DNA of 64,000 nucleotides from Ginglymostoma cirratum (taxonomy: Eukaryota). The translations under genes and the position numbers were made by a program. The stretch lies in NCBI GenBank assembly GCA_024137785.1, contig JAHRHZ010000021.1:45416051-45480050 (forward strand), given 5' to 3'. Shown in pieces: positions 1-64,000 of the stretch (positions are counted from its first letter, which is position 1; each line of letters opens with the position of its first letter). A model generated the notes under the pieces. That model had not been told where the DNA came from. It was given only the letters and a program-made list of their open reading frames with translations, and did not search any database.

Positions 1-340
1 AAATCATTATTTCACTCGAAGGGTAATAGAACTCTGAAATTCTATCCCCAAAACATCATGGCTTCAGGGTCAATTGGACCTGTCAAAACTGAAATAGACA
101 GTTCAGTAACGGTATCAAGGGATATGGAGCAAAGAGCAGTAAATAGAATTGAGATGGAAACCAGCCACAACTTAATGGAATGGCAGAGATAACAAGGCGT
201 GGGGCTGGATGAACACAGCAGGCCAAGCAGCATCATAGGAGCAGGAAAGCTTGACATTTCGGGCCTAGACCCTTCATCAGAAATTAATGGAATGGCAGGC
301 TGACTTGAGGAACTAATTGGCCTACTCCTGTTCTAGTTCT
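1..340 (+). mobile_element. CR1 LINE 3' end
   Basis: ttttcactcgaagggtaatagaactctgaaattct...atcaagggatatggagc...ggcctactcctgttct. Similar CR1 tails at ~5690-5930 (-), ~28680-29070 (+), ~54255-54500 (+) and ~61900-62130 (-). Confidence 0.7.
187..283 (-). mobile_element. 97-bp Penelope-terminus-derived insertion with a minimal hammerhead ribozyme core
   Basis: Minus strand starts tttCTGATGAaGGGtctaggCCCGAAAtgtc. Flanked by an exact 15-bp direct repeat TTAATGGAATGGCAG (172-186, 284-298). It interrupts a CR1 3' tail. Confidence 0.75.
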
Positions 341-2678
341 CCTCTCCCTTTCAATTAAGAGTTTATTAACACAAAGAATCTTTTTGTCTTATATTTTTCA
401 CCACTGCAGAAGTTCAGCTAGTTTTATTTAACATCTCAAAGTCCAAAACAGGCACACACAACCCATTTCCATTTGATTCAATTCGCCTTTCAGGTATTTT
501 CCCCAACAAATGTGGATTTGATGCTTACTGATGCTTCCTGCCAATTTTGTTGTTATGTTTTGTTGATATCTAGTTTTCTTTTTGTGGAACAAGACACATG
601 TAGCTTTAGCCTTCCTTCCATCCATTCATGTGCGTATTTTGATCCTTTGCTGGATCTAATCCCATCAATCCATTTCCACTTTTTGGCTCTTTCTTTCTGA
701 CTTTCTTTTCTAATTATTGCTCTGACACTATCTTCAAGCATTATGCCTCCCTTCACTTCTCCAATCTCTATTCTCTAACCTCCCAATTCCCTATTTCAAC
801 CCTTCAATATTTCTTCACAAGCCAGCTCTCTTGCCATTATTCCAGGCTTGGCTCTCTGTTGGATAAACCTGTGGCTTTCCTTTGTGCCTTTCTTGGCATT
901 CTCCATGTTAGCAGCAATCCCAATGACTTCATCTCACTCTGTTATTGGCCGACTTATCCAATGCATTTGCTGGGGACTAACCACGTCAATCTACTTCCTG
1001 GCCAACTCACTCCTCCCAGAGCAGTGCTTCAACCGTCACCTCGCCTCTTGGCATCCCCATCCTGATGGACTGTTCACGTGTACACAAGCCCTCACCATCC
1101 ATGAAGGTACTGTGGATAATTGCATTACCACAGATTTAACAGAAACCAGGCTGAAGGGTGATAGCACTTTCCCTCTTAATGAAACCTCCACCCCAACTCC
1201 ATCTTCCATCACTTGCCCTGTCAAGATGGTGATGTGCTGCTCATCATCTGTCTCATCTTAGCCTGACCCCCTCCTCCTGTGACACTTGCTTTCCTTTCCA
1301 TTTCAGCTTGTTCCACCCCTCTCACTACTAAGAAATTACTTGCTTTTGAATTGAGAAATTGAATAGGAAGCTTTTAACAATCCTTAACAGCAACTGGAAG
1401 CATTATACTTAATGAATGATCATGTTTGGTGAGGTGGCTTCTGTTAAATGTTTCAATGGATGTTACAGTCTACTCATTTCTGGATAATAAAATTGCACAC
1501 AGCAGCCTTCATACAAACATTTCTGTTGCAGGCTTTAATGAAATATGTGTGGATGATGCAGCAGCGCAGTGAGCACCAAAAAAAAAATCACAAGTGAGTT
1601 ATTACATTTACAACACATACTTAATAAAAAAAAACAGACTAACACTTTCGTGTGTGGGATCCTGTCAAAAGAGGTGATTATTGCAGGGTTGTTAAAATGA
1701 ATATTCTTTAATGGCAGAGACTGAAAGAAAGCTATAAGACAAGGGTGATGAGAGGAGAATGTTGAGAAAAATGGGTAGATTGTAACATCCAATGGAGAAT
1801 TTAGCATAAGTTATCTTGTCAAACCTGATTACTCATGCATACAACGCTATCAGTGGTTATTGAAGATTGTTAAGAGCTTTCAATTCAATCTCTACATTCA
1901 AAAGCAAGTACTTTCTATGTAACTCAAAGATTTAAACAATCCACAAAAATCACTTTCCATTTATTTGCATCTTGCACAACCTCAGGATGTCTCAAAAATG
2001 CTTCGCCGTCAATTAAAACTGTGAGTATGGTCATAGTTGTAATGTAAGAAACACGGCTGCTGAATTTGCATAAGTAAGCTGCCAAAACAATGTTGAGATC
2101 ATCAGCAGGTAATCTGTTTTGGTGAAGTTGCTTGAGAAATAAATAATTGGTCTGAACAAACATTGCTATAACAATATTTTCTGCATTAGGACAACATCAC
2201 AAAGTGAACAGTTTCACTCCAAATTCATTTTCTGGAATACTCCTCTTTCCCTTGCATGCTTCAGAATCAATTGCAGAAAGTTACAGCCAGCTAACTGATT
2301 AATCAGCAAAACATGACTTCAGCTATTCGCAAGTGGAGCTCTGCTACAGCTTACCTACTCACTCACGAACCTCACCATCAGTTGTTCATTCCTCTCCACA
2401 TCGGTTTAACTTCAGTGCAGCAAAATATCCCAAGGAGCATTATCAATAAGGAGCATTATCAATAAGAATGTTGACAATGAGCCACAAAAGAAGGCAGAAG
2501 ACCTGAGGGTTTCTTAAAGATATGTGTTTTAAGGAGCATCTCAAAAGAGGAAAGCAAGAGACATAGAGATGGAAGGGTGAAAGGAAATCCAGAGTATGGG
2601 GCCAAGGTAGCTGAGTGGGTGATGCAATCAAAATTGAGGACGCACAAGATTTGGGAACTGGAGAAGCATACAGTTCTT

Positions 2679-3301
2679 GAGAGAGATAAAAGGTACTGCA
2701 GATGCTGGAGAATCCGAGATAACAAGCATGGGGCTGGATGAACACAGCAGGTCAAGCAGCATCATAGGAGCAGGAAAACTTGACGTTTCGGGCCTAAACC
2801 GAAGGGTTTAGGCCCGAANNNNNNNNNNNNNNNNNNNNNNNNNNNNNNNNNNNNNNNNNNNNNNNNNNNNNNNNNNNNNNNNNNNNNNNNNNNNNNNNNN
2901 NNNNNNNNNNNNNNNNNNNNNNNNNNNNNNNNNNNNNNNNNNNNNNNNNNNNNNNNNNNNNNNNNNNNNNNNNNNNNNNNNNNNNNNNNNNNNNNNNNNN
3001 NNNNNNNNNNNNNNNNNNNNNNNNNNNNNNNNNNNNNNNNNNNNNNNNNNNNNNNNNNNNNNNNNNNNNNNNNNNNNNNNNNNNNNNNNNNNNNNNNNNN
3101 NNNNNNNNNNNNNNNNNNNNNNNNNNNNNNNNNNNNNNNNNNNNNNNNNNNNNNNNNNNNNNNNNNNNNNNNNNNNNNNNNNNNNNNNNNNNNNNNNNNN
3201 NNNNNNNNNNNNNNNNNNGGTTTAGGCCCGAAACGTCAAGTTTTCCTGCTCCTATGATGCTGCTTGACCTGCTGTGTTCATCCAGCCCCATGCTTGTTAT
3301 C
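2679..3301. mobile_element. Fold-back (inverted) Penelope-terminus element spanning the assembly gap
   Basis: 2718-2800 is the exact reverse complement of 3219-3301. 15-bp TSD AAGCATACAGTTCTT at 2664-2678 and 3302-3316. Confidence 0.75.
2819..3218. other. Assembly gap (400 N)
   Basis: Run of N. Confidence 1.
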
Positions 3302-5940
3302 AAGCATACAGTTCTTACCTCCTTACCATGAGCTAGCGGAGACTACTAAGTTAAGAAGGGGCAATGCCATGCAGGGTTTTGAAAATTGATTTTAAAACTG
3401 AGATCAAACGAGGAATCAATTTAGATGACCAACCACAAGGGTGACAAGTGAACAGAACTTGGTGCAAGTTAAGATATAGTGATCACAGGTTTAAAATGAT
3501 CACAAATTTATCAAGGGTAGAAGGGGCAGCAGGAGATGAGCTGAGCCAGAGTCAAGATCAGAGGATGGTACAGAGGTGAAACTAGGTTGTCAGGGTGATG
3601 GAACAGATTTATAGTCTGAAGCTCATCTCAGGGGCAAACAAGATTGCAAATTTCAGAAAGAGCCAGGGAACTAAATGGGAGCAGTGGTCAAGGGGAGGGA
3701 GGTGTTGGAGAGCTTGCTGTATGCCAGTTAATAACAGTGATCAGATTTCAGAAAGGAATTTATGTTAAGTGCTTTGAAGCATCGCTTAGAGACATGATAA
3801 AATGTTACATAAATGCAACCATTTAATCTCAGCATATTGCTTCAATTATAGTGTGCTTGAATAAACAAAATGGACTCAATACAATTCATCAATTAGATAA
3901 TTCACATGAATGATAGACACATAAATGAGCACGTTGCTCTTTATGTGACACTACCCCATCTTTAACTCTTTGTTTAAAAGAATTTATGATGACAGGGTAT
4001 ATGCATGTGTTAATTGCAATAAATTTGGGAAATCAAAGTGATGCAGTCAATTTACGTCCCATTCAAGAATTGTCAATTTACCTGAAAAGCTTCAATCAAA
4101 ATCTAATTCAAAACACTATTGGAAAAATCAGTACTAGCACAGACAGTAACAGAAAATCTATCGTGCATCACTTCATACACTGTGTTATAGCTCGTAATAG
4201 TTATTTCCAAAAAAATAGACATGATCCTTGTCTCCTCTCTAGTTCTTTTTTTATCTAAAGTGGTGTCCTCTGGTTAGTGACCCTCCTGATATTGGAAACG
4301 GTTTCTCCCAAACTAATCTATCAATGTTCTATTCCTCAAACTTTTGAGAATATCCATCAAATCTCATTGTTGAAAGCCTGTTCCTTCCTTGAGTGTCCAG
4401 CACTGTAAAGAATGGACGCTTATTTGTTCGAAACAAATGGTGCACCGGGAATAACCACATCATTTATTCTGAATTGAGAATTAACTTCCGTGTAGTAGCA
4501 TGTTATTTCTACTGATGTTCCACAACAACAGTATAAACTGGACTTGCCTGCTACAATCTGTATTTATTTGTTTCATGGGGCTGGAAGTAATGTAATTTGC
4601 CATGAGTGAGCGGGGAGCAGTGGATGAAAGTATAAGCTGTGGACCCTAGCTCACTACTGAAATGAACGGAGAGTCTCTTCACTAGTATCTGGGAATTGAA
4701 TGTGACCTAAAATTTCTGAAGCCAAAACACCTTTCAGCTGTGCTGTCATTCATTCTGGATTGGATGACATTTTCATGTTGGGTCCATTCATTACAGAGCT
4801 GGAGGTTTTCATTATACAAAGGATTCTGTGCATTTTGTGGGTCACATAAATATTTAACGGTTTTCGATAAAACACTTCTTAATTGAATAAAGCATTTTTT
4901 CTTTATTAATAATCTCTTTCTGTTCTCACTTTTCTTGGATCCATTTGGCAATTCATTCTTAGTATATGGGATTTGTTAACAAAGGCAGTATTTGTTTCTC
5001 ATCCTAGTGTCCTTGAGAAGGAGGTTTTGTGTCATCTTAGTGAGCCACTGTTGCCAGTCAGTGAAGGTGCCCGCACAGCGTGTTTGGGCAAAGAGATGCA
5101 GGACCTTGACCCAATGGGCCATGGACAATCATTTGCCTGGGTCAGACAGAAGTGCTCACAGTGCCCTTTAAATGGCCAATTGACAGCTCCATATAACTTA
5201 ATATTTCAGTCACCTAAACGTTTGGGTGGTTTTGTTATCAAATGGTTCACCTCTTCACTTTCAGAAGGAAAACACCACTTACTAGAGTGAAATAGGCCCT
5301 TCATCTTGTGATTATTCTTGACTTGGGGGTATGTGCAGAAAAGTACAGCAGCACAAAAATCCACTCGAAAATGCATTCAGTGTCATGAGCTACAGCCATT
5401 TAGATTTTCTAACAGCTTGTACATTCTCTAGGCTAGAAGAACACATTAATAACTTGACACCTTTCAATTCACAGAACAGTCACACTTCTGTCTCCTCAGA
5501 ATGCAGGTGTAACATGCGAAAGGAAGCATCCCACTCTCATTCTGATGTGACTGAGTAATAGTTCCATATCATTGGGAAACTATTGAATTGAGAAGCATCT
5601 CTCCCCTAATCTGCTTCTACCCTGCTTCCTTAAGCCCCTCAGCGACATCTACAATGTAGTGTACCTACAGTATAAACATATGTATACAGAGCAAAAATAG
5701 ACCATTCAAATCCTCATGCCTGTTCCACGATTTAATAAGATTGTCACTGATTGATTGTGGCCTCTACATTTCCACCTATCCCTGATACTCTTTGACACTC
5801 ATGTTAGTCAAGAAACAATATAACTCTATTTTTAAAATATTGAATGATTCTGCCTCCACTATTCTCTGAGGAAGAGTGCTACAAAGATTCACAATTTTGA
5901 GGATTAAAAATTCTCCTCACCTCTATCATAATTCAAAGAA

Positions 5941-6055
5941 CAGGTTAAGTGGATTGGCATGGGTAATGCAGGATTATAGGGATGGGTCTGGATGGGATGC
6001 TGTTTGGAGGGTCATGATGGGCTGAATGGCCTGCTTCTACACTGTAGGGATTCTA
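5941..6055 (+). mobile_element. 5'-truncated HE1-type SINE
   Basis: caggttaagtggattggcatggg...ggctgaatggcctgcttctacactgtagggattctat. Confidence 0.7.
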
Positions 6056-6608
6056 TTGTAAATCACTGGATTCTTTTGCTCCTCATTTTCCCTCCTCCAG
6101 GAGAACAATTCAACGTCAATTCTACTTTGGCCTCTCCTGATCCTCAAACTGTTCTATATTTTTTCTCCTCCAACTCGACCCTGCCATTACGTTTCCTCTA
6201 ACCCTACTCTACAAGCTTCATTTGTCTGTCCTGTTTTACCTTCCCATATTTGACTTCTTCTAATGTTCAGCATCACTGCTAATTCACACTTAGCCCCATT
6301 CAATTTTTAAGGGGTGCAGTTTGCTCCTCACCCAATATTGCCCAATTTGACCACAATAGCAGCTCTTTTTTTGCTTTATGCTGCAAAAGAGACTGCACCT
6401 GTTTAACCACAAGACTTTGTCCTTATCATTTTCTCTTTACCTCTTCAATAATTTCCTAAATGATGGGTTTGCAATGAAAAACCTAAGTACTGCATCATAC
6501 TGCTTCTAATATCTTTCAATGCTTTGTTCACTGAGGCATTTTACAAAAACACTAAAGACTAGAAAAATTATTCTTTAGCTAAACTTACAATCTTTATATT
6601 CGAGATGC

Positions 6609-6777
6609 AGGGATGGATCTTGACTTTTATGCAATAGGGTAAAATGAGCAAGTCAGCATCCTATTTTACTGCCATCCCCGAAGAAGTCAGTAAAAATAAA
6701 ATTGGGAGCGATGTAAACAGGCTGTTATTTTATTATCACCCATTTCATACTGTCCCACTAAGTCAAAATTACCCCCC
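6609..6777. mobile_element. Small MITE-like element with imperfect terminal inverted repeats
   Basis: ggatggatcttgactt ... aagtcaaaattacccc. A comparable imperfect hairpin lies at ~9813-9930. Confidence 0.4.
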
Positions 6778-7919
6778 TATATCTCCAATCGTTCGTGTGA
6801 TTAGTATGAACAAAAAATAAACCAGATTAGGAATCACTCTCATTTTTGTTTGAAACTGTTTTGGCTGAATAGAGGAGGGGAGCTCGGAAAAAATATAAGT
6901 GATCAATCAATTTTCATTACTTGTCTCCAGTGTAGCTGACATTTGAACAGCTTCCTCTCCTCAGAGCTTTCTTACAATCCATTCTCCACTAGACTTTCCA
7001 TTTATCTGACGCTGGCTTGTTGGACATCCTCCATCTCTTTATGGGAAATAGGGCTTCAGCTGTGTAGACCCTACAATTTGGAATTTCTTCCTTAAACCTC
7101 CCATCTTCCCACCTGCACCTTCTTGAAGTGCCCTTTTAAATCCCATCTGTTTGATCCACTGTTAGTCACCTTTCTAAATAGTTGCTTAGGCTTGTCATTC
7201 ATGTTTTTCATATTGTTCCCTGGCATTTCTTTTTCTGTTAAAAGTGCAATTTATACACTAATTATCATTACTAATTTCTTGGGTACTGAAAGTAGAATGT
7301 AGGTCAATGGTACAATAATATCTAGTGCAATCTTACTGAATAGAAGATGTCAACTTGCATCTGGTGATTGAGAAATTCTGAGCAAGCAGAGGCATTCTTA
7401 TTTACAAAGTAAGAGACATGGGCCTTTGGAAAGAGAATAAACTTGTCAAAAAGCTGAAAGGTACACAGAACAAAAAGGTGCCAGAGATGACAATGCATTA
7501 AAAAGGAACTGAGAGGCATGAGTGTAAGACACACACCAAAGAAAAACTGAGGTATAATCGATGTCAAGGAATATATTTAGATATAAAGTGCCATTGTCTT
7601 TGGCAATGATGAATAATCAGAATACATCAGACATCAGATGGTGTTGCTGCATGTGAAATACAAAGTAAATGGATAGACAGAAGAAATGAAAGACACCACT
7701 GGACAGATGGATTAGCAATGAAGGAGAAAGGGACAGAGAAGGAGAGAGAAGATCTGCAATAAAATTAATATAGGACAGCTTCTTGTCCATTCGTGGAGGT
7801 TTGTGTACAAGTAGTAGAAATCTGAAGGAAACAGAGGAGAGATAACAGCTCTGACAAATGGGAGAGAAAAGAGCTTTCATTTTTTCTAAAGACAAAAGAT
7901 GCAAAAAAAGGACAGCAAT

Positions 7920-9400
7920 TGGGCTGAATTTTCATTTGTAGAGTCAGAACTCCCTGACGTCAGGTGAATGTGACTTTTAACCAGAAAACTAATTCAAAGT
8001 CAGTGTGTGCACTCAATGTTCAAACAGTCAAATACGGAGGCGTAGACTGGGTGCGAGAGCTGTGGGCAGGAGTGATTTAAAACCAGTAGAGTAGTGAGTT
8101 TAGAGGGAATTGGAAACAGGAGAGTAGGGACAGGCCAGAACAACAGGCACCAGAGTGACCCTGAGATTTAACAATGCCCTCCTTGATGTCCTTTTGGGGG
8201 TAGTGACATTCTATTTTAGAGAGTGTCAGGAGAAGGCCAGTTGGGTAGACCAAGCAGGCCTGTCCAAAGGTGGTAGAGGAAGTGAGCGATTGAAGCTTGG
8301 TGAGGAAGATATTGATACAGAGCAGCTTCCTCAAAGTGGAAAGGCATGTGTAATGGCTGTTACAGCTCTGCAGAAGCAGCCACCATGGGGAACAATTTGG
8401 TTTAACAACATTAAGTGATCCAAGTGGATAGAGAAACCAAGGCAGACCGGGGGAAATACCATTAATATCATTTCCAGAGGAAGAAGAAATGATCAAATCT
8501 GCACTGCCGAATGCACCCTTCACCCCAGCTTCTAACTCATCACGGTAGAACTGCAAACAATCTCAGAATGGGGGTGGCACAGAGTTATCAACACTTCACA
8601 GGTGAATAGCAGGTGATGAGGGAGGGTGGAGGCAGTCACCACTGGGAGAATGGAACACAGGCACAGCCATGCTCACTTGGGTGAAGACACACAGTCTTGG
8701 GAGTCATTTACAAGTCAGATATTCTGCGATCACAGATGTGTAACCACTTCAGAATTCCTTCATATGATGCAAAATAACAGCAGCAGATTGATGGAATCCT
8801 CTCAACATATGAGCAGTGTCACGTCTTAATGTTTCGAGAGCTTGAGCTCCTCTATTGAGAGAGTAGCCAACCTCATGGACAGCTAGACACAGCATCACTG
8901 AGTGTACTCAAGAGCAGCACACTGATATACACAACATGTATGCCATACTCAGTAGATTTGACAAGTCAGTGACACTAATGGTACAAGAAATCATGAAGAT
9001 ACCCCAGTGGGTTGCTGCCTTAAATGTCAAAGGATCCATCAAAGAATTGATGGTTTGGGAGATGATGTTGAGGGAAACACCCCTAACTCTGCCCTGAATC
9101 ACCATCTGCCTTCTTGGCCCCTCTGACTGCACAATAACCTGTGCAAGATGGTTCTTGACTGAGTCTGATCTTGAATAATACCAGTGGAGCAATTAGTGAA
9201 GAAGCACCCCCCTACTGGCTACCTCCATCTCATCCCCAACCAGAAGGAGACAACACCGTAAGTGTGGCCATGAGTGGAAGCCATCACATTGATAATATCA
9301 CAAGCATCCACCCCATCACACCCGCCCCACCTCTCAAATACATAAAAATAGCTTGGTGGCACCGCAAATGACAAAGTCATCATTTTGAGCAACTTGCCAC
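7920..9400 (+). mobile_element. Probable Harbinger-type DNA transposon fossil (Myb/SANT-like ORF remnant)
   Basis: Starts gggctgaattttc. The remnant RFNNALLDVLLGVV resembles the RFS.x.L.xLx..V start of Harbinger Myb/SANT proteins. A similar degenerate region lies at ~41000-42400. Confidence 0.35.
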
Positions 9401-12400
9401 TTCTCACCTTCAATTTCGAAATGACAGCATGTCAAACGTGTGTAGGGAAATAATCAAGGCTCTCAGCAACATACTCTTCCAAGACCACTTGCCCTCTTCC
9501 CTCCTATGCTGCCCTACAACTGCTATATCCATTCCTTTGAAAGAGAAAGCCACATTTGTGCTCGAGAAATGAAATTAAATTTATAGGGTTATCTCAAGGG
9601 TTGTTTCCAATAAGCAAATGTATGTGAATCATTGCTTTTCACAGTCATAAATGGTCTGCAGTCTTTCCGCAGAAGAATTTGTTTATTTCTTTGTGTAAAC
9701 TGAAAGGTCCCTTCTCTACATTATGAAGCAAATCCAACAATTAATTTTCACAAAAACTAATTACTTGTTCTGGCTCAGAGTATAATCATTCCAATTTAGT
9801 GAACCCTGCAGCCAATTCTTAGCCCTGTAGGAAGAACGGAAGCTCCTATTTCATGTGTAGCTCATTTAAAATTGACAAAGAAAGTGGTCCAGTTACTGCA
9901 ATGTTCTCCTGAAGGGGTTAGTCAAGATTGAATTGCATTTTGAAGATTATGCAACTAAATTAGGATCATTTTAATATTTCTGAATTACTAAGATTCTGCA
10001 GATTTCCAATGGGTAACATGCTGGAAGTGGTATGAAATTTCACTACTGACCATTATCCACTGATTTATTTTAGAAAGATCACTTGAATTGAGGTTGGATT
10101 TGACTAGTTCGGTGATATCCTCAAATCCTCAATTGATTGTCATGTCAGCACAAAGTGCCTGGACCCATACTTGAAGTATGATCATTTGTGGAAATACTGA
10201 AGAAATGTGAACTTGCCCACATTGCCTTAGGTGGAATAGGGGATAATTGGGACGGGGTGTGAGGACAAGCAAAAAAAGAACCGTTGAAAGGAATATTTGT
10301 TTTTCAATACTTGCAAAATTTAAATCTTAATATTTTATTTTATTTAAAATAAAATCTTATCTTAGTTATTATAAAATAAGACCTGCAAAGGAAAACATTG
10401 CAAATTTTAAAAGCTCACTGTCAGCAATACAGCATATTTTACACATAAAATTGTGCACAGCTCTTCCCACAACATGATGCTTGGATGTTTCGTATAGCAT
10501 GAGTACGGTAGCGTGCTAGTGTTGTGTTCCTGTATTAATAACCCAGCAAACATGAATTCACATACTATTAAGCTTTTTGAATTGAGCTTTCAAAGAATTT
10601 GGAAATCAAAATCCAACATCTATAAAAGTGACGATGAAGATGGTACTTGAGGAAAGGAAACTTGGCATCCAGACCCAGTCTGGACTGTGTTTAACCTGTT
10701 ACACTGCAATGTGGTTCCTCTGCAATGACCTAGCCACTCAATTTTGGTGTCACTGTCTCTGGCCCACTCAGGAAAGGTCACCTTTGCCAGCCATATCCAC
10801 ATCCCAAGACTCTTTCCCCTAAGACAATGTGGAAGTAGGATTCCCTCAAGTTCTTATGCAATATTTCTGACTATGAGAAAGTATGTTGGAGCTGATCAGG
10901 GTGATTCACCTGCTGAGCCTCCATCCCTTCTCTGTGTGTGAGAATAAACAATCTGTACTCACTACCTTCCTGTAATTGTCCAGCTAAGATCAGAAGCCCA
11001 AGTTTCCACTATACTTGGTACAAAGTTCAAATGATGCAAGACTGCCTCCTGCAGGTACTGTGCCATATCTTATAAACTTAATACATTCAGTCATAGGAGC
11101 AGCAGGCTGACATACATATAACATTACAGTTTTTCCATTCATGCACATTATGACAGCACAGTTTAAAAGCTCTTGTATAATTACACTGTGACTTTGGCCT
11201 GTGTAAGTGAACTATCGTGGCATATCAATATTGAAGTAATAATTATTGTAAAACCTACTCTGCATCAAAAAAGTACCTTTTAATAGCCCTTTTGAAGCAT
11301 AAAAGCCTATCTTGATCCGTGTAAAACAGGGAATATTTCTTCAAGGCATCTATCGTTGAGCATGTAGTATTTCAATCAATATAACATCACTCACTTAGAC
11401 AACAGATCAATGATCATATCTTCCACCTTTGCAATTGCTACCCAATTAATGTTCGCTTAGAAAGGTCAGGTCGCTGGACTGTTTATTCACTGGAGAGCAC
11501 CCTGAATAAACGAAATGGTTAGGTGTTGTTGGCCTGTCCGAAGACGTCCCATTGTCACCAACCGGCCGCGTTGTTTCTCGCGACTTTATAAATGACATTG
11601 TCACAATCTCGGATACAGTCTGAATCAATCTAGTATCCACGCGTCTGGCCTTTCACAGAACTGTGTATTGCAGACGTGCAGCCTTTTCAGAGCTCAACCT
11701 ACATCTTTTCCTCAGCACTAGTATTCACAGACCTCGGCTCTTAAGAATCAGACTGATGAACAGATTGCATTTTGTCAGAGTTAATGGTGAAGGTGTTGTA
11801 AGACATGTTGTCGGCTGCTAGCTCCCGCATACAAATGCGATCCTCAAAATTCAGGCTCCATAATTCAGTGCCAGTAAGACGCTCACTAACAATGAACTCC
11901 AATTAACCCATTCAGCCACACTATAAGTCCGTGCTTTTCATCATGTACCGTGTTCGCTCTTGCCTTCATTAGATCCGTCCATGCCTCCATTCCCATTTTA
12001 AGTCTGTTTGTGACCAGACTGTCAGGAGGTAAGATTATCTGGATAGTACAAATGGCACAGATTGACACCTACACTGATGCTCTGATTTCCACCGACCCAA
12101 TAATTCGTCAGCTGTCCCGCTCAAACAGATGCTTCCGGTTCTTTCTTTTTACCCTTAAATTTTTCCCCAGCTAGGCAGACTCAACAACTGCTATTATAAA
12201 CCTAAAAGGTGAAATGCCTTTTTTTTTCATTTACCGAGGGCTGCATCTTGTAAACATCGGAGCATGGCCTGGTTGAAAGGGCAGGAAGGTGGTGGGCATT
12301 GGCTCAACTTTTCCAATGGGATGAGGTTTGTTGCCCTGCGCGGTTCGCCTTGAGAGTCTAGCCTTAGGAAGCCCGACCGCAAGCCCCAACACTGGGTTTG

Positions 12401-12426
12401 AGATCGGGACAGTCTCGACCTCACAC

Positions 12427-13075
12427 GTTGGGAGTTGGAACAATTTATCTGATAGACCGGCAGAGCTGATAGCGGGTGGCTGTTGAACTTGGGGCTGTAG
12501 CACGAGGTCCTCGGGGTAAAAGCTGCATTGCAGGGCCTTGAAGATTTTGCTCAGCATTTGTAGATGATAGCTTGGGGGGTGTGGGTGAGGGACAGTCTGA
12601 TGGTGAACGAGCTGGAGGGAGGGGATGGGGATGGGGACGGGGGAGACGTTGTTTTATCTTTCCGGTTGAATATAAACAGAAGCGCAAGGAGTGGGAGGGG
12701 ACCAAGGGGAGTCCGGTTACAAGTCTACACCCGAGGCACAAGTTGGTCATTGCTGGGACATTCAGACCCGAAGGGACCTGTTAACAGCAGCAACATGTTC
12801 CAGAGAAGCCAGTGACAGTGTCTGACACCAACTCGATACGAGCAATCATTGCTTCTATTCATTGCAATGTAGCGACCTGAACATTTCAGTGGTGCAGAAA
12901 GGCTGATTTTAATATAGACGAAATCCTGTTCACCATGAAGTGTGCTACAGCAATGCAGCTCTTACCCCGAGGATGTACAGCGTGAGCTCGTACGCCAGTG
13001 CTACATCCCCAGGTTCCACAGCCATCCCCCTACCATCTCTGCCCCTCTATCAGATAAATTGTTCCAACTCCCAAC
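12427..13075. repeat. Inverted repeat pair (~105 and 126 bp arms, 418-bp spacer)
   Basis: 12427-12531 is reverse-complementary to 12950-13075; the outer 30 bp are identical (gttgggagttggaacaatttatctgataga). Confidence 0.85.
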
Positions 13076-13254
13076 ACCTTCCCGTGCTTCTCAGCTCGTT
13101 CAGCCTTTAAACGAGTTTCCCCCCACCCCCTTCGCTCTTACACCAACTCTCCCAGAACTTGGGTCCGTGTGGATTTGTTTCTGGAGAAAACGCCATCATG
13201 AACCAACGAGAGATTCCTGGAACTTGCCTCTCGCCCCTAGTTCTCCCACGCACG

Positions 13255-13300
13255 CCCCCCACCCCACCCCTCCCCCCCCCCCCACACCCCCCCCCCCCCC
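13255..13300. repeat. Poly-C/poly-G tract (G-quadruplex-capable on the minus strand)
   Basis: ccccccaccccacccctccccccccccccacaccccccccccccccc. Confidence 0.85.
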
Positions 13301-13564
13301 GCGTGGAGGCAGGAACAGCCAGGCTGCAGAAAAATAGCGGCGGCAGCGAAAGGAATTATTGCTAGTTGCAGTGCAAGAAATAAAGAATTCCAATCCACCA
13401 CAAGATCCTCATTGAACATCACTAACAGCCTCAGTAAACGCACCGCTTTATGGTCGAAGTGGATGCGATCTCCTTACAGTTAACATTCGTCAGAGTAGCA
13501 CTTTGTGTTGTTTAATAAATATTAATAGTGCTTCAATTGTCAAGAGACGTGTGCCCTAAACATT

Positions 13565-14105
13565 ACAGACTGACACACTGACACCGACACACACAAAGAC
13601 AGAAACACACACTCACCCAAACCCACACTCACATACACATGCGTACACTCATTCAAACAATCATGCAAACACATTCTATCTCAAGCACACACACACTAAC
13701 TCACTCACAAACACACACACTCAAACACGCTAATACAAACACAGAGCCTCGAACACACACACTCACTCAAATAGACATACACACATGCCTACATTCATTC
13801 AGGCATACTTATACAAAAAAAAACTAACACACACACTCACTCATACACGTGCCTACACTCATTCAGACAGATTTATGCAAACACATACAACCCCCAAGCA
13901 CTCACACACACGCTCACTCAAACACATAGTAACTCAAATACGCACTCAAAACCATTTAGTCACCTAAACACTATCACGCTCACACACCCGCCTAAACACA
14001 TACTAACTCGCACGTTCAATCACATATTCTGCCACACACACCCACTAACTCACACGCTCATAAAGACACAAACACATAGCCAGCTCGAACACACGCACAC
14101 ACACA
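13565..14105. repeat. Degenerate (CA)n/(TG)n low-complexity tract
   Basis: ~540 bp of acacac/cactca repeats directly after the GRM8 exon donor. Confidence 0.9.
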
Positions 14106-14123
14106 GTCAGGCAGAGATCTTAC

Positions 14124-14600
14124 CTTAAAAAGTCTCAGTATATTGGCCACCATGATGGAGACGGAACTTGCAGAAGCGCCTATAACTCCCACGATCTTGT
14201 CTGGTTTGGTGATAATGGGCGCCTCTCCGCTGGCACACCTCACGTCCGTGGTGTCTTTCTCGATCAAGGCTTGGACGAAGGTGAGGGACTGCTCCAGGGC
14301 GTAGGTGTCCCGGGAGCAGGTGTCCAGGATGCGGACCCCCAGGGTGATGTTGGTGAGTAGCTCGGGGTCCCGGTTCAGCTGGTCGACGGCGTGCAGCATC
14401 GCCTCCATCCGGTGGATGCCTTTCTCCTTCTTGATTTCGCCGCAGGCGGCTCCGGACTGTCCCCGGGAGTGCACCGGGAAGAGGCCCCCGAGGATAATGT
14501 CTCCTTCCAGGCGGATGGAGTGGGCATGTTCCTGCGCAGCGCCCTGGAGCCAGTGGAAGGCGGCCAGGAGGGCGAGAAGGTGGCGGCGCGGTAGCCTCAT
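14124..14600 (-). CDS. GRM8: First coding exon (159 codons) of a group III metabotropic glutamate receptor, mGluR8-like: signal peptide plus start of the Venus flytrap domain
   Basis: Translation [17 protein letters not shown]...[18 protein letters not shown]...[17 protein letters not shown]...[33 protein letters not shown]...[22 protein letters not shown]. Good Kozak context (ggaaccATGA). Canonical donor AAG|GTAAGA at 14124/14123, at the typical group III mGluR exon end. ZNF800 lies upstream on the same strand, as for human GRM8. Group III mGluR identity is near certain; the paralog is less certain. Confidence 0.85.
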
Positions 14601-15560
14601 GGTTCCCGGAGCAGGTCGAGCGGCTCCGGCCTGGGGAGGGCAACGGGGAATGCTAGCGGGACCAGAGACTGCCCGGGTGCCTGGGGCAAGGGACGAGACA
14701 GTAACTGGAGGCTCCTACAGCATCCTGAAGCAGCTCAGTGACCAGCATCTTGCAGAAGGTTTAGCAGCCTTTCCTTCTCCCCCTGTTCCAGCAATCCCAG
14801 CAGAAAGCAGTTAGGTCCTCCCTCTCTCTTATGTTTGAGCACTTCTCTCGGTTCGTCAAGCTTAAATTTCTTTGCAAAAGACGAAGCTGCCTCTCCACTC
14901 TCTCTGGATACTGTCCTCCCTGCCGGCGCCCTGTTGATGTGCAACGAGGAGATAAGAGAAATAAATGAATGGGGAATTAAACCAGCCTTAAGTTCACTGG
15001 TGAAACAGTCAACAGCACACAAGCACCCCTCCCCTCACTTGCTGCCCCCACTAAGCTCTCACTCAGGAGAAATATCCAGGACAGCTCTGACCCACCCACA
15101 GTAGCAAATCCCCTTTCAGAAACTGGGAATACAAATCAGTGGGCGGCCACTGCGTCTCCCCAAGTCCCTTTTCCCACTGGGTGCCAACAAAGACTTGTCC
15201 ACTTTGCGCTCCCGTTTGGACACCCCAGCGCCTGGCGCCACGTTCCCCAGCCTCGCACCCTCGCCGTGTGTCCACTAGCGCCGACTCGGAGTCTGCCTGG
15301 AGGATGCTATAAATCCTTTATCCAATCTCGGCACCCGGCAGTCCCGCGTCAGGCACGGCGTTACTCTAACAGGAAGATTGTCTGCACGGCTGCTGCTTCT
15401 TTCTCAGCCTCCCTGTCCCTCACATCTGACTGCTCCACAGCCAAGTGATCTTATCCCAGATCAGGAAAAGAACGTTCAGTCCCTGAGAACTGCTCTGTTA
15501 TTCAATTCGAACGAACGCGGCACTGAAACAGGCCGTTCGGCCCAACAGATCGCTGCTGGC
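14130..15560. promoter_or_regulatory. CpG island over and upstream of the GRM8 first coding exon (possible alternative promoter)
   Basis: High GC and CpG density at 14150-14700 and 15130-15560; moderately CpG-rich sequence extends down to ~11500. Confidence 0.6.
14601..14930 (-). other. GRM8: Probable 5' UTR part of the first coding exon of GRM8
   Basis: Strong minus-strand acceptor ttccccattcatttatttctcttatctcctcgttgcacatcaacAG|ggcgcc (AG at 14932-14931), giving an 807-nt exon with 330 nt of UTR. Confidence 0.6.
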
Positions 15561-16760
15561 GTTTATGTTCTACTCGACCCTCTTTCTCTACACTGTATTT
15601 AAGCCCATCAGCAGAACGTGTATCTCTCTCCTCAATAACATTGGGTTCCCTCTTAAACACATCTATTTTATTATCCTGAACAACATTCGAAACAGGCTTT
15701 AAACATTTTCCTCCTGTTTGTTTTAATGAAGTTTATTTATATTGCGCTTATGTTCATGTATCATTGTTTTGGCTTCATCTGCCAGCGCACACATCTGTTC
15801 CTGGTATCCTATCAAATCCCCTCTTCACTTTTAAACCTTTTCCAGCCCATCCACAGGTTTCTGGAGAAAATAGCCACCCCCTGTTCAGTCTTTCTTGATA
15901 GTTGCAACCCCTCAAATTATTTATTAATTTCTTTTTCATCTTCTCCAGTGTGTTTTGTCAGAAGGGGACCAGAAAGAGGCACAAGTTTGGTCTAACCAAA
16001 CTTCTGTACAGGTTTAACACAACTTCACTGCTTTTCAAATACATGTCTTTAGAAATGACCAGCAATGCTTTGCATTTCTAATAGAGTTGTTCACTTGAAC
16101 TTATCCTATTTAAACCTCCTCTTATTTCCAAGGAATATATTATCTTTTCACAGCAAGTTGCACCATGTCACATTTAGTGTCAATACTATGCAGAACTGGA
16201 GGAACACAGCAAGTCAGGGAGCATCAGGAAAGTCGACGTTTCGGGCTTACACCTTTCATCCTTCAGATTTTGACTCCAACATCTGCAGTTCTTGCTATCT
16301 CCATATCACAATTAGTTCTGTTGAAATTCCCTTGTCATTTAGACACCAACTATTCGACAGGTTTTCTTTTCTTTCCCCAACCTTTCTCATTATTAACTAT
16401 TCCCCACCTTCCAAATTGCTTTTAAATCCAAATTTTAAATCCCAGCATCTGGACTGTTTACCTAACTGGTGAACAATAGTTCTCCCAGCCTTGATATCAT
16501 TTGTACATCCATCCATCTGTTTTAACTATCTTCAACACCTACTCTTTGTGTTTGGTTTTGTAGCTAGCTTGGCACTTGCCCTCTGATTTCACATGCTCTT
16601 ACCTTTATTAGAATTGACTACATGGTACCTTACTGAAGGCTTTTTGAAAACCCAGGTGCATTACATTTGCTACATTTAACTGTGTTCATTTCTATTCCTT
16701 CTTCAAAGAACTCAGTGAGGCTGGAGTGCAAACTTCTCTTTTGGAATCTATGCTACTATT
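15515..16760 (-). mobile_element. Old CR1 LINE fragment
   Basis: gcactgaaacaggccgttcggcccaac tail and ttactgaaggctttttgaaaacccaggtg (antisense LxFQKAF motif). Confidence 0.55.
16186..16301. mobile_element. Degenerate Penelope-terminus fragment with a hammerhead remnant
   Basis: gaacacagcaagtcagggagcatcaggaaagtcgacgtttcgggcttacacc, followed by inverted tail sequence ccaacatctgcagttcttgctatctc. Confidence 0.55.
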
Positions 16761-16769
16761 CTCCAAGGA

Positions 16770-17085
16770 TACCATGGTGGCTCAGTGGTTAGCACTGCTG
16801 CCTCACAGCTCTAGGGACCTGGGTTTGATTTTAGCCTTAGGTGACTCTCTGTGTGGAGCTTTGCACATTCGCCCTGTGTCTGTGTGGGTTTCCTCCCACA
16901 GTCCAAAGATGTGCAGGGTAGGTGGATTGGCCATGCTAAATTGCCCATAGCGCCCAGGGATGTTTAGGTTAGCTAGGTTGGACATGGGAAATTAGGGGAA
17001 TGGGTCTTGGTGGGATGCTTTTCGGAGGGGCAGTGTGTTCTTGTTGGGCCAAATGGCCTGTTTTCACACTGTAGGGAATTCTATG
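16770..17085 (+). mobile_element. HE1-type tRNA-derived V-SINE
   Basis: Head atggtggctcagtggttagcactgctgcctcacag, V-domain gtgtggagctttgcacattc...cccacagtccaaagatgtgcagg, and CR1-like tail ggcctgttttcacactgtagggaattctatg. Confidence 0.85.
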
Positions 17086-17091
17086 CTGCTT

Positions 17092-17413
17092 ATAGAATCA
17101 TAAAATCCCTACGGTGTGGGAACAGGTCCTTTGGCCCAACAAGTCCACACCGAACCTTGGAGCATCCCACCCAGACCCATTCCCCTATAACCCACCTAAT
17201 CTACACACCCCTATGGGCAATTTAGCATGGCCAATCCACCTAACCTGCACATCTTTGGACTGTGGGAGGAAACCGGAGCACCCGAAGGGAACCCACACAG
17301 ACACAGGAAGAATGTGCAAACTCCACACACACAGTTGCCCGAGGCTGGAATCAAACCTGGATCCCGGGTGCTGTGAGGCAGCAGTGCTAACCACTGAGCC
17401 ATCATGCCGCCCC
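17092..17413 (-). mobile_element. HE1-type V-SINE, full length
   Basis: Reverse complement of the same head, V-domain and tail. Confidence 0.88.
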
Positions 17414-18054
17414 AAATCTATTTAATGTTCTAGTAAAGATTCCAATGTCTTTCCTACAGTTTGTTTATCTTTCCCTGGAATGTTGTACCTTTCTTTTTAA
17501 ATACGTAATTAACATTAAAAAAATGGCTGATCTGTATTATAATCCAATTTTTCCATATTGTTTACTTTATTTCTTAATTCTGTTGGCTAAAAAAAACTAG
17601 CAATCTCAAACCTGAAACTTTCAATTAACGTAGCAGTAACAGTTTGTGGTAGAGGAATATTCAGATTTCCATAGCCATTTTTGCTGTCTAATAACAACAA
17701 ATGAGCTTTAATTTTAAAATTGTGGCCCCTGGGACAATCCCAAGAGAGTAACTAGTTTTGAAAGTTAAGTTGTCAAATTGTTTAGCCAGCCTGGATCCCT
17801 CAACTATATCACCTCTTAATTTTATATACTTGAGGAACTGCAACATTTGTGTATGCAAGTTGTCCAGAGCTGAACACAGTATTTTAGATGGAATCTCACC
17901 AATGTTTTAAATGATTATAACGTAACTTCCACCTCATGCCTGATTCAGTAAGGTCAGCAAACAAGCAATCTTGGTTAATAAAAAGTCTTCCATATTATTT
18001 GAAACCTTGTTGAGTTTACTTTGAAGTCAAACTTACCTTGGAGCTGCAGTCTTA

Positions 18055-19340
18055 TAGAATCATACAATGACACTGAAACTAACCATTGAATCTGGGTGTG
18101 TTACCCCTCTGCAAGAGAAACTCAACTAGTCTGTTGCCCAGGAAATATTTTCTGTTCATATAATTATTCAATTCTCTTCTGAAAGCCTCAATTGAATCTG
18201 CCTCCCCATGGTCACAGGTGATACATTTCAGATCCTAATCACTTACTGAATAAAAATGTTTTCTTCAGGTCACCATTATTACTTTGGCCAATCACGTAAA
18301 ATTGGTGTCCTCTGGTTCTGGATTCTTACAGAAAGCTGTTTCCAGTTTTGTGGATCTTTTCTGTCTAAACCCCTCATTGTTTTGAACACCTCAAACAAAT
18401 CTTATCTTCATCCAGCTAAGGGTAAGAGAATGGTCCCAGTTTCACTAATCAAACCACAGAACTAAAGTTCATCATCACTGAAATTATTCTCATGTTATAT
18501 TTTCCTGCACTCCCTCTATTGCCTTCACATCCTTCCTAAAGTTTGGGCACATTACTCCAGCTGATTGCCTTTTCGCTCAATGCTTGTAAAGTTCAGAGTC
18601 CATATGTTTTGTTAACTACTTTCATAACCTGTCATGGTCCCTCCAATGATATGTACACAAATACACCCAGTTTCTTTGCTCCATTAGATTATAGCCTTTA
18701 ATTTGTATTGTCTTTCCAGCTTCTTGCTGGCAAACCTAATAATTTCACACTTCTTGGAATTAAATTTCATCTGCCACTTGTCCACTCATTCTATCAGCCT
18801 GTTCACATACATTTGAAATTTATCATTATCCTCCATTTTACATTTAATAAAGCAGGAGTCTTAACACTGACCCCTGGAGAACCCTATTATATACCTTTCT
18901 CTCCTCTAAAAAATAACTAATCTTTATGTCTTGTCACAGTTAATATTGTATCCACGCTACTCTATTATTCCTTTAGCTGACAAACCTATTATTTAGCATT
19001 TATCAAATGTCTTATAAAAGTCAACATACACTACATCAATGCATTATCCTAATCAATGCTTTCTGATCCCTCATCAGAAAAAACAAACAAGTTAGTTAAA
19101 CACAATTTGCCCATAACAGATTCATGTTGCTTGTCTTTAATTAATCGACATTTGTCAAGTGACAATTAGTTTTGTCCTAAATTATTGTTTCTAATATTTT
19201 CCCAACACCAAGGCTAAACTGACTGGTCCATAATTGCTGGCTTTATCCCTTTTTGAATAAAAAGTGTGACATTACAATTCTCTAATTCTCGGGCACCAAT
19301 GCTGTATTCAACAAGGATTGGAAGATTACAGGGCCTCTGC
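18055..19340 (-). mobile_element. Old CR1 LINE fragment
   Basis: Antisense CR1 signatures: tagaatcataca tail, attaaatttcatctgccacttgtcca, ttatcaaatgtcttataaaagtcaacatacactacatc, aaggctaaactgactggtccataatt. Confidence 0.7.
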
Positions 19341-21342
19341 AATTTTACACAATTTTGAAGTTGCCACAACACTCACTAAACCAAACATGAAAGATCTTGT
19401 CACAGGAGATTGTGAATTCAAAACCAACTCCAGGCTGCCAGCACCCAAACTTGACACACCAGTGCAGCAATGACAGCATATTGAGTGGTGGATGAGTTCT
19501 ACCTTCTGAATCAGGTGCTCAGGGTATCAATGCATGCTACACTAAAATTGAATCTGACTGTTTGCAAAGAGAGGAGACACAACAAAGATTGATCCTGACC
19601 ACTTCTGATGTCTACACTTGCTGCTAGGTGTCATTGGTAAACAATTAAGAGAGGGAACCATGGATTATATCCAGCCCTGCCCTCACCAATTAGCCTCGGT
19701 GCATGACATTGAAGTGACAATTTGTCAAACTAGTTGATAATTAACTTAGCACAGATAAGAAATTGTCTATATGCACAGCAAGGTATTACATTTGAAACAC
19801 ATCAGTCTGTTTAGTTATATATTCTGGATTTTAACCATGAGCATGTGTGCAAGTTTGCATACATTGAGCAATAAGCCAGACATACCGAGCTATTCCACAC
19901 CAGGCAGCTAATTTACAAAAGAGATAAAGAAGGTCTAGAATTAGAAAATCAAAGTGTATATGTATTTCTCACACCATAGATCAATTCTCTGTTTAGACAT
20001 AAAAATAGTTCTTATTACAAATTCTATTCTATTCTAAAATCTGCTGCAAACCTTAAGAAAGTGGGGTTCATATTCAAATAATGATCACAACACAGCCTTC
20101 TGAGAAGCCATTTATGATGAGACATCAGACCATTAGAAAGGAAAAATGACACGTTTGCTGTGACCATGTTCACTCTTACCCTTCAGACATAGAAGCCTGC
20201 TACAATACTTGGCATGGCCAACATGACACTCCAGCCCCACACAATGCGGCCAACTCTGGATGGGCAAAGCATTGCCTTGCTAGAATTTCCCATATCCCCC
20301 AAGATCAAATTCAGCTAAATGTTACACACCTCTTTCAAATTCAGAGTATTGCAGCCTATAATTCTGCTAGTTTTTAGCTACATTACCAAAATAAGGCTGT
20401 TCACAACACTCATGTTAGCAAAGATCCATTTTAGAAAAAGATACATAGTGAATTCAATGCAGATGGTGAAACACAATTTATCTTTAGGAAGGTTAGATTG
20501 GCATTTAAAGTACTATTACCTACAAAATGGTGTACAGAATAGACATGCCTTAACTTTGCTGGCATGTTTACTATGTACCTACCATATAAATACCCTAATT
20601 AAATATGACAAACATTCCTAATCTGTTAGGTCCCCTGACCAAACAACAGTTAAGATCTAAAGCAACACACATGGTGTGTACCAATAAGAACTAAGCTCCT
20701 TGTTTTTTTTATGTTAACCTTAAAGCAACACTGTACAATTCACTGGATTGACACCTCTGGCTGATCATGAGCTATACAATGAGAGATCCACTGGAGATTA
20801 ATTAAGACAACAGTAAGACACACAGACACAGATCCATACGGCCCAGATTTTGCAGTCATCTGCAAACAAACTACACCAGCTGTCCATTATACTTATGTGT
20901 GTTCATAGGCAATGGGTTTTTGAACTGGAACTTATTAAGAATCCAAAACAATTATGTCTCCCTCTACAGGGGTTATACAAAGCTGCGTGAACAGAGCAAA
21001 CTAAGGTCCATCACCTTTATGAATCAAAACATCCTTACTGATCCAGGAAGCATCAAAATCAGACCAGGAAGTAAGTCAGAACATTTCATTCAACATTGAA
21101 TCACGTACAGAACATGAAAGAAGACGAGAAAGGAAGATGGATTAGGAAAAAGAGATAAAAGAAATATTTTAAACGTTATATAAAATTGTAATTATTTTTA
21201 AAATTTACAAAAATAATTAGACATGAAGGAATTAAACTCCATTTTGCACTGCCAGAGAGTCTGTTTGGAAGTAATTAAGATTTAACTCACTATTAAAAAT
21301 TCACTCATATTGGAGCAACCAAGCCACACCTTCTGCTGGCAT

Positions 21343-21461
21343 GAGATAGTAGGAACTGCAGATGCTGGAGAATCTGAGATAACAAGGTGTAGAGCTGGAT
21401 GAACACAGCAGGCCATGCAGAATCATAGGAGCAGGAAAGGTGACGTTTCGGGCCTAGACCC
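21343..21461 (-). mobile_element. Penelope-terminus fragment, truncated inside hammerhead stem II
   Basis: gagatagtaggaactgcagatgctggagaatctgagataacaagg...tgacgtttcgggcctagaccc; same family as 187-283. Confidence 0.7.
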
Positions 21462-21587
21462 TAGACCAACATTGTCCTTCAAGTTGGGCCTTCCTAAGCC
21501 AGACTGAGGAGCAAATCATTGCTGAAGGGATGCAGCAGGGAAACTTGTGAGGAGAGGAGCTGATAAAGCTACACTCCCTTCAGATAT

Positions 21588-21748
21588 AACACAGTGTTAG
21601 AGCTGGAGATTTGAATAGATAATCTGAAGAAGGGTCTCTACCTGAAACATCAGCTTTCCTGCTCCTCTGATGCTGCTTGGCCTGCTGTGTTCATCCAGTT
21701 CTACCCTGTGCTATCTCAGATTCTCCAGCATCAGCCGTTCCTACTATA
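21588..21748 (+). mobile_element. Penelope-terminus insertion with hammerhead core and 13-bp TSD
   Basis: CTGAAGAagggtctctacctGAAAcatcagctttcctgctcc... TSD TCCCTTCAGATAT at 21575-21587 and 21749-21761. Confidence 0.7.
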
Positions 21749-24700
21749 TCCCTTCAGATATCTCCAGTTCAGGTTACTCCTCGTAAAATGACCATGCATA
21801 CAGTGTTCAGGTCAGTTTTTTTTGCCATTTCTAAGGTTATTTTAAAAACTATTTTGATGGTTAAGATACTTAATTTTTGTTATGAGTTTGTGATGATGTG
21901 AGAGTAGGTGAACATTATTAGGAGGGAGTTGGGGCTATTGATATTTGTCAGGGGCATGTAAACTGTTTTTTGGATTCTTCCTAGTCAGCTGTACTGGTAG
22001 TCACTTTCATGTGCCTAAGGTTAACAGCTGGTGAAGAACAGGTAAATATTTGGGTAAGAATATTGTACCCAGCCCAAGCCACGGCACTAAGTTCAACATC
22101 AGAGAAACTCTTAGATGTGTGTGGGCAACATAATTCTACCTTTTGTAAGTATAAACTTCTTGAGTAGCGATTGTGCATGTACTTGGGTCAGTTCTTCCTT
22201 GATCCACAATAACAGTAAAGTTCCCAATATTCACACTGTTGTCCTAGACGATTTGTGCTTTTGTTATTAAAGGATGTTGAAGGAACAAGGCAACTCAGAC
22301 AGCAATGTTCTGATTTCCAAATTTAACTGCAGAAGTTGCTGTCCAATTTAATAACAGTGAACACTGCTGACTTCGCTATTGTTTCTACAACAGAATCTAT
22401 GTTATTAGGTGACACTGTGCACTCTACTCACTATCTGAGACAATGGACCATCCAAGTAATATAATGACTGGTGGTCTGACCGTTACCTTTCATGATTAGA
22501 TGCAGAAAGCAATGATTGGAATATTCAAGGCATGTTGTTCACAGTTGTTGATTAATATCCATTTATGGAAATCATAGAACAATCTAATTTAGCCAGAATT
22601 TAGTATCCATAACAACACTGGTAAAGGGATGAGCTGTGCTTGGTCTTTCTTCAAGTTACCGCTTTGACATGTGATCAATTTTCCAAGAACTGAAAATTTC
22701 CATCCACTCCAAGGATGTAGAAATAAAAAGGTAGGATCTTGGGGAATTCCAGAGGGAACAATATGTGGAGGGGGAAGAGAGTGATGCTACTAATGGATAG
22801 TTAAACATGGAACCCGCTAAGGGCTATCTCATTGAGTTAGAGTGGTGAAGAGGCATCGGAGGAGAATGATATGTTCATCTACATAGAAAGCTGCAAAGGG
22901 TTCAAGGATGATGAAGAGGGTTAGCGCACCCAGACACAGACGTTATAATTTCTAACTTTGACAGAGAATTTTTGGTATTTTGATGGAGGTAGATTCATGA
23001 TTGGAGTGATTCAAATATGAAGATAAAATGACAGAAATGGGTTTGAGAAGATGACAACAAGTTAAAAGAAAGGAAGTTGGTTTGAGTGTTGCAAGAATAG
23101 TAGAGTTGGGGATGAGTTTTTAAGGAGGTTGTAACGATGGTGATTTTGAAAAGTACCTGGGGGTAGAGAACCACTTACAATGTCAGAAACCTGAGATCCA
23201 TTTGGAATGTAGGTGGTCAGTAGTACAGTTGGAAATGAATCAAGATAGCAAGCATAGAGTTGCATGGAATATGATAAGGTGGGAGAAGGCAGTTCAATGA
23301 TCCCTGTCCTCACAGTTTGCCAAGCTGATCTCTTTGACTTGTCAAGACCTGTTACTCCTCAATTTCTCTCTCTTCAAGTGTTTTTGAATTCCTTGCAGGA
23401 AGCACGAGCAACTGGTTCATAAATTATAAGGTCTCTGACATAGGGTTAAAAGCTACAGCTTACAACAAATAGTGAATGAAAATAAGTTGTTTTCTTCAGT
23501 CTTTAGACTTTTTTAACCAGAGAGATAAGTAAACACATTCCTGTCTGGAGGTCTAATGGCTCTGACCATCTCATTCATATCCACAAGTTGTCCAGTTACC
23601 TTGCAGCCAATCACGTAGTTGCTAGCAGGCAGAGGGCCTTTGCCATTGGTCACCAACCTGCAGACCAGTCAGCTACTTGTTACTGGCTCTATCTCATTCT
23701 GTACACACTCCCTGGTGCCAGTTCGTCTGTAACTAAATTTCCCTCACTGGTTGAACGAATAACAAGTGTAACTTACAATAATTGCTGGCAGCTTGTTTTT
23801 AAAAAGGTTTTTTTTTCAAACAGTCTTTTACCCACTTCAGTCCATAATCAAAAATACAGGAAAGGAAACAGATACAGTCTTCACAGGGAGAGACAGCAAG
23901 TAAGTCTAAAATTTAGTAATGAGAAAGCTCACTGTGTTCCTTTTACTGCTGGTTGGCAGTGACAACAGAGGAAGAAAGGAGATTAAAGGACAGTAATGAT
24001 GTAGGATTGAAGCCAATACCTTTTTTGCTGTGCTTAACACAGGAAGAAGTGAGTGGCTTGGCAGAACAGAAAAATCTGATAATGTTGGGAAGGGCCTGAG
24101 ATCTGCTGATGTATGACTGATCCAGAGTTTGGTAGATATTCTGAAGTCTGTGCCCTTGAAGGTGTTAAAAACTCTGTATGCCAATGCTTGAGACAGATTC
24201 CCAGTATTCCAAGGCAGTCGCTGGTTGACCAGGCAGAACCTGGATGGGAAGACCCGTCACTGATAACTGGGATTCTTCACTCGCACAATGGTCCTGAAGT
24301 CCCAGTCATAACAGATAGAGTAGTACTAGTTCAGAAGCTTCTGATCCTCTCTGGTTCTCTTCATGCCATTGCCTAGTGAACCTCCAGCAATCTACCTGAA
24401 TTCACTTGTGACTCTCCAAGGCTTTCTGCTACCAACCTGCTGAAGTCTAACCTGAAATAAATAATTTGTGTAGAGTCCATATTAGAAAAGGAAAAAATAA
24501 TTAAACGTTGTTATATGTTTACACGTCAGGCAGGAAGCTAGTCTGAGCTCTACACTTATTGTATTTGCTTCTTTAAATGTATTGGGGGTTTTTTTTTGCA
24601 GCTTTGAATCTCAGACACAATGACAAATCTCATGTTGGACTTTGCCTGCATTGTTTTGTAACCTTTCCTTTGAGTTTAGCACGTTTGTAATTCACATGAT

Positions 24701-24854
24701 AGTTGGTTCATAAATAAACAATGCCTCACTGGATGTGACTATGAAAATATGATGACAGAAACTGGTGACAGAAATAACCTAATAACAAAAAGCTAAGTCA
24801 ATATCTGTTTGGTTTTGTTGACTAAGAAGTATGAAGCTCCAACAATGAGTTGTA

Positions 24855-24940
24855 CCAGACTTGAAATGTTAACTTTATTTCTCTCTCCGCAGATGCTGCC
24901 AGCCCTGCTGAGTTTCTCTAACACTGTTTTTATTGCAGTA
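24855..24940 (+). mobile_element. Old Penelope-type terminal fragment
   Basis: gacttgaaatgttaactttatttctctctccgcagatgctgccagccctgctgagtttctc; related remnants at ~47350-47410 (+) and ~55310-55375 (-). Confidence 0.45.
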
Positions 24941-25049
24941 TGACTGAGGACTGGATTTAGTGGGTTTGAACAAAGGTGATTAATGGTGCATTCACAATCT
25001 TCACAATAAGGTACAACTTTGTACCAAAGTTAAACTTAGGATTGTCATT

Positions 25050-25270
25050 GTCATCATTGGCAGTCCCTCGCAGACAAGGATGATTCTTCCACTCTCAGGG
25101 TGAGTCCATAGGTGGCTGTACAGACCAATGCAGCTTCCACCAGCTTTGTCACACTAGGAGCAGAAGATTGTCGCAGGAAGTAGGGGGGGGCAGGGTGTTG
25201 GTGTGGCAGCCTGCTCATTATGCTGCTTTCACCTGGTTTCTGCTTTTTCCTAAAGGCAAGCCTCAAGATT
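25050..25270 (-). mobile_element. RTE-type LINE 3' fragment
   Basis: tcatcattggcagtccctcg...gatgattcttccactc resembles the antisense RTE 3' end with short (tca)n repeats; assigned by recall only. Confidence 0.45.
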
Positions 25271-25415
25271 CTGACACAGCAAGTCTAAGGAGAAGTCTAC
25301 TCCGGGTCCCTGTGTTGCTGCTGAGGTGTTGCTGCCTCTTCTTACCTTGGTCCTCATCAGACTAGCTCCAAGACAAAGCAGCAGAAGGGATGCTGACATG
25401 CTGACCTATGACAAA

Positions 25416-25606
25416 AATCAGAAGTCACACGACACCAGGTTACAGTCCAACAGGTTTATTTGAAATCACAAGCTTTCAGAGTGCTGCATCTGATGAGGGA
25501 GTAGTGCTCTGAGAGCTTGTTGTTTCAAATAAACCTGTTGGGCTATAACCTAGTGTCATGTGACTTCTAACTTTATCCACCCCAGTCCAACGCCAGCACC
25601 TTCACA
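25416..25606. mobile_element. Fold-back element of a second Penelope-terminus family with a hammerhead remnant
   Basis: Imperfect inverted arms of ~65 bp (agaagtcacacgacaccaggtta...gtgctgc / gtagtgct...gtcatgtgacttct), central CTGATGA, and an imperfect 10-bp TSD ctatgacaaa/ctataacaaa. Confidence 0.65.
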
Positions 25607-26335
25607 CTATAACAAATGGGAAGTGGAGATCAGGAGCACAGACCTCCAGTTGTGAAAATGACCATCAGAGTAATGGAAATGATCTCTCAGCCAGCGAAAC
25701 TGTACTCAGAACAATTGTTGTGAGTAAAGAGTTTTCACTTTGGCAAGGAACCAGGCATAAATTTGCAGTACCTAAGGATTCCGCCTGTCCCTGCCCCCAA
25801 TATCACTTTGACTTTTTCAATTCCCATTAAATTCTCACTTTGTTTACATGGTGAAGTTCCAAAAAAACCCCGAAAAATCAGTACATCTGCAGTCAAAGAA
25901 TTGAATTGAACTAGCTTTGTTGCCACATATACTCAAATGAGTACCATGACAAATTTACAAGACACAACTTACAGCACCATCTTAGGTACAAGTTACCTAG
26001 GTACAAATTCTTCAGTAAAGTCAATAAACAGCTAAATGTGCTGTTAGGTACATCAAATATCTAAATTGGCAACCCCTCTTTCCAAGGGGATTTCTTGCAC
26101 ACAGCCAAACTCAATACCAGTTAAATAACATTCTGAAGCAGGCCCCCTAATGTTATTATTTTCAATACTCTGATCCATTACTTTCAAAATTCCTTGATCT
26201 CAAGCTCACTCACACTTCAGCATTAAAAGTAAAACTCCCCCTTCTGTGTCTCAGAAATGATGTTTTACAATCCGATTGAAGAGACGCTCTGTTGCTTGCC
26301 ATTTCCATGCAGGCTCGTGATTCCTGACACAATAT

Positions 26336-26545
26336 TGGGGTCAGTTAGCGCAGCTGGTTGCTTTGTGATGCAGAATGATACCAACAGTGTGGGCTCAATT
26401 CCCACACTGGCTGAGATCTCCATGAAGTTCACATCTTCTCAACCTCACCCCTGGCCTCAGGCACAGTGACCCTCAGGTTAAACCAACATAAGTCATCTCT
26501 CCCTAATGAGAGAGAAGCCCTATGTGATTATGGTGACTTTGTTTT
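26336..26545 (+). mobile_element. tRNA-derived SINE of another family
   Basis: ggtcagttagcgcagctggttg (A-box like), gtgggctcaattcccacactggc (B-box like), then gtgaccctcaggttaaacca. Confidence 0.55.
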
Positions 26546-29500
26546 TGCACAATACAGGATGTTTTGTGTAACGGGCTATACACCAGCCTCAAGTTCCACT
26601 GCAAAAACCCATTGAAAGCCTGTAGGTAACCACAAGAGTAATAAAGACTGGTGCCTTTTTTTTTAAAATTGCTGAGCACAGAACATAGACCAGATACTGT
26701 ATTTCATTGTCCTTAATAAATTTTGATTTCTTTTTCACCTCCTTACTTAACTTTGTGTTTAACGTACTCCATATAATATAACTACACTGGAAGCCTCGTA
26801 ATTTATCTATTGATCAATTTGCTGCTTCTTTCTGTTGTCTGTTGATTGTATATATCTTCTGAGGTAGTGACAGCTAATATTAACTTACAGAACCAGTCAC
26901 TTATTTCTACTTAGCTTCACCAGGATGATTAGAAACTCATGTGATTTTAATGCTTCATTACTGAGATCCAGTGATTATCTATTCAAATCTCCAGCTAAAG
27001 GCCAAAATTGTGTTCATGAATTCTTCAAGAACCATATGATGTGATTGAGCTCCCCGTCACTCAGAATTAAGCCAGACACTTTGCAGTCTGACAGAGTTTG
27101 TACCAATCAAAAATCATTTTCGTCACTGTGGCCTCCAGTTATGGTTGACCAGCTATCAGTTTCTAAACAGTAAGGCTGCCTTAGTGAAAGTCATCTTTTC
27201 CTCTGGACTGATCAGAATCTGCACTTGCTGCTTTATGTGGTACATTTGTTTCCTTGACATCAAATCTGCAACTTGCCCAGACAGACTTTACATTGTCATT
27301 AACCTCCAGAAAATGTTACATTCTTTTTCAAATTTAATACATTTAAAATGTGCAAGGTCAGTGGTTTATAAACCACGTCAAGAAGTCCATTACCCAAGTG
27401 TCACTATCTGTCAGTGTATTTAATCCAGTGGCAACATTGCTTTATTCCGATTTGTCATAAAGGCCCCAGGCTGACAGTCTGAGGCACACACTGAACTTTC
27501 AAAGGATGCCTGGTAAGCTATATATAAATGTTTCACACAGTTATGTTTGTGGCATATGTACAAACACAGCATTTGCCTACAGTTACAGCTTCCCTCTTTG
27601 TTTTGATAGATTGAATAATCAATATTTTACAATCGCACACTTTAAAATTGCATGTGGGTCTGCATCTGTTACAGGCTATTATACTTAATTCATTTCAAGA
27701 CACCTGTGTTTCCTAATGCCTACTCTCTCCCTATTTATTACATCTCTCACATTTCAAAATGATTCCAACCTCGCACAATTATGAAAGCTGACTCCTGCTC
27801 AACCTAAGATTCGCTACATCCATTTTTAATAAAAGAATTAACAGGAGATGGGTGATATTAATTATTAGAAACATGGTATTGGACCAAGTCCAAAGTGACT
27901 GAATTAATTTTAAAACACGTAAATTAATAGTAGACATTATCTTTTACGGTAGGAATATGGAATATTTAATTTAAAACACACTTCTCTACTAATGGAATAC
28001 ACATCCTGAATAAGAGTATTATGTAATTGTAGTTCTTTTGTTAGATGAGTGTTCTGTACTGTGTTGTAGATCATCACCTTCACAGACTGAACCTGAATGT
28101 CATGCATAAATTTAACAAATGTGCAATTATTACAGATTGCTTCTGATTGGCACACTTTCCTTCGGGCATGCAACTCTGATAACCGACTTTCCTTGTGTAT
28201 TCTTTCAAAATAGTGGTTTAGTTTTGCTGTTGTGTTACAAAAGAGTTCTGTAATCTAACTGAAACACGAATTCACAAATTGACAGTCCACCTGCAACTCT
28301 TGAAATAAGAGCTCAACCATCCTAGATGCTGACTGTTAAAGGCAACAAAGGCTTTCCAAAGAGCCAGAACTTGCTCAAGATACAAGTGACCTGTGATGCT
28401 ACACTCCAATGTTGATGAAAAAGAACAATCTTGTGACTGGGAATGTTCAAAGAAATACATATCTGGTTCCATAAACATTAAGCATTTTGTAGTTATAGGA
28501 GTATTTCACATTACGCCACCTAAAGCCTCAATTTAGAGCAAAGCCAGCAACTGAAATGACTTGAAACACATTTCTCACACTTACCTGAACTTAAGTCAAC
28601 TTATAGTGGAAGCTACTCTATACCAAGATATTTAATCTTATTGTTAGAAGGAGCAGCCATAAGGAAGTCTTACACATTATTAGTGGAAATATATAAGTCA
28701 AGGTTGAGAGGAGCTTTACTAGAAGTGTCCAAAATTATGAATAGTTTTGGTGGAGAATATGAGGAGAAACTACTAATGACATAAAAGTTGACAAGTACCT
28801 ACAGAATGCAAATTTAAAGTGTTTGTGAAAAGTACCAAAGATGACATGAGGAAACATTTTTACATTGCTGAGTTGTAGTGATCCAGAATGCACGGTGAAA
28901 AGGGGAGTCGGAAGTAGATTCAACAGCAATGTGTGGAAGAGAATTACATAAAAACTTACAGGGCTTTCAGGGAAAGCAGGGCAGTGAGGTCAATTATAAA
29001 GGTCTTTTAAAAAGCAAGTGTAGTCGAGGTGGTCTGTACAATCATCTTGTGCATTGTAACAATCTATAATTCTTAAAGTGACAGGTTTAAAGGACATCTA
29101 ATTTATATACACCTCATTGTGAAGTTGTAATACCTGCTTAGCATAATTGTACACACCCTTGGAGAGGATTTTCACCTTAACTGCTCAGACATTCAGTATT
29201 GACCGAGTTGGGTGGACAACAGAAAGGAAAACTTGATGTGGTTGTTTCTGAACTCACCAGAATTACCTCTCATTTATTAGAATGGAAGGAAAATCTGACA
29301 GTTTCAACTATCAGGATGTGTTGGTATGTAAATTAACCAGGTACGTTATGTTTTACTCACAATAATCTGTGAAATAGCAATGTGTATTCAAAAACATGAA
29401 CAGCAAACATTCAAATCAATAATCAGTCACAATGTGCCTTATTAGTGTCAGTCATTTGGTAATGCTGACAGTGGAGTAAAGACTTACACTTACATTAATC

Positions 29501-30606
29501 TCCAATGGCCTTTTATAATTAATTTACTTGGATGTTGGTTTCCTCAACTTCTTGGAACTCCCTTCCTTGAAGCACTGTAGGTGTACCGACAGCACATGGA
29601 CAGCAGTGGTACAGAAAGGTGGCTTACCTTTCCAAATACAATGTGTTGTTTTAGCATGTTCTCAATGGCAAATGAATTGACAACAAGTGCTGGCATTTCC
29701 AGTGATGTGCACACCCCATGGACAAATAGATAAAAATAATCAAATAACATCACTTAAAGAATCATAGAAAACCACCAAAAGTAGCCATTCAGACCATTCT
29801 AACTGTGTCTGCTTTTTTGTAGAGTTCTGTAATTAGTCTCACTCTCTTGCTTTGCCCCATGGACATGTTAAACCTTTTCATGAAAGTTTTTATCTAATTC
29901 TCTATCAAAAGTTAATGAACACTGACATTTGTAAATCTACTACAGCAAATTTCTGAGAATCCTAGTAATGTACAAGCATTAGTGTTCCTTCCAGATCCAT
30001 AATTCTCTGAAATCTCTGTATTCTTCAATTCTGGTCAATTCCACCTTCCTGATTTTCCTTGCTCCACATGTGGCAAATGTGCCTGCAGCTGCATCTGTCT
30101 TAAACTCTGGAATGCCTTTCTTTAAACTTTTCGACACTCTATCCTCCATTAAAATGAGTCTATAAAACCTGCCACTTTGACTAAATGTTTAATTATCTAT
30201 CCTAATCTCTCATGCAACTCCATTGAGTTTGGATTAATAACACTCCTGTGAAGTACATTGGAACATTTTATTATGGTAAAGATGCTTGAAAAGGATGCAT
30301 TTATGTTGTTCCCTAAGCATAACAAACAAGATAGTCCTAAAGACTTCTACAGTAATCACCACATTTATCATTTTGATGGGAATAATAAGTGATTCACCAA
30401 ACGATGTATCTTACCTTCACTATATGAGGTCTAACCGCATATCATCCTAAACTATAAGTTCAATTAGATATAAACCTTTTCATAATTTTATGCCATAGAG
30501 TCCACAGAGATGGGCAAATGCTAAAATTAGTTTTAATTTGAACAAAATCATTTTGAATTTCCAATGATGCCTATAATGTTGGTCTTCTTGGGATGAGTTT
30601 AGATTC

Positions 30607-30845
30607 AGAGAATCCCAACAGTGTGGAAGAAGGCCACCTGCCCATCAAGTCCACACCAACCATCTGAAAGGCATCCCATCCAGATTCATCTCCTGAATTT
30701 CCCATGGCTAATCCACACATCTTTGACTGTGGGAGGAAACCAGAGGACATAGAACATGCAAACTCCACACAGACGGTCACCCAAAGCTGGAATTGAACCT
30801 GGATACCTGGTACTGTGAGGCAGCAATGTCAGCACCATGCTGCCC
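30607..30845 (-). mobile_element. HE1-type V-SINE (internally deleted)
   Basis: tgcaaactccacacagacggtcacccaaagctggaattgaacctgg...gtgaggcagcaatg. Confidence 0.8.
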
Positions 30846-31569
30846 AGGTTAGTTTTCAACTGTTTTCTGAATGATAGTAAGTTCTGGTAATGCACCTCTG
30901 TTCCATGAGAATTATGTTATTTCTCATTGCATTTTCACAAAAATCAAGTAAAAGCTATGGGAAAGCCTAATTTAAATTTACAATGCATCATTAATGCTGA
31001 AAATAATCTAACGAAGTCTAAAGAGAATGGAAGCTGAGCCGAATGAGAATAGAAAGGGTGGGGGTTGCAGATTAACCAAAAGCAGTCACAGTGAGAGGGT
31101 TTTAAAATGATGAAACAAAGGTCGAGATATTTATGAAGGGAATCACAGTGTTTGGAATTTCAGAAGCTAAACAAATGCCTATTAGTAGTGGAGAAATGGG
31201 AGCGTGAGGTGCACAAAGACGATAATGGGAAGATAAGAGTTTTGTTTCAAGATGATGTGATGGAGGAAGTTACAGTGATGTGGAGGGCCTTTAAATTTCA
31301 CTTGTTGGAGAACTGGAAGCTATTGGCCTGCATTTGCCAATTGCTCAGAAACTTTTCAATGGGCCTGCTGGCAGAGATTTCTGATCCACTGTGGCAATCT
31401 GTATGGGGAATCTGTGAACAAGACAAAAAACAGCAAGGCTTTTCAAATTATTAGATTTAAGAATTCTCACTGAGATATATAAAGGTTCAACCAGGTATTA
31501 AAAAATAGTTTTTAAAAAAATCACATCATATAACATAAAATAATTAATTAATAAACAATTGAAATTGAA

Positions 31570-33364
31570 AGCTGATCACAGAAATGGTGACCATGAAACT
31601 ACAGCCTATTGTAAAAATCCATCCGATTCACGAAAAACAAATCTGCTGTTCTTAACTAGTCCAGCTTCCATGTGACCCAAAACCCATAACAATGTGATTG
31701 TCTCTTATATGCCCACTGAAATGGCCAAGCAAGCCGTACAGTTGTATAAAGCCGAAGCAATAATATAAAGCCAGATGCGAAACAGTCATCAAACAAGGCT
31801 TCAGAATTGACAATCCCGATTCCATTCCTGCTACGTTCTGCTGATTAACTTCCTGGAATTGTACCAAAGTTAGGAGAGCTATCTCACAACTTAGGCAGGC
31901 AACAGCATAGCATAGTTCTACTCACTGAGCCATACCGTACAGCCAATGTTCCGGACACAATCATCACCATCCATGGTAAGTCCTTTCCTACTGGCAGATC
32001 AGAAATAACAGAGGTGGCGGTACCATGGTATATAATTGGAATGCTGTTGCCCTGGGAGTCCTCAACAATAAATCTGACCTCCAAGAAATCTCATGAATTC
32101 AAATAAAACATGAACAAGTAAACCTTCTACTAATTACCACCTACCATTCTCCCTCAGCTGGTGAATCAGTATTACTCTATGTTGAACATCACTTGGAGGA
32201 AATGTTGGCAAGAGCACAGCATGTACTCTGGGTGGGGAACTTCAAAATCCAAAGAAGACTGAATTAGCCAAATTCTGAAGAACATATCTGCCTATCTGGG
32301 TTTGCAGCAGTTTGTGAGGGTATCAACAAGAGGGAAAAACCTCACCAATCTACCTGTCACAGCTGTATCTATCCATGACAGTATAGGTAGTGTCATCTTT
32401 ACATTAAGGATACCTTCCATTGTGTTGCGTCGCACAGACATCATGCTAAATGTGATAAATTCAATGCATTTCTAGTATCACAAAACTGACCAACCTTGAG
32501 GCATTTTGGTCTATCAGCAGCAGGTGCAGAATTGTATTCAACCAGAACTTGTCACTTTGTGAATGGGAATATACCCCACTTTATCAGTGCCTTCAAACCA
32601 GGGGATCATTACTGCTTCCACAGATAGTGCAGGAGGGTATGCCAATCAAAACATAGCGAACAACTAAAAATGAAGTAAAAACCTGGTGAAGCTGTAACTT
32701 GGGACTGTTTGCATGCCGAACAGCAGAAGCAACAAGCAATATGCAAAGCCAAACTAAAGGATAACCTTTAAATTCACCACTCTAGCCACATGCAGTCATG
32801 AATGGTGCTAGCCTATTTTTCTAATCAACCTGTTCTGAGACATTATTACACCCCTGCAGCAGGTAGAACTTGAACCCAGGTCTCTTGGTCCAAAGATAGG
32901 GACACTACCACTGTGCCCAAAGAGGGCGTAATGTTTGATCCATTTAGGCTTCTCGCTGAACTCCCCAGCATCAAACATACCAAACCTTCAGCTAATTCAA
33001 TTCACTCTATGTCATATCAAAAACAGTTGCAGGCACTGGAATATTCTCCCTGACAACATTCTGAAAATAGTACGAAAGACTTCAACTCCAGAACCAGCTT
33101 TGCCCAAGCCAGCTGATCCAGTACTGCCGCAACACTGGCACCTATCTGAAAATGTGGAAAATTGCATCTACAAAATACATGACAAATCCAACTTGGATAT
33201 TTAATACCCCATCAACCTCCTGTTGATCATAAGCAAAGTCATGGAAGAGGTTTTCAACAGTGTCACCACTTAGGCAAAAATAACCTGCTTGCTGACATTA
33301 AGGTTGTGTTCCTCACAGTTCTAACTTCATCACAGCCTTGGTTCAAAATGGATAAAGAGATGAA
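31570..33364 (+). mobile_element. Decayed CR1/L2-group LINE 5' portion (AP endonuclease to start of RT)
   Basis: Remnants read as IVLLTEPY, IITIHG, RNNRGGGTMVY, LLLITTYHSPS and VLWVGNF, plus a degenerate Y(R)PISLL-like region near 33205. Confidence 0.65.
32812..32927 (-). mobile_element. Short tRNA-derived SINE nested in a LINE
   Basis: Minus strand gccctctttgggcacagtggtagtgtccctatc...cctgggttcaagttc (A and B boxes). A second copy is nested in the Deu-SINE at ~37866-37962. Confidence 0.55.
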
Positions 33365-34590
33365 CGTTCCAGTGGAAAAAGCCCCAGTCTTTGCAGTCTA
33401 TTTTTATACCTCAAACCCTCCAATCCTGGCAACATCCTAACAAATCTTTTCTGAACCCTCTCCGGTTTAATAATATCCTTCCTATAACAGGGTGACCAGA
33501 ACCATCCGCAGTACTCTAGAAGAGGCCTCACCAACATCCTGTGCAACCTCAACATTATGTCCCAACTCCTATACTCAAACATCTGAGCAACGAAGGCAAG
33601 TGTGTCAAATGCCTTTTTAACCACCCTGTCTACCTGTGACATGAATTTCAAAGAATTATGTACCTAAACCACTCGGTTTCTCTGTTCTACAACACTGCGC
33701 AGGGCCCTGGGTTTACATTAATTATACAAGTCCTGTCCTTGTTTGTTTTACCAAAATGCAATACTTCACATTTATCCAAATTAAACTCCATCTGCCCCTC
33801 CTCAGTCCATTGACCTAATTAATTAAGATCTCTTTGTAATTTTAGATAACCTTCTTCATTATCTACTATACCACAAATTTTGTTATCATCTGTAAACTTA
33901 CTAACCATGCCTCTTATATTCTCATTCAAATCATTTGTATAAATGACAAACAAAAGTGGACCCAGCACCGATCCCTGTGGAACTTCGCTGGTCATAAGTC
34001 TCCAGTCCGAAAAACAACCCTCCACCATCACCCTCTGTTTCCTGCCATAAAGTCAATTTTGTATCCAATTGGCAAGCTCACTCTGAATCCCATATGATCT
34101 AACTACTAATTAGTCCACCATGTGGAACCCTGTCAAAGGCTTTACTGAAGTCCAAGTAAACTATGTTTGCTGTTCTGCCCTCATCAATTTTTTTGGTTAC
34201 TTCCTTAAAAAACTCAATCATGTTTGTGAGACATAATTTCCCTTGCATAAAATGATGACTATCCCAAATCATTCTTTGCCTCTCCAAATGCTTCTAAATC
34301 CTATCTTTCAGCATCACCTCCAACAATGTGCCCATCACTACTGTCAGATTCTCCAGTATATCGTTGCCCGGCTCCTCCTTACAGCCTTTCTTGAACAACG
34401 GCACAACATTAGCTACCCTCCAGTCTGCAGGCACTTCACCTATGTTTATAGATGATACAAATATTTCTGGTAGGGGCTCCATAATTTCCTCCCTAACTTC
34501 TCACAATGTTTTGGGATAAATGTGATCAGGTCCTGGAGATTTATCTACTTTTTTTATTTTCTAAGACCTCAAATGCTTCATCTCATATTC
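33365..34590 (-). mobile_element. CR1 LINE ORF2 (reverse transcriptase) fragment, decayed
   Basis: Broken ORFs contain VPADWRVANVVPLFKKG, IVYLDFSKAFDRVPH, VPQGSVLGPLLFVIY, SKFTDDNKI and LVRPLLEYC..WSP..RKDI. Confidence 0.93.
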
Positions 34591-36369
34591 TAATATCTGT
34601 GGTGGCATTAATATTTCTTGGAGCTGTAGGAGATGGGTGGATTCTTCGAAGTGAACAGTTCACTGATAGCCCTTTCGCATCTGAGCGTTAAGGTTATGGG
34701 ATTTATCTACCCTTCCAAAGTCTTGAACATAACCTGCAGACTGTCACCTGCCTGCTGTTGGAGCGCTGCAATATCAAAGATACTATCAGAGCATTGATCT
34801 AATGTCTTATCCAAACTGCCCCATCAGGGGATGTATAAAAAAAAGGTCATGTCACTATTAGAGGAGGGATAGAGAAGTTTATCCAAGTGTCCCAACCAAC
34901 ATGTATCCCTAAACTAGGTTAAGAGGTCATTAATCCCATTGTTGTTTATTGGAGCTTGCTATTGTTGATGTGTTTAAAACTGGAACTGCGGTTCATTGGT
35001 TGTAAATGTTTACCTAAATGCAGGACTTTAGCTTTTTCCGTCACGCTTTTCTGTCCTTCAGAAAAAGAAAGGTATAAATTCAGGTGCAGCGATCAGCATT
35101 TCGACCAGTCAACAGTTCGGTGCCGCAAGTAGTTGGGCAAAAGGAAGCGGGACAAGTGAACAATTCCCAGAGAGTGCAGCCTGACCGAGCTTGGAATGAA
35201 TGCTTTGAGAGTCGCCCATCAAAATGCAGCCTCGAGTCTTTATGCACGCGCTGTGCAGCTAAATACAATGTGCTGAACCAAATGACAAAGGGTGAATCTA
35301 AAGTCTTGAACTCGATCCTCTGAACAGATTCCAACTTGGTAATCAACCCAGATTCTTTCAGATTTGGCAAGACAGTGACACCTTGGTGATGTCACGTTCC
35401 CTCAAGGTTAATATTTTACAAGAACCATGAGATTTGCTTTACTGCATGAGGTTACTATCTGACCAGTAATAACATCGTGGTCTTTCTGAACTGATTTGTT
35501 TTTGTTTTTGCTTGTTTAATCCCTGGGCGCGGTGCTCAGAGAAATAGGGAGATGCGGTACACACTCGAAATTCCACGTTGGGCCCATCTTAACAGAGCCT
35601 GCTCCCCGGGATCTGGATCTGCAGGCAATCCAGATATAAATGTTATAGTGTCAATTCTAGGTAAACCACTCGACAGTGGCGCGTGTGTGCAGCAAACTGG
35701 GAGAAGGTGGTGCGTCAACTTAATGCAATGAAGCCTCCAAGCTGGAGAGCATTTGTGAAGGAGGGCTACCTGTAACTTGAGATCACAGCTCGCTCATTTA
35801 AAACAAGACAGTAGCTGCCTTTGCCTGTTTTTCCCAAGGACTGGAAATCACATCCCGCCGGGATAGTATTCCATTGAAAGTTGGCGGGAACGGATATGAT
35901 TATATGAAACATTCTGGGTTTTTTTTTTAGCCATAATGGTAGCGTAAAGCCAATCAGTTTATCAAAGAAAAGGCAGCAGGCACAGTAATCCTTGACTGGG
36001 CAGTAACATTTACATTAAAATTTAGTTTAATAGCTGTGTCAATGAGAAATGTTTATAAATTGTTGCATGGCCAGTGTGTTAAAACAACCGCACAAAAGCG
36101 CGTTGATATTCTGCAGCAACGTGACACAGAAAGGGGAACCAGAACACCGAGGGAGCAAGCAGAACAGTCATATGGTCAGACTTGGTGCACTTTTCAGAAT
36201 CCAGGTCTTATTCTTCCTGCGTCTGAAATCCAAAAAAAAACACAGCAATTGTAAACAGCAACATTCAAGTGGGGCGCTACAATCTTATTCCCCTCTAAGC
36301 GTCAAAATGAGTTAGAAAGTGTCGAAGACTCCGCACAGCTTGAGCTATGACATAGAGGGTTTTTTTTAC

Positions 36370-36680
36370 CTGTTCTCCGAGCTGGCTACGCCATTGCCGG
36401 ATGCGGAGGAGGAGCTGGCCGTGGTGCTGAATCGCCCTCACACTGGTCGAAGCTGCCCGCACAACGAGCACACGCCAGGGCCAGACTCTCCCCCCAGCCG
36501 TTTCGCTGCACACGAGAACTGTTCCAGCTCGGTTGCCAAATCCAAGCGACACTCAGGAGCTGCACATTCGGAGAGCGAAGCTTTCTATTCACACTCGATC
36601 CATTTAACACCCGACCCAACAGAGCAGAGATGAAAGGAGGGAGTTTGGGGGCGGGGTCGAGGGGAAGAGGTTAAAACACG
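36370..36680 (-). other. GRM8: Probable non-coding first exon of GRM8 (5' end approximate)
   Basis: CpG-rich segment ending in the minus-strand donor gagaacAG|GTAAAA at 36370/36369. GC box at ~36646-36657, TATTTAA-like element on the minus strand at ~36704-36710, and an internal RE1 site. No other gene lies between it and the coding exon. Confidence 0.5.
36411..36431 (-). promoter_or_regulatory. RE1/NRSE element (REST/NRSF binding site)
   Basis: Minus strand reads TTCAGCACCACGGCCAGCTCC versus consensus TTCAGCACCACGGACAGCGCC (19/21 identical, canonical spacing). Confidence 0.8.
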
Positions 36681-37537
36681 ATTCTGTTTTAAAAGCACCT
36701 CGGTTAAATAGAGACTCCCGGTAATGTGTATCGTGTGTGTTGTCAGCGTAGCGTGTCTGTGGGGGGGGGGGGGGAAGAAGGAAATGTTTTATTCACCAGA
36801 GATAGACATTCAGTGATTTATTTGATAACACACGATAACACACAAACAACTTCACTGTTAACAAAGTCCAAGATTGGAGCGATTTTATCGAGGATGTCGA
36901 CGTGTTAAATGTGATAAAACATCTTACGTGTATACAGGAAAGAAAATGATACCAGAGCTAAGCTTAAAGAAACAGAAATCATCGCTTAAATTAAGTAACA
37001 TTACAATTAATGTAGGAATGTTTCGCCAAAGAACCATTAAAGAGATGCTAGAATTATGAAGCGTGAGAGGGAATGGGGCTTTGATACGAAATTGATATAT
37101 CCATTAACGCCAGGATGGCCATTATTCACATTCCTGAAACTTTGACAGTACAGTATTGGCTCTGCTTGAGAAGACACAACTATTTCTTTCATCATCTATT
37201 CAATGTGCAGTTTTGCTCCGAACTTTACATCAAATTGCATGTCTATCACCTTCTTGATTAATCCAATTATATCCATTTTTAGGCAATGTACTGAAAACTA
37301 TGAAGTAGGTGCATTTTTTCAAAGCATAAAATGAATGCTACAAGCGACCCAGTCTCTTGCAAACAAGGTGGGTCAATTTCATACGGAATGTTACTGGCAA
37401 GTAAATCTCGGGAATGATAACATTTTTTCGCAGTATTCATAATGGGACCTCAAGAATGAAGGCGGTGCACTCCATGTTGCATGTTATTGGAAAATAAAAT
37501 TGGAATCCTGTTTCATTTTGAGAAGTCTGCTTGATTC

Positions 37538-38070
37538 CGCGGTGACAGTCTCGTCTCGGAGTCAGCAGATATGTAGATTCCCCACCTGCTCTAGAGATTT
37601 GAGCACATCATCTAGGCTGACACTTCAGCGCAGTCAATAAGCCAATGCTTCACTACAGGAGGTACGGTCTTTCAGATGAGATGTAAAACGGAAGCCGGAG
37701 GCCCCGTTTGCCGTCTCGCGTGGAAGCAAAAGATTCCATTACCACTGTTGGAATAAGTGCAGAGAAGCAAATATCCATCAACCAATATAATTAAAACTGA
37801 TTACCTAGTCATTATCTCAGTACTGTTCATGGGGGGCCTGCTGTGTACAAATTGGCTGTTGTAGATATTTTTAATATCAATCTGTTCAGACACATTATGA
37901 CACCTCTGCAGCAGCCCTCTGGCCCAGAGGTTAGGACATTACCACTGTGCTGCAAGAATCCCAAATTGGCTGGTTAACAGAGACGATGCCTCAAAAGTCC
38001 TTAATTGGCTGCAAAGATCTTGGGATTATTCTGGGAACGTGAAAGGCGCTCGTTTTAATGTAAGTTCTTC
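37538..38070 (+). mobile_element. Deu-domain SINE (SacSINE1/AmnSINE1-related)
   Basis: atttgagcacatcatctaggctgacacttcag...ggaggtacggtctttcagatgagatgtaaaac...ggccccgtttgcc...gtggaagcaaaagattccat, with an L2-like tail. More degenerate copies at ~34660-35030 (+), ~1960-2160 (-) and ~38760-38900 (-). Confidence 0.7.
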
Positions 38071-40660
38071 TTAAATGTATAAACACAGTCAGAATGAACA
38101 ATTGTTAAAGCTGGTTCAATTTAATGGCTCTGATGTGAATGTGTAGATCAGTGAACGGATGCTTTCCCCAGGTTCTATCTTGTGGACAAACTAATACAAC
38201 CAGCTGGTATCTATCTAGAAAATAACTCCATTGGAGGGAGCAAATATCATGCCTAGCTGTAAACTATAATGATTCCTTCTTTTAAAGAATGTAATTCCTC
38301 TAAACACACGAAGCTAACACGCTGAGAGTGATCAGCCTGTCTTTTTCGCCTCCTTACGTACCCACATTCCCCTCCCACGGCATCATCATCCCAACGATGT
38401 GTGTGCAGATATTAAACACGTCAAACTTTATCATCATAACATTGTTTCCAAAAACTATCTTGAATCATTAATGACTCCTTCCCTCACCTATGGATCACAA
38501 AGAAGATCACTTAAGATTCCTTCCAGCACGGCTCCACTAATAGATGCCAGGCTAATAGATCTGTTGTTCGCTATCTGTTTCATCCCCCATTTTGAAATGG
38601 AAGTGGGTGTGTTAGCATCCAATCTAAAGTAATTATCTCTGTTTCTTTTGAACATCCATTTTTTAAAACATACTTTGATATTATCTGGATATGGAGTTCC
38701 ATCCATTTTGAGCTTTTCAAGATCGAGAAATTTATTATTTTGATATTAATAATACTTATCAAAACTAAGGACCCCTCATCTGAAAGATAAGCATCTTCTA
38801 CAGGCCTATTGACTGAAGCAAAGTGCTCAGATTGAGTTTAAATTTTACCTACTGGATCTTGTAGTTGGTATACACTACCTTACTGACATTCTGAATTCTG
38901 CGTAGCTGACAAAGTTCTGTTTTACTACCACAATTATATACCATCTTCTTTCCCTGAGACCCCTTAGCTAACCTCATGACAGTTTTTTGTCTAATCAGTA
39001 TGCAATACTCTTCCTCTCTTCCTATGAATTAATGGTGTAAAATGTTTTCTGTTATTAATACCTTTGGTGATAAAATTTTGTTTAGTCTCAGTTCTTGTGG
39101 CTTCCAGTTGTTTTTGAATCCCTGTGGTCTGGGAAAAGATTGCCAAAAAATGTTGTGATGCTAATTTAATGATACCACGTTAAAATAAGCTTACTAAGTT
39201 TTCAGGTAAACAACAACAATAAACACAAGCAATGATCTACAGTTTAATGCAGGATATATACTTTCCTTGTTGTGGTTGTATGGGGAGCCACCGTGACTTT
39301 TCCTTGCAGCGTTTGGTCATTGTGCTCCTTTCACTCCCTTCTTATTCTTTCTTGCCCTGTTTTCTGATCCGGTAACTAGAGGCAAAGTCCGGTTTTCTTG
39401 TCCAATTGACACCACCTCAATCTAGTACTCATCAGCCCCATCTTTGAGTATATATTCCTGGACCAACCAGGTATCTTTCACATTGGCACAACCCCATTGC
39501 AGGAGAAATAATTGCTTGGTAGTAAAGAATTTAAACATTAGTAAGAGGCATCATAATGTCAAAGCTTTTCATATTGCACTCAATAGGACACAAGAAACCA
39601 GACTCAAAAAAGGGACATAATTTATACAGTGTGAGAAGAGTGTTCTAATTGGTTAGGCTATCATTGGCATGGAGACGTATCAAGAAGTGTTAACTGTCAA
39701 TCTTAGTTCTCAGACCAAGCAGATGGACTTTGATTGGTTCGTGTCTTCCATGGAAATACAGCAGACACTGGCAGATTCCATGACCCCTTTCTTCCCCCAT
39801 TGATAAAGATAGATTCCTTTTGCCTACATATGGTCTATTCTCCAGAATATGGACATAGCTGACAACGTTAACATTTATCACCCATTTGTAAGTTGTCTTA
39901 AAGTGGTGTTGGCTTTTCTTCTTGAACTGCTATGTATAACAGTTTATTGAATTGAATGCCTGGTTAGTAAATGACGGGGACACTTACGAGCTCAGCTTCA
40001 TGATTTGGGATGGGAACAGCATAAGCAGAGCTTGGAAGCACAGAGATCTTCATTCTCTAAAGCGCATGTATGAAACAGTTGGGTTTGTAAAATATTCTGA
40101 CATTTTCATTTTCACTTTTGAAAAAATAAATTGAAATTTGCAATTTCAATGGTGGGAATGCATCTCACAAAATAACATTATTTAAGCCATCCAAGTTTTA
40201 AGGATGGAAAATATTAATTTCTTATTTAGAATCTGAGAAGACGACCTCCTTATTGTATAAAATGAATAAAGATGAAAGTCAATTATATAACCAACACTAT
40301 GTGGCAAGAATGACACAAAAACCAGGGACAAGTATAATCTTGAAGATACAAGTTACTGTTCTTAGTAGAAATTTTGCTAGTCTAAGAGCAAAGTGTTCCT
40401 AGGCCCCAAACAATATTGGCTATGGTAAAAGATTTGGGAGAATTACATGATAGTAAGGCCTTTGTCAGCATTGAGACTGCCAAGTTTCATTTTCCAACTA
40501 AGTTTGAGAGGAGATTCTCACTAGGGAGCGACAAGAAGTCTATTAAATGGTGATTACCACTTGTAATTACCCTCATTATTACTTCATCTTACGTCATCAT
40601 TACACATGCTCCTATTCCACCATCTGCTGGATAGAAGCCAGATGCTGGGAATTCGTGACA

Positions 40661-40960
40661 AGACAGCATGGTGGCTCAGTGGCTAACACTGCTGCCTTAC
40701 AGTGCCAGGAATCTGGGTTCAATACCAGCCTTGGGTAACTGTCTGTGTGGAGTTTGCACATTCCCCCCCATGTCTGTGAGGGTTTTCTCTGGCTGCTCAG
40801 GTTTCCTCCAGCAATCCAAAAAAGGTGTGCAGGCTAGATGGATTGGCCATGGGAAATGCAGGGTTACAGGGGTGGGTGGGACTGGGCAGGATGCTCTTTG
40901 GAGGTTTGGTGTGGACTTATTGGGCTGAATGGCCTGTTTCTACACTGTAGAGATTCTATG
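40661..40960 (+). mobile_element. HE1-type V-SINE
   Basis: gcatggtggctcagtggctaacactgctgcc...ggcctgtttctacactgtagagattctatg. Confidence 0.85.
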
Positions 40961-42779
40961 AAAGCCAGGAGTGCATAGCTGGCAACAGTTCACCACTTGG
41001 TCTACTGAATCCCCACTTTAAAACACCTGACACCAACATCCCAGGCACACTCCATGGGCAGAAACTGTATGCACCCTATATCCAGATGCTGGCATCCATA
41101 AAGTTTCAGCCTCTCTGTTCCTTCACTGAACATCTCCAAACCACTTCAAAATGCAGCATCATTTTGTAATACACTGATACTTACCATTACAGTACTGCTG
41201 CTGGGCAGTACTATAATGCTTTCTCCCTTTGTGCTCTCTCACTTAATGTTAAGGTGAGCATCCAGGCAAACACAGTCTTGCCTTGCATTTTAGTGATTTT
41301 GCTTTCTCAGCAACACTTTGAAGGCCTGCTTTACTGTTTAACATAAGTCAGGAAATTTGCCATTTTGGACAGCAGTCAGTCAAGGAGTAGACACATCACT
41401 GTACAGCACAGTGCCATGCCAATCTTACATCTGCACCTTGTGCCAGCATCATTCATAGCAAAAACACTGCATCTTCTGCAAATGGCCACGTCTCAAAGTT
41501 CAAGGGCAGTAGTCCTCAGCCAAGTCTAGGAAGATACCTAGACTTTCTGTAGAGGAACTCCTGAAGGGTTTGTCAGTCAAGGAGGGGCCTCCAATATCAC
41601 TCTAGGTGCTTGAGCATAGTCAGTCAGTTTGTCAAGCCTATCAGGAAGAGGCAGTCTGTACCTCTGCTGTCTGGAAGCCCACCACTGTCAGCTCCAGGGG
41701 TCCAGTGATACTAGTTTGGGACATCAGGGAACGCAGTCAGAGAACTGTACGAATGTTAGTCAATTTGGTCACTCATTGTTCGAGCTGTCTGGCTAAGGGG
41801 GTGGGACACAGTCAGATCTAAGCATCAGTCAACTAAAAGTCAAGGAGTGGTTAGCAGGGATCACCGTTGGTGAACAAAATTGTAGGGATTGGAATCAAAA
41901 TGTTGGGATGCAGAATGGAGGGACAATGCTAAAGATGACAATTTAATATACTAAAGGGAGGCAAGACTACAGTGAAAGATGAGAAAGGAGTCATCAATGG
42001 TAAACAGCACTCTGGCTTCCATGGGTGGACAGTGAACTATCAGACCTGGCATGTTTCTTCATATGCATGGGACTGAAGGGTAAAGTGAGTAGAGGGAGAT
42101 TTAGACCAGTTGGATGGGGAGTTGGCGAGATTGGAAAGCCTATTGGTTTGATGGGGAGAGTTACCAGAAAGGGGATGTTTTCATTTGGGGGTTCATTAAG
42201 ATGTAGAGGCTGAGTCTGAGACTAACTGTTCGAGGAGCAGCTGCTGTTGACTTCCATTGCGTTGTGAATAACAACTGCAAGATGGAGATTAAAATGGCTG
42301 AGACCACAGCCAGAGTGGACAGGTGTGAGTCCTTCACAGTGCTACAACATTACAAAGACACCCTTACGTTGAAGCCAAAATAAATCTGGAAGTAATGCAT
42401 GCTTTGTGAACTTTAGGGATCAGCCTACTATCAGCAGTCCAAATCCTGTCCCAAGCACTGCTGACTATATCACCCAAGATAACAAACAAATCCCACTAAT
42501 CTCTGTGACGTAGTATCAATATTGGTCAACCTGGAAAGATGGTGCAGGAGCTGCTCAGTTCACACCTTGCATCATAGAACAAAGTGTAGGGATAAGACTG
42601 GGTGGGCTTTGTCGCTCCAATGGTGCAGTTGCAGCCAGACAAAGAGATGCAATGACAGGTGATGGTGAAAAGCAAACATACAAGAAGAAACGTGAATACG
42701 TATTTACTTGGATGTGTCATCCCTTCCACATACGTGCCCTCAGGTCGTCTCTTGCTCTCTCACTATATCCGAGTGCAGT

Positions 42780-43380
42780 TTCAATCTTCAGTCCCCAGCT
42801 ATTGACTCCATTCCCTCTCTTGGGAACTATCTAAGCCTGAACCTAACCTGAATTAATTTCTGATCAGATCTCCATATGTCACCTAAACCACCTATTTCCA
42901 CCTCCACTGCGCACCTCGGTTCATCTACTACTGAAATCCTCTTCTCTGTCGTTCGTCTCCCACATTCTGATCTATGTGTACTTGATGTAATCCAAAGATT
43001 TGCTGCCAGTGGCCTCATTCACACCAGCTCCTGTTTTCCCATCACCCATGTACTTTCTGACCTGCATTAAGTGTTGTGCAATAGTGAGCCAAATTTAAAA
43101 TTTTGTCCATAATTTCAAATCTCACCATAGCCTCACTTCTCCCTATCTCTGAAATCCCATGCAGCCCCAAGCCTTTATTCCTCTAATTCTAACATCTTCA
43201 GCATCTCCTCCTGGAACTGGTCCACCGTTCCTGGCAATGCGTTCAACAAATTGGGCCGACATGCCCATTCCCAAATTCTCCCACTTTGCTTATTTCATAG
43301 AGGACGCTGCTTAAACCCTTTCTGTTTGACCATGAGTTTGGTCACCTGCCCTGATAGCTCCTTATGTGGCTTGGCATCAT
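42780..43380 (+). mobile_element. L2 LINE 3' fragment
   Basis: cctatttccacctcc, atccaaagatttgctgcc, cccatcacccatgtactttctgacctgcatta (ITPVLxxLHWL remnant) and cttaaacccttt...tttgacca. Other L2 remnants at ~2420-2660 and 3350-3640 (-), ~7000-7260 (+), ~22670-23300 (-) and ~29990-30310 (+). Confidence 0.65.
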
Positions 43381-43674
43381 AGAGAGGTTAAAAAATTGAA
43401 CACAAAGATTCCGATCTAATCTACAGAATGTTTCCTGAATGTGACAAAAGAAATCAATTTCCATGAAGTTGATATATTAGAATAAATACCAGCTAAATTT
43501 ATGTAATTGCAAAGTTCTTTTGGTGGCAAAAAAACTTTCACAAAGAATGCTTTTTACTCAAAATATGAAACTGCGATTAACATGGTGATAAAAATACAGT
43601 TATTTGTCTGTAGTGATTGTTTTAGAGTTTTAACCTGATCAGTTCAGCATCTCAGAAGCCAAAAGCAGCAAAAT

Positions 43675-43688
43675 GCGCCACCTAGTAG
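43675..43688 (-). promoter_or_regulatory. Candidate CTCF binding site
   Basis: Minus strand CTACTAGGTGGCGC, one mismatch from the core CCACTAGGTGGCGC, in locally CpG-retaining sequence not recognised as a repeat. Confidence 0.45.
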
Positions 43689-46600
43689 TTTATTTCCTGG
43701 AGAACTTGGCCACAATCTCTTGGAGCTTGTATTAAGATTGAACGCAGTTTTAGGTCAGCTGAACGGCACGGATCCTCTTCGCATCAAAAACTGAGGTATG
43801 TTAGTTGATGACAAAAACAGTGGAAAGCCACTGGGGATTAATCCTAAATGCAATTTCAATCGTAGCCAGTTAATGCCAGTATTTAACAAATTATGGAATT
43901 CACAATTTGAGAGACTTAGGAAGTACTGTTCAACTCTTCACTGACCTACAGCTAAAATGCAGAGACTCAGCACATCGATCTCGCTGACAGGAATCAAAAT
44001 AGAGTATAATGCCACAGCCACAGTAATTAGCGATAATTCTAAAGCTCTGTACGTATTCCCGATATCACTCTAAACTAATCCCAGATCAGGTTTAATTCAA
44101 CCTCAGGTGATTTATACTACCAAAACACAGAAGCGTAATGCAAAACAAAACGGTTCCCTTGTTGCTGTTTGTCGAAATCGGGGATTCTCTTGACACCTTT
44201 GAAAACAAAGAAGAAACCCAGAAATCGCGAAAGCCATCCTTGGTTAAGACACAAAATTGTCAATTAATTTTTCAATCTCTCAACGACAAGTTAGAAAAAT
44301 CAGAACTACAACTTCAGCAGCATATCTGATAAGTCAAGAATAAATCCAGAAAACGCAGGATAATACAATATGAGCTTTTAAAATACAATAATCTCACAAA
44401 ACACAATTGAAAAATGTCCAGCTTCTGCTTCTGCTTCCCTGAATTCCATTCCATTAGCCAGTGTCATTAAAATGTTCATAACTGGTACTCACCAGTGGTG
44501 ACTTAGTTAAACTGCAGACAAAGAATGACCTCAAAACATCTGAGTCTATGTTAGATCTATACTTAAATACCAGGGAATCTCCACACCTGAGCCCTGAGCT
44601 TCCACTGCTTACCAGTCACCAGAATTTCCTTAACCCTTAGTCTCTTAAGATTAGTGGTACTTTCTGTGGAGCCTGGTTCATGGCCTCCTCTCTCAATTCT
44701 GTTTGCTTTCGGTTTTATCCATAGGTTAAAAAATATGCTCAAGGATTGGAGAGAATGTGTGGACGCACCTTAGGCAGTTTGCACACAACAGCTTTTTAGC
44801 TTGATTTCAACTGTGATTTATAATTAGCAGCATAACCTGGGCCCACTAGCTTGCTTCGCTCTGACACACCCTGTTGAGACTGATAACTTCAGAATTCCTG
44901 AAAAGCTTCCAGTTTCAAACCATTGTTACTTCAAGTAAATCGTAGCTAACTTCATCTCGACAATCTTCAAAACCTTGAGTCTGTAACTTATCCCTTCTTT
45001 TAAGATAAAAGAGAGCAGTCAGTTGAAAAAAAATGGAGAGTCAATCAGTTTCTAAACTCAACAACAGACCACAAGCAGCATGAACCTAAGTAGGCCATTC
45101 AGCCCCTCAAATTATCTAAAGTAAAGAGCTGTCTCCTACGTTTTTTTTCCAAGATGGCCTACATGGAATGAATACTTACAAATTCAGTTAAAATCTATTG
45201 TTGCAAAACATTCCGAAACAAGTACTTAAAATGGAGATGCCCAATGTTTTAAAAAAAAGACAAGATTTAAAAACATTTCAACACACATTCTAATTTTGGA
45301 CATGGACAGATAATGAACTCCTCCATGGCAGGGAACAAATAACTTTCCTGTCAACATTTCATTGTTAAAAGAAGTTGTAATATCATCAAATACACCAAAT
45401 TAACCTATCAAAAACAGGATATTTCTGTATCTTAAATCTCCCAGTTTAAATTCCTAGAAACCATTAGATAATTAAAATCAGTAAATTGTGAACAAAGTTC
45501 AATTGTTTCTCTTCAATGATCTTCCACAATCTTCCCAAAAGAAAGTTGACACCATCTACTCTTCAGTCAAGTGGACATTATTGTGAGATCTTTGATAGTG
45601 AATGCCAATATCATATGGGACAGTGAAGGTTTGCAACCAGGTCCCAGTCCTGTTCTGCCTTTACTAGACAGGCATTGACATATGCACTAACAAGAGGCAT
45701 GAGGTGGTTATGAATTGAAACCCTGGCCAATTTTCTCCTGTCTGGTCCAGGGCAACCACTACCTGCTGTTCATAACAACTCATTCAGCACAGAGTGAAGA
45801 ATCAAAGCAAAGACCTACTTATACACTGAAGCATCCATTTGCACTATTTATTATTAGCTCAAAAACAGAACAAGGAATTGTGACAAAACAACAGAAGTGC
45901 CACACTAGCATTACTAGAGTAATTACCATCTGTGAGATAACACAGATCACATTTGAACTTAAAGTGATATAGAGCTTACCATTTTATTTCTTTACCAATT
46001 CTGGTGTAAATGAATTACATCATGTATTCAATCTGTACCAAATATGCCTATTGCGATTTGAAAGTAAAACTAATCCCCTTTCATTAAGTTATGTTATGAG
46101 ATAATCTCTAGATTTATGATAGGATTTAAAAGCTCACTTTTGTTGGTCTTGCTCCTTCCCTGGCTAGATCACAGCCTTGGGGGCTGTTTGATTTTGTCAT
46201 GTGCACATTCCGGTACACTGAAGTAGCACATTTATTCTATACTTAAAGTGTCTTTGTGAATGACAGGAGTGGCATTCTTTTTCTAACACAGAGAAGTACC
46301 TTACCGAATTCATTTTTATGAATGATGCATTCAGTAATGTTTGCATAAACTATCCTCAAAAGTATTAGGCTTGGAACCACAAACCTTTGGAACCTAACAT
46401 GGCCAACAGCCTCTTCAGGTAATGGTTGGGGACTCTCCACCGGCAAGTGCTGTCCAAGCACTGGATCCAGAGGACTCGGTAAAACTGTTAATTCATTAAA
46501 CACAGTGTTAAATCATAGTTGGGTAGTAGGAAGCTTGTTGAGAAGGTTGTGAATGCCATTGTGAGAAAGACATCTGCACCCTATTAACAGGAAGGGCAAG

Positions 46601-49600
46601 TGGAATGGAGCAGAGAATGACTGCTTGTAGTGATAGGAATGTAGAGTTATATTCTGATTGATCACTTTTACCATCTAGAGAAAATGGAGAAGCAGAGTGC
46701 AGTCAAACGTCTGCTTTTTTGTGTGAATGATAGGATGGCATCATTGGTTAAACCATCATAAATTAAACCAGAACTAAAAACGTCACCTAATATCATGTCC
46801 AACTAGTGGAATGGAATACCTGTTTTCTCACTTTATGTTATGCCTCTGACAAAACTGTGAGTAATGCAAGGACAGGAAATAATCTCCTCTCTTTCTGGCA
46901 GCCCTAATTTTGTTCATTCATTACCTTATTTTTTTTCTGGTGATCTGAATTTACTGATGTTTAGAAATGTTGCAAGATACAGAATCATGAATGCCTTAGC
47001 CAGTCACATTTGACAGCATAGTATAAATTGTTGTGGTCCGTTGAAATTGTCATTCTTGCATTTGATCTGGGTACAAAATGAAATGCTTCATCAGAGTCAT
47101 TTTTCAGCATTGAAGTTCTGTCCTACCAAACAAATATTTGATTTCTTTTTATTCATTTACTTTGCATTTGAATGACTGGAAATATTTAGAGAGCACTCAT
47201 TTGGACACTTATTTTGCTTTTGTACTTTGCCCATACCACAAAACCTTTAGGTCGCCACACTCAGACTTTCTCTTCTTCCACTCACTACCAGCATCCCAAC
47301 TCTGTTCTCTTCTCTTGTGTAAAGCCTACTTACATTTCCACCTTGCCTTAATGCTGATTAAAAAGTTATCACTGCCCTGGAATGTTAATTCTTGCTGTAT
47401 CCACAGATGCTTGTATTTCACCCATCCCTATTTCTATTTTCACAAAAGATTATTTTGGCTCATCTGGCTCAGTCCAATTACAAGTTTCTTTTTTTCCCCC
47501 TGGTGTACAAGTCTAAGCTGCTGCATTGTAGTATTTTGTTAATTACTTGATTTTTGTGTTTGTGAACGGAAGGTATTAATTGAGAACAAAAGGGGTTGTG
47601 GACAGCCAGGGATTTTTTATTTGTAGAATCAGAATATTACAGTATTCAAACCTGTAATTTGGTCTGTTCTATTGTTAAAGACTTCTTTAAAAGTTGGCCT
47701 CCTTTGTGTTGTTCAAAAGAGGAGTTAAATATGGTCTTGTTATGGAAAAAAAGAATTCCTCAAGTGATCTTAGAAAGCTATAATAGGAAAGCATAAATAG
47801 AGTTCCATGGTGCGGAGCTTTAATTCTACTTACGGCACGAGTTTCCTCTCAACTTATTTCATCTAACCTGCCGATCCTATTAAATTCCCCATCACAAATT
47901 CCAATTACGATCTAGAATATGCCAGAAACAGTGATGGAAGCAGATTTTATATTAACCTGCAAAAAATCATTGTATAAATACTTGAAGAGAAACAATATAT
48001 AGTGTTGCAAGATTGAATCCATCATTAATTTTGTGCAGGGCTAATAGTTTTCAAAATGCTTTTTTTAGTAACAGCATTTGTACAGAACTTAATCAGAGAT
48101 TAAATAGGCCACTCATGAGATTATAAAGCAATTTGACAATCTACGTTGGTTCGTGAGGGAAAACAAACTGCACTTCATGGTTTTTATACCAAATCCTTCC
48201 ATTTTTAAAAGTTTAAGAGTTTGTTTCCTAATTTGAGACAGTGGGCTTGGTATTGCTGCAGTCTTGACCATAACACAAACATTTATTGAGTTATAAATGG
48301 CTAAGAGTAATCTAATTTGTTTTCTCCCTATAGCTTTTTGTCGAGGGGATATGAGACCTTATTGATCTCATCAATAAACACTGTGCTACCAGTGAATGCT
48401 TATATTTGTTACAATAGTTTAGATTTTCATGTTCATGTCAGTGTTTCTTCAAATGATATATTTGAGGTTACTTTTGAGAAGCCACTGTAACAATTAGCAA
48501 GCACTAACAAAGATGGCATGAAACATTCCACCACTCTAGTACTCACAAAGGATTTAAAAGGCACACGTTAATTTTTTCCTTATTTTCAATGATCTAGGGA
48601 ATTGATAAGGTTTGTGCAGGAAAGAATAGCTTTTTCTGAGAGATGGTCATATTGGTTCATACTTTTCAAAAGGGTGACGATCCCATTACTTTCTCTGATT
48701 AGACAAGATACTTTTCCATGGGCATATATAAACAATAAAATTCAGAATCTTCATTTTTGGCAATCAAACTGCAACTAGCAGGAAACTAGTCACCTTGACC
48801 TTTAAGGGTTCACTCAAAGCTCCAAAATATAACTTCATTTTATTCTGCTATTAGAAACACATATAAATCTGAACTAATGAAATCCAGAAATCTATTTTGC
48901 ACAGGAGTAAAGCTCTTTAAAATTTAGCTCCCTTGCAAGTTCTTAATGGTTAGGTTTAGTTGCACGCTCTCTAGAGATTCTCCCTGAGATGGACCTGAAG
49001 TGAACTCATTAACAGCATGGAAAAGAATTTTGCATTGCGGAATCTGTAAATGGTCCAGGGATTACAGTGAGTCTTCCATCTATGAGATCTATTCGGTGTA
49101 TATTTTAGGTAAAACCTGTTTTCGCTTATCAAGCATGCTGACTTAAATTGTCAATTACCCGCACATTGAGCGGAACAGAATTTTCAAATTTAACTATGAA
49201 CCTCAAAATGTACCAAAGTATTAATCTTACTCCGTGATCCTGTTCAAGTGTCTCTTCAAATTATCCCTGTTCAGGAGGTATTAGAAGGATTTCCTTGGTT
49301 CCACTATTACCTCTCAAAATGTGACCAGAGAACCTCTAACAATACCTTCACATCCCACCCAACATTACCACCTTCAGTCTGAGAGATTCTTGTTTCACAA
49401 TATGTGCAGACACGCTTCTGTACCAAAACTGTTGATAGCTGAACCAACATCTTACCCTCCTTTTGGTTAGCCTCAGCACTGTACCTGTACAGTCAAACAA
49501 TTTAGATGAGACATCCAAGTTTGGTTGAATCAACCACAAATGAAAAATTGTGCAGATTGTACAATGACCAAATACCACCCTATCCTGCCACTCATTTGTG

Positions 49601-50103
49601 AGCACTATGGAGAGTAAATGATTGTCATGGGCCTGGTCGGTAGTTAATACCACACATTTTCTTAAAGGATAATTACAGGTCAGTGAGTTTATCATTTGTG
49701 GTTCAGGGAGCTTGGAGATTATTTAATTGCACGTATAGCTAAATAACCAGGAGACTGCGAGAGAGGGGGGGGGGGGAGAGAGAGAGAGAGCGCAAGCACG
49801 CGAATAATGTGAAGCACAGGATTTTCAAAGGAAGATTTCAACGACAAACCTTGTCACTGCTTTGAAGTGACAGATACAGTGAGTGGGGAAATGCAGCAAA
49901 TGCAGTGAACAGTGAGATTTAGATAAGCCTTTGACAAGGTAGCACGAGGAAACTACTGGATAATTTAAGGTGCGTGGAATTAGAGCAAGACCAACAAATT
50001 TAAGCTTCTGAAATTTAATTTTGGATATTGGTGTTTTTTGCAAGTCTGGTATTACTTGCCTATTCCTGTTTGCCTTGAGCAGGTAGCTCTAGACCTACAT
50101 GAG

Positions 50104-50433
50104 TAGAATCCCTGCAGTGTAGAAACAGGCCACTTATCAAACAGCATCCCACCCAGACTCACCTCCCTATCCTATAACCCTGCATTTCCCATGGCTAGCT
50201 CACTTACCGATACACTGATACATCCCTGGATACAATAAGCAATTTAGCACGGCCAATCCACCTAACCTACACATCTTTGGACTGTGGGAGGAAACCAGAG
50301 CACCCAGCAGAAATTCACGTAGACACAGGGAGAATGTGCAAACTCCACACAGATAGTCACCCGAGGCTGGGATTGAACCCGGGTCCCTGGCGCTATGAGG
50401 CTGCAGTGCTAACCACTGAGAGCCATTGTGCCA
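50104..50433 (-). mobile_element. HE1-type V-SINE
   Basis: tagaatccctgcagtgtagaaacaggcc...gcagtgctaaccactgagagccattgtgcc. Confidence 0.85.
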
Positions 50434-51059
50434 CTCACATCTTGAAATGGAGTAGCTCTTTGAACAACCAAGTCGTACCAATCTTCACGTAACAACTTAA
50501 AAGTCAATTATTTTGGTGTGTGACCTCTAAAAATTATTTCATGGATCTTAGGTATCAATGACAAGGCCAGCATTTATTGTCTATCCTCAATTTGCCTTGA
50601 ACTGGGGACAGCCAAGAGTAAACCATTTTCCTGTGGGTCTAGAGTCATATGTAGGTCAGACCAGGTAACGTAGACCAATTTGCTTCACAAAATGGAACTA
50701 GTGGATTCACACAAGTCAGGCTTGGCAAAGACAGTAAGTTTCCTTTCCAAAAGGAAACTTGAGTACCTTTTTTTTTAGAATCACAACTTCAAAGGTCACT
50801 CTTAATGCTACTGTCTTTTACTTCCAGAATTTATAAAAACACAATGAAAATTCCCAACCTATCTTAGTGGGTTTTCAACATGTATTCTACGGATTCCTTA
50901 ACATAAAGCATAGCAAAGATTTATCAAATAAAAAGGGATGAAACAGTAAAAGCTAAACGATACTTCTCAGAGTGGTTTAAAGTTGATCGTTCTGTCCAAC
51001 AGGAATCTATCTGGGACCACTTCTTTCACTTGTTACATCGACAATTTGAAGAAAAGTAT

Positions 51060-52410
51060 GATGCTTAAACATGTAAAGGTCAGAAATACTGTAACCCAAG
51101 ACTGTAATCTTTGAGGCCCGAGGGACAGGGTTTACACATATTTGGAAAGGCAAAGACTGATTAGAGATAGTCAACATTGCTTTGTGCATGGCAAATCATG
51201 TCTTACTAAATTGAATTTTTTAAAGAAGTAACAAAGAGAATTGTTGAGGGCCAAGCAGTGGACATGATCAAAATGCACTTGAGTAAGGCTTTCAACAAGG
51301 TTCCACATGGTAGGCTGGTTGGCAAGGTTAGATGACGTGGAATACAGGGAGAACTAGCAATGTGGATACAGAACAGGCTTGAAGGTAATAGACAGAGAGT
51401 AATGGTGGAAGGTTGCTTTTCAGACTGGAGGCCTGTGGCCAGCAGTGTGCCACAAGGATCAGTGCTGGGTCCACTGCTTTTAGTCACTTATATAAATGAT
51501 CTGAATGTGAACGTAGGTGTGGTTGGTACGTTTGCAGATGACACCAAAATTGGAGGTGTGGTAGACAGCAAAGGTTACCTCAGAGTGCAATGGGACCTCG
51601 ATCAGATGGGCCGAAGAGTGGCAAATGGAGTTTACTTCAGATAAACGAGAGGTGCTGTATTTTGGAAAGGCAAATCAGGGCAGGACTTATATACTTAATG
51701 GTAAGGTCCTGGGGAGTGTTGCTGAACAGAGAATCTTGTGAGTGCAGGTTCATAGTTCCTTGAAAGTGCAGTCACAGGTAAATAGGATAGTGAAGGCGAC
51801 GTTTGGTGTGCTTACCTTTACTGGTCAATGCTTTGAGTATAGGTGTTAGTTGGGTATGTTGCAGCTCTAAAGGACATTGGCTGGACCACTTTTGGAATAC
51901 TATGTGCAATTCCGTTCTCCCTACTATAGGATGTTGTGAAACTCGAAAGGGTTCAGAAGTGATTTACAAGGATGTTGCCTGGGTTGGGGGGGGGGGGGGT
52001 TTGAGCTATAGGGAGAGGCTAACTAGACTGGAGTGTCAGAGGCTGAAGGGTGACCTTACAGAGGTTAATAAAATCATGAGGGGTATGGATAGGGTAAATA
52101 GACAAGGTCTTTTCCCTGGGGTGGAGTTGTCCAAAACTAGAGGGGTCATAGCTTTAAGATGAGAGGGGAAAGATTTAAAAAGGGACATAAGGGGCAACAT
52201 GTCCACATTGAGGGTGGGATGTGTTTGGAATGGTCTGCCAGAGCAAGTGGTGGAAGCTGGTACAATTATAGCATTTAAGAGGCACTGGAAGGGTATATGA
52301 ATAGGAAGCGTTTAGAGGGATGACTGCCAAATGCTGGCAAATGGGACGAGATTTATGTTGGATGTTGGCATGGACAGGTTGGACCGAAGTGCTGTACATC
52401 TCTATGACCA
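51060..52410 (+). mobile_element. CR1 LINE 3' part (RT domain to tail), decayed
   Basis: WIQNRLEGNRQRVMVEGCFSDWRPVASSVPQGSVLGPLL...FADDTKIGGVVDS, LSYRERL..L..RLKGDL.EV.KIMRGMDRV, and a CR1 3' UTR. Confidence 0.93.
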
Positions 52411-52994
52411 CCCTCCAGTGGTATTGATAGCCTTTCTAACCGCAGTAGAAACATACACACAACATGACTTGGGTAGGTGGCGGAAATGTAAATTTCATCA
52501 AACACAAAAAGATTCTTCAGTTAGAGTTCTAAGACTGTAGAACTAAGGAGAAAATCCCGTAAACAAAAATTAATTCTGCAATCTATGAGAGCGCGAGAGA
52601 CAGCGACAGACAGACACAGTGCACAGACCTTCAATTTCAATGGCTTTATTTACTGTTATACTTAATGTTGCTGTCAGTACAATACTCTATTGCTAGTCAC
52701 TGCCACCCAGAGGAATTCTTAGGCAATTTTCCTTTCTTTGCTCTGAACAATGTTCAGGACAGTTTGTCATATGATACCATCACAGAATAAAACAGTGGAT
52801 GGAATAAGTCAGAGTGGGTATTTGATTGCTCTGCAGTGACAACTACTCTGGTTGTTGCACCAGCATGGTTTCTTCATTCAGGCTTCCTCAGTTTACCTTT
52901 GTTCCAAAGACAAAGTTCACCTACATTCAATTTACCTATAGCAGCAATTAATATGCAGTACAATTAACAACACATTCCTTCATACAAGTATGTG

Positions 52995-52997
<3 letters not shown>

Positions 52998-53028
<31 letters not shown>
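52998..53028. repeat. (AC)n microsatellite
   Basis: Perfect AC run. Other microsatellites at ~57632-57660 (AC) and ~49760-49790 (GA/poly-G). Confidence 0.95.
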
Positions 53029-53032
<4 letters not shown>

Positions 53033-54254
53033 AAATAAGTGTGAATTTCTGAAGAAAAATATTCACAGAAAACTGCAAACCACAAGAATGTCTCTTTCAA
53101 ATGAGCAAAATAGTATGTTTAATTTTGTAGGATTATTTCCTTCCCTCCAACTTTTCAAACGTATTTACCGATACCCTGATCATCGAGCTAATCTGAAATG
53201 CTGTTGTCATGTTTTCTCACTAAGGTAATAAACTGCGCTGGTACTTGTAAAATTTTCTAAAACTCTGAAGTAGTAATCTCCCAAAGAACAAGGTTGAGAA
53301 CTATTGACCTCTCACTAGTAAACGCAAAATAACTGCCTCAGTTACTTTGCTACTAATCACAAATTCATTGTCCCCCTCATGCTCCAGTAAACTGGTGCCT
53401 CAGAAAAAGAAAAATCAAACAGCTAAATAAAAGCTATTCTATATGAAGAGACATCAGTTGCATCTGGAAGCATACATGACATTGGTTTCAGAGCCCTGAA
53501 ATGAAGTAATGAAGTTTACTAATTTCTTCAATAAATGGACTCCTTATGTATCCAGTGACACTTCAGCTTCTAGATTACACAAAATTATGCGGCAGGATTA
53601 TTCAAAAACTATCCTTGTACCCTTAACTGCCTCAAAAGTACTCACTGAAGCTAAAGATTTAGAACCACTTGACAGTCAAGGATGTATTTACTCAATCTTT
53701 GTTCTAACAGAGTGCAGTTTACATAATCTAAACGTTTCTTTTTGGTAGTGGACAGTTTTCCTTCACTTCAACTACCTTGTTTTAGCTTTCTGCCTTCACC
53801 TCACCAAGGCATTTACTTCCTCACTGCAGAAATGCACATCCAGTGCCTCAGCCCAGAAACCATTATTTTGAAAGTTTTCAAACAAAATTCCAACAAGCTT
53901 AGAAGAGAACAGAACAGAATCATACAGCACAAGAGAGGTCCTTCTGCCTGGATGTACATCAGAGCCAAGCTTGGTCTTCTCCTCAGCCAATGTCCCCGTA
54001 ATCCTGTATAACGACGAAAGCCAAGCAACAGCATCTGACGTTCCCATTTTGCGCTGAAGCCAACCACAACATTCCTATGACAAACCTCAGCAACCAATGT
54101 TTAAACTTCTATTACATCCTGACTACGCAAGCCAGCTTTTAGTGGATAATACAACAGACCCAGCCAAACCTGATAAGTTTGTGCTGCCTGTGGCCAACAT
54201 TCATTTGTGAGCCTTCTACTCAAAAACAGAAAAAAAAGAGATGCTGCTAAAGTG

Positions 54255-54500
54255 ATGTAAGAGATAATGTTTTCTCACAGCAAGTGGTTAGGGAAGGGGG
54301 GAATGCACTGCCTGGAAACGTGGTGGAGGCACTTTCATTTGAAGCATTCAAGAGGATGATTATCTGGATGGCAATAATGCGCAAGGATCTGGGAAAAAAA
54401 TGCAGGAGATTGACACTAGGTAATGATGCTGATTTGAAGATCCAGAGCAGACTTGATGGGTTGAATGGTCTCCTTTTGCACCATAACATTTCCATGATTC
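54255..54500 (+). mobile_element. CR1 LINE 3' end
   Basis: ttttctcacagcaagtggttagg...gaatgcactgcctggaaacgtggtggaggc...gatgggttgaatggtctcctt. Confidence 0.7.
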
Positions 54501-57500
54501 AGTAAAAGGAAGCAAGCACTGAAACATGGAGAAAAAAGGCAGATGAAGTATTTCAAATACTTGGTTATGAAAATGATTATTGTTTATTGTTAGGTACCTA
54601 CTGAATAATGGCAATGGATATCTAATTTCTTCAATAGTAAGCCTTCAATAAACTCAATTGATTTTATCAACATACTGTCTGAATAGGATATCATTGATAC
54701 AATATTAAATGCAAAGCAGTAAGTATTAAAAGAAGGAAAGCTTTGCTGTTTTTCATTTACCAAACGAGAAACAAATTCATTACTTTATCACTTCAATTTC
54801 AACTCAGTTCCTTTATCACTTTTCTTCATTCCCTTGTCGGCAATTGGGTAAGCCCTCAAGTAAAATAATGGCTGCATTCCTGAATATCAGACCTTTACGT
54901 GAATCATGGGTTGTCTCATGGGAATCAATGTTAAAACTAGAGTTAGGTTCCTTCCTCTTTTCTTTTGGAGAGCTGTTCAATGCAAGAGGTGAAACACTTT
55001 ACCGTACCTGTGCAAAACTGCATTCCGAGCTGAGATAGCTTGCAAAATAAAACACATCACCAAAATGTAGAATTACCTGCTGCCCAGATTTTCTGATGGC
55101 CAAATAGCCATTTCTGCAACATAGATGGATCCTGCAGAATTGCCAATGTCAACATTTCTGAGGGAATTGTCTGAAAAGTTGAAGATTCTGATGGACAATT
55201 CCTTATCCCTGTTACCCCCAAAGTATCCATTAAAATTGCATAATTTGGAGATTTCAAGTTAAGTTTTTAAAAAAAGTCAGGAAAAGGTAGATTATTAAAA
55301 GCCTAGATAAAAACAACATACTGCAGATGCTGGTAATCTGAAATAAAAACAGAGGATGCTGGAGGAATCCTTAAGGTCTCCTCCTTCAAATCCTTTGCAA
55401 CCCAGATCCTGACTCAACACCTCCTGGCAACCACCCAACAGTCTGCCTCTGTCTCAAACTCAACACCACTGCCAGACCCAGTACCTCCTATCCATCACAA
55501 AATACCCTCTGTCACTTACCTGGCCTTTTCCCCACCTTGTGCCCAGGATCCTAGCACCTTATCCCTGTCTAACCAGCACCCTAGCCTCACACTTTGCTCC
55601 TGTGAAAGGGTAAGCACGTGAGCTGTCAGTAGCTGCAGTGACGCTGGATGTTTAATTTACCAGACATGGCATCTGACTGCTGCGAGAAAAGGGAATACAA
55701 TTAGCCTTCCCTCAACTGTTCTGCACCTGTTAGTTTTAGGGTACACTCTGCACTTTTGAAAGAACTCTGATTGAAATCTCCTTTTAGATGTGTGGAACTC
55801 TTAATACAAACAGAAGCCAAATGGCAATCTCAGTGTAATTCTCACACTCCTCACACAATCTGTGGCCCACGACATATGATTCTGTGAGATCAGTGTCAAG
55901 TGCACCGATGAACACTGGCCACTAGATTAAGCATAGCAAATCTGATGGCACTATCCAGGAAAGCAGTGTTTTTAAATGTTGTAGAAGGGGTGGCAGCAGA
56001 CTTTTGAAGGGGGCAGGTGGTGTGGAGGGGGACTGGGGTGAAGGCAGAAGTGCTAGGAAACTGTTTATTTGAAGGGCAGACCACAGGAGGTTTGATAAAC
56101 TACATTAAAATGAAACTGACAGCATCGAACGATATATTGACACCATTAGCAATATTAATATCAAGCAATATTAAGCGAGTCAATGTTTAGCAGAGACAAA
56201 CTGTATGCAACACACAACTAAATGCAATTTTACTTCCTCAGAAATTGCATTTTGCTTGACCTCAAAACTCGTTACGCTCCCAAGTAATTCTCCCTTTAGA
56301 ATAGCTGAAAAGGAGAATTGTGTTTTTAGGTCATTTCAGTTTGATAGGCGGTCACTGCATTTATTTAGTGCAAAGCTTTACTGAAACTATTCTTGTGCTT
56401 CATTTTGGAAAAGTATTAATTTGTTGTTACTACATGATATTATGATCATATCATACTTCTAAGTTTGCTAAACCTCTTCTTAATGCAAGATATCTAAACA
56501 TGCATACATAACAGGGCAATTATAGCATCATATTACCCAACAGCTGTTAATTTAATTGCCGATGGAAATCAGAAGTTCTTCAATATTCATATCCTTATTT
56601 CTATATAGCCAATAAAATAAAAATGATGTATTCCAAGTTTGAGTAAACAATGATACAATTAAGAGACAGTTGCATTTAGTCAGGGGACCTTACTTCCAAT
56701 TTTTGGGTTTGGGAAAGGTGTTGCATCTATGAACCAAAGTCCCTACACAGATGTCATACCCTTAGTATAGTCCAAGCTGTTCAATGAAAACAAGACTTTC
56801 CATTTAGTGACGTGGTGTAATTCAGGCAAAGAGAGGTTTAGCAATTGGTGAGTTGGTAAGACTGATCAATAATTTAGATTGCTCAACCTGTCACACTCAG
56901 GCCTGGGAATACAAATGCATTGTAGCAGTTGACTCTTTGTTAACATTACAAATTGCATTAAAACAAAACACCTGGGAATTTATTAATAGACACTGGATAA
57001 TTTGTATGAAACAAAACAAAACCAATTTGCATGACATCACACTTTCAGTTAGAGTGATAAATCAGTTTGGGAAAATGATACAGACATATTCCTCAGCTCC
57101 TCCGTAGGAAGATTCTCCCAGAAAGCATCCTGGGCCAGCTCCCACCAGTCCTTCCAGAGAGCCGATTTCACTTTGAGAAATCAAAGACATGACGTTTGTC
57201 ACTTGAAAAATCCAAGTATCTGAAAGAAAGAGCTCCAAACGGTTTTTAATAATCTGTAAAAAGGCCTCTGACTGCATCGACCATAAAGCCCTTTTGAAGG
57301 TACTCAAGTGAATTGTACCTCTAGCCAAGTTTGTTACTACCATGCAACTCCTGCATGACAGCATGAAAGTAACCATCCTTTGCAATGACTGGCGTCCAAA
57401 CTGTTTTGAATCTGCTTGGCACAGAGCCAGACTGGTCATGGATTTTACTCAGGTCCAACTTCAATTCAGGGTCACGAGTTTCAACTTGATGGGAAACTTT

Positions 57501-59556
57501 TCAAACTCAACAGGCTGGAGACTAACAGGTGACCCTCAAGCATATCCAAGACTTGCAATGTGCTAACAAGTCTGTAGTTGCGGCCCACCTGCCAATGAAA
57601 GTCAGACAACCCTCAAATTCAACCTCGTGCGCACACACACACACACATACACACACACACCCCTCAGTTAATATCAGCAAGACTAAAAATTCTCTACCAG
57701 CCCTTCCCTGGGCAAGGGCTTGTATTCAAAAATGAAAAGCATATGGGAACTTGACATTAGACATGGTCTCTCACAATTTGACAATGAGAAAAATTGGCTT
57801 CAATGAGTTTATATCCAGGCCACTTCACACAACAACAGCAGTGAGAAGGCTTGACTGCTGACTATCAAGCAGGCTCCCACTGAGTCTCTTTCCATTTCAA
57901 ATAACAAGTTAGAACTCAAAATTTCCTGAAAATTGGTAATGTAAAATTATGTGCTTTTGCAATCAATATTCAATACAATAGATTTTCAGAACTGGAGAAA
58001 TAAAAAGATGCTTGGGGTGTCTCACTAAGAGATCTTGTCATTCACTGCAGGTATTCATTGTTTCCTACATTTAGTAGCTTCACCAGACCCTCAAACCAGA
58101 CAGCTGTCCTGTCAAACTGAGGTTAATTTTGACAGATTAAAATTTGTGTTGCTGTCAATCTAATGAACAATCCAAAAACTGAATCTAAAAAATAATTTGT
58201 CATCTTACCAAATGTTAAAAACTATTATACTTCAATGCTTAACATCAGTAAGTCACAATATTGGTCATTTCAAGATTGCTATGGACCAATAATCGGAAAA
58301 AGAAAACTATTTGTAAAGAAAACAATTAATTAACCACTGTAGCTAGTTGCTGTATAATTTGCATCAAAACAGGTTAATATTTTAAAAGGATAAACAGTTG
58401 TGGGCAGTAAGTGATGCCAGTGTTCGCATATTCTTGCCATCATTCACGTTCCAATATATATCTTCTCTATTTCTAAGGGCACCCCAAAATAAAATTATAT
58501 TTCAGCTGAGGATATTGGACTTAAGTGCAAACAGATTGCTGGACCTACACTGAAATTTTCTTTTTAAACAGAATCCACAATTTTAAGCACACATACACAA
58601 ACAAACACTGTCATGGTTTAAAAAAAATTATTTCATCGTCTTAAATCTATTGCTTTCTCCTGTGAATGACTGACTATCAAAACATTCATACTTTTAATGA
58701 ATATGTTAAAAACTGGTATGCTATATAAGAATTAGATATAAATTAGTTTTCCCTTGCTATCAGGATATATTTCAGTTATTGTTTCTAATTTCAGCTACAA
58801 GTGTGGTGCAGTTAATCATATTTTCTTGCAACCTTTTTATAGATATGTAAAGGTTTTGGAAGTGACAATCACATGCAAAAGTTTAACATCACCCTTAAAA
58901 AATATATAAAAAGGACAAGAAATGTCATTGCCTGCTGGTTTCTTCATTTTCTATTTGACTTCAGGAATGCACAGCAATTAGAATTTGTGATCTTAAAACA
59001 GAAAGGTCAGGTTATGTACAGCAGAGTCTTAGCAGGAGAACAGTGTTGCGTGGCATGGTGCTCTCTCCTTGTTCCAAAAAAAAAAATTCTTCTGATTTCT
59101 GCTAAGCCACGCCATCAGAGATCTAGAAGTTTATAACAAACATACACCACTAACAGCAGAATTATAACTGTGCCATGATTTTCAATCAACCTGTTCCTCT
59201 GTTCCCATAAAAGATTTGTCAGTTGCAAGATCTATTCACTCATGAGCGCAGAGCACATTTCACCAAGGTGCTGGAAAGGAACATGCTGTTCAATGTTGGT
59301 ACAGCACAGTACATGTCTGCCAGAGTGGCATGACAGCCAGTCTGGAATGTTGTACCAGTTTATATTTTGGTACTTAAAAATATAATCTTCTCTTGTTTTG
59401 AACGTCATTTCACAGAATTGCTCCTAATTTCCTGCCCATGCTGCTTTGGTTTCCTATTTCTTCACAGCTGCTATTTACTCAATGATTCTCAGTGTCTCGG
59501 CTACCAATTTGAATCTTCAAACGACAAGAATCCCAAAAAGTCCATTTATGGACATG

Positions 59557-59570
59557 TCATCTGGAGGTAT
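59557..59570 (-). CDS. ZNF800: Probable terminal coding mini-segment of ZNF800 (adds D-T-S-R-stop), followed by an AT-rich 3' UTR
   Basis: Strong acceptor cttgtctttgttttttttcaaatcctctctgcccAG|atacctccagatga. With the phase-1 donor it reads G|AT ACC TCC AGA TGA. Long AT-rich sequence follows. Confidence 0.55.
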
Positions 59571-61127
59571 CTGGGCAGAGAGGATTTGAAAAAAAACAAA
59601 GACAAGTTTAATGTGCTGATGTTTGTTATGAGTGTTAAGAGGTGAAAACAGCATGTCAGATTGTTTAAGCCTTTAAGCCTTCACGCAACTAACAATCTTG
59701 GCTAATTAGTAAAAGATAGCAATGAGCCTTTTCATAATGGCATTTCCACCAGGTAACTTTATTTCCGGGCTATTCCATCTACTAATGAGTCAGCAAATGC
59801 AGCAATTTATTTTAAAGTTAGCACATTAATATTCTATAGCAATTATATTACCTTCATGATTATACTGAGGCTACAGCAATAGTTATTTTCAGTTACTTGG
59901 CATACAATATTACAGAAAAGGAGAATACTGGTGAAACTTTCCATACGCATTCGTCAGGACAGATACAAGAATGCCAAATTTCAAAGGGTACAACAATCTA
60001 CATGTAAGAGACTGATTGATAAGTCAACTCTGCTTGACCAAGATGTTATCATGGAGAACGCATTATGGAAAAAGACTCTCCTGAAGCTTTGCTTATATTC
60101 AAAAATACAAGTTGGTTCAGATTGGTCAAGACATTGACAGAGGAAACGTACCAGTGGACTGCTGTTTCCCAATGTTTTTGCTTAATTGTAAGAGATGCAA
60201 TGCCCATTTCCAGAGGATAGGGCCCTTCTAATTGGTAAAAACTCAGTAATTCCTTAGTGCGTTCTACGTGACAAAAGTCCCAACAAACCACAGCCCATGC
60301 ATATAAACTGTTGTTTCCCTTTAAAATTTAGTATTTTTGCATTTGCCCTGATGAGTACAGAACAAAAAACAACTTCAGATTTCTTTTTTCAGCAATACTG
60401 AGAAATTAATTTTCTTTGTAGACCTACTGCACCAGGTGAACATCAATCCAGGAACAGAAAGAACAATGTTTTTAGTTTGCTTCAAAGATAGGCAACGTAA
60501 TCTTCAAATCAGTACCCAATAAATCTTCTCCTGTAAGGGGTGACTCAAGGAAATTAGACTGGATAACTTGGTTTGTATGTTATTCCTGTCACAAGCTTTA
60601 CACCTGCTCCTGGCCTGGAATGAAACACACCTCTCAACCTCAACTGATTGGGGATCTAAAATCTAAGAATATTTATTGCTTTTTAGATGTGCGATTAAGC
60701 TGTTCCTGAAATCTCTTTGCAAATCCCATTGAATTCCTTCCTCCCTGCTTTTTTTCATTAATGTCTCAAAATAGTTAAAACTACAGAAATGGTAATTTAA
60801 TTAATCTAGAAAGGATCATTATCTTATTGTTAAATATAGGTCATAAGCAGTAACAGCAAGAGCAACATTTGGTCCCTTTCTCTGAACGACCATTTAATGC
60901 TCAACCTGTTTAGCTCAGCTTTACCTTCCCATGATATACCGACATTTCTCAATTCCCTTAAAGGTTCTTAAAATATATAAAATCGATCTCTGATTTAAAT
61001 ATGTTCAACTACAGCTCTGAGTACTCCAAAGGTTCTCAAATTTGTGTGAGCAAGGTTCCTCTGGTCTCAGTCCTATATCAGCCATAATCGCCCAATGACA
61101 TAATTACTCAAGAGCATTCACAGACCA

Positions 61128-61471
61128 GGGAGTGGCTATCTGAAAATGGTTAGCACTGCTACCTCATAGCGCCAGGGACCCTGGCTCAATTCCAGCCCTG
61201 GGTGACGTTTACGTGGGGTTTACACATTCTCCCCGTGGGTTTCCTCCGGGTGCTCCAGTCTCCCTCCACAGTCCAAAGATGTGCAGTTTAGGTGGATTGG
61301 CCATGCTAAATTACCCAGTGTCCAGGAATGTGCAGGCTAGGTGGATTAGCCATGAGGAATCAAGGGTCACAGGGATAGAGTACAGGGGTGGCTCTGAGTG
61401 GGCTGCTCTTCAAAGAGTTGGTGTCAACTTGATTGGCTGAATGGCCTGCTTCTACACTGTCGGGATTCTGT
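61128..61471 (+). mobile_element. HE1-type V-SINE in the last ZNF800 intron
   Basis: tggttagcactgctacctcatagcgccagggacc...atggcctgcttctacactgtcgggattctg. Confidence 0.82.
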
Positions 61472-62653
61472 GAAAGCTGGTCACGGCAATGAACATCACA
61501 GTGTTTCAAAGTTTCACAGTACAGGAAGTATTTAGTTTAAGTAAATATCCCACACGTTAACATAAAGTATACCGAAAAATGATGAAAGGGTGGTGTTAAA
61601 TCAGGAAGAAAATGAAAGTGACCACCCCACGTTCAAAGAAGCAGAGGTTCTTCCTTGAACACAAAGTCAAACTGTGTGTGTGCACACACGCTGAATTTTC
61701 ACTGGTCATAGAGCAAATTTAGGGTTGGGTCCTACTGCTTAAAAAAAAAGTGGATTGTCTTTAAATCAACATGGGGATTACCTGCCAGTAAGTCAAAGAA
61801 GAATTTATCCACTTGTGACTAGCAGCCAGGATATAACCAATTATAAACCAAGCCCCACTACTCTATGACTCCGTTTGTCCACATTGTACAGATTGATACA
61901 TCAAAAGGTATAGGCATTCGGTCCACTCTGCTTGGCTCTGGTCCTTAAAACAGAGCTGTCCAGTTTGTTCTGCAAAATTTCCCCTTCAAATGTTTACCTA
62001 ATTCCATTTAAGAGGGTAATACTGAGCCTGCTTCCATCACCCTTTCAGGCAGGGCATTCTAGATCATAGTAACGTGTTGCATTTTAAAACACCCTCTCAT
62101 CTCCCCTTTTGTCAATGACTTTAAATTTCAGTGCTCCAATACATAGGATAATCTGCAATAAAAATCAAACTGCCCAGACACACTTTAACTAAGACAGTCA
62201 AGCAATTCCACCCAGGTGGAGGAACTGGGCCCCAAACACACACACTAAAAGTCTACTTGCCAATGGGTCAGGGTAAAACAGCTAAACAGTGCGGGGGGGG
62301 GGAAGGATTCTTTCATTGATTTAAAAAAAAAATTGACTTTTAACTATGATACTAAACAAAGCAAAGAAATCAAACTTAATCTGAGTTACTGGGCAGGAAA
62401 CACACAGGATCAACTGGAAACTCAGATGCGCACCCCATCCAAGGTTAGACTAAAATCAGGGCACATCTAAAGGTAGCGTGTTCCAGTTGGTTGTGTGGGT
62501 GACCACATGGAGAACAAGTTCAAAGTTGCCATTAGTAGCATTTTAAACATTAATACACAAATTTTGAAATGGGAGGTTCAAGGGTATAATAAGCAAACAA
62601 AGATTACAGCTTTTAAAAATCACAAAACTAATGAAGTCTACGAGAACTCTTAC

Positions 62654-64000
62654 CAGAGAGAAGGGCCTTGGATCGGGTGCTGCGGCCAACATTTTTATTT
62701 CCCTCCGGCGCTACAATTGCATTTTTATGCGTCTTCTTGTGATGCTCCAGGTATGTCTTTTTGGCAAATGCTTTTCCGCACTTAGTGCACTTGTGCAGCG
62801 AGAAGTGTTTGGTGAACTTGACTTCAGTGCCAGGGTCCGTTGCATCAGTTTTCCTGCCAGTGACAGCAGGGCAGGGGACAGGGGAGGCAGAAGTGCTGTC
62901 GTGCTTCTTGCTGTGCTTGGCTTCGTCTCTCTGGGGGCCTCTCCTCGGCACTCTGTTCAACACAAATTCTATCGGTTTTTTCACTGCTCGGCTCTCGAGG
63001 TTGGCAGTGATTTTGCCCAGGTAGCGGGTTGACTTCTTGTGCACTACTGTTATGTGCCGTACGACATCCCTCTTGCGGCGTGTCTCATAGGTACAGAGCG
63101 GGCACTTGTAGAACTTGACATAGAAATTATTGCCGTCTGTGTGCAGCTCAATGTGCTTTGTCAGGTTCTGTTTGGAGGTAAACTGCCGCTTGCACAGCTT
63201 GCAGTAGAGCTGCTTGAAGTCAAAACCCATTGAGAGCTTGGGTTTCCTGGGCTTGGAGTGGCCAATTACAGCAGCCGGGCTTGAAGCCTTTGGACTCTCG
63301 TTTTCTTGTTTCACTTTGTTTTTCAACACTGGGGTGATTTTCTTCTCTCCTGTTTGGCTTGAGCCTTTGGGCTCGCCCTGAGGTGAGGGCCTATTGGTGG
63401 GCAGAGACCCCTCTATGTTGCCTGTGCAGTAGGCACTAGTTTCAGTCAACTCCACGCAGCACAGCATAGCTGTACTCTGCTCCGGGGGCTTGGACAGATT
63501 CTCTCCCAGATTCATTTTGTGCACAATCAGCATGTGGCGCTTCAACATAACTTTTGAGGTATACTTTCTCTTGCACAAAAGGCACTTGCATGCTGTCAAG
63601 TTGTACTCTGCTTTTGGGGACGACTTGCGCTTGCGAGGCACAGGGACCACCAGATGCTCAGTTGATGTCTCTTCCAAGCTAAGTGGCTGCCCTGGTTTGG
63701 TGGCAATGTCAGGTGTAATGCAGTCCCTCCTTAGGCCTCTGTGCACCTCATCAAAGTGCCTACGTACATTTGCTTTTGTGGCAAAGAACTTGTGGCAGAC
63801 AGGACAGTTCCTACCCACAGTGACCACTCCAATGCCCTTTGAGCGCTTTCTGGTGTTAGACAGGGAGGATGGGTGCCCCGCACTGTTCTTTGTTTCTATG
63901 TACTTTTTCAGTTCTTCCATCTTCTTTTTATGTACTTTTCTAATGTGTCGCCTGACACTACGTCGAGAATTAAAAGTTTTTGCACAGAGGCAGCAGACCA
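62654..64000 (-). CDS. ZNF800: Zinc finger protein 800, large penultimate coding exon (continues beyond the window)
   Basis: Open frame from the window edge: VCCLCAKTFNSRRSVRRHIRKVHKKKMEELKKYIE...CPVCHKFFATKANVRRHFDEVHRGLRRD...GFDFKQLYCKLCKRQFTSKQNLTKHIELHTDG...CPLCTYETRRKRDVVRHITVVHKK...CGKAFAKKTYLEHHKKTH...GRSTRSKAL. Six C2H2 fingers are visible and match vertebrate ZNF800 as recalled. Donor TCTG|GTAAGA at 62654/62653. Confidence 0.93.

What the first reader, a model, noticed from the sequence alone, without database searches (positions are those of the whole stretch)
172..298. 97-bp mobile unit that is essentially a minimal hammerhead ribozyme plus tail, with a perfect 15-bp TSD
Seen: the insertion 187-283 sits between exact repeats TTAATGGAATGGCAG. 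On the minus strand it begins 3 nt before CUGAUGA-A-GGG(ucuagg)CCC-GAAA-uGUC, which is the hammerhead catalytic core with a 3-bp stem II, an extra A after A9 and almost no stem III. Known: Penelope-like element termini carry minimal type I hammerheads thought to act as dimers, and non-autonomous ribozyme retroelements (retrozymes) exist in plants and animals. Inference: sharks may host a very short, non-autonomous, Penelope-mobilised ribozyme-bearing element family, or insertions that preferentially truncate at the ribozyme.
Basis: partly seen in the sequence, partly recalled or inferred. Interest (0 to 1): 0.7.

Follow-up and report, generated by a model that had tools for sequence, protein, structure and literature searches.

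The report
Leader-end stub of Penelope retroelement
This 97-base insertion is real, but it is one of thousands of stubs of a known kind of jumping gene (a Penelope-like retroelement carrying a small hammerhead motif), not a mobile unit of its own; such stubs pile up at one start point that is likely the capped first letter of the element's RNA.

Summary
Observation confirmed: 187-283 lies between exact 15-bp repeats and carries a minimal type I hammerhead motif on the minus strand. It is not an independent family. It is 95/97 identical to the pseudo-LTR of an abundant 3.5-kb Penelope-like element (RT plus GIY-YIG, Neptune-type linker motif); its 24-base core occurs 28,843 times in the genome, and short and long copies share haplotypes. 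Ends are not random: 5' ends fall about 33 times more often 0-8 bases before CUGAUGA than further upstream, 32 bases from the predicted cleavage site. That point lies 31 bases behind a TATA-like box (TATAAA at 29 in a second family), carries a G excess, and is where ORF-bearing copies also begin. It is likely the capped transcript start, so the stub is likely a run-off copy from the first internal priming site. In 46 of 47 head-to-head insertions one arm ends at each of the two priming sites. RNA reads showed neither start nor cleavage; self-cleavage is untested. Minimal hammerheads, tails and inverted repeats of these elements are published, and this scan noted the same reading earlier on other DNA.

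The parts
172..186 (.). Target-site duplication, copy at the element's 3' (tail) end
   Evidence: Exact 15-base repeat; single site in paralogous empty repeats L109 and L115
187..283 (-). 97-base stub of a Penelope-like element: from -3 (or -4) before CUGAUGA to the first tail end (+93)
   Evidence: 95 of 97 identical to UTR-linked copies L005, L020, L088; family 3' ends cluster near +90-99 and +125-139
281..284 (-). First four letters AUUU: 5' strand of hammerhead stem I and inferred transcript start (A at 284 is shared with the duplication)
   Evidence: Pile-up of 5' ends; TATA-like box 31 bases upstream in long copies; start is inferred
274..280 (-). Hammerhead core CUGAUGA
   Evidence: Sequence; position 7 varies T/A/G/C between families
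261..273 (-). Extra A after A9 (273) and stem II, 4 bp GGGU/GCCC with CUAG loop
253..260 (-). GAAA-UG-UC: core plus palindromic zero-loop stem III (family CG, here UG at 256-255); predicted cut between 253 and 252
   Evidence: cut site from hammerhead numbering (established knowledge), not tested
249..252 (-). 3' strand of stem I (AAGC)
187..248 (-). Remainder of the element's 5' untranslated leader up to the first internal priming site; in long copies it runs on through a second site about 37 bases later to the ORF start near +167 to +172
   Evidence: L162, L309
284..298 (.). Target-site duplication, copy at the element's 5' end

Best explanation
The 97-mer is a dead stub of an abundant autonomous Penelope-like retroelement, likely made when the element's reverse transcriptase primed at the first of two internal sites near the front of its own RNA and ran off the likely capped 5' end after about 97 bases. 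Shown: the stub matches the pseudo-LTR of a 3,522-bp unit with an RT and GIY-YIG ORF; family 3' ends fall at two sites; 5' ends pile up at -2 to -5; ORF-bearing copies begin at the same place; head-to-head insertions pair one short with one long arm. Inferred: the element's endonuclease cuts both strands about 15 bases apart; each 3' end primes at one of the two sites; the point at -4 is the transcript start, so the hammerhead begins at the first letter of the mRNA and is copied uncleaved; when only one cDNA is joined in, a solo 97-mer (or about 134-mer) results, and when both are, a head-to-head palindrome results. Ribozyme cleavage did not make this copy's ends.
For: Link to ORF: RVT_1 E 9e-8; GIY-YIG E 2e-5 and 3e-4; L309, hammerheads 3,522 bases apart, decayed ORF between. 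End statistics, 101 tail-anchored copies, 21 cut off by N or locus edge: 29 ends in 428 bases of exposure at 0 to -8 against 26 in 12,625 further upstream, p 1e-28; none at -9 to -50. Genome counts: 11,572 of 28,843 cores keep 16 exact upstream bases; 5,851 keep TTT but differ at both -8 and -12 (21-base core). Of 30 copies that run from tail into the ORF start, 11 show the ribozyme: 6 begin at -2 to -5, 3 continue into the 3' UTR, 2 begin inside it (read by eye). Promoter geometry: TATTTATT 31 bases before the A at -4; in a second family 8 UTR-linked copies have TATAAA 29 bases before the same A in an initiator-like CCATCAGTT (consensus recalled). G before that A, where the element has C: 2,089 against 1,838 for A plus T, about 28% expected; an extra G marks capped full-length L1 insertions (PMC11702581, passage). 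Pairing: 46 of 47 TSD-flanked head-to-head insertions have one short and one long arm, none two alike; arms share a haplotype in 20 of 30 against 8.9 on shuffling, maximum 17. Two internal priming sites, cuts on both strands and use of uncleaved RNA were shown in vitro for an anole element (PMC11167929).
Against: No direct evidence for the transcript start: poly(A) reads of run X23 lie equally on both strands, follow genomic copy number and show no place where many molecules begin or end. The G excess is confounded: of 41 G junctions 12 are re-copies of the element's own CTG and many others overlap a G of the inverted arm; only 6 have the G at the end of the target duplication (by eye), and in the second family the inverted arm holds GAGTT natively. 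The window copy has no extra G. 10 of 30 arm pairs differ at a diagnostic site. The in vitro work is on a Poseidon element and saw no strand difference in start sites; this element has the Neptune/Nematis linker motif. The end sample comes almost wholly from one contig and from young copies. For this single copy, priming in the 3' pseudo-LTR with truncation at the same place cannot be excluded.
Confidence: 0.7

Rival explanations
1. The stub is the 3' pseudo-LTR end of an ordinary 5'-truncated copy, and the pile-up is a sequence effect: the enzyme stalls on leaving the hammerhead fold or on entering the C-rich tract, and the ATTT offers microhomology with AT-rich targets.
For: Microhomology and extra T's are common at these junctions; the anole enzyme prefers ATT sites (PMC11167929); the tract upstream of -4 is CCCCTCCCCC; RNA reads show no start.
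Against: The longer AT run at -27 to -35 collects no ends (0 ends in 1,280 bases of exposure); a stall does not explain the TATA box at the right distance in two families, the G excess or ORF-bearing copies starting there.
Confidence: 0.2
2. The 97-mer is a non-autonomous element with its own masters (SINE-like or retrozyme-like), transcribed separately and moved in trans by the Penelope protein.
For: Solo TSD-flanked copies recur: 30 in the loci held, 20 short and 10 long (an enriched sample); about 8 of 101 unselected copies are short solos (by eye). Pseudo-LTR-derived retrozymes exist in vertebrates (bioRxiv 10.64898/2026.07.22.740005).
Against: Short and UTR-linked copies share the common haplotypes and no short-only lineage appears; 5' junctions differ from copy to copy; the stub lacks the TATA-like box that lies upstream in long copies; no tandem arrays of the unit were seen; published retrozymes are tandem or LTR-bounded.
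Confidence: 0.07
3. Ribozyme self-cleavage defines the unit's ends.
For: Apparent 5' ends at the predicted cut (+28) number 966 against 263 at a control position (+21); 27 of 30 inspected were true junctions, so a minority of family copies may come from cleaved RNA.
Against: This copy holds the whole ribozyme and starts 31-32 bases before the cut. About 8 of the 30 junctions at +28 join at the self-complementary AAGCTT, the control pattern loses copies to a CpG, and the corrected excess is about twofold. No end pile-up in RNA reads.
Confidence: 0.03

Closest known systems
Minimal hammerheads in pseudo-LTRs of metazoan PLEs (Cervera and De la Pena 2014, PMC4209133; read parts 1-2 of 4, supplements not read)
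   Same: Type I core, nucleotide between 9 and 10.1, G10.1-C11.1 pair, palindromic 15.2-16.2, short stem I; most motifs dispersed as single copies tied to truncated PLEs; pairs on opposite strands 100-700 bases apart
   Different: Cartilaginous fish are not named in the parts read; at least 28,843 copies here against about 4,000 and 9,000 in coelacanth and Xenopus; the paper does not map copy ends
PAc, Poseidon element of Anolis carolinensis (Frangieh et al. 2024, PMC11167929; read parts 1-2 of 4; supplementary text searched without hits, figures not seen)
   Same: Two internal priming sites bounding the 'tail', near the RNA's front; both strands cut; uncleaved RNA is the template; no reads ending at the cut site
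   Different: Here the ORF starts about 170 bases after the ribozyme rather than in stem II; linker motif is Neptune-type; the genome shows strict one-site-per-strand pairing and a fixed 5' run-off point, which the parts read do not report
EN+ PLE insertions with inverted pseudo-LTR, one-sided tail and TSD (Arkhipova et al. 2013, PMC3846280; Craig et al. 2021, PMC8557442; passages only)
   Same: [quoted passage not shown]
   Different: Those papers favour self-priming on an antisense template or endonuclease resolution; the end data here fit two primings on sense RNA
Non-LTR retrozymes of animals (bioRxiv 10.64898/2026.07.22.740005, read parts 1-3 of 5, supplements closed; PMC7229834 seen only in a search listing)
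   Same: Non-coding, hammerhead-bearing, derived from PLE pseudo-LTRs; monomers occur
   Different: Defined as tandem repeats with their own lineage; this unit is a dispersed solo by-product sharing haplotypes with the coding element
L1 full-length insertions with cap-derived G, and L1 twin priming (PMC11702581, passages)
   Same: Extra G at the RNA's 5' end; two primings at one cut site with a discrete TSD
   Different: In L1 the second primer copies a different part of the RNA; here both arms copy the same leader from two fixed sites

Membership tests
EN+ Penelope-like element | Single ORF with RT and C-terminal GIY-YIG endonuclease | tested here: met
   seen in linked copies, no intact ORF among the loci examined
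EN+ Penelope-like element | CCHH motif with two cysteines between GIY and YIG | tested here: met
   VVYCIRCTRCGFLYIG and two later histidines in L046, L057; definition from PMC8557442
EN+ Penelope-like element | Pseudo-LTRs, inverted copies, 30-40-base tail, TSD | tested here: met
   L309; 47 head-to-head insertions, TSD mostly 14-16
Penelope/Poseidon clade | No CX2-5CxxC motif in the RT-EN linker | tested here: not met
   CNRRKCYTC (CX4CxxC) is present; my early label 'Poseidon' in the notes was wrong
Neptune (or Nematis) clade | CX2-5CxxC linker motif | tested here: met
Neptune (or Nematis) clade | RT phylogeny with named members | not tested
   No reference sequences were on hand
Minimal type I hammerhead | Core CUGANGA, GAAA, NUH with stems I and II, extra base after 9, palindromic 15.2-16.2 | tested here: met
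   88.6% of cells paired over 22 copies of about five families, 46-48% when slid by one column; this copy has U15.2-G16.2
Minimal type I hammerhead | Compensatory changes beyond chance | tested here: inconclusive
   Stem I differs between families (AGUU/AACU, AGUC/GACU, CAGCU/AGCUG) but 52 of 500 shuffles reach the score; core invariance was imposed by my search pattern
Minimal type I hammerhead | Match to a curated covariance model | tested here: not met
   No Rfam hammerhead hit at E<=10; the models may not cover zero-loop stem III (inference)
Minimal type I hammerhead | Self-cleavage as a dimer | not testable with these tools
   The monomer is predicted to misfold; weak genomic hint at +28
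Non-LTR retrozyme | Tandem units each with a hammerhead | tested here: not met
   Solo between TSDs; no arrays of the 97-mer in the loci examined
Non-LTR retrozyme | Own lineage distinct from the coding element | tested here: not met
   Shared haplotypes at five usable sites; the sixth was biased by my patterns
Non-LTR retrozyme | Abundant circular or monomer-length RNA | tested here: inconclusive
   No end pile-ups in two runs; a poly(A) library would miss circles

The most novel reading that the evidence does not exclude
These stubs are the Penelope counterpart of strong-stop DNA: the mRNA begins with its cap on the first base of the hammerhead, a protein dimer primes both cut strands on one RNA at two sites 37 bases apart, and each cDNA runs to the cap, where it is joined in, re-copies the first bases in telomerase-like repeats, or jumps back into the RNA. 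This would explain the one-sided tail, the inverted pseudo-LTR and the partial tandems in one scheme, and give the ribozyme the job of removing the capped 28-base leader.
Probability: 0.4. Interest if true: 0.62.

Novelty: new member of a known kind. Interest (0 to 1): 0.36.

Why it matters
As an object it is ordinary: a fossil stub of a known retroelement class. Its use is as a record of a transposition cycle that the field calls undefined. Tens of thousands of copies give exact priming sites, a candidate transcript start, and a near-strict rule (one short arm, one long arm) that any model must explain and that can be tested in the existing in vitro system. It also warns annotators that short hammerhead-bearing repeats with clean TSDs need not be independent SINE-like families.

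Tried and rejected
A DNA search of the genome with the 97-mer returned nothing because common words are skipped; patterns were used instead. Rfam found no hammerhead. Folding of the stub is no more stable than shuffles (z 0.09). Covariation did not beat shuffles. A PDB sequence search with the RT piece gave only two weak unrelated hits. No intact ORF was found among 20 candidate long loci; L309 is full length but decayed. Poseidon assignment rejected on the linker motif. A MITE reading of the inverted pairs was rejected: arms are unequal, centres vary and the sequence is the PLE leader. The +13 variant looked depleted in short copies but my patterns selected against it. 67 of 114 candidate arm pairs lacked a duplication of 9 or more bases and were left out of the pairing count; 6 of 36 pairs lacked a readable arm. 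Lunse et al. 2017 is not held and is known here only from citing passages; it, and the supplements of PMC4209133 and the 2026 preprint, may list shark motifs. Eight searches listed no paper on a cap-defined run-off point or strict arm pairing in PLEs; subscription papers and Repbase were not searchable.

Full report
Observation. The repeats at 172-186 and 284-298 are identical and not extendable, and enclose 97 bases. The insert sits in an older repeat; two paralogues of that repeat carry the site once and no insert, so the duplication is real. On the minus strand the insert reads TTT, then CUGAUGA (280-274), an extra A, a 4-bp stem II, GAAA, UG, UC and a short stem I partner. Positions below count from the C of CUGAUGA as 0. 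The family has CG at +24/+25, giving the palindromic GAAACGUC of minimal PLE hammerheads (PMC4209133). Rfam does not recognise it.

What it belongs to. The 24-base core has 28,843 exact matches in the 4.36-Gb genome and a 28-base tail motif 39,512, with 0 for reversed controls. Many copies continue upstream through a C-rich UTR into an ORF with RVT_1 and GIY-YIG matches, the CCHH cysteines and a CX4CxxC linker motif, which PMC8557442 gives for Neptune and Nematis and not for Penelope/Poseidon. Downstream, the same sequence runs on to the ORF's ATG about 170 bases after the core. L309 is a decayed full-length copy with hammerheads 3,522 bases apart. The window stub differs by 2 of 97 bases from UTR-linked copies. 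Short and UTR-linked copies share the common haplotypes, and 30 TSD-flanked solo copies have varied 5' junctions. This argues against a separate non-autonomous lineage.

Where copies end. 3' ends cluster at about +90-99 and +125-139, the two ends of the PLE 'tail', which in the anole element are the two internal priming sites (PMC11167929). For 5' ends I took 101 copies anchored on the tail motif (100 from the first contig); 21 were cut off by N or a locus edge. There were 29 ends in 428 bases of exposure between 0 and -8, against 26 in 12,625 bases further upstream (68 against 2 per 1,000; p 1e-28), and none between -9 and -50 although a longer AT run lies there. Genome counts agree: 11,572 cores keep 16 exact upstream bases, while 5,851 keep TTT and differ at both -8 and -12.

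What the point at -4 is. It is not the cleavage site, which is at +28. Four lines suggest the transcript start. (1) Of 30 copies that run from the tail into the ORF start, 11 show the ribozyme; 6 begin at -2 to -5, 3 continue into the UTR and 2 begin inside it (by eye). (2) TATTTATT lies 31 bases before the A at -4; a second, older family has TATAAA 29 bases before the equivalent A in 8 UTR-linked copies; TATA and initiator spacing are recalled knowledge. (3) Where the element has C before that A, junctions show G 2,089 times against 1,838 for A and T together; about 28% G is expected. In the second family the first 100 of 645 listed were 48 G, 30 A, 22 T (by eye). An extra G marks capped full-length L1 insertions (PMC11702581). 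(4) Twelve of 41 G junctions repeat the first letters of the unit, one of them five times (L189), and several copies run from -4 into the ORF and then restart at -4, as expected if the enzyme reaches a template end and re-primes. Against this: the G excess is partly explained by re-copying and by overlap with the inverted arm; only 6 of 41 have the G at the end of the duplication, although none of 21 A/T junctions showed a directly abutting duplication; the window copy has no extra G; and RNA reads show no start. The start is inferred, not shown.

Head-to-head insertions. Of 114 candidate arm pairs, 47 had a duplication of 9 or more bases (mostly 14-16); 46 pair a short arm with a long arm, one pairs a short arm with a longer one, and none has two alike. 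Arms share a four-site haplotype in 20 of 30 readable pairs against 8.9 on shuffling. This fits both cut strands priming, one at each site, possibly on one RNA; the one-RNA step is inference. The solo 97-mer is then the case in which only the short cDNA was kept. [quoted passage not shown] 2013 read the palindromes as self-priming on antisense RNA.

Ribozyme activity. The fold is kept across about five families (88.6% of cells paired) but covariation does not beat shuffles, and the monomer is predicted to misfold. Apparent 5' ends at +28 number 966 against 263 at a control position; after removing non-junctions and joins at the self-complementary AAGCTT, and allowing for the control's CpG, about twofold remains (my arithmetic). 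This is a weak hint that some templates were cleaved. It does not concern this copy, which holds the whole motif.

Novelty. Minimal hammerheads in PLE ends, dispersed single motifs, tails, inverted repeats and internal priming are in print. My eight literature searches listed no paper with the fixed run-off point or the strict arm pairing, but subscription papers, Repbase, Lunse et al. 2017 and several supplements were out of reach. The scan's notes, read after I had formed this view, hold 153 findings on such stubs in at least 15 genomes, one in this genome suggesting the RNA start and others proposing capped-leader copies; these are unchecked AI notes and not independent support. Verdict: real, a new member of a known kind, of moderate interest for what its ends say about PLE transposition.

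Noticed in passing
window 2664-3316: Head-to-head insertion of the same family with a 15-bp duplication (2664-2678 and 3302-3316), long arm left, short arm right, identical haplotype in both arms, centre unread.
   Followed up: partly
window 21340-21760 and 16190-16300: Older or rearranged stubs of related families, including two arms around unique sequence and a copy with a different stem I.
   Followed up: no
window about 120-345: The target is an older dispersed repeat with paralogues in L109 and L115; from memory it resembles the 3' end of a CR1-type LINE, not tested.
   Followed up: partly
L189 (junction before the core): Five head-to-tail repeats of the unit's first six letters at the 5' junction, like telomerase repeat addition at a template boundary.
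   Followed up: partly
L301, L302, L303, L306, L307, L308, L315, L320: Short direct tandems: start, tail, 100-400 bases of ORF, then a restart at about -4; suggests a jump from the RNA's 5' end to a site shortly inside the ORF.
   Followed up: partly
L050:1699-1744, L149:352-394, L071:4044-4090, L093:866-909: At least four other hammerhead-bearing PLE-like families in this genome, all with an initiator-like YCANTY on the 5' strand of stem I.
   Followed up: partly
many loci, e.g. L002, L095, L107: Runs of exactly 100 or 400 N often sit at the centre of head-to-head insertions; probably assembly gaps at palindromes, though withheld stretches also read N.
   Followed up: no
L162 and L309, ORF N-terminal part: A variable-length Ala/Thr/Pro/Asp repeat lies between the N-terminal domain and the RT.
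   Followed up: no
leader of long copies, +3 to +135: Two short upstream reading frames (about 14 and 29 codons) precede the main ATG; read from the sequence.
   Followed up: no
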